Source: Erysipelothrix inopinata (GTDB lineage: Bacteria > Bacillota_I > Bacilli_A > Erysipelotrichales > Erysipelotrichaceae). From it: a DNA stretch of 32,000 bases. The first letter of the stretch is position 1, and the number at the start of each line of letters is the position of its first letter. Of this stretch, positions 1 through 32,000 are shown piece by piece. The stretch is from positions 2,010,001 through 2,042,000 of the forward strand of contig NZ_CP060715.1 of assembly GCF_014396165.1 (NCBI RefSeq), in the 5' to 3' direction. Both the position numbers and the translations under genes were made by a program. The notes beneath the pieces are model-generated. The model searched no databases. It was not told where the DNA came from and saw nothing but the letters and a program-made list of their open reading frames with translations.

Positions 1-3000
1 GACTCGTGTCGAATCACCCAGTAGTTCTTTATCTCCAAGTGTAGAGAGTATCTTGGCTTTTGGATCTTGAGTAAACGCGCGAATTACAACTGATTTTGTA
101 TCTTCAAGAAGCCCAACTTCATATTCAGTTACATTCGGATCGAAAGGTTGTTTGAAGATACTTCCCTCTATTTGAATTCCCGAGAGTGCGTTATTCTTAG
201 AACGTTTATACGTTACATTGAATGTGTACGAGGTCTTCGATTTACCATTCTCACTGTGAACTGTAATGACGAATGGTTTTAACACATTCGCTTCTAATGT
301 TATGGGTTCTTCTGTTTCGTAAATAATTGTTGCGTTAGGATCAGTAGCTGCAATTTTCTTGATGAATGACTTATCAAATGTTTGGTTATCATCCGTCAAC
401 TCTAACGTGTAGTCAGTAACGTTAGGATTAAAGTTCTTATCGAGTGTTCCCGATTCAAATTCGATATTTTTTAGTTTCGAGTTATCACCGACTTCACGTT
501 CCACTATAATACGGTACGTTTGCATCGTATAACCGTCTACTGCTCGAACTCTTATTTCATATATATTTTCTTGCGCAGTTTTCAATTCTAGGACGCCTGT
601 TTTCTCAACAGTTGCATGCTTATCAACAAGATCAAAAATCACTTCATCACTCTTCAAGTTTGTTTTTGAGTTTGGAACTTTCAAGTGATACGTGAAGACA
701 TCCTCTTGGAATGGTTCCTGAAGTTTATACCCTTTAACACTGAGATTTGATAGACGCGTTTCGTCAGTCTTAGCACGCCCAATGTTGATTGTATATTCTT
801 TTACATCACCATTTTCAGCCGTTACTTTAATCACACGTACGCTTTCCCCTGTTGGGAGTAATTTTCGTTCATGTCCCGTAATTCTCGCATTACGATCTTC
901 GGTGCTGACATCAAATGATAATGTATTGGTAACACTTTCCGTATTGAGTTGATACGTATCTTCCGTATAAATGAAGTTTGGTGTCAGAGCACCATTGCTT
1001 GGCTTGATGTTTGTAAGAGCATTATTATCTGAAGCAGGACGTGTGAGGTTGATGGTGTAAACACGATCTCGACCCGAATCACTGGTTACCACGACTTCAA
1101 GTTTGTTGTCTCCTACTTTAATTTTTTTCTGGCCACTACCAGATATTGTTGTGGCAAGACTCTTGACTCCTATATCGACACTCTCAGTTCCGATTGGAAC
1201 TGGATTCACAAGTGTATACTCTTGAATTTTAGGATCAAAGGCGGGTTTCATTTGAAGCACATCCCCTTTTAATTTGACACTTAAATCCTGCAAGTAATTC
1301 TCATGAGATCGACTTCTGTTTACAAACACATGGTAAGTTCTCGTGATACCTGTTTTTGAAGTAACGGGAATTTTAATATGTGTTTCCCCATAAGGAATAT
1401 CATAATTACCCAGTCCCTCAACTTTAGATGAAGTTAATGTTGCTTCTCCATCAAGTTTCAAGGTACTTTCTTCAGGTGTTAAATCTACGTTATAAACAAG
1501 TGTTCCCTTGTAAAAGCTTGGTGTCAACTTATTCTTATTCACAGCCAGATACTCTAAATAGTTATTTGCGTAAATTTGACGATAAGCATGAATCGTATAG
1601 GTTTCTTGGAGATCTTTCTCGTTAGAAGTAACCTCGATAGTTATCGTGTTATCCCCTACTTCAAGATTTTGATTTCCAGTAACTTTATAGGTAGCATTGG
1701 GATCTATTTTTTCAATTTCCATTTGTAATGTCGTAACTTCATTATCAACATTGATAAAGTACTCGTTGACATCTGAGCTAAATCCTTCATCAAATGGATA
1801 GTTATCAACTTTTAAGTTTTTGAGTTTTGCAGAATTAATCGGTGCACGATTCACAATAAATGTGAACGTTTTAACCGTTCCATTTTCTGCTGTAACGTTG
1901 ATATTGAATTGATTGCGGCCCACCTTAAGTTCATGAGTACCAATTCCTGTGAGGGTAGCATTTTTATCTTCTAAGATTCCATCAAATTGAATGGTTTCAT
2001 GAGAATAATCCAAGTTTAATTCATAACTTGTTTGATCATTTTTAAAGGTTTCAAATTGGTTTCCATCAACGGACAATTCTTTAAGGTTTGTGTTATCAGA
2101 ACCTTCACGGTTAACAACAACCGTATAGACTTTACTTGTTGAAGCTTCACTTACAACTTCAACATCAATAAAGTTATCGCCTACTTTAAGGGGTACTGTT
2201 TTTGGATAGTTTACCACTGCATCGTCATCTTCTGCTTTCGCTGACACGTTTACAGAGTGAAGTTCAAAGGGTGCCGACGCTTTATATACTGTCTTATTTG
2301 ATACAAAAGTTGGTTCAAAGCGAACACCACTTATTGATAAATGAGAGAGGTTAGCATTTTTTGATGGAACCTTATCTACTGTTATTGTGTAGTCCTTAGT
2401 TGTTTGACGATCTTCTGCAGTCACCCGTACGATTACAACGTTTTTAGTTCCCGTAACAAAATCATGATTTCCTAATACTTCATAAGTTGCCTTTGGATGG
2501 TATGGGGAAGCAGAGACACTCAGTGCTCTTCGATCCGTCTTTCCAGAATAGGTTGAGACGTTTTTATCAAATTGAATTCCCTTATCAAGCAGTCCATTGA
2601 CATAAAGACCTGCTAGAGACGCATCACTTGATGGTTTACGAGTCACTACAATTTGATAATCCATAATAATGTTATTCTTGGCACGGGTTCTAACTTTAAT
2701 TAAGTTTTCTCCCACTTGCAAAGGATAACTTCCTAAGCCTTTGATTTCAGTTTGGCTTGTGATAGCTTCACCACTTACATCTATTTTGGTCACATCATTT
2801 TCTACCGTCGTTCGGTAGAATTGTTGCTTAGAATCGAATTCCGGTTTAAAAGTACCCGAAGAAGTTTTTAAAGACTTCAAACCAATGTTTTCAGATGCCT
2901 TTTCTTGAACTGTTACATTCAAGGCGTAATCTTTATGTGCTGATAAGCCTTCCGAATCAACTCTTACGATGACACGGTTTTTACCTGGGTTAAGGACATT

Positions 3001-5107
3001 ATCAAGTATTTGAATTTTTGACTTAGGATTGACTGGCAATGCTTCTACCGTAAGTTTACTTGTTCCTTGAGGCACCAGTAAGGAATATTCGATAACATCT
3101 GACTTAAACTCACGATGTAATGCTCCTTCATGAACATACAACGTTTTTAAATCCGTATTGCTTGATTGGTCACGAACAACCTCAATAGTGTAGGTTGCTG
3201 GTGTCCCATCTTCAGCACGTGTTTTAATCTCGATGCTATTCGAACCAAGTTTAAGTTCATGCTTTCCATTACCGCTCATTACCGTAGATTGAATCATTGG
3301 TTCTGTTACAAACTCAATCATATCAATCTCATTGTTTACATTGAGTGTGTATTTATAGGTATCAGGATTAAACTCAGGTTCCATTGTACCTTCAGGTTTC
3401 GTCATGATTGATTTCAATCGTGCATCCACATTGGGTTTCATAGTTATATTCACGCTGTACGTTTCAATACGACCACTTTCCGCAGTTGCTAGAATTTCAA
3501 CTCGGTTTACACCCGTTAATAATTCAATCCCTTGGTGCTTAGAAACTTCAGTAAGTGGATGCTTTGTTTCTGTTATAAGATTCAATCGTTCTTCCGTATA
3601 AGGAATTGTGATATTGTACTCCAAAGTTTCCGGATTAAAATCTTCGATTTCAAAGAGATTGGAGGTAATACTTGTAAGTTCATTGTTATCAGAGATTGCT
3701 TTATTGACTGTGAAAACGTATTGATTTACGTTTCCGTGATCAGCAGTAACACGAACATTAATGGTATTCTTTCCGCCTCGAAGTCTGACGGTATTTCCTG
3801 ATGTTGTATACGTTGCTAATTCATTAGCTAACTCAATCTTAAGATCTGGATTAATCACATCATCTGCGACTTCAAATGTTTGTTTTAACACATCTGGATC
3901 GAATGGATCCATTTCTTTACCACCGATAGAGAGAGATTTGATCTTCGCATTTTTGGATTTGCTACGATTGATTTGAATGCGATAACTTCCTTTTGTACCG
4001 TCTTGAGCTTGGGTATTAATGACGAATTGATTGGATCCGACTTCTAATTTTTTAACACCCAGTCCTTCAACTGATGTTGCATCATTATCGACAACTCCCA
4101 CAAGTTCAACTTCATCAATTTCATTCTCGACGTTCACAACATAATCGTTTAATACCTTTTGGTAATTTGGTGATAATGGTAAAGCCTCATCTTTATGAAG
4201 AATTTCAAGAGATTTTAAGAAGACATTCGAACTTTCTTCGCGATATATATTTAATGTGTAGTTTTTTACCAGACCATTTTCTGCAGTTACTTCATAGGTC
4301 AAGGTATTCATACCTAACTCGAGCTCTGCTGTTTCAGCTTTCACATCGATGACTGCATTAGGATCCATGGTTTCAGCATGAATATCTAAGTCAGATACTT
4401 TCTCGAATTCATGCGGAACGGATACATAATATTCAGTAATATCAGGATTAAATTCTAAGTCTCGTTCTGGTTTCAACATCGTCAAGGATTCCAAGTCCGC
4501 ATTTCCAGTCATATCTCGATTGATTTCAAAGGAGTATGCATGGAAGCTCTCGCCATCTTCACTCATTACATCAATATAGTAATGATTATCGTAACCCGGT
4601 TGTAATTCAATGACACCTTCACCAGTCACAATTTGATAGGCATGAGATTTGATAACTGAGAATTCTAACGAACGAATGCGTGATGGAACTGTCATGCTAT
4701 AGACAACACCCTGAGTTCCAAAATCTTGATTAACATCAAATTTCGGTGATAACTTACAGTAATCATCAGATGCTGAGCAAAGTGAAGGAATCAATCCATT
4801 AATAAGAATATTTTCCGGCATTGATTCTTTTGAAGCAGGGCGATTAACTTTAAGTGTATAAGTTTTAACATCACCATTTTCTGCAGTAACCAGTAAATCA
4901 AATTTCTGATTGCCTGCTGGAATATCATATTTACCATTACCAACGATAGTTGCATGAGGATCCATAGCAACACCTTTGATATTTAGCTCTGTCGTATCTG
5001 CATCCAGATCAACAGTATATTCTGTTTGTTTAAGATCAAACTCTGGAGTTAGTTTACCAGAACTGATTTCAATTTTGGATAAGTGATTATCTTCAGATGC
5101 TTTTCTC
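1..5107 (-). other. Array of about 19 cadherin-like beta-sandwich repeats (about 85-90 aa each, divergent at DNA level); the last is cut by the window edge
   Basis: Each unit starts with a motif like (S/D)xNxxL(K/S)xLx(V/I)..G.L.P.F....EY.(V/L) and ends ..G.N.I.I.VTAE(N/D)G..K.YT(I/L).(V/I)NR. Examples are DNHLSKIEISSGKLTPEFDLKQTEYTVDL...TAENGDVKTYTLKVNR and SDNTNLKELSVDGNQFETFKNDQTSYELNL...TAENGTVKTFTFIVNR. Three more units lie at 5861-6671, and two follow each of glycine-rich copies 1-3. Confidence 0.65.
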
Positions 5108-8100
5108 AATGCGGTAATGCGCACATAACCATTTCCTGAGTTTCCTACTGTATAACCACTGTCTTTACCTGGTATTCTTTCAAGCCCAGATTTTAGTTCT
5201 GTTTCACTGAGATAATATTTCTTATCGACAGTATATCCTTTAGGTTTGTGGGAGGTTTCAGTTAATACGTAACCCGATCCACCACCGCCACCGCGATCAT
5301 CATCAGCTGAGTAGTCAGGATTTACACCACCGCCGCCGTACCAGCCACCACCACCGGCGCCACCACGACCATTGTTAGCATAAACACCGCGACCTCCAAG
5401 ACCAAATTCGCCAAAGAGACCGGCTGCTGTTTGGGACCCACCTTGACCACCTGTACCATAATTTTCTGATCGTGATTGACCATAGTTTCCACCACCAGCG
5501 CCACCTTGTTTATTGGATGCCCCGACAGAACCACCACCACCAGCTACAAGAATACGATGGTACAGTGTTTCACCTGCGACACGAATATCAGAGGCACCAC
5601 CACCATAGACACCATTACTTGCTGAGGCACCACCACCGTTATAACCTCGGGATATTGAATTACCAAATCCCCCAACGTTAATTGTGAGCTCCTCACCTTG
5701 CTTTAAGTGAACGAGGCCATTTGCATAGCCACCTTTACCACCTGATTGTGATCCACGGTTTCCCCCTTCAGCACCCCAGGCTTCAAGTTGGTAATTTCCT
5801 GTATACGGTGCAACAAAAGTTTCACTCTTGCCTTTATAGACATACTCATAAATTTTATCTTCACTACCTTCTCCTGAATCCGATCGATTCACATTGATAA
5901 GATAGACTTGTTTTCCTACATGTGGTTCATCAACTGTTACCGTTATTTTATTTTTACCCGGTCTAAGATAACCATTACCACTGACATTAATTGTTGCTTC
6001 ATGGTCATATGCCACAGCATCGACGTTTATGGAAACCATTCCCATAGGAATATCGACATCATAATCAAAGGTTTCTGGTTCAAACTCAAAATTCACATCT
6101 GTGAGTTTCAATGACTTAAGAAGATTTGTATCTTCTATTCTCGGAGTAATCGTATAAGCATCCGATTCATTTCCCGTTTCAGATGTAATTCGAATTGAAA
6201 CCGGTTTGTTGTTTTCAAACTCAACATTTCCGAGTCCTTCAATGACTTGACCTGGTTTGTTTTTTATCCCATCAATAAGCGCATTTCGATCTTGCTTATA
6301 ATCAAGTTCAATTTCATAATTCATTGTTTTCGAGTCAAAATTATTGATTGATTTTTCATTAATACTTAAATTCTTCAGACTTGTATCTTTAGATGCTTCG
6401 CGATAGATATTCAGTTTATAAATACCCATGGTTCCATCTTGAGCAATGACTGGAAGTTCCACAACGGTTGTTCCTGGCATAATTGTAAGGACTTTATCTT
6501 TATCCCATTGCAACTCCGCATTGTGTTCCGTTACGTCACCTTTGATGACTAATTCATACTGTTCGGTGTCCATAACAACATTATATTCATGTTGGTTCGG
6601 ACTGAACGGTTTATCCATGGTTCCAGAACTTAGTTCTAAAGACTTTAATGTTGCGTCAGATGAATACAGGTTAAGGATTGAAATACGGACAGCACCGTCA
6701 CCCTCTTTACCTGTAATTGTAAATCCCTCAGGGCCTGGCATGCTAAAACTTCCAGCACCTAAAACAGTATTCGTCATTTGGTACTTATTAGAAGGTGCAT
6801 AATTTGTTGGTTTGTATGATTTATCGGTGAATGCATAACTTGATCCGCCACCGCCGCCGTCACCATAATAATCACTGCGTTCGTTACGGTTTCCACCACC
6901 GCCATACCAACCACCGCCACCGCCACCGGCAGTTGCACGATATTGATTGCTATCATAGGTTCCGGATCCACCGTTACCAAATGCACCACTACTTGCTCCA
7001 CCACTGCTTTGGGTTGCACCTTTTCCATAGTTTCTACCAGATGCATTTTGTCCTTCGGTGCCACCACCGTCAGCACCGGCACCACTCTTACCTGCCGCAC
7101 CACCACCAGCTGCAACTAGAATACGATTATATACGCTCGTACCACCGACACGAATATCTGTAGCACCACCGCCTCGTTGGCTTCCATTATAACTTGTACC
7201 ACCGCCATTATAACCACTATTAACTTCACCATCACCACCAACAGTGATATTCAAGATTTCGCCCTTCATCAGGTAAATATCACCTGCAGCATAGGCACCT
7301 TTACCACCTTTTACGGACTCAACACGACCTCCTTGAGCACCCCATGTCTCAAGACGATACATTCCCGTGTAAGGAACGGTGAATTGCTCCATTTTTCGAG
7401 TGTATCCAAATGACATATCTCTTTGTCGATGCGCTTTGATGATATATACAGAATCTTCAATACCTTCACGAGAAACAGTCACGCGAATTGTATTATCTCC
7501 AGGTAAGAGTTCTTCATTTGAAGCACCTTCTACCTTTACTTTCGCATCTTCATCATAAGTCGTTGCAATAATATTCAAGCCACCATATACATAGGACTTC
7601 ATGTCATATTCATATTTATTACTATCAAATATCGAAGAGAATGCATTCGTATACTCATCCACCTTCAAATCATAAAGCTGTGTACTTTTTTCTCGCTTGA
7701 AGTTAATTTTATAATCTTGTTTAACTTTTTTATCAGCAGAGATTACAGAAATAGTTTGCGACGTATTATGGTAGTTATTTTTTACTTTTCCAGTTCCAGC
7801 AATAACTTGACCTGAATGACGTCTATCTACAGTGATTTCATCTTCTTGACGATAATCACCTGGAATAACTATCGTATATTCATATTTATTTGGATCAAAT
7901 CCTTCAATAATTTTTCCATTAATACGAATCGCATCAAGATCTGCTGTATTTTCAGTATTTTTACCAAAATACGTAATTCGAGCATATCCATGTTCTGCAT
8001 GACCAATTTCTCGAATTCCATCAATCCCGAAAAAACTTTCGTTTCCTTGCATAAGTTGGGCTTGAGTCATCTCATATTTACTATCAGGAGCATAATTACC

Positions 8101-11100
8101 AGGTCGGTATGATTGCGGAATGGTAATACCATTCTCAACACGTTTTCCAGTTAAAACGTATCCAGAACCACCGCCACCACCGTAGCCATAGCTGTTACTA
8201 CGTTCGTTACGGTTTCCACCTCCGCCGTACCAGCCACCACCGCCACCACCGGCGACAGCATTATAACTATTACTATCATAGGTTCCACCGCCACCAGTTC
8301 CAAAAGATCCATTGAAATATCCATAGCTATTTTGGGTTGCACCTTTACCATATCCAGAGTTTCCAGATGCATCAACACCGTTGGTTCCACCACCGGCACC
8401 ACCATGACCTGTTTGACCTGCAGCACCACCGCCACCAGCAACTAAAATACGATGATATAAACTCGAGCCGCCAATTCGGAAATCAGTTGCCCCGCCACCA
8501 CGTTGGCTTCCATTGTAGCTGGATCCTCCACCATTGTAACCACGACCATTATTATAATCACCAAAGCCTCCAACTGTTACAGTGATTTCTTCACCTTTTT
8601 GTAGTGTGATGTGTCCAGAAGTATAACCGCCTTTACCACCATTGTAAGTACCTAAAGAACCTCCTTGTGCACCCCAGGCTTCTAACTGATATTCACCATC
8701 GTAAGGCGCAATAAATACCTGACTCTTGGATTTAAAATCAAAGTCGATGCTTCTCATCTTAATAACCTTAATTCTATATTCATTGTCTTCAATTCCATCA
8801 TTTGATACATTTACGATAATGATGTCATTATCTTTATCATCTTTTTGATATATAGTTGTAACCACTGCATTTATATCAAACGTTTGATACTCAACTTCAA
8901 CTTTTTCATTCTTAAAACTTTCAACTGTATACTCATTTTTAGTAAATTCAAAAGCTTCATCATCTTTATATACATGATTAGTTACTTTTAAATCATAAAG
9001 TTTGTTGCTTGGTTCACGCTCAAAATTCAAGGTATAAACCTTGTTTGTTTTTCCATCGGCAGAGAAGACCGTTAATTTTTGCACTTGATTATGATATTCA
9101 AATTCTACTTTCCCAGTACCAGCTACTACCTGTCCCGAGTGACGAAGATCTACAGTAATTTCATCCTCTTGACGATGTTCTCCTGGAATCTTAATGGTAT
9201 ATTCATATTTATTTGGGTCGAATCCCTCAATGATTTTTCCATTAATACGAATCGCATCGAGATCTGCTGTATTTTCAGTATTTTTACCAAAATACGTAAT
9301 TCGAGCATATCCATGTTCTGCATGTCCAATTTCTCGCGTTCCATCAATACCGAAGAAACTCTCATTACCGTTTGCAAGATATTCCTTCTTCATTTCATAC
9401 TTAGAATTTGGTACATAATTTCCAGGACGGTATGATTGAGGAATGGTAATGCCATTCTCAACACGTTTTCCAGTTAAAACGTATCCCGATCCACCGCCAC
9501 CACCGTAGCCATAGCTGTTGCTGCGTTCATTACGGTTTCCACCGCCTCCGAACCAGCCACCACCGCCACCACCGGCGACAGAATTATAACTATTACTATC
9601 ATAGGTTCCACCGCCACCAGTTCCAAAAGATCCATTGAAATATCCATAGCTATTTTGGGTTGCACCTTTACCATATCCAGAGTTTCCTGTTGCATCGACA
9701 CCGTTGGTTCCACCACCGGCACCACCATGACCTGTTTGACCAGCCGCACCACCGCCACCGGCTACTAAAATACGATTATAAATACCGGTTCCACCAACGC
9801 GAAAATCTGTAGCACCACCGCCACGTTGGCTTCCATTGTAACTGGATCCACCACCATTGTAACCACGACCATTATTATAATCGCCAAAGCCTCCGACTGT
9901 TACAGTGATTTCTTCACCTTTTTGTAGTGTAATATGTCCAGAAGTATAACCGCCTTTACCACCATTATATGTACCTAAAGAACCTCCTTGCGCTCCCCAT
10001 GCTTCAAGTTTATATTCACCATCATATGGCGCAATAAAGATTTGACTCTTTGATTGGAATTCAAAATCAAGACTTCGATGTTTGGTAACTTCGATTTCAT
10101 ATTCAAAGGGATCTATACCATCCCTTTGGACGCTTAAAGTAATGAGTTCCTTATTGTCGCTTAGTGGTTCGCGTACGACAGAGCCCACAGCATCCTTATC
10201 GAAAGTCATATAGCTTACTGAAACTTCTTCATCCAAAAAGCTATCGACAAAATATTTTTTCACGTTTGGATCGAAAGAAATATTATCTTTGAACGTATGA
10301 TTATCTGCCTTTAGATTGAAAAGTTTGTTGCTAGGTTCTCGTTCAAAATTCAAGGTATAGACCTTGCTCGTTTTTCCATCTGCAGAAAAGACATTAATCT
10401 TTTGAACTAAATTATGGTATTCAAAATTAACTTTGCCTGTTCCGACGATAACCTGATCTACATGACGTCGGTCTACTGTGATTTCATCTTCTTGAGAGTA
10501 TTCTCCAGGGATTTTTATTGTATATTCTAATTGTTTGGGATCAAATCCTTGAATGATATTTCCATTAATTCGAATGCCGTCAATATCCGCCGAATTTTCA
10601 TTATCTTTACCATAGTATGTAATACGCGCATGTCCATGCGATTCATGACCAATTTCACGTACGCCATCGATTCCAAAAAAACTTTCATTTCCATGTGACA
10701 ATTGCGCTTTATTCATTTCATACTTACTCTCTGGAGCATAATTACCAGGTCGGTAAGATGGGGCAATGGTTATACCGTTCTCAACACGGCTTCCAGTTAA
10801 AACATATCCAGAACCACCGCCTCCACCGTAACCATAACTGTTGCTACGCTCATTTCGGTTTCCACCACCGCCATACCAGCCACCACCGCCACCGCCGGCA
10901 ACCGCATTATAGCTATTACTATCATAGGTCCCACCGCCACCAGTTGCGAATCCACCATTAAAATATCCATAACTACTTTGAGTGGCACCCTTTCCATATC
11001 CAGAGTTTCCTGATGCATCGAGTCCCTCTAGTCCACCACCAGCTCCACCATGTCCTGTTTTCCCCGCAGCACCACCACCGCCGGCAACTAAGATACGGTT

Positions 11101-11519
11101 ATAAATCGAAGTTCCGCCAACACGAAAATCCGTGGCACCACCACCACGTTGACTTCCATTATAGCTAGAACCACCACCATTGTAGCCGCGACCACCATTG
11201 TAGTCGCCATCACCACCGACAGTAATCGTCAGTTCTTCACCTTTCTTAAGGTAGATTTCTCCGGAAGCAAAGCCCCCTTTACCTCCGCGATAATCGCCCA
11301 AGGATCCTCCTTGAGCACCCCAAGACTCTAGTAGATACAGTCCGTCCTTTTCAACATTGAAAGTGACAGGTTTACCTGTATACTCGAAGTTATGAACTTC
11401 GGGTTGTTCACTCGACACTTTTGTTTTCGTATCATTCGCAAAAATCTGATACGACGACAAAAACACTACAAAAAAGAGTAGTCCGAGCCCCCAGCACGAG
11501 AAACTTTTTTAATATTCAT
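1..11519 (-). CDS. Giant secreted/surface repeat protein. It holds five ALK/LTK-like glycine-rich domains and about 28 cadherin-like beta-sandwich repeats. It is 3'-partial (continues beyond position 1). The 5' end is frame-disrupted: ATG at 11517-11519, body frame open from 11508.
   Basis: I split the + strand into triplets from position 1. No tta/cta/tca (reverse-complement stops) occurs until tta at 11509-11511. I read the whole frame through and re-verified it triplet by triplet at 1-540, 4681-4860, 5101-5280, 7021-7140, 7381-7500, 8701-8820, 10081-10140 and 11401-11511. All minus-strand track ORFs in this region are in another frame, as expected for one ORF with no in-window stop. The translation begins ..SFSCWGLGLLFFVVFLSSYQIFANDTKTKVSSEQPEVHNFEYTGKPVTFNVEKDGLYLLESWGAQGGSLGDYRGGKGGFASGEIYLKKGEELTITVGG.. 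and ends at the window edge in a cadherin-like repeat. An ATG with an upstream AAGAGGGG Shine-Dalgarno sequence sits at 11517-11519 but is offset by one base from the body frame. Confidence 0.85.
5108..5860 (-). other. Glycine-rich domain copy 5 (most diverged)
   Basis: The translation reads YEYVYKGKSETFVAPYTGNYQLEAWGAEGGNRGSQSGGKGGYANGLVHLKQGEELTINVGG..GYNGGGASASNGVYGGGASDIRVAGETLYHRILVAGGGGSVG..GRGGAGGGGWYGGGGVNPDYSADDDRGGGGGSGYVL..GNSGNGYVRITAL. Confidence 0.65.
6672..7420 (-). other. Glycine-rich domain copy 4 (diverged)
   Basis: The translation reads FGYTRKMEQFTVPYTGMYRLETWGAQGGRVESVKGGKGAYAAGDIYLMKGEILNITVGG..QRGGGATDIRVGGTSVYNRILVAAGGGAAGKSGAGADGGG..TAGGGGGGWYGGGGNRNERS..GDGGGGGSSYAF..GKEGDGAVRISIL. 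The reverse complement of 7021-7140 was verified codon by codon. Confidence 0.7.
7962..8750 (-). other. Glycine-rich domain copy 3
   Basis: The translation reads FDFKSKSQVFIAPYDGEYQLEAWGAQGGSLGTYNGGKGGYTSGHITLQKGEEITVTVGG..QRGGGATDFRIGGSSLYHRILVAGGGGAAG..GGGGGGWYGGGGNRNERS..GHAEHGYARITYFG. It is nearly identical to copy 2. Confidence 0.7.
9285..10075 (-). other. Glycine-rich domain copy 2
   Basis: The translation reads FEFQSKSQIFIAPYDGEYKLEAWGAQGGSLGTYNGGKGGYTSGHITLQKGEEITVTVGG..QRGGGATDFRVGGTGIYNRILVAGGGGAAGQTGHGGAGGG..GGGGGGWFGGGGNRNERS..GHAEHGYARITYFG. Confidence 0.7.
10610..11400 (-). other. Glycine-rich domain copy 1 (ALK/LTK GRD-like, PF12810-like)
   Basis: The translation reads FEYTGKPVTFNVEKDGLYLLESWGAQGGS..GGKGGFASGEIYLKKGEELTITVGG..GYNGGGSSYNGSQRGGGATDFRVGGTSIYNRILVAGGGGAAG..AVAGGGGGGWYGGGGNRNERS..YGGGGGSGYVL..GHESHGHARITYYG. 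Confidence 0.7.
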
Positions 11520-11550
11520 TTTAGTAAATCTTCCCCTCTTAAGCACAATT

Positions 11551-11556
11551 ATTATA
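11551..11556 (-). promoter_or_regulatory. Candidate -10 box (TATAAT) for the giant gene; no convincing -35
   Basis: The minus-strand sequence reads ..ACAGCTTATAATAATTGTGCTTAAGAGGGGAAGATTTACTAAAATG. It has a perfect TATAAT, a poor -35 (ATAAGG) and an AT-rich upstream region. It lies downstream of the two rpsO terminators. Confidence 0.35.
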
Positions 11557-11644
11557 AGCTGTAATAATATCGACCTTATATTACAACAATTAAGCGTTTT
11601 TGTGTGGAATACTTGTGGATTTTAGCCATAAACGGGCAAAATAC

Positions 11645-11671
11645 AAAAAAGAGTAGTAAAATATACTACTC
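11645..11671 (-). terminator. Rho-independent terminator (second of two after rpsO)
   Basis: On the minus strand, GAGTAGTA-TATTT-TACTACTC forms an 8-bp stem followed by TTTTTTG. Confidence 0.7.
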
Positions 11672-11689
11672 CTTGATCTCTGAGCGAAC

Positions 11690-11712
11690 AAAAAAAGGAG
11701 CCGAAGCTCCTT
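11690..11712 (-). terminator. Rho-independent terminator immediately after rpsO
   Basis: On the minus strand, AAGGAGC-TTCG-GCTCCTT is followed by TTTTTTTG, 8 nt past the rpsO stop. Confidence 0.8.
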
Positions 11713-11719
11713 AGTAAGA

Positions 11720-11986
11720 TTATTTTCTTAATCCTAGTTTTGTGATTAATTCACGGTAACGGTTGATGTCTTCGTTACGTAAGTAAGTTAATAGGTTACG
11801 ACGACGTCCAACTTTTTTAAGAAGTCCACGGTTTGAATGGTGGTCTTTCTTGTGTACTTTCATATGTTCTGTTAACATATTGATTTCTGCTGTAAGAACT
11901 GCTACTTGAACTTCTACTGAACCAGTATCGTTTTCTGTACGAGCATATTCTTTCATGATTGCTTGTTTTTCATTTTTAGATAACAT
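11720..11986 (-). CDS. rpsO: 30S ribosomal protein S15
   Basis: This is an 88-aa track ORF ([56 protein letters not shown]..). It has the typical S15 sequence and an AGGAGG Shine-Dalgarno sequence upstream. Confidence 0.95.
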
Positions 11987-12069
11987 TGTGATTTCCTCCT
12001 AATATCTAAAGACCTTCACGACCGAGAATGATGTCGAGGTAACAAACACCCCAGTTGTAAAGCTTATAA

Positions 12070-12098
12070 ATAATATCATGAATCATTTGATTAAGCAA
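12070..12098 (-). promoter_or_regulatory. Sigma-A-type promoter for rpsO (-35 TTGCTT, 17-nt spacer, -10 TATTAT) with a roughly 75-nt leader
   Basis: The minus-strand sequence reads TTGCTTaatcaaatgattcatgaTATTAT. Hexamer coordinates are 12093-12098 and 12070-12075. Confidence 0.5.
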
Positions 12099-12141
12099 TA
12101 TAATTCTACTATTATCTACTATTTAGTTTCGTGATTCATAA

Positions 12142-12597
12142 TTAATATTCAAACACAAATGATTGATTTTGAACAGATTGGAGTATGGGTTCAAGATAAG
12201 CTTTTAAATCATCTGTATCGATTTCAAAGAAGTCTTCTGTTTTACTTCCTTTTTGGTATAAATATAAGTAAGATTCATCATCAGAAGCAACAATAAGTTT
12301 TACGACATATTCTTCATTTAGTTTATCACTGCAAAGATTGTATACTTTCTCATTATCTGTATTTTCAATCCTGATGATTGGTTTTGCATGTTTAACTAAA
12401 TCTTCAAAAGAAACTTTGTCTGCAAGTGTCAATTTTACAGAAACTCCTGGGTTCTCAGGATACGTCTCTGTAAGATAAACATCTTCATAGTGAGCAAGTG
12501 ATGTTATCTGGACATATGTCTTCATCGTGTTAGCAGAACATCCCACCAACATCATTAATAATACTAATAATACGCCAATCCTACGCGTCTGATTCAT
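12142..12597 (-). CDS. Lipoprotein of unknown function
   Basis: The signal peptide MNQTRRIGVLLVLLMMLVGC carries a lipobox (L-V-G-C). I recognise no family. Confidence 0.7.
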   Translation of the reverse strand: MNQTRRIGVLLVLLMMLVGCSANTMKTYVQITSLAHYEDVYLTETYPENPGVSVKLTLADKVSFEDLVKHAKPIIRIENTDNEKVYNLCSDKLNEEYVVKLIVASDDESYLYLYQKGSKTEDFFEIDTDDLKAYLEPILQSVQNQSFVFEY

Positions 12598-12746
12598 AAA
12601 GAATATTTCTCCAATCTTTATTTAACAAATATTATATAGACTACCACTATTTTGGATGTCTTTCAAGAGTCAATTTTCTAACGACTCTATGTCTTAAGTT
12701 TCAACTGAACTCATCATATCATATAAAAAATACCCGTAAGTGAAAT

Positions 12747-12775
12747 TTCACGAAATAGTTATCCCGTGTTATACT
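12747..12775 (+). promoter_or_regulatory. Candidate promoter with an extended -10 (TGtTATACT) and a weak -35 (TTCACG)
   Basis: TTCACG lies at 12747-12752, followed by a 17-nt spacer that includes TG at 12767-12768. TATACT lies at 12770-12775. A GGAGG Shine-Dalgarno sequence sits at about 12787-12791. Confidence 0.45.
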
Positions 12776-12800
12776 ATTCTCAAATTGGAGGGAAATATAT

Positions 12801-13655
12801 ATGAAGAATGTTGCATGGATTGGTACAGGTGTTATGGGTAAACCGATGGCACTACATTTAGCAAATGCGGGTTATGAAGTTTCCGCATATAACCGTACGT
12901 TTGAAAAAGCAAAAGCAATGGAACCGAAGGTACATGCTTTTAAATCTATTGAAGAAACTGTAAAGAATGCTGATGTTGTATTCACGATTGTTGGATATCC
13001 TAAAGATGTGGAGTCAGTCTACGAAGAAATCATGAAATATGCAAAAAAAGGAGCTATCCTTGTTGATATGACAACGTCATCACCCAGTCTTGCTGTATCA
13101 CTTTCAAAGAAAGCTCATGAAATGGGTTACGAAATGCTCGATGCCCCTGTAACAGGAGGTGACCTTGGCGCTATTAATGGAACACTATCAATCATGGTTG
13201 GTGGCGACAAAGATATCTACGATGAAGTTTATCCTCTTTTAGAAGTCATGGGTAAAACAATTAACTACATGGGTAAAAATGGAAACGGCCAACATGCTAA
13301 GTTAGCAAATCAGGCAGCAATTGCTGGTGCCATCTCTGCAACAGCAGAGGCACTCCATTACGCAAACTACCATGAGATTGATATGAATACAATGCTTAAT
13401 GTTATCGTTGGTGGATCTGCATCTTCTTGGCAAGCAGCTAATAACGGACCTAAAATGATTCAAAAAGATTATGCACCGGGATTTTTTGTGAAACACTTCC
13501 TCAAAGATCTCAAACTTATTCTTGATGAAAAAGGACCTTTATACCTCCCAGTTGTGGAAAATGTAACCAAGATGTACCAAGTCTTAAGTGATAATGGTTA
13601 TAGCGAGGATGGTACTCAAGCCATCATCGAATATTACTTACAAGAGCTCAAATAA
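12801..13655 (+). CDS. NAD(P)-dependent beta-hydroxyacid dehydrogenase (3-hydroxyisobutyrate / 2-hydroxy-3-oxopropionate reductase family)
   Basis: The N-terminal Rossmann motif is VAWIGTGVMGKPMALHLANAGYEVSAYNRT. Family-typical motifs are also present: DAPVTGG, GDKD and GxGQHAKLANQ. Confidence 0.85.
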   Translation: MKNVAWIGTGVMGKPMALHLANAGYEVSAYNRTFEKAKAMEPKVHAFKSIEETVKNADVVFTIVGYPKDVESVYEEIMKYAKKGAILVDMTTSSPSLAVSLSKKAHEMGYEMLDAPVTGGDLGAINGTLSIMVGGDKDIYDEVYPLLEVMGKTINYMGKNGNGQHAKLANQAAIAGAISATAEALHYANYHEIDMNTMLNVIVGGSASSWQAANNGPKMIQKDYAPGFFVKHFLKDLKLILDEKGPLYLPVVENVTKMYQVLSDNGYSEDGTQAIIEYYLQELK

Positions 13656-13660
13656 TAACT

Positions 13661-13701
13661 AAAAGACACATCCTCTTTAAATCAGAGAATGTGTCTTTTT
13701 T
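13661..13701. terminator. Bidirectional hairpin terminator between convergent genes
   Basis: AAAAGACACATCCTCT..AGAGAATGTGTCTTTTTT carries an A-run on one side and a T-run on the other. It overlaps the hemW stop codon. Confidence 0.7.
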
Positions 13702-14812
13702 AGTTCATATCGTCTTCAGGTAAGATATCCATAAATGGAATCAATACATCATCCAGCATCACAAATCCTGCAAATGTCGTTACGAGACGATTTTCTTCAA
13801 CAATTAATAATTCTTTTTGAACCCCTTGTTCAATAGCATCTCTAAATACTTCAAACATAGATTGTCCGAATCGGGATTCAAATCGTTCAAATTCAATGCC
13901 ATCTCTTAATCGTAATCCCATCATTATAAATTCAAACATTTCATCTTCTAGCGTAAGATCAATTGATTCAGCATAAGCATCTTTTTGAAGATACTCTCCG
14001 AGTTTTTTGGTCCATGTCTTACGTTGATGATCAACCTTTAGGCTTGAGCCCGGCCCAAGTGCATAAAAGTCTTCATAACGCCAGTAAACTTGATTGTGTT
14101 CACTTCGAGATCCTGGAAGGCTAAAGTTTGAAATTTCATATTGTTCGTAACCTGCACTTTCCATGATGTTGATGCATGACAGAAACATTTCTGTTTCAAC
14201 TTCAACAGGAACTGGCTTAATTCCTTTTCTTCCAAACAAAGAATTGGGTTCAACAGTAAGCGCGTAGATAGAAACATGATCGGGTTTCAATTCAATAACA
14301 TCACGCATGGATGATTCAAAACTTTCTAAAGTCTGACCAGGCAGTCCATACATCAAATCTAACGAGATGTTGGCGATACCAACTTCACGAAGGAGATCAA
14401 CACCTTTTTTCACATCATAAAATTTATGATGGCGACCAATTTTTTCCAAAAGATCGTCATGGGTTGTTTGAACGCCAAGACTCATGCGATTCACGCCATA
14501 GTCATAGAGAAGTTTTACCTTATCATATGTTAAGTTTTCAGGATTCCCTTCAAATGTCCACTCATAGTCTTGAGAAAGCTTGGGTTTCAAAGCTTGTAGG
14601 AGTGCTTCTAGTTGATCATCTTGAAGTGATGTCGGTGTTCCGCCTCCAACATAAATTGTCTTTAAATTTCCAGGGAGTGCATTTATTTGCTGAAGAAGTC
14701 GAATCATAAATTGATCTGATATCATTCTCGCGTAGTTAAAACGTGTAAAATCACAATAACCACAGATGTGATCACAGAAAGGAATATGAACATATAGAGC
14801 TTCAGTACTCAC
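13700..14812 (-). CDS. hemW: Radical SAM heme chaperone HemW (HemN-like, oxygen-independent coproporphyrinogen oxidase family)
   Basis: The translation has the CxxxCxxC motif (YVHIPFCDHICGYCDF) and a GGGTPT motif, is 370 aa long, and sits downstream of lepA as in Bacillus. Confidence 0.85.
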   Translation of the reverse strand: MSTEALYVHIPFCDHICGYCDFTRFNYARMISDQFMIRLLQQINALPGNLKTIYVGGGTPTSLQDDQLEALLQALKPKLSQDYEWTFEGNPENLTYDKVKLLYDYGVNRMSLGVQTTHDDLLEKIGRHHKFYDVKKGVDLLREVGIANISLDLMYGLPGQTLESFESSMRDVIELKPDHVSIYALTVEPNSLFGRKGIKPVPVEVETEMFLSCINIMESAGYEQYEISNFSLPGSRSEHNQVYWRYEDFYALGPGSSLKVDHQRKTWTKKLGEYLQKDAYAESIDLTLEDEMFEFIMMGLRLRDGIEFERFESRFGQSMFEVFRDAIEQGVQKELLIVEENRLVTTFAGFVMLDDVLIPFMDILPEDDMN

Positions 14813-15068
14813 GTTTCATAACCTCCTTAATTTTCTCTTGAATTAGTAAATCCATATCATAGTTGTTATCGATACATATTGCGTAACAGTACATCATGAC
14901 ATCGGCTAATTCTTTCTTAAGTGCTTCCTCATCTTCGTTAAGACTGTTAAAAAGTTCTTCTGCTTCTTCCTTAACACAGGAAACCAGGAATTCTAAAGTA
15001 TCACTTTTGTCCCAACCAAAATGACGTCGCATCGCTTCAAATTCTTGAAGCGTTTGCTTATTCATCAT
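14802..15068 (-). CDS. Small MazG-like nucleotide pyrophosphohydrolase domain protein
   Basis: The 88-aa translation carries EEAEEL...[12 protein letters not shown], the EExxE/ExxD pattern of the all-alpha NTP pyrophosphatase family. It overlaps both neighbouring genes by 11 nt. Confidence 0.6.
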
Positions 15069-16875
15069 CCATTGATAGAACCGACATGAACGCCTCTTGA
15101 GGTATTTCTACACTTCCGACTTGTTTCATTCGTTTCTTTCCTTCTTTTTGTTTCTCTAGGAGTTTTTTCTTACGTGAAATATCGCCACCATAACATTTAG
15201 CGATAACATTCTTACGAAGTGCTTTAATTGTTGATCGTGCAATAACTTTTTGATTAATGGAAGCTTGAATTGGAACTTCAAATTGTTGTCTTGGAATCAA
15301 TGTTCTTAATTTTTCAGTAATTGCTTTTCCACGATGGAATGCAAAATCACGGTGAACAATGGTAGAAAGAGCATCCACAATCTCGCCATTTAATAAGATG
15401 TCCATCTTAACAAGATTTGATTCACGATATCCAATAAATTGGTAATCAAATGAAGCATATCCACGTGTTGATGATTTAAGACGGTCGAAGAAATCATAAA
15501 CAATTTCTACAAGTGGCAAATGATACACAATATTCATTCGTGTCGCATCTAATGCTTGCATATCCACATAGATACCACGTTTATTTTGACACAATTCCAT
15601 AACCGCTCCAACGTAATCTGTAGGAACAATAATTTGTGCTTCAACAAACGGTTCTTCAACATGATCAACACTTGATGTGTTGGGCATTTTTGATGGGTTA
15701 TCCAGACGAATCATTTCTCCACTTGTCATAAAGACATGGAAAATTACAGATGGTGCTGTCGCAATTAGTTCTAATTGGTACTCACGTTCTAAACGTTCTT
15801 GAATAACATCCATATGTAGAAGTCCTAAGAAACCACATCTAAATCCAAATCCAAGCGCTTGGGATGTTTCCGGTTCAAAGACCAAGGATGCATCATTCAA
15901 TGACATTTTCTCAAGAGCATCACGTAAATCTGTATAACGTTTACTATCAATCGGATAAAGTCCACAGAAAACCATTGGGTTTAACTTACGGTAACCTTCT
16001 AGAGGTTGGGATGCAGGTCTATCAGCAAGTGTAATTGTATCCCCTACTTGAACATCATGAATGGATTTGATGCTTGCACCAATCCATCCTACTTCACCTG
16101 CAACAAGCTTATTTTTTTTCACTTCGATAGGTGTACGCACACCAAGTTCAGTAACTTCAAAGGTAGCGCCAGATGCCATAAATTTAATTTCATCCCCGAC
16201 TTTGACTTCACCTTCTTTAATTCGAACAGAAGCAATTACACCTCGATAAGAATCATAGATTGAATCAAAAACCAAAGCTTGTAATGGTGCTGTAACGTCA
16301 CCCTCTGGTGCCGGAATTTGTGCGACAATACCTTCAAGTACTTGTTCAATGTTTAAACCAGTTTTCGCAGAGATCAGAGGTGCTTTACTGGAATCAATTC
16401 CGAGTACATCTTCAATCTCTTGTTTTACACGTTCAGGGTCAGCCGATGGTAAATCAACTTTGTTGATGACAACCATAATTTCAAGATCGTTCTCAATCGC
16501 TAGATAAGCATTAGCTAATGTTTGTGCTTGAATTCCTTGGGTTGCATCAACTACTAAAATAGCCCCTTCACATGCAGCAAGTGAACGTGATACTTCATAG
16601 GTAAAGTCAACGTGACCTGGAGTATCAATTAAATGGAATATATAATCTTCACCATTGTCAGCATGATATCCTAATTGGACAGAGTTAAGTTTAATCGTAA
16701 TTCCTCGCTCACGCTCTAAGTCCAATTGATCAAGTAATTGTTCTTGCATGTCGCGTGTTGCGACAGTATTTGTTTTTTCTAAGATTCGATCGGCTAATGT
16801 TGATTTACCATGGTCAATATGAGCAATAATCGAAAAGTTTCTAATATTTTTTTGATTCATAAATTTGTCCCTCAT
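15058..16875 (-). CDS. lepA: Elongation factor 4 (LepA)
   Basis: The translation has [35 protein letters not shown] and the LepA C-terminal domain. Its ATG overlaps the TGA of the upstream gene (ATGA). An alternative start lies at 16860. Confidence 0.95.
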
Positions 16876-17372
16876 AAGTATTTCTTAATATGTTTAATTC
16901 GCGGATAAAGCAGAACCATCATTCCCGCTGAAATGATTCCTTGTGCCGCATTTTGAAGCGCAGAGACAAAGAAATATTGAATGTTTCCTACTAGGAAAGC
17001 ATCAATTGTTGCATAAGATACAACCATCATTAATGCTGCCATTCCAAATGGAAGTGCGCGTTTTGGTGTATCAATATGTTTGCGTAATAAGAAGATTATT
17101 ACGACTTCAAAAGCTTTAATAAATAGTGTGAAGATTGCGTATTGTGGATATCCTGACATTAAATCAGCCATTGCGGATCCAATACCCGCAGCAAACATTG
17201 CTCCCCTAAATGGCAATATAACTGCAGCCACCATAATTACAAAATCTCCAAGATTTAAATAACCATAAGGTAATGGTATTTTCACAAACATGGTGATCGA
17301 CGCGATAAGGGCAGTCATCAGTGCAATCAAGACCATTGTTTGTGTTCTTTTTATTTCATATTGCTCATTCAT
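16872..17372 (-). CDS. Integral membrane protein, ECF-transporter S-component-like (substrate unknown)
   Basis: The protein is 166 aa with about 5-6 hydrophobic helices (..[42 protein letters not shown]..). Its size and pattern resemble ECF S components. The family call is by eye only. Confidence 0.5.
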
Positions 17373-18295
17373 TCAAACATCTTCCCTTCCCAATCACGTC
17401 CAACGCCATTCGCAAAGTCTTTTATATCCATAGCGGGTTTCCCTGATAATTGAATTCGTGTTAAAACGATATAACCGCCTTCAGCTGCAACCATCATCCC
17501 ATCCGGTTCAACTGAGACAATTTTCCCAAGTTCATGCTGATGATCTTTCATAATTTTAGAAGCACCATGTAATTTGATAGTTTGTCCTTCAACAACGCCA
17601 TACCCTACTGGCCAAGGTATTAAACCACGAATGTGGTTGTAGACCTCATCAACATTTCGATTAAAGGAAATATATTCATCATCTCTTTGAATCGTATACG
17701 CAAGTGTTACTGCTTCATCATTTTGTTTTTGACGTTCAAGTTTACCATCAAGATAATCTTTTAAGTCTTCATGAATCAGTATTTTAGAAACTTCCATGAG
17801 TTTTGCTTCAACATGACCCATCGTATCATCTTCATCAATTGGAACATTTTGGAAAGCCAACATATCGCCACTATCCATTCCAACATCCATATGCATTAAG
17901 GTAACGCCTGTTTCCTTCTCACCACGAATGATGGACCAATGAATTGGAGCACCACCACGGAATTTTGGTAATAATGATGCGTGAACATTCAGGCAACCAA
18001 ATTGAGGATAATCAAGAATTACTTTTGGTACAATCTGACCATAAGCACAAGTAATAATTAAGTCAGGTTTGTAGCTCAATACTTCTTCAAAATCTGTTCG
18101 TATTTTGACAGGTTGTAAGACATCAATTTCATTTTTTAATGCCAGTTCTTTAACTGAAGAAGCCTTCAATATTTTCTTACGACCAAAAGGTCTATCGGGT
18201 TGTGTCACTACAGCCACAACATCATAACCGTCATCCAACAATTGTTGAAGGATAACACATGAAAAAGGGGTTGTCCCCATAAAAATTACGCGCAT
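17369..18295 (-). CDS. fmt: Methionyl-tRNA formyltransferase
   Basis: The translation has MRVIFMGTTPFS.., NVHASLLPKFRGGAPIHWSI and a C-terminal Fmt domain, and is 308 aa long. Confidence 0.93.
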   Translation of the reverse strand: MRVIFMGTTPFSCVILQQLLDDGYDVVAVVTQPDRPFGRKKILKASSVKELALKNEIDVLQPVKIRTDFEEVLSYKPDLIITCAYGQIVPKVILDYPQFGCLNVHASLLPKFRGGAPIHWSIIRGEKETGVTLMHMDVGMDSGDMLAFQNVPIDEDDTMGHVEAKLMEVSKILIHEDLKDYLDGKLERQKQNDEAVTLAYTIQRDDEYISFNRNVDEVYNHIRGLIPWPVGYGVVEGQTIKLHGASKIMKDHQHELGKIVSVEPDGMMVAAEGGYIVLTRIQLSGKPAMDIKDFANGVGRDWEGKMFE

Positions 18296-18403
18296 TTTAT
18301 CACATCCTATGCCTTATTATAACACGGTTAATTTATTCATGTATACTTCTCACTTTAAAAGATTAAGTGTGTCAGTTTTCGTCATATGTTCACCTAAGCG
18401 TAA

Positions 18404-18432
18404 TTGATATATCGCATCAACTTTGATACAAT
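18404..18432 (+). promoter_or_regulatory. Sigma-A-type promoter for rpsT (-35 TTGATA, 17-nt spacer, -10 TACAAT)
   Basis: TTGATA lies at 18404-18409 and TACAAT at 18427-18432. An AAGGAGG Shine-Dalgarno sequence lies just upstream of the ATG at 18458. Confidence 0.55.
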
Positions 18433-18457
18433 TAATCTATGAAAAGGAGGATTTGTA

Positions 18458-18721
18458 ATGCCAAATATTAAAAGTAATACCAAACGTGTAAAAACGAATG
18501 AAAAATCAGCGCTTAGCAATAAACGCCAAAAATCACAGTTGAAAAATACACTCAAGAATTTTACCGTCGCAGTTGAAAATCAAGATAAAGAGAAAGCAAC
18601 CGAGTTATTTAGAAATGCAAATACTCTCTTAGACAAATCAATGACGAGTAACATTCATCACAAGAACTATGTAAGCCGTAAAAAGTCACATATTTCTCAA
18701 TTGTATAATACACTTGATTAA
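18458..18721 (+). CDS. rpsT: 30S ribosomal protein S20
   Basis: The translation MPNIKSNTKRVKTNEKSALSNKRQKSQLKNTLK.. is typical of S20, and the protein is 87 aa. Confidence 0.93.
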   Translation: MPNIKSNTKRVKTNEKSALSNKRQKSQLKNTLKNFTVAVENQDKEKATELFRNANTLLDKSMTSNIHHKNYVSRKKSHISQLYNTLD

Positions 18722-18747
18722 CACTGAATTCATTCAGTGTTTTTTTT
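18721..18747 (+). terminator. Rho-independent terminator of rpsT (overlaps the holA stop)
   Basis: ACACTGAA-TTCA-TTCAGTGT is followed by TTTTTTT. Confidence 0.8.
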
Positions 18748-19681
18748 ATGCTCCAACAACTTTCATCAAGAACAATTCAAATGCAATAAACCGATCAACT
18801 TTCCCAAGCTTAACACCTTGATCAATAGTTCCTAATTCATTTAGTAGGCTGAGAACCTCCCACGAATTTCGATATTGATTTCTCAATATGAAACCTACTT
18901 GCTTGTCACTCATCTCCAAAGTGGATGCAATACGTTCATTACCATATCCTGATTCACTGAGTGCGCCAACTTGATAAAGACGTCTAAGACTTGATGCGAC
19001 TAATCCCATCAACGCTATTGGGTCAAGACGTTGTGCTAAAAGTTCTTGGTAGACTTCGATAGCAGTTTTACCATCTTTTTTTAGTAATGCATCCGACAAC
19101 CTAAATACGTTATCATCCAATTCACTTGAGACCAACATTTCAATATGTTTTACCTCAATCGGTTCGCCAACATTTTCAAGTTTAAGCATTTCTTGTTGAA
19201 GTCTCACTAAGTCCATTTTTACGCGCCCCGCTAAACTACGGGCCGCTCCCTCAGAAATCTCGAATCGACCTTTAGCTTGTTGGCGAATGTAATGAGAAAT
19301 ATCTGCTTCACGCGGATCTGCGACAACTTTAGTTTTCGCGTTCTTATCCAACATTTTTTTTAATTTCGATGATGCCAATAGTTTTTTTTCTAAGACAAGA
19401 ACGAATTGAAAATCATTAAAGTGAGTGAGTGTTTCAATTAGAGAAGCCTCATCTAATTTACTCGAATCTTTATCACTGTAACGTAGAATAATAAACTGAT
19501 AATTGCCAAACAATGAAATCGTATGCATGGCTTCATTCAACAAATCGAACTTAAAATCACGGTCTGCCATATTAAATTCCATACGATCCAAATCACCGTA
19601 GGTTGCAGCCGTTGTCTTTTCAATGTCCTTGATTTCCTTATCAATCAGAACTTTATTTTTTCCTATTAAAACATCTATCAT
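18746..19681 (-). CDS. holA: DNA polymerase III subunit delta
   Basis: The protein is 311 aa and sits between comEC and rpsT as in Bacillus. The pattern is delta-subunit-like (..FGNYQFIILRY.., ..LEMSDKQVGFILR..). Confidence 0.8.
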   Translation of the reverse strand: MIDVLIGKNKVLIDKEIKDIEKTTAATYGDLDRMEFNMADRDFKFDLLNEAMHTISLFGNYQFIILRYSDKDSSKLDEASLIETLTHFNDFQFVLVLEKKLLASSKLKKMLDKNAKTKVVADPREADISHYIRQQAKGRFEISEGAARSLAGRVKMDLVRLQQEMLKLENVGEPIEVKHIEMLVSSELDDNVFRLSDALLKKDGKTAIEVYQELLAQRLDPIALMGLVASSLRRLYQVGALSESGYGNERIASTLEMSDKQVGFILRNQYRNSWEVLSLLNELGTIDQGVKLGKVDRFIAFELFLMKVVGA

Positions 19682-21495
19682 CGAATCACCGTTTCTATTA
19701 TATCAAATCCATGCGATGATGTAGTAATATATCGTAGAAATGGATACAGAATAATCGATATTGTTCCTTCCTTTGATGTTTCCAAGGCTCTCACATTCGC
19801 ATTATAGAGGGTTCTCTGTACAGACGCATGAGGATGCCCATATGTCTTAGGATCCGAACTTATCATTCCGTAACGTGGCTGTATTGATTTCACAAATAAA
19901 GGATCTGTTGATGTTTTAGAGCCGTGATGCCCCAATTTTAAAACATCAATTTGATGATGTGGGAGGATTTTGATGATATCAAGTTCTTGATCACGAGTTG
20001 CATCCCCCATAAACATAAATCGTAACCCTTGAACTTCTGTTTCGCATATCAGACTATTTTCATTATCACCTTGATAGGTTTTATCATTGAGCAGAAATCG
20101 AAATAAGGGAACTGAAGCGGGCTTTTTATCGATCAATGTCGCTTCAGGATAACGTTCAAGAATGTATTCAACATTACCAGAGTGATCCAAATCATCATGG
20201 GTTACAATAAGATAATCAAGTTTAGAAACACCATATTGATTTAGCATTCTCGATAACATACCTTCTTTACTCGGTTTTCCTGTATCGATTAAAACAGTCA
20301 TTGCATTCAAAGGAAACTGAATCAATGTCGCATCCCCTTGCCCAACATCAAGGTACCTCACCCGAGTTGAGAGAGGAAACAATCCGCTAAAAATCATTAA
20401 TAATACAACCCACTTTTTATAACCATCTTTTCCTTTAATGGTTATCATAACTAATAACCCTATTCCCACGACACTAGGCGTCCCCACTATTCCTAACCTT
20501 TCGATTATGGTTGCATTCATACATTTTGAATATAGGTTCATGATGAATTCAATAACTATAAAGCTTTGACCAAATATAACTGTAAGCAGTGCAGCAATGA
20601 AGAGTACTCCAGCCATAAATTGGTGAAATCTAAAGGTTAGTGGTTGAAAAATCGAAAACTTATGAACTTTATGTAGCATCAACAACCCGTTAAATATATA
20701 GCGATTTGCATTTGATGTCCTTCTAGAAATATTTGTGTATAAGAAATATCCAAAGGGTAATAAGAACGAAAGGGAATGAGAACACTTGGGAAAGAATGCA
20801 AGTAATATCATAATCACATTTTCCCGATTCAAAAATAGTAATAACATAAGTCTTACCAACGAAAAATCGAAATCAAAATAAAATAATCCAAGTACGATCA
20901 CGCAGCACCGTATTTTTTTAAATTGTTCTTCGGTAAGAAATCTTCGAAAGACACATTTAATCACAAGTAATACGCCAGACACTTGGATTGAAAAGGAGCT
21001 CAGCATGGGAAAATCTTCGTGATATTCATTCAGTAAAATTAATTTGGCCCAGTCGTTATCCTTAACTTCATTGGAAATTTTGAATTTTAAAAATGACATA
21101 CTTTTTAAGGTGCTAACCCGTGGATTATCAATTTGATACTGGGTTCGAATCATAGATTGACGGTATGTTTTATTAACCTCAGTCTTTTCTCCTGTAACTT
21201 CAATATAGTCATGAATCTGTCCTTCATATTCTCCCTTAACAAGATATGACTCATTCAATCCTTTCACCGTGTAACTATATGGGTTTATGGTTGTGACGAC
21301 ACCTTTAATTGTATCTTGAGAATGATAAATATAGTGTTGGTGAAAGAGTACTAAGGACAACAAGAGAAAAAGATATCGATGGGTTCTATTGATTCGTTTT
21401 AGGTTAATCAAGGCAAATAGTAATCCAACAAGACAATAGATAAACGGTTTAAATTCAACTGCATTTAAGAGTAGTAGCTCATAAACTACAAGCAT
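19678..21495 (-). CDS. comEC: DNA internalization competence protein ComEC/Rec2
   Basis: The protein is polytopic, with a C-terminal metallo-beta-lactamase domain (YLDVGQGDATLIQ.., VTHDDLDHSGN, LGHHGSKTS). It follows comEA. Confidence 0.85.
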   Translation of the reverse strand: MLVVYELLLLNAVEFKPFIYCLVGLLFALINLKRINRTHRYLFLLLSLVLFHQHYIYHSQDTIKGVVTTINPYSYTVKGLNESYLVKGEYEGQIHDYIEVTGEKTEVNKTYRQSMIRTQYQIDNPRVSTLKSMSFLKFKISNEVKDNDWAKLILLNEYHEDFPMLSSFSIQVSGVLLVIKCVFRRFLTEEQFKKIRCCVIVLGLFYFDFDFSLVRLMLLLFLNRENVIMILLAFFPKCSHSLSFLLPFGYFLYTNISRRTSNANRYIFNGLLMLHKVHKFSIFQPLTFRFHQFMAGVLFIAALLTVIFGQSFIVIEFIMNLYSKCMNATIIERLGIVGTPSVVGIGLLVMITIKGKDGYKKWVVLLMIFSGLFPLSTRVRYLDVGQGDATLIQFPLNAMTVLIDTGKPSKEGMLSRMLNQYGVSKLDYLIVTHDDLDHSGNVEYILERYPEATLIDKKPASVPLFRFLLNDKTYQGDNENSLICETEVQGLRFMFMGDATRDQELDIIKILPHHQIDVLKLGHHGSKTSTDPLFVKSIQPRYGMISSDPKTYGHPHASVQRTLYNANVRALETSKEGTISIILYPFLRYITTSSHGFDIIETVIR

Positions 21496-21956
21496 ATTAA
21501 ATCTTTAATCTTCTCAAATTTCTTAGAACCTATTCCTTTAACATTCATTAAGTCTTCAAGGGTTTGAAATTGCCCTATTTCACTTCGATATAAAACGATT
21601 GCTTCTGCAGTTGCGGGACCAATACCTGGCACATCAACAAGATCCTCCACGGATGCAGTATTAATCGAAACTTTTTGTTTTACTGTAATCACAGGTAATG
21701 TAATAACATCTCTGTGAAATAAAACTTGATTCAGATTCAATGCTTCATAGTCTATATTAGGCGGTAAATCGATATCTTTTATAACTTCTTGAATTGTTGC
21801 GAAAGGTTCAGTCTCAACATCCACACTATTTCCATCGATAACTACAGAAACTGTAATTTGATTTTCATCGTCTTCAATTGGATGAATATCATAGAGAGAT
21901 AGTAGCGCCAAAATGACGAGACAAATAAGGATTCCAAAAATAAAAACTCGTTGCAT
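21486..21956 (-). CDS. comEA: ComEA family DNA-binding competence protein
   Basis: The protein has an N-terminal transmembrane anchor and a C-terminal helix-hairpin-helix pair (INTASVEDLVDVPGIGPATAEAIVLYR..LEDLMNVKGIGSKKFEKIK). Confidence 0.85.
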   Translation of the reverse strand: MQRVFIFGILICLVILALLSLYDIHPIEDDENQITVSVVIDGNSVDVETEPFATIQEVIKDIDLPPNIDYEALNLNQVLFHRDVITLPVITVKQKVSINTASVEDLVDVPGIGPATAEAIVLYRSEIGQFQTLEDLMNVKGIGSKKFEKIKDLICL

Positions 21957-22007
21957 GCAATCACCTATTTTAAATTAGGTAATGACACCAACGAGTCCTT
22001 ATTTATA

Positions 22008-22475
22008 TTATTTGATTTTTAGAATCTTAACTTTGTAAGGTTCGTCAACTTCAACTTCTACGATATCTCCAACAACTGCATCAAGCATTGCTTGTGCAAG
22101 TGGTGTTACGTTTGAAAGTTTACCATGTTCTGGATCGGCTTCAACTGAACCAACAATTGAATAAGTTGCTTCTTCGTCAAATTCCATATCTAGAATTGTA
22201 ACAGTAGCTCCAAGAGAAACTGTTTTATGTTTCTTTGTGGTGCTTTCGATAATTTCAACTTTAGAAATTGTATGTTCAAGTTCACGGATTCTTGCTTCAA
22301 CACGCGCTTGGCGGTCACGTGCTGTATCATAGTCAGCATTTTCGGACAAGTCCCCTTGTGCACGTGCTGCTTTTAAATCTTCAATAACTTCTGGTCTTTC
22401 TACATCGATTAGTTGACGTAGCTCACGATTTAACTCATCAAGACCTTCTTGTGTTACAGGAATTCTTTCTGTCAT
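22008..22475 (-). CDS. greA: Transcription elongation factor GreA
   Basis: The translation has PVTQEGLDELNRELRQL..RAQGDLSENADYDTARDRQ.. and is 155 aa. Confidence 0.93.
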   Translation of the reverse strand: MTERIPVTQEGLDELNRELRQLIDVERPEVIEDLKAARAQGDLSENADYDTARDRQARVEARIRELEHTISKVEIIESTTKKHKTVSLGATVTILDMEFDEEATYSIVGSVEADPEHGKLSNVTPLAQAMLDAVVGDIVEVEVDEPYKVKILKIK

Positions 22476-22497
22476 TTTATCACTCCTTGATTAAAAA

Positions 22498-23127
22498 TTA
22501 TAACATACTCGCATTAATGATACTACTTATTTTAGTAGTTAACAAATCAATCGCTACAGTATTATGAGCTCCCTCAGGAATAATAATATCTGCATGGCGT
22601 TTTGATGGTTCTACGAATTGTTCGTGCATGACACGAACTGTTGTCATGTATTGTTCGATAACATGATCCAATTGACGTCCACGTTTGTTCACATCACGTA
22701 CAAGACGTCGGATGAAACGAATATCTGCAGGTGCATCAACAAATACTTTAATATCAAGCATGTTTCTGAGTTCTTCGCTATCAAGAATCATTAGCCCTTC
22801 GATTACGATAACATCACTGGGTTCAATTGTTTCTGTATATTGACTACGAGTATGATTCATAAAATCATAAACTGGTTTTTCAATCGCTTGACGATTTTTC
22901 AGCTTCGTAATATCACTGACGAGCAAATCCATGTCGAATGCAAATGGATGGTCATAGTTTGTATTCAAACGCACTTCCATTGGCAAATGGCTTTGATCTT
23001 TATAGTAATCATCCATACGGATAATTACAACATTTTGAGTTTCCTCAAAGTGTCCTTTAAGTATCTTAGCAATACTTGATTTTCCTGATGCACTACCACC
23101 AGCAATCCCGATAACAATTGGATTCAT
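22498..23127 (-). CDS. udk: Uridine kinase
   Basis: The translation has a P-loop (IGIAGGSASGKSS), ..YDHPFAFD.. and ..RRLVRDVNKRGR... Confidence 0.92.
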   Translation of the reverse strand: MNPIVIGIAGGSASGKSSIAKILKGHFEETQNVVIIRMDDYYKDQSHLPMEVRLNTNYDHPFAFDMDLLVSDITKLKNRQAIEKPVYDFMNHTRSQYTETIEPSDVIVIEGLMILDSEELRNMLDIKVFVDAPADIRFIRRLVRDVNKRGRQLDHVIEQYMTTVRVMHEQFVEPSKRHADIIIPEGAHNTVAIDLLTTKISSIINASML

Positions 23128-23136
23128 ACTTTCCTC

Positions 23137-24228
23137 CTAGTATCCTAGTAATTCTTTTCGAACAGCTTCGTGTTCTTCATAAGTAACTTGGTAATATACT
23201 TTACCATCTTTTACATTATTGACATCTGCAATAAAGAATATATAATCGCTGGGCGTATAGTTCAGTACAGCAGTAATTGCCTTTAATGAAGGATTTAGGA
23301 TTGGCCCTGGAGGCAACCCTTCATAAACATAAGTGTTATAAACTGTATCATGTTGGTTATTTTTAGCGCTCTCACACTCTGTCCATGAATCAAATTCATA
23401 GAGTGAATAACAAACAGTCACACTTGATTGAAGTTTCATATTTTGTTTCAAACGATTTAAGAATACTCCCGCAACAAGTTTCATATCTTCGTCAGTCGAT
23501 GCTTCATATTCTACGATTGACGCTAAAGTCATGATTTCTTCTTGAGACATATCGAGTTTCTTTAAATCATTTTTATATTGTTGGAATTTATCATTTCCAT
23601 TCTTGATAAGTTCGCGCGTGATATCTTCTTCACTTGCATCCTTTTTAAGGTTGTAAGTATCAGGATAGAGATAACCTTCAAGTTTCACTCTCACATTATC
23701 AAGTTTTAGAACGGATGCTGGAATGACTTCATAGTCTTTCATGAGAGACTCAATGAATTCATTGCTATTCCACAGTTCTAAAAATCTTTCAGCCTTAGTA
23801 TTTGTTACTGCAGCAATTTCTTTCGCAATATCTTTCGCCCAGATTCCCTCTACGAGAGTGACTGTAACATTGTTCGTAGTATCTTTTGAAAAATCAGGAT
23901 CAGCAAGTCGTGTCAGAATTTCTTTAGAATTTAAAGATTTATCCAATTCAAACGTTCCGTGGAAAGTTTGGTTTTTCTTACTGATTTTTGATTCAATTTT
24001 TGTAAAGAATGCCGAACGAATGATCCCCTCTGATTCAAGACGATCTAAGGTTGTTTGGAATGACTCCCCTTGTTTCACTTCAAAAAGAACAGTTTCGCTG
24101 TTCTTTGTAACACCTTGGGTATTAACTTTGTAAAGTGCGAAAAAAGAGCCAAGTGCTATAACAAGAGCAACAACAATTCCAACTAAAACACGTTTAGTGG
24201 TTGTGGTCATGGTTGCAGTTTTCGTCAT
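23137..24228 (-). CDS. mltG: Endolytic murein transglycosylase MltG (YceG-like)
   Basis: The protein has an N-terminal transmembrane segment, then the YceG motifs ..LASIVEYEA.., ..AGVFLNRL.., ..LQSSVTVCY.., ..YNTYVYEGLPPGPILNPS... The track ORF starts at a TTG (24276) inside the upstream gene. The ATG at 24228 (MTKTATM..) is the preferred start. Confidence 0.85.
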   Translation of the reverse strand: MTKTATMTTTTKRVLVGIVVALVIALGSFFALYKVNTQGVTKNSETVLFEVKQGESFQTTLDRLESEGIIRSAFFTKIESKISKKNQTFHGTFELDKSLNSKEILTRLADPDFSKDTTNNVTVTLVEGIWAKDIAKEIAAVTNTKAERFLELWNSNEFIESLMKDYEVIPASVLKLDNVRVKLEGYLYPDTYNLKKDASEEDITRELIKNGNDKFQQYKNDLKKLDMSQEEIMTLASIVEYEASTDEDMKLVAGVFLNRLKQNMKLQSSVTVCYSLYEFDSWTECESAKNNQHDTVYNTYVYEGLPPGPILNPSLKAITAVLNYTPSDYIFFIADVNNVKDGKVYYQVTYEEHEAVRKELLGY

Positions 24229-24499
24229 GAACGTGTTCTTCAGCTTGAATGATGAATGTATTGAATACTTCTTCAATCATTGCCCATTCTTTTTCTTCAG
24301 TAACATTGTTCAATTCGCCTTCCTCAGTGTAAGATGATACAAATACTTCACCTGTTTCATCTGCTGGGTCGACATAAAGGACATAACTCTTATTGTATTC
24401 ATCATCGTTAAATGTGAATAGAATTTCCATTTCTTTTTCTGATCCATCGTCGTCAATAACTACGATTGTTTTTTCATCTACTGATTTATTTTCTTCCAT
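24194..24499 (-). CDS. DUF1292 / UPF0473 family protein (YrzB-like)
   Basis: This is an acidic 101-aa protein (..IVVIDDDGSEKEMEILFTF..YVLYVDPAD..). It sits between ruvX and mltG as in Bacillus. Confidence 0.75.
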   Translation of the reverse strand: MEENKSVDEKTIVVIDDDGSEKEMEILFTFNDDEYNKSYVLYVDPADETGEVFVSSYTEEGELNNVTEEKEWAMIEEVFNTFIIQAEEHVHDENCNHDHNH

Positions 24500-24936
24500 T
24501 ATAGGTTTCCTCCATGGTGTTTTACTTGATCTAAGTAAGTTTGTAAGATATGAACGGCTGCAAGTTGATCTACAACTTTTTTACGTTTCTTACGAGAAAC
24601 ATCCAAATCAATGAGTTGGCGATTCGCCACGACACTGGTTAGACGCTCATCCATAAGTACTACATTACAATCAAACCAAGCTTCTAATGTTTCTTTAAAT
24701 GATTCTGAAAGTTGTGCACGCTCTCCGATATCATTATTCATCATCTTAGGATATCCCAAGACAATCGTTTTAACCTTTTCTTTTTTAATAAGTGACTCTA
24801 AAGGTTCCTTAAGTTCATCAACGTTTACACTATAATAAAGTGTTGCATGAGGATGGGCAAACATACCCAATCCATCAGAGATTGCAACACCACAAGTTTT
24901 TGAACCTAAATCAAGTCCAATGATTTTTTCAATCAT
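24499..24936 (-). CDS. ruvX: Putative pre-16S rRNA nuclease / Holliday junction resolvase-like RuvX (YqgF)
   Basis: The translation has IIGLDLGSKTCGVAISD.. and ..VLMDERLTSV... Confidence 0.9.
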   Translation of the reverse strand: MIEKIIGLDLGSKTCGVAISDGLGMFAHPHATLYYSVNVDELKEPLESLIKKEKVKTIVLGYPKMMNNDIGERAQLSESFKETLEAWFDCNVVLMDERLTSVVANRQLIDLDVSRKKRKKVVDQLAAVHILQTYLDQVKHHGGNL

Positions 24937-25202
24937 TTATTTTCTGTTTGGCTTAAGTAGAACCGCACAAGTTCTTCTATGATTTCGTAACGTTCAACTT
25001 GTTGAATCATTACCCGAGCATTTTTGTGTGAAGAAATGTACGCAGGATCATTTGAAATCAAATATCCTGAGATTTGGCTGACCGCTTGGTAGCCTCTTTC
25101 TTCTAAAGCTAAAGTTACTTCATCGAGGATTTCTTTGATCCGATCTTGCTTAACAGACTCTGAATTAAAAGCCATTGTTTCTGTTACATTATTTCGAGAC
25201 AT
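24933..25202 (-). CDS. IreB family regulatory phosphoprotein (UPF0297, YrzL-like)
   Basis: The 89-aa protein has ..LEERGYQAVSQISGYLISNDPAYISSHKNAR.. and lies directly downstream of alaS. Confidence 0.85.
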   Translation of the reverse strand: MSRNNVTETMAFNSESVKQDRIKEILDEVTLALEERGYQAVSQISGYLISNDPAYISSHKNARVMIQQVERYEIIEELVRFYLSQTENK

Positions 25203-25253
25203 GCTATCACTCCCTTATACTCTAATTCTATTTTATCGCATTCAAACCAAAAG

Positions 25254-27875
25254 TTAAAGTTCAATCCCCACTTTAGTGAAAATTAAAGCCTTCGCATCAC
25301 CAAGTTTTGTACTATCTTTACCACCAGATTGTGCAAAATTAGGGCGACCGCCACCATTTCCACCTGTAATGGTTGCAGCTTCCTTAGCAAGATCCCCTGC
25401 TTTGTATCCAGAAGTAATTGCATTTTCACTACATCCGACAATAAAGTTTAGTGATGATTCCTTAATATTTACAACGACAACGATATCTACTTGATTGCGG
25501 ATGCGTTCCACAAGATCTTTCAATACAGGAACTTCCATATTTTCTTGTTCAATCCAAATAAACTTAAGATTGTTTTCGATATCTACGGCATTTTCAACAT
25601 ATTCCGCTGTTTTTGATTTAAGAACATCTGCTAACATTTCTTGGTTTTTATTCTTTAATTCTTTAATTTCTTTTTCCAGTTCATCAATCTTATCGAGAAT
25701 ATTCTTTTGTGGTGATAATTTAAGAGCTGCACGAATACTTGATACTTCTTGATCAAGAGCATGGAATTCTTGATATGCTCCTAAACTTGTTTTACCTGTG
25801 ATTCGACGAACACCTGAACCAACACTTTCTTCTGAGACAAGTTTGAATGATCCAATTTCTCCTACTGACAAGGCATGCGTACCACCACAAAGCTCTTTAG
25901 AAACTGTACCCATTGAAACGACACGAACAAATGAACCATAATTTTCTGAGAATAAAGCCATTGCTCCAGTTTTCTTTGCATCTTCGAGTGCAAGAACTTC
26001 TGTTTGAATTGGCAATGATTTCGCAATCCAATCATTAATAAGTGTTTCAATTTCAAGGCATTGCGCGTCCGTTACTTTTTCAAAGTGGTTGAAATCAAAT
26101 CTAAAGTACTCATCATCAACATAAGAACCCGCTTGATTTACATGATCACCAACGACTTGTTTTAATGCTGATTGAAGCAGGTGAACACATGAGTGATTTT
26201 TACGAATTAAGATACGGCGTTCCGCATTGATTTTAAGAGTGAAGGTATCTCCCTCATGAATCTCAACCTCAGATTCGACATGATGCAGGTGTTGACCACC
26301 GTTCGCTTTGGTAACATCATTAACTGTAGCAACTATTTTGCCATCAAGTTCAAGTGTTCCCGTATCGCCAACTTGTCCACCACTTTCAGCATAGAATGAA
26401 GTTTCTGCAAAGACGACTTCACCTTTACCTGAAAAGGACTCCACACGTTTTCCATTTACAAAAAGTCCAATTACTTGAGATTTATTTTCAAATGAATCAT
26501 AGATAAATTCACTTTCTTCATGGAAGTTAAGAAGATCTTCTTGTTGAGAACCCATCGATTCAACTTTATGGCGACTACCACGAGCTCTTTCTTTTTGTTC
26601 TTCTAATGCTTGTTTGAATCCCTCAATATCTACATCATATCCTTGCTCTTGAGCAATTTCTAATGTCAATTCAATTGGGAATCCATAAGTATCATAGAGT
26701 TTAAATGCAATATCTCCAGCAATTGTTTTTCCATCTGTTGATTCAATGGTCTCAAGCAAGAGTTTTTCTCCGCCCGCAAGCGTTTTTTCAAATCGTTTTT
26801 CTTCAACATGAATAAGCTCTTGAACCATTTCTTGACGATCTGCAAGATAAGGATAGAACTCACCCATTGTTTCCACAACTACGGGTACAAGTTTATAGAG
26901 GAATGATTCAGAAATGTTAAGCACTTTTCCAAAACGTACAGCACGACGAAGTAAACGACGCAAGACGTAACCACGCCCTTCATTTGAGAATGTTGCACCA
27001 TCAGCCAAAGTAAATACTAAAGAACGAATATGATCCGATACAACACGATATGCTACGACATTGTCTTTATAGGGTGTATCACTCATTTTTTCAATTTCAC
27101 GAATAATCGGCATGAATAGATCCGTATCAAAGTTTGTTTCGCCACCTTGGACAATACTTACAAGACGTTCAAATCCCATACCTGTATCAATGTTCTTTTG
27201 TGGTAACTCTTCAAATGTATGAATATCGCCACCTTCAACACCATCAAATTGTGAGAACACAATATTCCAAATCTCTACATAACGGTCATTTTCCAAGTCT
27301 TCGAAGAATAATTTTTCACCAATATTTTCTGGGTCAAAATCAGGGCCTCGATCGTAAAAAATTTCTGAGTTTGGACCACATGGACCATCACCAATTTGCC
27401 AGAAATTATCATCTGTTTTTAAGATTCGTTTGGGATCCACATTAAATTTTTGTGTCCAAATATCGTATGCTTCTTGGTCATCCGTGTGAACGCTGAAGTA
27501 TGCTTGATTTACATCCAAGCCAATCCATTCCTCACTGAATAAGAATTCATAAGCAAATCCAATGGCTTCCTCTTTAAAGTAATCACCGATTGAGAAGTTA
27601 CCTAGCATCTCAAAGAACGTATGGTGACGTGCTGTTTTACCAACATTATCAATGTCATTAGTGCGCAATGACTTTTGCACATTAGTAATTCTTGGGTTTT
27701 CTGGTTTTACACGGCCATCAAAGTATTTCTTGAGAGCAGCAACACCTGAGTTAATCCATAGTAAAGTATCATCATCAATAGGGATTAATGGTGCGCCTGG
27801 TTCAACCATATGATTTTTCGATTTGAAATAGTCTAAGAACATATTTCTAATTTGATTTCCTGTCAATTCTTTCAT
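25254..27875 (-). CDS. alaS: Alanine--tRNA ligase
   Basis: The 873-aa translation has ..FFEMLGNFSIGDYFK.., an editing-domain motif HSCVHLL.., ..CGGTH.. and a C-terminal DHHA1-type tail GGGRPNFAQSGG. Confidence 0.97.
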   Translation of the reverse strand: MKELTGNQIRNMFLDYFKSKNHMVEPGAPLIPIDDDTLLWINSGVAALKKYFDGRVKPENPRITNVQKSLRTNDIDNVGKTARHHTFFEMLGNFSIGDYFKEEAIGFAYEFLFSEEWIGLDVNQAYFSVHTDDQEAYDIWTQKFNVDPKRILKTDDNFWQIGDGPCGPNSEIFYDRGPDFDPENIGEKLFFEDLENDRYVEIWNIVFSQFDGVEGGDIHTFEELPQKNIDTGMGFERLVSIVQGGETNFDTDLFMPIIREIEKMSDTPYKDNVVAYRVVSDHIRSLVFTLADGATFSNEGRGYVLRRLLRRAVRFGKVLNISESFLYKLVPVVVETMGEFYPYLADRQEMVQELIHVEEKRFEKTLAGGEKLLLETIESTDGKTIAGDIAFKLYDTYGFPIELTLEIAQEQGYDVDIEGFKQALEEQKERARGSRHKVESMGSQQEDLLNFHEESEFIYDSFENKSQVIGLFVNGKRVESFSGKGEVVFAETSFYAESGGQVGDTGTLELDGKIVATVNDVTKANGGQHLHHVESEVEIHEGDTFTLKINAERRILIRKNHSCVHLLQSALKQVVGDHVNQAGSYVDDEYFRFDFNHFEKVTDAQCLEIETLINDWIAKSLPIQTEVLALEDAKKTGAMALFSENYGSFVRVVSMGTVSKELCGGTHALSVGEIGSFKLVSEESVGSGVRRITGKTSLGAYQEFHALDQEVSSIRAALKLSPQKNILDKIDELEKEIKELKNKNQEMLADVLKSKTAEYVENAVDIENNLKFIWIEQENMEVPVLKDLVERIRNQVDIVVVVNIKESSLNFIVGCSENAITSGYKAGDLAKEAATITGGNGGGRPNFAQSGGKDSTKLGDAKALIFTKVGIEL

Positions 27876-27889
27876 AATTGCCTCCTAAA

Positions 27890-28102
27890 AATAAAAAAAA
27901 CATTCCAACTACAGGAACGTTTTCACGCGGTACCATCCTGATTTATACGCCGAAACGTATACACCTCAAAGTTTTTAACGCAAACAACACGGAGTTTCCT
28001 CATCTGCTAAAGGAGCATTCATAAACTTCTATTCGGCATTCTCACCATCAGCCGTCTCTTTAAATAGAATTACTTTAAGAATATATCTTTAGTACGATTA
28101 TC
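27890..28102 (-). promoter_or_regulatory. T-box leader (tRNA-Ala-sensing transcription attenuator) of alaS
   Basis: All of the following are read on the minus strand. The AG bulge AAAGAGA is followed by the distal stem CGGC-UGAUGGUGAGAAU-GCCG, closed by UUCUAUU/AAUAGAA. A specifier loop has GCU at 28014-28016. The T-box motif AAUCAGGAUGGUACCGCG lies at 27926-27943. A terminator ACGUUCC-UGUAGU-GGAAUGU plus U8 lies at 27893-27921. Confidence 0.85.
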
Positions 28103-28108
28103 GCATTT

Positions 28109-28117
28109 ATTATATCA
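28109..28117 (-). promoter_or_regulatory. Extended -10 promoter element (TGaTATAAT) for the alaS T-box leader
   Basis: The minus-strand sequence reads ..AAAAAATATGATATAATAAATG... No clear -35 box is present. Confidence 0.5.
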
Positions 28118-28133
28118 TATTTTTTTCTGTTGC

Positions 28134-28754
28134 CTAGCCTTGAACTAATTTTTCTACTTTATGAACATCTTGGATATTTCCAATGACCACAATCGTGTCT
28201 CCTACTTCGAGTGAAGCATCAGGACCTGGTGATAAAAGAACCTCACCATCATGATTAATAGCAATGATAGTCATCTGAGTTGTTTGATAGAAAGCAGAGG
28301 TCGCAATTGTTTTCCCTACAAGTTCTGATTTCGATGAGATTACAAATTCAAAACGCTTCATCGGATCTGAGAATGAGAAACGCGAACTTAAATCTACAAT
28401 TTGATCAACGATTGTATGAATTTCTGCTTCAATCTCATTCTTCTTAGCCATCAAATCAGTAAGTCGATGCTTTAATTCAGTGACATCACTGACTGAACTA
28501 AACGATTGAAGATACGCTATGGCATGTGTCTTATCGCCAATGATGACCCCATAGTTGTTAATAACATGAACACATTCCACTTCTTCTAATAAGTTCACCG
28601 CGCGTCGAATTGTTTCAGGTGATACCTTATATTCACTCGATAAAATAGAACGTCCTGAAATACGTTCCCCTTCCACAAGGTCATTACGAGCGATACGTGC
28701 AGCAATATCGAGTGCAATTTGTTGGTAGATAGGTTGTCGTTTTATTCTTGTCAT
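28134..28754 (-). CDS. GntR-family winged-helix regulator fused to a C-terminal TrkA-C (RCK_C) ligand-binding domain
   Basis: The N-terminus (PIYQQIALDIAARIARNDLVEGERISGRSILSSEYKVSPETIRRAVNLLEE) is a GntR helix-turn-helix. The C-terminus (SELVGKTIATS..MTIIAINHDGEVLLSPGPDASLEVGDTIVVIGNIQDV) resembles TrkA-C. Confidence 0.75.
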   Translation of the reverse strand: MTRIKRQPIYQQIALDIAARIARNDLVEGERISGRSILSSEYKVSPETIRRAVNLLEEVECVHVINNYGVIIGDKTHAIAYLQSFSSVSDVTELKHRLTDLMAKKNEIEAEIHTIVDQIVDLSSRFSFSDPMKRFEFVISSKSELVGKTIATSAFYQTTQMTIIAINHDGEVLLSPGPDASLEVGDTIVVIGNIQDVHKVEKLVQG

Positions 28755-28784
28755 GGTGTCACCTCATTGCACCTAATATAGCAT

Positions 28785-28812
28785 AAAAAAACTGCAATTT
28801 AAACTGCAGTTT
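28785..28812 (-). terminator. Rho-independent terminator downstream of the full-length cysK frame
   Basis: On the minus strand, AAACTGCA-GTTTAAAT-TGCAGTTT is followed by TTTTTAT. It lies 10 nt past the TAA at 28822-28824. Confidence 0.7.
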
Positions 28813-28821
28813 CAATATGTC

Positions 28822-29770
28822 TTAATAATTAAACATTAATGTTGATAAATAACGTTCTCCAGTATCAGGAAGAATAACTACAATGTTCTTACCTTTGTTC
28901 TCAGGACGTTTCGCAAGCTCAATTGCAGCAAACTGCAGCTCCTGAAGAAATACCTACAAGAAGTCCTTCTTTGCGTGCAATATTACGACCTGTTTCAAAT
29001 GCATCTTGATCTGAAACACGGATAATTTCATCAATTAATGATTCATCTAGAATTGAAGGAATAAATCCTGCACCAATACCCTGAATTTTATGAGGTCCAG
29101 GTTTTTCTCCTGAAAGAATTGCGGATGTTTCTGGTTCTACTGCAACCACTTTGATATTTGGGTTTTGTTCTTTTAAATATGAACCGGTTCCTGTTAGTGT
29201 ACCACCTGTTCCGACACCTGATACAAGAATATCGACAGTACCTTCAGTATCACGATAAATTTCAGGTCCGGTTGTATTGTAGTGCATCTTAACATTGGCT
29301 GTGTTATCAAATTGTGATGGAATAAATGAATTTTCAAAAGATTCAGCAAGTTCATTGGCTTTCGCAATTGCACCTTTCATTCCAGTACTTCCATCTGTTA
29401 GAACAAGTTCAGCACCGTATGCCTTTAATAAGTTACGACGCTCTACGCTCATTGTTTCTGGCATTGTAAGAATGACACGCAATCCCATTGATGCACCAAT
29501 CGAAGCAAGACCAATTCCTGTATTTCCACTGGTTGGTTCAATAATAACTGTTTCATCATTGATTAAGCCTTCTTTTTTAGCTTGTGATAACATTGCGAAT
29601 GCAATACGGTCTTTAACACTTCCACCAGGATTAAAGAATTCAACTTTCGCTAAGATATTTGCTTGGACATCGTATTCTTTTTCAATATTCTTTAAAGATA
29701 CGAGTGGTGTATTTCCGATTAATTCTGTGAGTTCATTATAAATTTTCATAGTAACCTTGTTATCCTCCAT
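28822..29770 (-). pseudogene. cysK: Cysteine synthase A (O-acetylserine sulfhydrylase) with a +1-nt frameshift about 31 codons from the 3' end. The track ORF 28919..29770 is the truncated form.
   Basis: The translation has the PLP-lysine motif NPGGSVKDRIA and the motifs TSGNTGIGLA, GVGTGGTLTG and GISSGAA. After GISSGAAV the frame hits TGA (..AVCCN*). Removing one T from the TTT at 28930-28932 restores ..[39 protein letters not shown], the canonical CysK C-terminus. The span 28822-29770 is 949 nt, which is 3n+1. Confidence 0.85.
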
Positions 29771-29832
29771 GTTATATATGTATTATACAACACTCACATT
29801 AAATTACAATTCGTTTACTCAGTCGGAATCAT

Positions 29833-29861
29833 TGACTTTACCTTTTAAAACCCCTAACATA
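29833..29861 (+). promoter_or_regulatory. Candidate promoter for the Rrf2 regulator (-35 TTGACT, 17-nt spacer, -10 TAACAT) in the divergent cysK/Rrf2 intergenic region
   Basis: The + strand reads TTGACTttaccttttaaaaccccTAACAT. An AAGGAG Shine-Dalgarno sequence lies at 29871-29876. Confidence 0.45.
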
Positions 29862-29884
29862 TATTCATGTAAGGAGTGATGATT

Positions 29885-30310
29885 ATGAAACTATCAGCAC
29901 GAACACGCTACGGTATCGCGGCAATGACCTATATGCACATCAACGATCAAGATGTTACTACGTTAGTTAACATTGCTGATCACTTAAATATCTCAAAAAT
30001 TTATTTGGAACAAGTTTTCTCAAGCCTAAAACAAGCAAACCTAGTAGATGCTATTAAAGGCCCTACAGGTGGATACTTTCTCAAGTCAAAAGAATGTAAC
30101 ATGTACAACATTCTTAATGCTTTAGAGCCTTCTATGTTTGAAAAAACACCGCCATCAACTGATGACGATATTATAAACTCAGCATTATGTACACATTTGT
30201 ATACACCACTTGATGAAGCATTAAAAGCAGAACTTAAAGAGATTAAACTAAAAGATATCGCCGAAATCATTAAAACTGAATCCGGCGACAATCATATGTA
30301 TTATATTTAA
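29885..30310 (+). CDS. Rrf2-family transcriptional regulator, CymR-like (no three-Cys Fe-S ligand set)
   Basis: The N-terminus MKLSARTRYGIAAMTYM..LVNIADHLNISKIYLEQVFSSLKQANLVDAIKGPTGGYFL is an Rrf2 helix-turn-helix. The protein has only two Cys. It is transcribed divergently from cysK. The track start at 29876 is a GTG; the ATG at 29885 has better Shine-Dalgarno spacing. Confidence 0.8.
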   Translation: MKLSARTRYGIAAMTYMHINDQDVTTLVNIADHLNISKIYLEQVFSSLKQANLVDAIKGPTGGYFLKSKECNMYNILNALEPSMFEKTPPSTDDDIINSALCTHLYTPLDEALKAELKEIKLKDIAEIIKTESGDNHMYYI

Positions 30311-31641
30311 TTTTCTTCAGACAAGGCATCTTCGATGTCTTGTTTTTCTTTGGTTACGCGTACCTTTGCAATCACTTTCTCATCCAAATCAATAATTGAG
30401 AAACGATAATCGCCAAAGACTACATCCGATTCATCAGACTGTACGTCTTCTGCATTCGGAATTCTTCCCAGCTCACCAACAATAAAGCCACTCACGGTGT
30501 CGTAATCATCTACAGGTAAATCAATTTCCAGGATATCTTCGAGATCTTCAAGATCTGCATTCCCTTCAACCAAGTATTCTCCAGGATGAACAAGAAGAAT
30601 ATCTTCAATCTCTTCATCATCATACTCATCCATGATATTACCCATAATTTCTTCAATTAAATCTTCCAATGTTACGATACCAGCCGTTCCACCATATTCA
30701 TCAATAACAACAGCAAAGTGTGTTTTCGCAAGTTGTAATTCTCTAAAGAGTTCATCGGTGCGTTTTGAATCAGGCACGAAGATTGGTTCACGCATAACTT
30801 CTTTAATATTAAAGAGTTTTGGATTCTTCTCTTCGTTGATGAAGCGTAAAATATCTCGTAAATGAATCACACCAATGATATCATCAATGTTTTCTTCATA
30901 AACTGGATAACGTGTAAAGCGTTCCTCATCAATCAAATCGAGTATTTCATCAAAGGTTGTATCAACATCGATACCAATGACATCCGTACGGTGTGTCATA
31001 ATATCCGATACATCTTGATTATCGAAATCAAAAATATTGTTGATCATTTCTTTTTCATTAATATCAATTTCACCCGCATCAACCATGATACGAATTTCTT
31101 CTTCTGTAACTTCGTCTTCAGTCTTATTCGGATCGATACCAATTATTCGTAAAACAACATTGGTTGAGAACGATAAGAATCGAACGAGAGGTTTCGTAAT
31201 AATTGACATAATCCAAATTGGATACACAACAAAGAATGCAAACTTCTCTGGGTTTGTCATGGCAATTCGTTTCGGAACGAGTTCTCCAAATACCAACATT
31301 AAATATGCGGTAATCAAAGAAATGATTAACATTGATATTGGTTTAACCATCGCAGATGTCATCCATCCATTATTGACAACCCAATCCGTAATCAATTGCG
31401 CAAACGCCTCGGAAGCAAACATCCCTGATAAAATACTTGCTAATGAAACACCAATTTGTATCGTAGATAAAAATCGGTTAGGAACTTCTTTAAGTTGTAG
31501 TACGATCGTTGCCTTGCGGTTTCCATCTTCAGCCATGCTCTTTAGTTTATTATTATTGATTGATACAAATGCTAATTCACTTCCTGCAAAAAATGCATTT
31601 AAAAGAATTAACACTAGTAATGTAATTACTTGACTTAACAT
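30307..31641 (-). CDS. CNNM/CorC-type protein (DUF21 transmembrane domain - CBS pair - CorC_HlyC), annotated in databases as hemolysin family / putative Mg2+/Co2+ efflux
   Basis: The N-terminal transmembrane domain has ..FFAGSELAFVS.. and ..FGELVPKR... A CBS pair follows (..DIMTHRTDVIGIDVD.., ..FAVVIDEYGGTAGIVTLEDLIEEIMG..). The C-terminal CorC domain has ..DTVSGFIVGELGRIP... Confidence 0.88.
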   Translation of the reverse strand: MLSQVITLLVLILLNAFFAGSELAFVSINNNKLKSMAEDGNRKATIVLQLKEVPNRFLSTIQIGVSLASILSGMFASEAFAQLITDWVVNNGWMTSAMVKPISMLIISLITAYLMLVFGELVPKRIAMTNPEKFAFFVVYPIWIMSIITKPLVRFLSFSTNVVLRIIGIDPNKTEDEVTEEEIRIMVDAGEIDINEKEMINNIFDFDNQDVSDIMTHRTDVIGIDVDTTFDEILDLIDEERFTRYPVYEENIDDIIGVIHLRDILRFINEEKNPKLFNIKEVMREPIFVPDSKRTDELFRELQLAKTHFAVVIDEYGGTAGIVTLEDLIEEIMGNIMDEYDDEEIEDILLVHPGEYLVEGNADLEDLEDILEIDLPVDDYDTVSGFIVGELGRIPNAEDVQSDESDVVFGDYRFSIIDLDEKVIAKVRVTKEKQDIEDALSEEN

Positions 31642-31784
31642 AGTACATCACCTCGTAGAGCATCTTCTATTCTGCTGTTTATATTCATAGTAGGGTTAGG
31701 TAAACTACCCTCGTCACTGTTTTCCACAAACAATCCTCCGTTTATATATATCAAATATTTTACAAACTTCCCCAAATAAAGTCA

Positions 31785-31808
31785 ATAGGGTGACCTCTGT
31801 CACCCTAT
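31785..31808 (-). terminator. Hairpin terminator after the FtsX-like permease gene
   Basis: A perfect 10-bp stem ATAGGGTGAC / GTCACCCTAT has a 4-nt loop. On the minus strand it is followed by TGACTTTATTT, an interrupted T-run. Confidence 0.55.
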
Positions 31809-31813
31809 CTGAA

Positions 31814-32000
31814 TTAATCATCAAATGTCTTTAAAGCTTCACTCATATTGACATGATTGGTTCTTCGAGCCATCAATAAATTTATGATAATTGAAATAAT
31901 AAATGTTAGTGCAATTGAAGTCGCAACACTGGTCCATAAGAGCTCACGGTTAAACATAACCGCATCAATTTCAGCTTGTAAGATTACAAATTTATGGAGA
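31814..32000 (-). CDS. C-terminal 61 codons of an FtsX-like ABC transporter permease (5' end outside the window)
   Basis: Hand translation gives LHKFVILQAEIDAVMFNRELLWTSVATSIALTFIISIIINLLMARRTNHVNMSEALKTFDD*. It shows a terminal transmembrane helix followed by an A-R-R...EALK tail, typical of FtsX/MacB-type permeases. The track omits it because it is partial. Confidence 0.55.
   Translation of the reverse strand, partial: LHKFVILQAEIDAVMFNRELLWTSVATSIALTFIISIIINLLMARRTNHVNMSEALKTFDD

Follow-up and report, generated by a model that had tools for sequence, protein, structure and literature searches.

Organization of the Locus

The analysed DNA was a stretch of 32,000 nt from Erysipelothrix inopinata (NZ_CP060715.1, positions 2,010,001 to 2,042,000; hereafter, the window). 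A program-made list of open reading frames (ORFs) showed only pieces of up to 118 aa over its first third. Nevertheless, the minus strand of this region carries a single long frame, which follows rpsO. The main features are given below.

1..11508, minus strand: stop-free frame of 3,836 codons, corresponding to residues 11-3843 of a protein of ~5,500 aa; the 3' end of the gene is past the window edge
11648..11712, minus strand: two terminator-like hairpins after rpsO
11720..11986, minus strand: rpsO (ribosomal protein S15), the upstream neighbour conserved in every related locus

With codons read on plus-strand positions 3n+1..3n+3, no stop was found at 1..11508, and the first in-frame stop was TAA at 11511..11509 (minus strand). 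In each of the five remaining frames over this stretch, 141-489 stops were counted. Based on base composition, the probability of no stop over 3,836 codons was ~1e-124, and the open run in shuffled sequences did not exceed 139 codons (200 shuffles). These results agree with the preliminary description, made from the letters alone, which had claimed a minus-strand frame of at least 3,836 codons, too long to be open by chance and hence under selection now or until very recently. Its estimate of about 36% GC was too low, the measured value being 39.5% for 1-11519. The extent that it gave, to 11519, was also incorrect: position 11519 holds the A of an ATG which is shifted by one base against the long frame and lies upstream of that frame's stop at 11509-11511. 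The idea of one continuous frame holds for 1..11508 but not for the start, where the Shine-Dalgarno (SD) sequence and ATG 11519, with the first 10-11 codons, belong to another frame.

The long frame was missing from the ORF list for no other reason than that it continues past the window edge, as had been proposed; ORFs that leave the source are not listed. The short fragments had been described as rich in His, Val or Thr, and their composition (His 23-28%, Val 26-29%, Thr 23-32%) confirmed this. They arise where GGT-rich glycine tracts are read off-frame and in antisense. For annotation, the lesson is that where a third of a window looks "ORF-less", a single giant gene truncated at the edge can be the cause.

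Domain Architecture of the Visible Part

The visible part of the protein comprises five glycine-rich domains (GRDs) of the ALK/LTK type and 28 cadherin-like beta-sandwich repeats, located as follows (aa positions are those of the long frame).

10585..11400, minus strand: GRD1, aa 37-308, ALK/LTK-type based on Pfam, AF2 and Foldseek
10078..10584, minus strand: cadherin-like repeats 1-2, linker of module 1
9262..10077, minus strand: GRD2, aa 478-749
8755..9261, minus strand: cadherin-like repeats 3-4, module 2
7939..8754, minus strand: GRD3, aa 919-1190, 92% identical to GRD2
7423..7938, minus strand: cadherin-like repeats 5-6, module 3
6646..7422, minus strand: GRD4, aa 1363-1621
5881..6648, minus strand: cadherin-like repeats 7-9, between GRD4 and GRD5
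5080..5856, minus strand: GRD5, aa 1885-2143
1..5082, minus strand: cadherin-like repeats 10-28, the stalk; the window edge cuts the last repeat

The order is thus a signal peptide, three GRD-Cad-Cad modules, a GRD with three cadherin-like repeats, a fifth GRD and then the long run of repeats. The Pfam family PF12810 (ALK_LTK_GRD) was detected in five stretches with 595.3 bits (cut-off 24.5), and PF12733 (cadherin-like beta sandwich) scored 380.3 bits (cut-off 24.2); the 28 units of ~83 aa were mapped with a local HMM. The domains tile the whole frame, in accordance with the earlier remark that the domain structure is coherent throughout, and a 24-aa linker without domain assignment was located at aa 2225-2248. 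The five GRD copies share 47-92% identity, and the GRD modules align at 68-79% nucleotide identity with a repeat period of 1,323 nt. Tandem Repeats Finder returned nothing on this region, the period being above its limit. The stalk repeats have a median pairwise identity of 21.5%. No classical cadherin Ca2+ motif (DxNDN, DRE, LDRE) was found in the 3,836 aa, and in the absence of such inter-domain motifs the repeats are not true cadherin.

An AF2 model of GRD1 had a pTM of 0.84. When this model was searched against the PDB with Foldseek, ALK/LTK GRDs made up the top 21 matches, with E 2e-8 to 8e-5 but TM-scores of only 0.40-0.44. A GRD profile matched 7LIR with E 0.002; the single-sequence PDB search with GRD1 gave no match, so that a profile was required. 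The similarity to the ALK/LTK TG domain (PF12810; 7NX1, 7LS0, 7LIR) includes conserved poly-Gly motifs along with the Pfam score, and the fold search returned only these structures. However, sequence identity is 15-22% and the TM-score is ~0.4, and the window encodes five tandem copies in a secreted bacterial protein, without the kinase, EGF-like and MAM/LDLa context of the receptors. We know of no bacterial counterpart of the ALKAL cytokines, and an ALKAL homolog in bacteria is not expected.

Orthologs and Wider Family

After rpsO, ten syntenic loci were found; nucleotide identity is 97-98% for five of these. In relatives, the gene extends ~1,660 codons further than the window, while in the same-species assemblies L007-L011 it is truncated at contig ends. 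A full-length reference is P0284 (MEG0415802.1, 5,501 aa) from an Erysipelothrix metagenome-assembled genome (MAG), named "glycine-rich protein" by NCBI, which is collinear with 85.6% amino acid identity and three gap positions. This ortholog has 43 cadherin-like repeats followed by Big_2 and a type I dockerin. The MAG orthologs share with the window the position after rpsO and the domain order, but represent a different species-level lineage (85% nucleotide identity), and G5 at the start occurs in the window alone. The giant orthologs were found by an exhaustive representative search with cluster look-up; a search with the C-terminal 400 aa did not return them.

Dozens of database proteins of 4,000-7,600 aa matched both domain types (GRD and cadherin-like), and two of these dozens, when scanned, had the same architecture. 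P0142 and P0146 keep the GRD/Cad/Big_2/dockerin arrangement but belong to different 50%-identity clusters and are 30-33% identical to the query segment. Three further orthologs from Erysipelothrix MAGs, P0138, P0285 and P0286, bear the NCBI name "cadherin-like beta sandwich domain-containing protein". A literature search covering PF12810, GRDs of bacteria and giant proteins of Erysipelothrix turned up no work on this family. The giant gene is a member of a family that is already in databases and is experimentally uncharacterised. The family is sizeable, being composed of Firmicute proteins of 4,000-7,600 aa that unite the ALK/LTK glycine-rich fold, a cadherin-like stalk and a dockerin end.

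The region could be misread as non-coding, degraded or recoded DNA, or as the remnant of a prophage tail fibre, as the ORF track shows short fragments alone and four PHROG families without an assigned function match the GRD. A tblastn search of the GRD against deposited phage genomes gave no match, probably owing to low-complexity masking. This reading is refuted by the chance estimate for the open frame, by the Pfam domains tiling it from end to end and by the position after rpsO, which is kept in ten assemblies with phage genes absent nearby; we give it practically no credence. The giant gene is real, under selection and protein-coding.

Start Codon and Upstream Signals

The beginning of the gene was located upstream of the long frame, with the following features.

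11533..11540, minus strand: Shine-Dalgarno sequence AAGAGGGG, 13 nt upstream of the ATG, identical in relatives
11488..11519, minus strand: native start ATG (11519..11517) and the codons for MNIKKVSRAG(G), one base out of frame with respect to the long ORF
11488..11492, minus strand: G5 homopolymer (C5 on the plus strand), the frameshift site; G6 in 10/10 syntenic relatives
11437..11519, minus strand: signal-peptide coding region with the G restored, MNIKKVSRAGGLGLLFFVVFLSSYQIFA followed by ND after the cleavage site, with the N-termini of P0001 and P0284 as evidence

The cleavage site of the signal peptide, placed after QIFA, was judged by eye. ATG 11519 forms the only SD and ATG pair, and as written its frame comprises 17 codons and ends at TAG 11468..11466. 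A perfect TATAAT was found at 11556..11551 (minus strand). The two terminator-like hairpins that follow rpsO suggest that the giant gene is transcribed separately. The Rfam scan of the window gave no match.

Several explanations for the break in frame were rejected. A frameshift in the A6 run at 11510-11505, where A7 would give a neat signal peptide, was ruled out: this run is A6 in relatives too, and what sets them apart from the window is the G-run. Programmed frameshifting is unlikely, since T-GGG-GGC is not a slippery X-XXY-YYZ heptamer. Reinitiation at the in-frame GTG 11466 or TTG 11460 is also unlikely, as both lack an SD and their use would cut the signal peptide, with loss of its n-region.

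We consider it slightly more likely that the missing G is a homopolymer miscall in this assembly than that it is a real OFF or pseudogene allele. A miscall is favoured because all three indels private to the window are in homopolymers (the G-run and A-runs near 18747 and 13702), while private indels are absent among five same-species assemblies of equal divergence, which is the signature of assembly errors. However, two of the three private indels are intergenic, whereas 23 of the 28 long homopolymers are coding (p ~0.08). This bias counts against a miscall, being the pattern expected of real mutations under purifying selection.

A real G5 is quite conceivable, if somewhat short of an even chance. 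In that case, one G would have dropped out of the 5' G6 tract and left the gene switched off or recently inactivated. This could be slipped-strand phase variation, acting on a surface protein that is costly, or a newly arisen pseudogene, and the 11.5-kb frame would still be open only because the mutation is recent. The frameshift occurs at codon 11, within a G-tract (codons 10-11) that is the longest G/C run of the region, and the window's other genes contain no frameshifts. A 5' coding homopolymer whose length change switches the frame, as is typical of phase variation, is present here (G5 vs G6). In addition, the locus L005 has an independently disrupted copy, at codon 1707, and the homolog in the complete genome of Erysipelothrix sp. 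D19-032 is fragmented. On the other hand, tract length shows no polymorphism among the relatives, and G6 is short for a contingency tract. Whether miscalled or real, a single homopolymer base can mask the true start of a giant gene, and NCBI-style pipelines would probably flag such a gene as a pseudogene.

C-Terminus and Proposed Cohesin-Dockerin Partners

The C-terminus and both partner genes are located outside the window and were inferred from a relative at 85% nucleotide identity. It had been guessed that the C-terminus might carry an LPXTG or S-layer-homology (SLH) anchor, but relatives end in Big_2 and a dockerin. No [LN]PxTG-type motif is present in the window ORF or in the C-terminal 2,105 aa of L002, and neither SLH nor Gram_pos_anchor had a Pfam match in the window ORF or in the relatives' C-termini. 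The C-terminus of L002 matched Dockerin_1 (PF00404, type I) with 32.2 bits (cut-off 22.9) and contains the duplicated Ca2+-loop segments DLNGDGEVDVLD and DVNEDTEVDVLD; the dockerin of P0142 scored 34.8 bits.

The next genes in relatives encode a 2,453-aa protein running from a cohesin to a dockerin (P2) and a 557-aa cohesin-like protein (P3). In L014, P2 has an N-terminal Cohesin (PF00963, 27.5-28.2 bits, cut-off 24.1), with 4DH2 and 1AOH as PDB matches, and a Dockerin_1 (32.6 bits). P3 of the same locus has a C-terminal transmembrane (TM) helix; its N-terminal domain gave weak matches (E 0.005-0.04), exclusively to ScaB cohesin structures, with no Pfam call and no BLASTP alignment to the P2 cohesin. 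The dockerin-to-cohesin junction is kept in L013 of Erysipelothrix sp. D19-032 (51% identity, 2e-70). In L015, a distant lineage, no cohesin match was obtained with the N-terminal domains of the partners, and the cohesin partner search of the protein database with a JGI metagenome scan returned nothing.

Based on these domain matches, we suggest a membrane-tethered cohesin-dockerin chain that would show the GRDs at its tip. The 557-aa protein would be held in the membrane by its C-terminal helix, and its cohesin-like domain may bind the dockerin of the 2,453-aa product. The N-terminal cohesin of the latter would in turn receive the C-terminal dockerin of the giant, whose cadherin-like repeats would form an extended stalk. 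Because the dockerin end would be anchored via P2 and P3, the five GRDs are predicted at the cell-distal tip. It is likely that window 1-11519 (minus strand) covers ~70%, counted from the 5' end, of a chromosomal gene whose product in this Erysipelothrix species is a modular surface protein of ~5,500 aa (~600 kDa) secreted by the Sec route, with an ortholog ending in Big_2 and dockerin, a cohesin-dockerin chain to the membrane and GRDs at the distal tip.

A more specific proposal, which we put forward tentatively and at less than even confidence, is that the giant is the distal element of an undescribed, non-enzymatic, three-tier cohesin-dockerin surface fibre (557-aa anchor, 2,453-aa adaptor and ~5,500-aa giant) with five bacterial ALK/LTK-type ligand-binding domains at its tip, the expression of which is perhaps switchable at the 5' G-tract. 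Such a fibre would have ~60-70 beta-sandwich domains and, at an estimated ~4 nm per domain, would measure a few hundred nm if extended. If true, this would give a bacterial functional context to the otherwise orphan ALK GRD fold. As the cohesin proteins adjoin the giant, the anchoring model is directly testable with recombinant modules.

Cohesin and dockerin modules in the relatives could also indicate a cellulosome-like polysaccharide-degrading complex, in which these modules recruit enzymes, and carbohydrate binding is proposed for PF12733 in its Pfam description. However, no glycoside hydrolase, CBM or other catalytic Pfam domain was found in the giant, P2, P3 or P4, and the neighbourhood consists of housekeeping genes, which makes such a complex very unlikely. 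The relatives' locus does resemble cellulosomal scaffoldins (A. cellulolyticus ScaB) in that adjacent genes encode a protein ending in a dockerin, an adaptor that carries both cohesin and dockerin, and a putatively cell-bound protein with a cohesin-like domain. In contrast to scaffoldins, the Erysipelothrix system lacks enzymes and CBMs, its anchor would be a TM helix at the C-terminus in place of SLH or sortase, and its cargo would be a 600-kDa non-enzymatic fibre.

Possible Role of the Glycine-Rich Domains

By analogy, the GRDs are probably multivalent recognition or adhesion modules: ALK/LTK bind their ligands with this fold, a phage tail fibre has it as its receptor-binding tip, and the GRDs are predicted at the cell-distal tip. 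The fold is used for receptor recognition at the tail-fibre tip of phage Pam3 (gp24), which was reported to be similar to the ALK GRD 7LIR (PMC9608196). Tail-fibre tips (Pam3 gp24; S16 gp38) likewise have a glycine-rich lattice on a long fibre's distal end, where it serves receptor recognition. Unlike these, the window gene lies in a chromosomal housekeeping context and not in a prophage, and its GRDs are tandem copies on one chain instead of a trimeric fibre tip.

Alternatively, the giant might have a structural or matrix function, as a coat resembling an S-layer, as a biofilm fibre or as a spacer, with GRDs for self-association or rigidity and not for recognition. The repeat stalk makes up most of the mass (43 repeats in the ortholog), the GRD ligand is not known, and polyglycine lattices are rigid structural elements (PMC9608196). 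[quoted passage not shown]

Animal pathogens are among the members of Erysipelothrix, and a 600-kDa multivalent surface fibre is therefore a plausible colonisation factor and antigen. Known giant repeat adhesins include Salmonella SiiE (595 kDa) and a Mobiluncus mulieris protein of 7,651 aa with 51 Ig-like domains (PMC6272769, PMC10619420). Like these, the window protein is encoded by the largest gene of its region and has a long stalk of diverged beta-sandwich repeats, with putative binding modules at its distal end. It differs from them in lacking LPXTG sortase and T1SS signals, in the predicted anchoring by a dockerin and in a tip composed of GRDs.

Open Reading Frame and Genomic Context

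The minus-strand frame with codons at + strand positions 3n+1..3n+3 was stop-free from 1 to 11508 (3,836 codons), and its first in-frame stop was TAA at 11511..11509. The second-longest stop-free stretch in the 32-kb window was 2,631 nt, and the remaining five frames of the same region contained 141–489 stops each. Based on base composition, the probability of no stop over the long frame was ~1e-124, while 200 shuffles of the region gave a maximum open run of 139 codons; thus, the preliminary description correctly placed a stop-free frame of more than 11.5 kb beyond chance. However, the GC content of the giant-gene region is 39.5%, not the ~36% assumed there. As also proposed, the frame is missing from the ORF track because ORFs running off the source are omitted, and the ORFs listed in this region are fragments no longer than 118 aa. 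The His-, Val- and Thr-rich fragments reported among them do exist; they result from GGT-rich glycine tracts read off-frame or antisense (GTG as Val, ACC as Thr and CAC as His). The truncation of a giant ORF by the window edge is ordinary in itself.

The neighbours in the window are housekeeping genes (rpsO, hemW, lepA, fmt, rpsT, holA, comEC, comEA, greA, udk, mltG, ruvX and alaS). In every contig with an identical rpsO, the giant gene was located directly downstream of it, and the named records were Erysipelothrix sp. MAGs. Residues 7–3836 of the window frame were collinear with residues 11–3843 of P0284, an uninterrupted 5,501-aa Erysipelothrix MAG ortholog (NCBI name 'glycine-rich protein'), with 85.6% identity and 3 gap positions. 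Based on this collinearity, the window carries ~70% of a ~599-kDa protein with 5 ALK/LTK-type glycine-rich domains (GRDs) and 43 cadherin-like beta-sandwich (Cad) repeats. An Rfam scan of window 1–32000 at gathering thresholds gave no matches, including no T-box or leader upstream of alaS. Two small genes were also observed:
12142–12597, minus strand: 151-aa predicted lipoprotein with an LVGC lipobox and no Pfam match, conserved in all related loci, where it directly precedes rpsO
24194–24499, minus strand: located between ruvX and mltG, encoding a 101-aa acidic protein whose C-terminus is rich in His (HVHDENCNHDHNH)

Start Codon and the G5 Tract

The continuous giant coding frame described previously was right in substance, but its frameshifted start had been overlooked. 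The sole ATG preceded by a Shine–Dalgarno sequence (minus strand; AAGAGGGG at 11540–11533, ATG at 11519–11517) lies one base off the long frame, and as written its frame stops after 17 codons. The N-terminus of the closest homolog, MNIKKVSRAGG-LGLLFFVVFLSS, follows the ATG frame of the window and then the long frame. In the DNA alignment at 11492–11488, the window reads GCT-GGGGG-CTC and the relative GCT-GGGGGG-CTC. An A6 run, first suspected as the frameshift site, was ruled out by this N-terminus and by the alignment, which places the indel in the G-run. In all 10 independent syntenic loci the tract is G6, which keeps the ATG in frame; G5 was found in the window alone. With the G restored, a typical Sec signal peptide, MNIKKVSRAGGLGLLFFVVFLSSYQIFA|ND, is predicted.

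Five assemblies (L007–L011) were 97–98% identical to the window and are therefore assigned to the same species. The window had three private indels relative to them, every one a change in homopolymer length:
~18740–18747, minus strand: A8 in the window, A7 in all same-species assemblies, directly after the holA stop
~13702, minus strand: A6 in the window, A7 in all same-species assemblies, directly after the hemW stop
11492–11488, minus strand: G5 in the window, G6 in the others, inside the giant gene

The five assemblies diverged from one another by 1.2–2.1%, as much as from the window, with zero indels. Given equal lineage rates, the probability that all three indels fall on one given lineage is roughly 0.005–0.03, which favours a homopolymer miscall in the assembly, an explanation of G5 towards which we lean slightly. 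It is also quite conceivable that G5 is real and marks an OFF or pseudogene allele: two of the three indels are intergenic, although most long homopolymers of the compared region (23 of 28) lie in coding sequence (p ~0.08 under uniform error), which is the pattern of real mutations filtered by selection.

Two other lineages carried disruptions of their own. In L005 (Logan SRR11123321; 93.8% identity), a 1-nt deletion outside homopolymers, with nearby substitutions, produced KLIIY and a stop at codon 1707 (L005:15521–15700, homologous to window ~6400), leaving two products, of 1,707 and 3,767 aa; the gene may be truly inactivated, or the assembly may be at fault. In the complete 2.25-Mb genome of Erysipelothrix sp. 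D19-032 (CP092171.1, 1964350–1985105), ~35 small gene calls take the place of the homologous giant gene and cohesin partner, with stops and frameshifts even within conserved domains, which suggests an error-rich long-read assembly or else extensive decay.

Domain Architecture and Predicted Anchoring

Pfam analysis of the window frame revealed five copies of PF12810 (GRD, 595 bits) and PF12733 (Cad, 380 bits), and a locally built repeat HMM recognized 28 Cad units. The visible order is signal peptide, [GRD-Cad-Cad]x3, GRD-Cadx3, GRD and Cadx19, covering the protein end to end except for a 24-aa linker.
5080–11400, window coordinates: GRDs of the giant gene

The three N-terminal modules (441 aa each) share 68–79% DNA identity, and the GRDs are 47–92% identical to one another. 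The stalk Cad repeats have diverged to a median pairwise identity of 21.5%, which marks them as old, and a motif search of the window frame found no classical cadherin Ca2+ motifs in them.

An LPXTG- or SLH-type C-terminal anchor had been considered earlier; neither was found, judging the C-terminus from relatives, in which Big_2 (48 bits) is instead followed by a terminal type I dockerin (32.2 bits, cut-off 22.9) with two canonical Ca2+ loops, DLNGDGEVDVLD and DVNEDTEVDVLD. In L014, a relative with 85% nucleotide identity, the following genes were found downstream of the giant gene:
P2: 2,453 aa; its gene begins within the 3′ terminus of the giant gene (11-nt overlap)
P3: 557 aa, with a signal sequence, an N-terminal domain and three Cad repeats

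P2 consists of a signal peptide, an N-terminal cohesin (27.5–28.2 bits, cut-off 24.1; PDB matches 4DH2 and 1AOH), at least 11 Cad repeats and a C-terminal dockerin (32.6 bits). The N-terminal domain of P3 had no Pfam call and matched ScaB cohesin structures exclusively (E 0.005–0.04); its C-terminal part comprises a Pro/Lys/Glu-rich linker, a transmembrane helix and TRKKPK. The dockerin-to-cohesin junction is kept in Erysipelothrix sp. D19-032 (51% identity, E 2e-70). Comparing genes and domains in relatives, we infer a cohesin–dockerin chain displaying the GRDs, predicted as membrane-P3(Coh)::(Doc)P2(Coh)::(Doc)giant, with putative pairings; in such a chain, the distal tip would carry the five GRDs. 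After the P3 gene, L014:35560–36506 encodes two small proteins (154 and at least 87 aa) with N-terminal transmembrane helices and no assigned family; they may be further parts of this surface system.

Fold and Possible Function of the GRDs

The GRD profile matched 7LIR, the solved GRD of a C. elegans ALK homolog (E 0.002). A PDB fold search with the AF2 model of GRD1 (pTM 0.84) returned ALK/LTK GRDs as all of its best 21 matches (E 2e-8 to 8e-5, TM 0.40–0.44), the next match being at E 0.35. By profile and model, the ALK/LTK assignment holds at the level of the fold. The window GRD also matched four PHROG phage families without known function (phrog_7388, 1589, 5811 and 18810; E down to 1e-35), which indicates that the fold is common in phage genomes, although tblastn of the GRD against deposited phage genomes gave no match.

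In solved systems, the TNF-like plus glycine-rich fold serves for recognition: in ALK/LTK receptors it binds ALKAL ligands (PDB entries), and in the Pam3 tail fibre it makes up the tip that binds the receptor, a tip related to 7LIR by the authors of that study (PMC9608196). Five diverged GRDs, distal on a long beta-sandwich stalk, would be consistent with a multivalent adhesin or recognition fibre. Pfam detected no catalytic or CBM domains in the giant protein or the downstream-encoded proteins, including P2 and P3, a result that speaks against an enzyme complex of the cellulosome type.

Related Proteins

Giant adhesins, such as SiiE and a 7,651-aa Mobiluncus protein (PMC6272769, PMC10619420), and the adaptor and anchoring scaffoldins of cellulosomes serve as comparators; the tip domain and predicted anchoring mode of the giant gene product set it apart from both. 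The part meriting tests is the putative cohesin–dockerin chain tipped by ALK-type domains. No experimental work on the giant GRD/Cad protein family was found in the literature.

An exhaustive search of representative sequences gave 8,293 matches at E<=1e-3 and 432 at E<=1e-30, among them dozens of 4,000–7,663 aa matching both GRD and Cad. Thus, the giant gene joins a family already catalogued and auto-annotated. Most of the remaining GRD homologs have 580–840 aa, 2–4 GRDs and no other domain. The same architecture (GRDx4, Cadx20–26, Big_2, dockerin) was found in the more distant relatives P0142 (4,902 aa) and P0146 (4,647 aa), from other 50%-identity clusters. One of these two genes, in a 30%-GC organism, is followed by a gene for a 2,485-aa dockerin-ended protein; sequence searches gave no confirmed cohesin match beside it. 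In this distant relative (L015:1–9915), the giant gene is located not beside rpsO but downstream of Tad/Flp-pilus-like genes (T2SSE ATPase, RcpC-like) and an ISL3 transposase.

Follow-up and report, generated by a model that had tools for sequence, protein, structure and literature searches.

The glycine-rich domain (GRD) of ALK and LTK is their ligand-binding region, as the PDB entries matched in this study state in their titles. A TNF-like and glycine-rich module resembling ALK has been described in the tail fibre protein gp24 of cyanophage Pam3 (PDB 7YPX), and host recognition was proposed for this tip (PMC9608196). Here, we analysed a stretch of 32,000 nucleotides of the Erysipelothrix inopinata chromosome (contig NZ_CP060715.1, positions 2,010,001 to 2,042,000; hereafter termed the window), in which a preliminary description had recognised five ALK/LTK-type units of about 250-265 residues at 5108-11400. 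All five were found, measuring 250-263 residues, and their domain limits confirm this span (window positions throughout):

10609..11397, minus strand: GRD1, aa 38-300 (PF12810, 126.7 bits, E = 1.9e-36)
9286..10074, minus strand: GRD2, aa 479-741 (PF12810, 131.2 bits, E = 8.3e-38)
7963..8751, minus strand: GRD3, aa 920-1182 (PF12810, 139 bits)
6670..7419, minus strand: GRD4, aa 1364-1613, a short form (PF12810, 127.3 bits)
5104..5853, minus strand: GRD5, aa 1886-2135 (PF12810, 135.1 bits)

The motif WGA(Q/E)GG lies at residues 63, 504, 945, 1389 and 1911 and the unit-closing G.(A/V)RI(T/S) at positions 10618, 9295, 7972, 6679 and 5113, so that these two of the ordered motifs claimed earlier are present in all five units. 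GRD1-3 comprise 263 residues each and GRD4-5 250, and in the alignment the latter two lack a 10-residue insert (RVENGITIPQ). Units 2, 3, 4 and 5 are 79, 79, 61 and 48 % identical to unit 1, respectively, while units 2 and 3 share 92 % identity. GRD5 is the most divergent paralogue, yet the best conserved between genomes (96.8 % amino acid identity to its orthologue). The physical repeat of copies 1-3 spans 441 residues (1323 nt) and contains one GRD and two cadherin-like domains. Its copies share 68-76 % DNA identity, and the first three copies are thus old and not an assembly artefact.

Each unit alone matches PF12810 (ALK_LTK_GRD) with 127-139 bits (cut-off 24.5 bits; E-values between 1e-36 and 3e-40), covering positions 7-242 of the 243 in the profile, and a match of five separate units at this level is far beyond chance. 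A profile of 90 sequences around the window units retrieved human ALK from the PDB (E = 8e-5), and this alignment placed the ALK motifs YSISGYGAAGGKGG, LYILVGQQG, GGGGGGGATYVF and PLIIAAGGGG, which the preliminary description had quoted, in register. AlphaFold yielded confident and compact models for GRD3 (pLDDT 92.4, pTM 0.92) and GRD5 (pLDDT 94.0, pTM 0.92) with a jelly-roll-like β-sandwich as predicted core. The best 21 matches of these two models in a Foldseek search of the PDB were all ALK/LTK GRD or TG structures (E = 1.5e-8 to 6.5e-6, probability 1.0), the only folds matched at E < 1e-5, and the cyanophage tail fibre 7YPX followed as a weak match (E = 0.011-0.012). Judging from the TM-scores of 0.43-0.51 and r.m.s.d. 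values of 8-11 Å to ALK/LTK, the bacterial domain is a distant, smaller relative. The ALK/LTK-type assignment is thus upheld by Pfam, profile and structure searches, and the Pfam search also returned PF12733 (Cadherin-like) as anticipated.

GRD1 and GRD2 differ synonymously in 96 codons and by residue changes in 55, and residues 161-200 show 14 synonymous versus 0-2 amino acid changes, which points to strong purifying selection among the paralogues. Together with pLDDT values of 95-98 along the poly-Gly runs of both models, this argues that the units are folded domains and not the disordered linkers considered beforehand. Within the microbial family, E26, D92, R94, R103, K42, W28 and W176 are nearly invariant. 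ALK has Y, F or P in place of the polar residues E26, D92, R94 and R103, which could have a role other than stapling the scaffold.

The array is encoded by a minus-strand open reading frame (11508->1) of 3,836 stop-free codons that extends beyond the left window edge. The following features surround its start:

11517..11519, minus strand: start codon ATG, read from the sequence; the orthologue at locus L001 uses the same ATG
11487..11491, minus strand: G5 homopolymer, G6 in the orthologue; a 1-nt frameshift 10 codons past the ATG
11437..11519, minus strand: Sec-type signal peptide after frameshift correction, judged by eye from sequence and orthologue
11648..11712, minus strand: two terminator-like hairpins, located after rpsO

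The ATG is preceded by the ribosome-binding site GAGGGG and, as assembled, lies in a different frame from the long reading frame; at the homopolymer, the window reads CTGGGGGCTC and L001 reads CTGGGGGGCTC. Inspection of frame 11508->1 revealed no start codon yielding a signal peptide. The missing G and the lack of such an alternative start would fit a gene that is dead, or phase-varied off at the G-run in this strain, leaving the array without present function. We regard this as highly improbable, as 3,836 stop-free codons follow in DNA of ~37-42 % G+C and, as a slippage switch, a homopolymer of 5-6 G would be short. Moreover, the housekeeping gene cysK in the same window shows a comparable 1-nt indel in a T run, so that the frameshift is more simply, and probably, an assembly error. 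Once the frame is corrected, the predicted signal peptide MNIKKVSRAGGLGLLFFVVFLSSYQIFA, with cleavage called by eye before NDTK, suggests that the giant protein is exported. The hairpins after rpsO delimit the separate transcription unit of the giant gene on its upstream side. The gene is chromosomal with housekeeping neighbours, and no phage genes were found near it in the window.

Cadherin-like domains (n = 28 in the window) lie between and after the GRDs, as mapped by an iterated HMM seeded with the PF12733 match:

10081..10572, minus strand: two cadherin-like β-sandwich spacers, aa 313-476 (iterated HMM)
8770..9249, minus strand: two cadherin-like spacers, aa 754-913 (iterated HMM)
7438..7926, minus strand: two cadherin-like spacers, aa 1195-1357 (iterated HMM)
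5896..6639, minus strand: three cadherin-like spacers, aa 1624-1871 (iterated HMM)
1..5073, minus strand: 19 cadherin-like domains in tandem, forming the stalk, aa 2146-3836 (PF12733, 380 bits in total, and domain map)
4756..4779, minus strand: cysteines C2244 and C2251 (SLCSASDDYCKL), one domain beyond GRD5

All five GRDs are located within the N-terminal 55 % of the window-encoded part. C2244 and C2251 are the sole cysteines of the mature protein, and their position after GRD5 is retained in distant homologues. The stalk is truncated by the window edge, and its continuation is visible in the orthologous loci L002 and L003.

Orthologues in Erysipelothrix MAGs are 86-94 % identical. The dockerin, the two cohesins and the anchor that are described in the following lie outside the window and were seen solely in orthologues of 86 % and 94 % identity. 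The orthologue stalk terminates in a Big_2 domain, followed by a C-terminal type-I dockerin (Dockerin_1, 32-34 bits; cut-off 22.9 bits). The full giant protein would total about 5,500 residues, with the first 3,836 of them encoded in the window. Gene 2 of these loci, whose start overlaps the stop of gene 1, encodes a signal peptide, a cohesin (32.5 bits), a cadherin-like stalk and a dockerin (Dockerin_1, 33.3 bits). Gene 3 codes for a signal peptide, a cohesin and a stalk, then a spacer rich in Pro, Lys and Glu, and finally a transmembrane anchor at the C-terminus. Its N-terminal domain is 36 % identical (E = 2e-42) to a domain above the Pfam Cohesin threshold (36.6 bits), and this cohesin is weakly similar to ScaB cohesins. 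The same three-gene layout recurs next to a homologue of 7,069 residues with 9 GRDs.

Taken together, the giant protein is probably a Sec-secreted fibrillar surface protein within a three-tier cohesin-dockerin fibre that carries the GRDs as distal multivalent binding modules. The three proteins would plug together, dockerin into cohesin, assuming that these dockerins and cohesins pair, and the resulting membrane-rooted fibre would be hundreds of nanometres long with the GRDs at its far end. Each GRD would be rigid, its glycine runs packing as a scaffold against a β-sandwich, and its variable connecting loops may bind a ligand on the host, on another microbe or on a surface. The four similar copies GRD1-4 would give avidity, and the conserved GRD5 may hold a separate, constant role. 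We thus infer, as did the preliminary description, a multivalent adhesin, the reading that the evidence favours.

Cohesin-dockerin pairs are best known for organising carbohydrate-active enzymes and their binding modules, and the jelly-roll-like β-sandwich fold is common among carbohydrate-binding modules. The operon employs both cohesin and dockerin, the modelled core is of this fold, and the near-invariant residues (E26, D92, R94, R103, K42, W28 and W176) could form a sugar-binding or catalytic site. The protein might thus be a subunit of a cellulosome-like complex, with the GRDs as carbohydrate-binding modules or polysaccharide-acting enzymes gathered by cohesin-dockerin interaction. However, Pfam and NCBIfam searches found no catalytic or carbohydrate-binding family in genes 1, 2 and 3, and the Foldseek matches of the GRD3 and GRD5 models at E < 0.3 included neither enzymes nor carbohydrate-binding modules. 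A gene for a carbohydrate-active enzyme was likewise absent from the window and the fetched parts of loci L001-L003, and we consider such a complex unlikely. A glycan ligand would also be compatible with distal binding modules on a fibre, and the sole true rival is therefore the enzyme version.

Between the window and a MAG, nucleotide identity amounts to 88.5-99 % in housekeeping genes, 86.7 % in the stalk, 91 % in GRD5 and 71-79 % in GRD1-4 and their spacers, which suggests that the GRD head is the fast-evolving part of the protein. In GRD1-4, mismatches between orthologues amount to 13.8 % within glycine runs, compared to 23.3 % in strands and 31.2 % in the remaining loops, with a maximum of 40-45 % in the loops spanning residues 123-172. 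A conserved glycine scaffold with variable loops is the same design as in the phage gp38 and gp24 tips. A head that diverges far faster than the genome background is also reminiscent of immune-exposed surface proteins, and glycine-rich polyglycine/polyproline-II bundles have been described as robust scaffolds. Devoid of a specific ligand, the GRDs could then serve as rigid, protease-resistant bulk in a protective or antigenically variable coat. We judge this very unlikely, since the conserved scaffold with variable loops and the purifying selection suggest a maintained function, and wherever a role has been described for a family member (ALK/LTK, the Pam3 fibre), it is that of a binding module.

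The copies are very similar within a genome: 18 residue positions are identical across copies 1-3 within each genome and different between both genomes, and copies 2 and 3 show patchy gene conversion. This pattern would be expected if the GRDs bound each other, as partners would be required to keep matching. Flat polyglycine-II faces would then stack from fibre to fibre, and the fibres would serve as a self-associating matrix or as a factor of cell-cell aggregation. Cadherin-like stalks such as the present one are frequent in aggregation factors, and the structure papers of 2021 reportedly show two ALK/LTK receptors being brought together upon ligand binding. Concerted change is, however, equally well accounted for if gene conversion is at work or if all copies follow the same external ligand, and phage homologues in tail positions indicate foreign receptors. 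Self-binding thus seems quite unlikely to us.

PF12810 falls into ~10,400 clusters when grouped at 50 % identity. The domain abounds in microbial sequence data, and many giant proteins carry 2-10 GRD copies. Among the best 150 cluster representatives, 149 carry at least two GRDs, 62 at least four and nine at least eight. The five-GRD array is therefore not unique, and the emphasis on five copies borne by a cadherin-like stalk has to be toned down. GRDs, a cadherin-like stalk and a C-terminal dockerin are combined in 21 of these 150, and in all 21 the GRDs reside in the N-terminal half, i.e., the distal end. Elsewhere in bacteria, the domain occurs in fusion with a prepilin N-terminus, with FN3, with Listeria-Bacteroides repeats or with a type-IX secretion tail, and each of these is a display context. 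Phage members also carry 2-3 copies per protein; their genes are located two genes past a tape-measure gene, or have a weakly tail-like gene on one side and the endolysin on the other. The best phage homologue superposes to the GRD3 model with a TM-score of 0.83 and an r.m.s.d. of 2.9 Å at 38 % identity (predicted structures). The phage families PHROG 1589, 5811, 7388 and 18810 are annotated as 'unknown function'. For bacteria, our literature search found, as claimed beforehand, no paper or binding experiment on any GRD member. The label of uncharacterised microbial members does not cover phages, in whose proteins the domain is common and among which Pam3 gp24 is already solved. By likeness to ALK/LTK, the Pam3 tip, the phage homologues and the display-type fusions, we infer a binding role of the GRDs.

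Like the TG domain of ALK/LTK (PDB 7NX1, 7LRZ, 7MZY, 7N00 and 7LIR), the bacterial units belong to PF12810 with the motif order in register, and both are extracellular. Unlike ALK/LTK, the bacterial protein has no transmembrane kinase, EGF-like module or known cytokine partner, and it carries five GRDs instead of one, with units of 250-263 residues compared to ~300-350. The microbial W (LExWGAQGG), D/R (GGGATDIR) and R (RILVAGGGG) correspond to Y, Y/F and P in ALK. With Pam3 gp24 (7YPX) and Salmonella phage S16 gp38 (6F45), the protein would share a TNF-like sandwich and glycine-rich lattice at the distal fibre end (PMC9608196), and it likewise has a conserved glycine scaffold with variable loops, as judged from the same paper and our GRD1-4 mismatch counts. 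In contrast to the trimeric phage tips with their helical shaft and chaperone, the bacterial GRDs form a monomeric bead-on-a-string array, and the giant gene resides on the chromosome among housekeeping genes.

Tiers of scaffoldins with adaptor and anchoring proteins are known from Acetivibrio cellulolyticus (ScaA/ScaB/ScaC), and CttA of Ruminococcus flavefaciens is a dockerin-bearing, non-enzymatic binder. Like cellulosomal assemblies, the orthologous loci encode, in a single operon, a cargo protein with a C-terminal type-I dockerin, an adaptor whose two ends bear a cohesin and a dockerin, respectively, and a third protein that combines a cohesin with a cell anchor. Unlike cellulosomes, they contain no carbohydrate-active enzymes and one cohesin per scaffold instead of an array; the stalks are cadherin-like repeats, and the anchor is a C-terminal transmembrane helix instead of SLH repeats or a sortase signal. 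To our knowledge, Erysipelothrix is not known as a cellulolytic genus.

Giant fibrillar adhesins include staphylococcal Ebh and SasG, Salmonella SiiE and the Marinomonas RTX ice adhesin. As in these proteins, a secreted chain of several thousand residues with tens of tandem Ig-like/cadherin-like stalk domains has its candidate ligand-binding domains clustered farthest from the anchor. In contrast to them, the candidate module is repeated and interleaved with stalk domains, and is a domain for which no bacterial study was found in the literature. Its attachment would proceed through a non-covalent, two-step cohesin-dockerin relay instead of LPXTG/sortase linkage, type-1 secretion retention or an outer-membrane plug.

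The giant minus-strand open reading frame runs from 11508 to 1 over 3,836 codons without a stop and continues past the left edge of the window. Glycine accounts for 13% of the whole protein and rises to 26-38% in those 100-residue blocks that fall mostly inside the five units (GRD1-GRD5, numbered from the N-terminus). The WGA(Q/E)GG motif is found at residues 63, 504, 945, 1389 and 1911, and every unit closes C-terminally with G.(A/V)RI(T/S). The mapped units agree with the span of 5108-11400 that a preliminary description of this DNA had assigned to the array:

11397-10609, minus strand, unit 1 (GRD1)
10074-9286, minus strand, unit 2 (GRD2)
8751-7963, minus strand, unit 3 (GRD3)
7419-6670, minus strand, unit 4 (GRD4)
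5853-5104, minus strand, unit 5 (GRD5)

Units 1-3 comprise 263 residues each, and units 4 and 5, which lack a 10-residue insert, comprise 250. Relative to unit 1, units 2, 3, 4 and 5 are 79, 79, 61 and 48% identical. By iterating an HMM seeded with the cadherin-like match of Pfam, we identified 28 cadherin-like domains in the window, with 2, 2, 2 and 3 of them placed between successive units and 19 forming a stalk after unit 5. The first three copies of the repeat are blocks of 441 residues (1323 nt), i.e., one unit and two spacers. These blocks are 68-76% identical in DNA, which rules out a recent duplication or an assembly artefact as the source of the array. One cadherin-like domain past the last glycine-rich unit lie the sole cysteines of the mature 3.8-kaa protein, C2244 and C2251 (4756-4779), which form a C-x6-C motif (SLCSASDDYCKL). 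A similar Cys pair occupies the same place in distant dockerin-bearing homologues from our search of cluster representatives (P0121, P0123, P0124, P0128, P0158 and P0273).

Each unit alone matched the Pfam family PF12810 (ALK_LTK_GRD) with 126.7-139 bits (E = 1.9e-36 to 3.4e-40; cut-off 24.5 bits), covering profile positions 6/7 to 242/243 of 243, while the remaining protein outside the units matched PF12733 (Cadherin-like). Both families expected in the preliminary description were therefore found, and they are the only Pfam families in the 3,836 residues of the window's protein; the C-terminal 2,105 residues of its orthologue add Big_2 and Dockerin_1. NCBIfam contains no model for the glycine-rich domain. 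A phmmer search of the PDB sequences with a single unit returned no match, and a profile built from the five units alone yielded only chance hits to Nop10 and no ALK. ALK was reached because we used a profile of 90 sequences, comprising the five units and their homologues, which retrieved seven distinct ALK sequences (E = 8e-5 to 1.1e-4); the single unit and the five-unit profile were insufficient. In the resulting alignment, the motifs of the window are in register with YSISGYGAAGGKGG, LYILVGQQG, GGGGGGGATYVF and PLIIAAGGGG of human ALK, and the unit family pairs with ALK as WGAQGG/GYGAAGG, LYVYVGG/LYILVGQ, GGGATDIR/GGGATYVF and VAGGGG/IAAGGGG. The ALK motifs quoted in the preliminary description were thus accurate.

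AlphaFold yielded compact and confident models of unit 3 and unit 5 with a mean pLDDT of 92.4 and 94.0, respectively, and a pTM of 0.92. In both models the confidence over the poly-glycine runs is 95-98, and DSSP assigns these runs to neither helix nor strand. A hexagonal polyglycine-II lattice has phi/psi angles near -75/145 and a spacing of about 4.8-5 A. A Foldseek search of the PDB with the two models returned glycine-rich or TG structures of ALK/LTK as all of the best 21 matches (E = 1.5e-8 to 6.5e-6, probability 1.0), as the preliminary description had anticipated. Since the TM-scores of these matches are modest (0.43-0.51), the bacterial unit is, as modelled, a smaller and distant relative of the ALK/LTK domain. 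The next match was the tail fibre of the cyanophage Pam3 (PDB 7YPX), which is weak (E = 0.011-0.012, TM 0.28), and all further PDB matches had E > 0.3. The initial observation was real and the domain correctly identified, an assignment that by itself can be obtained from a standard InterPro-style scan.

Comparing the codons of unit 1 and unit 2, we counted 96 synonymous and 55 residue-changing differences; within unit residues 161-200, 14 synonymous differences stand against 0-2 replacements. The units are thus constrained domains and not linkers. Disordered glycine-rich linkers are ruled out by the high pLDDT and the purifying selection. We also rejected RTX-type calcium repeats: GGGATDFRV resembles their nonapeptide, but its fourth residue is A, and each unit has just one such stretch. 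Units 2 and 3 share patches of near-identical DNA, which indicate gene conversion between them.

The rest of the window carries housekeeping genes typical of Bacillota (rpsO, lepA, fmt, holA, comEC, comEA, greA, udk, mltG, alaS and cysK). Two genes upstream of the giant gene, a 151-aa ORF (12142-12597, minus strand) encodes a lipoprotein-type signal (LLVLLMMLVGC); it matches nothing in Pfam or NCBIfam, is conserved with 93% DNA identity in the Erysipelothrix MAG described next and has no evident link to the fibre. Among the homologues of a unit, the top match is annotated as a partial 'glycine rich domain-containing protein' and comes from an Erysipelothrix sp. MAG, whose locus is syntenic with the window (LepA 98.5% identical). 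The MAG orthologue of the giant protein (locus L003) likewise has five units, and over 3,329 residues the two proteins are 86% identical. A second Erysipelothrix MAG (locus L002) shows 94% identity to the final 400 residues of the protein as encoded in the window.

The orthologous locus also clarified the start of the giant gene. The long frame 11508->1 offers no start codon giving a signal peptide. An ATG at 11519-11517 (minus strand), preceded by a GAGGGG ribosome-binding site, sits in another frame, and the orthologous MAG has the same ATG and reads uninterrupted as MNIKKVSRAGGLGLLFFVVFLSS... The sole difference in this start region is a run of five G in the window (11487-11491, minus strand) against six in the MAG, 10 codons past the real start; with six G, the encoded protein begins with an ordinary Sec signal peptide. 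We ruled out the A6 run at 11503-11508 as the frameshift site, as it is the same in the orthologue and the G-run differs. Alternatively, the five-G run could represent the off-state of a short slippage tract and thus phase variation of the giant gene. A homopolymer assembly error is the likeliest cause, because cysK in the same window (minus strand, ORF 28919-29770) is likewise truncated by a 1-nt indel in a T-run at 28918-28936 (GCAGTT-T-GCTGCA), its last 36 residues (ending ...STLMFNY) continuing in another frame. This suggests that the assembly of the window carries homopolymer errors.

Divergence between the window and the MAG orthologue (L003) is distributed unevenly. At the DNA level, housekeeping genes are 88.5-99% identical, the stalk 86.7%, unit 5 91%, and the distal head, comprising units 1-4 and their spacers, 71-79%. 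At the protein level, units 1-4 are 66-80% identical, unit 5 96.8% and the stalk 93.8%. Within units 1-4, mismatches between the orthologues are rarest in the glycine runs (13.8%), more frequent in strands (23.3%) and most frequent in other loops (31.2%), where residues 123-172 form the peak with 40-45%. Moreover, 18 positions, mostly in these loops, are identical across copies 1-3 within each genome and differ between the genomes. Units 1-4 thus combine a conserved scaffold with fast and concertedly changing loops. Among the conserved residues of the unit are the charged E26, D92, R94 and R103.

In both MAGs the stalk extends beyond the part contained in the window and ends in Big_2 and a type-I dockerin (Dockerin_1, 32-34 bits, cut-off 22.9), with the two calcium-binding repeats DLNGDGEVDVLD and DVNEDTEVDVLD lying outside the window; the orthologues indicate a full length of ~5,500 residues. 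Two genes follow the giant gene (gene 1) in the orthologous loci. Gene 2, whose start falls within the stop region of gene 1, encodes 2,453 residues with a signal peptide, a cohesin (32.5-34.2 bits, cut-off 24.1), a cadherin-like stalk and a C-terminal dockerin of its own (33.3 bits). Gene 3 encodes 557 residues. A signal peptide and an N-terminal domain come first, cadherin-like domains and a spacer rich in Pro, Lys and Glu follow, and the C-terminus is formed by a transmembrane helix with basic residues behind it. The N-terminal domain escapes the cohesin model of Pfam, and its resemblance to ScaB cohesins is only weak (E = 0.006), but it is 36% identical (E = 2e-42) to its counterpart beside a 9-unit homologue (locus L079), which scores 36.6 bits for Pfam Cohesin. 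The same three-gene layout, i.e., a cargo with dockerin, an adaptor with cohesin and dockerin, and an anchor with cohesin, recurs in this distant relative:

Downstream genes encoding the cohesin/stalk/dockerin adaptor and the cohesin/stalk/anchor
L003, 25107-34155
L002, 6310-11343
L079, 31223-41210

From these domain matches, the dockerin of gene 1 and the two downstream proteins would form a non-cellulosomal three-tier relay, in which the dockerin of gene 1 is predicted to pair with the cohesin of gene 2 and the dockerin of gene 2 with the cohesin of gene 3. A rival explanation takes the same cohesin and dockerin modules as a cellulosome-like complex, in which the units are glycan-binding or enzymatic; glycoside hydrolase and carbohydrate-binding families are absent from genes 1-3 and their neighbours. 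The relay would be a clear example of cohesin-dockerin pairs whose putative docking builds a fibre and not an enzyme complex.

We further investigated the size of the family by a full HMMER scan of 1.84 billion representatives of 50% identity clusters with the five-unit profile, which returned 10,406 proteins at E <= 1e-3 and 4,754 at E <= 1e-10 in microbial and viral data. Of the best 150 among these 10,406, all but one (149) carry two units or more, while four or more occur in 62 and eight or more in 9. Ten or more cadherin-like domains are present in 25, and 21 end in a C-terminal dockerin, all 21 with their units in the N-terminal half. The largest arrays reach 9-10 units in proteins of 5,000-7,600 residues. 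Other members combine the domain with a type-IX secretion sorting tail (57.6 bits), a prepilin N-terminal methylation motif, FN3 or Listeria-Bacteroides repeats. In two giant multi-unit proteins with a type-IX secretion sorting tail (P0132 and P0134, confirmed for P0134), the units alternate with a different repeated module of ~300 aa (YTYGYRFTP...LR.YFG), so that other lineages array the domain on stalks of an unrelated kind. Bacteria thus display the domain by at least three different routes; the phylum spread of the family we infer from secretion and anchor signals only. The window's protein is one member of a large class and not a singular architecture. Its uniqueness had been overstated in the preliminary description, as multi-copy arrays are common. 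Its author knew of no functional description of a bacterial member, and our full-text literature searches likewise turned up no publication on one.

Viruses contribute further members. Searching predicted viral structures (BFVD) with the unit-3 model gave 96 matches at E <= 1e-3, the best being a siphovirus protein (TM 0.83, rmsd 2.9 A, 38% identity, E = 4e-23), and others stemming from Caulobacter phages, cyanophages ('virion structural protein') and giant viruses. Many phage homologues are called 'receptor protein-tyrosine kinase' in UniProt, a misleading name produced by automatic annotation. Scanning viral contigs by pattern, we confirmed at least 222 loci. A tblastn search of GenBank phages with unit 3 returned no match, the glycine runs probably being hidden by the low-complexity filter; the pattern scan and the fold search did find phage members. 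The phage examples examined fall into four PHROGs of unknown function (1589, 5811, 7388 and 18810) and can have two or three units per protein. Their genes occupy tail-module positions: in one phage locus (L004) the unit protein lies between a weakly tail-like gene and the endolysin, and in a further one it lies two genes past the tape-measure gene. The tip of the solved Pam3 gp24 fibre has been described as TNF-like and glycine-rich and as resembling C. elegans ALK (rmsd 2.6 A over 125 residues), and the authors proposed that it recognises the host via residues that vary where the conserved glycine motifs end (PMC9608196).

This large microbial and viral family contrasts with the picture in the literature consulted, where the ALK/LTK glycine-rich domain is treated as a rare fold of a handful of proteins. 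Reviews of polyproline-II bundles list only antifreeze proteins, Obg, acetophenone carboxylase, phage gp38 and ALK/LTK, and one fungal genome paper lists PF12810 with 'no hint of a function'.

How might the giant protein work? The giant protein and the two downstream proteins would dock into one fibre, the units would bind an external ligand via their variable loops, and the four similar copies might give avidity. We suggest this fibre and its binding role because the members of described role are all described as binding modules, the bacterial fusion partners are display devices, and the variation of the head mirrors that of phage receptor-binding tips. Two rival explanations read the same head differently: the repeated units may self-associate in aggregation or a matrix, or they may form an inert variable coat. 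Extending the ligand-binding reading, we can only tentatively envisage the domain as an ancient receptor-recognition module of microbes and phages. The operon would then build a surface organelle of a new kind, a three-tier cohesin-dockerin fibre of hundreds of nm, whose hypervariable head of four phage-like domains picks a host tissue or a neighbouring bacterium, and the ligand-binding domain of metazoan ALK/LTK would descend from this microbial pool; as a whole, we consider this scenario rather doubtful. If true, the bacterial proteins would be the first tractable system for folding and binding of the polyglycine-II lattice. A single recombinant unit, being small and confidently predicted, could go straight to structural and binding work. 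The genus Erysipelothrix has a pathogen of animals and humans among its members, and a giant surface fibre whose head evolves fast would be a candidate antigen and colonisation factor for it. The interest of the system lies in the size of the family, for which we found no functional study, the link to phage tails, the hypervariable head and the adjacent cohesin-dockerin relay.

Compared with known systems, the window's protein differs from the ALK/LTK receptor tyrosine kinases in having neither a kinase domain nor a transmembrane segment. In contrast to phage tail-module genes, the giant gene sits among housekeeping genes and not in a tail module, with the same synteny in the MAG. With cohesin-dockerin systems it shares, in the orthologous loci only, a C-terminal dockerin on the cargo and cohesin partners nearby, one of them cell-anchored; unlike in strict cellulosomes, no dockerin-bearing carbohydrate-active enzymes were found in genes 1-3 or their neighbours. 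With fibrillar surface adhesins it shares a signal peptide (after correction of the G-run) and a long tandem stalk (28 domains); no LPXTG was found in the homologues, and anchoring would be by the dockerin. Taken together, the giant protein is a variant of two known kinds, the fibrillar adhesin and the cohesin-dockerin assembly.

Follow-up and report, generated by a model that had tools for sequence, protein, structure and literature searches.

A G missing from a conserved G6 tract breaks the signal peptide of a giant Erysipelothrix surface-protein gene and is probably a consensus error

The gene for a giant surface protein is broken near its start in the window, as we call the whole 32,000-nt stretch of Erysipelothrix inopinata DNA analysed here. 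The frame break is genuinely present in the sequence, and comparison with relatives shows that the lesion is a single G lost from a conserved run of six (G6), a loss private to the window. We consider it probable, at roughly 70%, that the missing G is an error in the consensus or assembly of this genome, a technical cause that we infer from the comparison with related sequences and not from raw data. On this view the gene is intact and unremarkable in the lineage, coding for a giant Sec-exported surface protein of ~5,500 aa with GGG GGG as codons 10-11. The window is one G short, which leaves its ATG and the opening half of its signal peptide in a different frame from what follows, and the cause would be an under-called homopolymer together with one other small deletion in the consensus.

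Read on the minus strand, the ATG of the giant gene (11519-11517) is followed by AAT ATT AAA AAA GTT TCT CGT GCT GGG GGC TCG GAC TAC TCT TTT TTG TAG and this reading stops after 17 codons, at 11468-11466, as a preliminary description of the same DNA had stated. The body of the ORF sits in a different frame, from 11508 down to 1 (3,836 codons in the window, running off at position 1), and a TAA at 11511-11509 closes it just upstream; translation bore out both of these earlier claims. An alternative upstream start in the body frame was considered and discarded, the frame being shut by this TAA and by another one. The earliest start codon in the body frame is a GTG at 11466-11464, past most of the hydrophobic core, and we found no body-frame start that preserves the signal peptide in the sequence as given. 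It was correct, then, that as sequenced the giant protein has no export signal, since the GTG comes too late. The TAG of the 17-codon ORF overlaps this GTG (TAGTG, 11464-11468, minus). Two homopolymers lie in the affected segment, both at the positions originally described (minus strand): an A6 run at 11505-11510, corresponding to codons 4-5 (Lys-Lys), and a G5 run at 11488-11492, which is the remnant of the conserved G6 of codons 10-11 (GGG GGG, Gly-Gly). Chance is not at issue; at the break, the window departs by one base from 13 independent relatives.

The same locus was found in relatives by exact-sequence look-up of the RpsO protein of the window and of the neighbouring 151-aa protein. 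We obtained 13 independent records of the rpsO-linked locus, six of them NCBI MAGs (GCA_036641495.1, GCA_030149845.1, GCA_036638835.1, GCA_965139835.1, GCA_036639515.1 and GCA_036637915.1) and seven Logan assemblies (SRR11123321, ERR15402133, SRR31477554, SRR26857149, SRR33281773, SRR25820359 and ERR11525536). They form two clades, with ~83-85% and ~91-100% identity to the window. Both A6 and G6 are found in 13 of 13, the window alone having G5, and every one of the relatives encodes MNIKKVSRAGGLGLLFFVVFLSS[Y/F]QIFA, continued by NDT, in frame with a protein of ~5,500 aa. The DNA alignment with the MAG that carries the nearest named protein (P0001) likewise has G6 there versus G5 in the window and A6 in both, and the gap was placed at window position 11492 against L003, L006, L017, L018, L020 and L042. 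Two repairs had been put forward in the preliminary description, and both had been translated correctly. The extra G is exactly the version carried by the 13 relatives (MNIKKVSRAGGLGLL...). The extra A (A7) is not ancestral and is ruled out as the repair, every relative having A6. Comparing the locus in related genomes, a check that had been proposed from the start, thus identified the G tract as the site of the lesion. One of the Logan assemblies, SRR11123321, has an apparent disruption of its own in the giant gene (L043 12580-12600, homologous to window ~6390), where the gene is called as 1,707 + 3,767 aa and the stop is made by four substitutions and a 1-bp deletion clustered within 12 nt.

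By the alignments, ATG 11519 is the start of the correct gene model, whose N-terminus is MNIKKVSRAGGLGLLFFVVFLSSYQIFA followed by NDT. The signal peptide is encoded at 11437-11519 (minus), in one frame in the restored form shared with the relatives and in two frames in the window. We inspected the n-, h- and c-regions for a positive n-region, an h-region of ~10-15 hydrophobic residues, a small residue at -1 and a tolerated aliphatic one at -3. The restored N-terminus has all the features of a Sec-type (signal peptidase I) signal peptide, which agrees with the first reading of the form with the extra G: the n-region is MNIKKVSR with three positive charges, the h-region AGGLGLLFFVVFLSS and the c-region YQIFA, next to N, so that by this inspection cleavage is predicted after Ala, between 11437 and 11436. 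Gene callers chose the homologous ATG in 10 of the 11 related records with a gene table, the exception being ERR15402133, where the start was called 78 nt upstream. In relatives this ATG lies 201-203 nt after rpsO, and in the window a purine-rich, Shine-Dalgarno-like stretch, AAGAGGGGAA, identical in all relatives, is found at 11531-11540 (minus), 11 nt upstream of it.

Full-length orthologues of the protein have 5,499-5,501 aa. Five units of ~441 aa (a repeat period of 1,323 nt, window 5000-11500, minus) are each made of one ALK_LTK_GRD glycine-rich domain plus cadherin-like beta-sandwich modules, and downstream of them comes a long cadherin-like/Big_2 tail. The body matched PF12810 in Pfam with an E value of 1.9e-106 and PF12733 weakly, and the complete orthologues also match Big_2 and, weakly, a dockerin-like family. 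The protein shares with the giant Gram-positive surface proteins that have ALK/LTK-type glycine-rich domains (PF12810) a Sec signal peptide, five PF12810 domains, cadherin-like beta-sandwich repeats, Big_2 and the weak dockerin-like match, and nothing unusual was established for it with respect to this class. The many PF12810 matches in the protein database include proteins of 590-840 aa, at least one of them attributed to a Herelleviridae phage. The nearest named protein, P0001 (77% identity), comes from a MAG and bears the name 'glycine rich domain-containing protein, partial [Erysipelothrix sp.]'; its N-terminus, MNIKKVSRAGGLGLLFFVVFLSSFQIFANDT, is the version with the extra G. P0001 is partial (426 aa) owing to a 10-N scaffold gap and not to a frameshift. 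In several of the related MAGs genes are split by 10-N gaps of this kind (L008 1518-1527; L001 11270-11279): in GCA_036639515.1 it is the gene of a NAD-binding dehydrogenase, in GCA_036641495.1 the giant gene itself. When the N-terminal 483 aa were compared with GTDB-representative genomes, the sole match was a distant locus in a Bacilli MAG, at 29% identity.

The giant gene comes after rpsO (11720-11986), within a housekeeping block that contains lepA, a hemN-like gene, fmt, holA, a comEC-like gene, greA, alaS and others. Past rpsO lie two tandem terminator-like hairpins (11648-11712, minus), and these suggest that transcription of the giant gene begins separately, in 11530-11647. At 11556-11551 there is a TATAAT, a perfect -10 hexamer read by eye; no good -35 was found for it. 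A block of 150 nt comprising the promoter region, the 5' UTR and the signal peptide (11455-11603) is 98% identical to L041, which belongs to the clade that is ~85% identical overall, while in the body of the giant gene, a few hundred bases downstream of this block, identity to the same sequence falls to 55-85%. This pattern in the alignments points either to strong constraint or to the 5' region having been exchanged recently along with rpsO. From rpsO to the signal peptide conservation is 98-100%, and the sole strongly divergent piece (62%) is the spacer after the first hairpin with the 5' arm of the second.

What the missing G amounts to is best judged from sequences otherwise identical to the window. 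GCA_965139835.1 (L006/L042), compared with window 18986-4721 over 14,267 nt, had 0 mismatches, and its only difference is the extra G. The Logan contig ERR14335473_18 (L023), compared with window 32000-12498 (19.5 kb), had again 0 mismatches and one 2-bp gap: the window is without a TA between 28933 and 28932 (GCTGCAG[TA]TTTGC) that is present in ERR14335473 and in all other relatives. This deletion, 17 kb from the G tract, cuts a PALP-family (cysteine-synthase-like) gene (28919-29770, minus) to 283 aa and takes off the conserved C-terminal 37 residues of its product. Of nine related records listed, eight have the gene at 316 aa; in the 85%-identity clade it is called at 309 aa. An exact look-up of the truncated 283-aa product in a collection of 153 billion genes found no assembly that has it. 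In the 27.3 kb jointly covered by these two base-identical assemblies (the comparison with identical sequences spans window 4721-32000) the window has 0 private substitutions and two private deletions, and both deletions are frameshifts in conserved genes. The many A/T runs of 6-8 in the window all agree with the identical relatives. An intact G6 would stand alone in the region, where no other G/C run reaches 6. The Logan contigs break off at window 9853-9937 solely on account of exact repeats of 31 nt or more.

Two further clues were followed and set aside. The TA deletion abuts a CTGCAG, so that a methylation motif could be thought of; there are 12 such sites in the window, and all nine others in the compared stretch are clean, so that the proximity is probably a coincidence. 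The contiguity of the window is of no use as evidence of long reads either, its longest exact repeat being only 105 nt.

Natural variation in the lineage provides a reference for these numbers. Against strains 97-99.8% identical, the window has 28-442 substitutions and 0-2 indels per comparison: 28 substitutions and 0 natural indels over 12.4 kb with L030, 97 and 0 over 10.5 kb with L032, and 442 and two over 19.5 kb with L025. The natural rate is therefore ~1 indel per 100-300 substitutions. The natural indels are of 1 bp, in A-runs located just past stop codons, at 13701 (hemN, A6 vs A7) and 18747 (holA, A8 vs A7), and at both places the base-identical relatives have the alleles of the window. 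To judge from these alignments, natural indels in the lineage avoid coding sequence, and two coding deletions with no substitution look very unlike the natural spectrum. Bacterial mutation-accumulation spectra have roughly one indel per 5-10 substitutions, and the 2:0 ratio of deletions to substitutions is unlike these as well.

A consensus or assembly error is favoured because of this 2:0 excess of coding deletions over substitutions and because the otherwise identical GCA_965139835.1, which spans the tract, has G6. A miscalled length is most to be expected at the G6 tract, since no other G/C run in the region is as long as 6. In long-read consensus sequences small deletions, mostly at homopolymers, dominate the residual error and pseudogenise genes, and the pattern of private deletions seen in the window is what reference-based correctors seek (PMC12007338; PMC6591954). 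The window resembles genomes fragmented by such under-calls in several ways. The 1-bp deletion falls in what would be the longest local homopolymer, it occurs in a single assembly, those identical to it at every other base having the tract in full, and it is accompanied by an extra small private deletion, no substitutions and the apparent pseudogenisation of a conserved gene. Small deletions exceed substitutions, two versus 0 in 27.3 kb.

Other features fit an error less well. The density of putative errors would be low (two in 27 kb), the window being otherwise very clean, with A/T runs of up to 8 correct. Whereas the G loss is in a would-be G6 run, the TA loss lies outside any homopolymer and is less typical of sequencing error. 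Besides, G6 is equally the most slippage-prone site for a genuine mutation, cultures often lose genes for giant surface proteins, and the frameshift in the gene body of SRR11123321 makes a real disruption not implausible. The homopolymer indel error in the assembly that had been among the first explanations offered is thus the one we favour, its technical origin reached by comparison.

The main rival, which we consider unlikely yet by far the strongest of the alternatives, is a real and very recent private frameshift, also among the explanations first offered. Replication slippage would have removed one G from G6 in a variant of the strain or population, and the giant protein would not be exported, the gene being a fixed OFF allele or a nascent pseudogene. 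The product started at the ATG would end at 17 codons, with at best reinitiation at GTG 11466-11464 giving a product without signal peptide, and the cysteine-synthase-like deletion would be a second real loss of function, for example after passage in rich medium. The break is unambiguous in the sequence, and G6, as the longest G/C tract of the region, would be a mutational hotspot. An assembly free of any other error against two identical relatives over 27.3 kb, a TA deletion that is not a typical homopolymer miscall, and the independent frameshift in the same gene of one relative (SRR11123321) speak in the same direction. Against a real mutation, two frameshifting deletions with 0 substitutions contrast with the natural ~1 indel per 100-300 substitutions, and two per 27 kb, when extrapolated, amount to over 100 frameshifts genome-wide. 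Moreover, the G5 and the TA-deleted alleles are both absent from every other assembly compared. An error in the consensus is preferred over a real loss on these grounds.

Slipped-strand ON/OFF variation had also been raised at first, with the caveat that the tracts are short for classical phase variation. Here the conserved G6 would be an evolved switch toggling export, ON with G6 and OFF with G5 or G7, and the genome would have been caught in the OFF state. We judge this very improbable, and give equally little credit to its milder form, in which G6, placed within the signal peptide of the 5,500-aa protein, would act as a contingency switch of low frequency and the genome would be a genuine OFF variant. 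The position is the classical one: as in the contingency loci of Neisseria, Haemophilus, Campylobacter, Helicobacter and Mycoplasma, a poly-G tract is located in the 5' coding region (codons 10-11) of a large, signal-peptide-bearing surface protein, and a 1-bp change in length turns expression or export off. The tract is conserved in both clades, and one OFF-length allele is known, that of the window. The only hint favouring a switch is the GGG GGG pair. Of the Gly codons GGG is the rarest, with a share of 4.4%, and among 149 Gly-Gly dipeptides 0.29 GGG-GGG pairs are expected and none is observed elsewhere in the ORF. The conserved G's need no special explanation, however, because the whole 150-nt block from promoter to signal peptide is 98% conserved.

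G/C tracts of contingency loci are typically roughly 7-8 or more long. The tract here, in contrast, has six G in the relatives and five in the window, so that the initial caveat was well placed. Its length is invariant, G6 in all of the 13 independent records (~83-100% identity), which come from many samples and from two clades ~15% apart, and nothing points to mixed populations. The lone variant co-occurs with an unrelated private frameshift, and a switch in the tract could not explain a private TA deletion in a housekeeping gene. No report linking Erysipelothrix with phase variation was found in the searchable literature, and a scan of JGI metagenomes for G5, G6 or G7 alleles returned no contigs at all. 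Slipped-strand variation of the antigen is therefore not supported.

Recoding, by a programmed -1 ribosomal frameshift or by transcriptional slippage at A6/G5 that would join the frame of the ATG to the body, can be set aside. If tRNA-Gly slipped by -1 on G GGG GC, exactly the wild-type ...RAGGLGL... would result, and low-level spontaneous slippage is conceivable. But -1 slippage, one of the explanations first listed, is excluded as an evolved mechanism because the relatives read through in one frame and do not share the two-frame arrangement, because there is no in-phase X_XXY_YYZ heptamer (the zero-frame codons are ATT AAA AAA GTT and GCT GGG GGC TCG, in agreement with the original remark that the A-run is not in the canonical slippery phase), and because the downstream structure is not significant (for 11545-11420 folding gave a z-score of -1.0, equalled by 34 of 200 shuffles). 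Efficient transcriptional slippage needs longer runs than A6 and G5.

If the G5 allele were real, termination-reinitiation at TAGTG could give a cytoplasmic protein without signal peptide, and if the deletions were real the case would be the ordinary one of a single strain losing a surface protein, of interest only for the biology of that strain. With an error in the consensus as the probable cause, the organism itself would make the giant protein normally. For annotation this means that neither the giant gene nor the cysteine-synthase-like gene at 28919-29770 should be taken as a pseudogene of the organism without read support.
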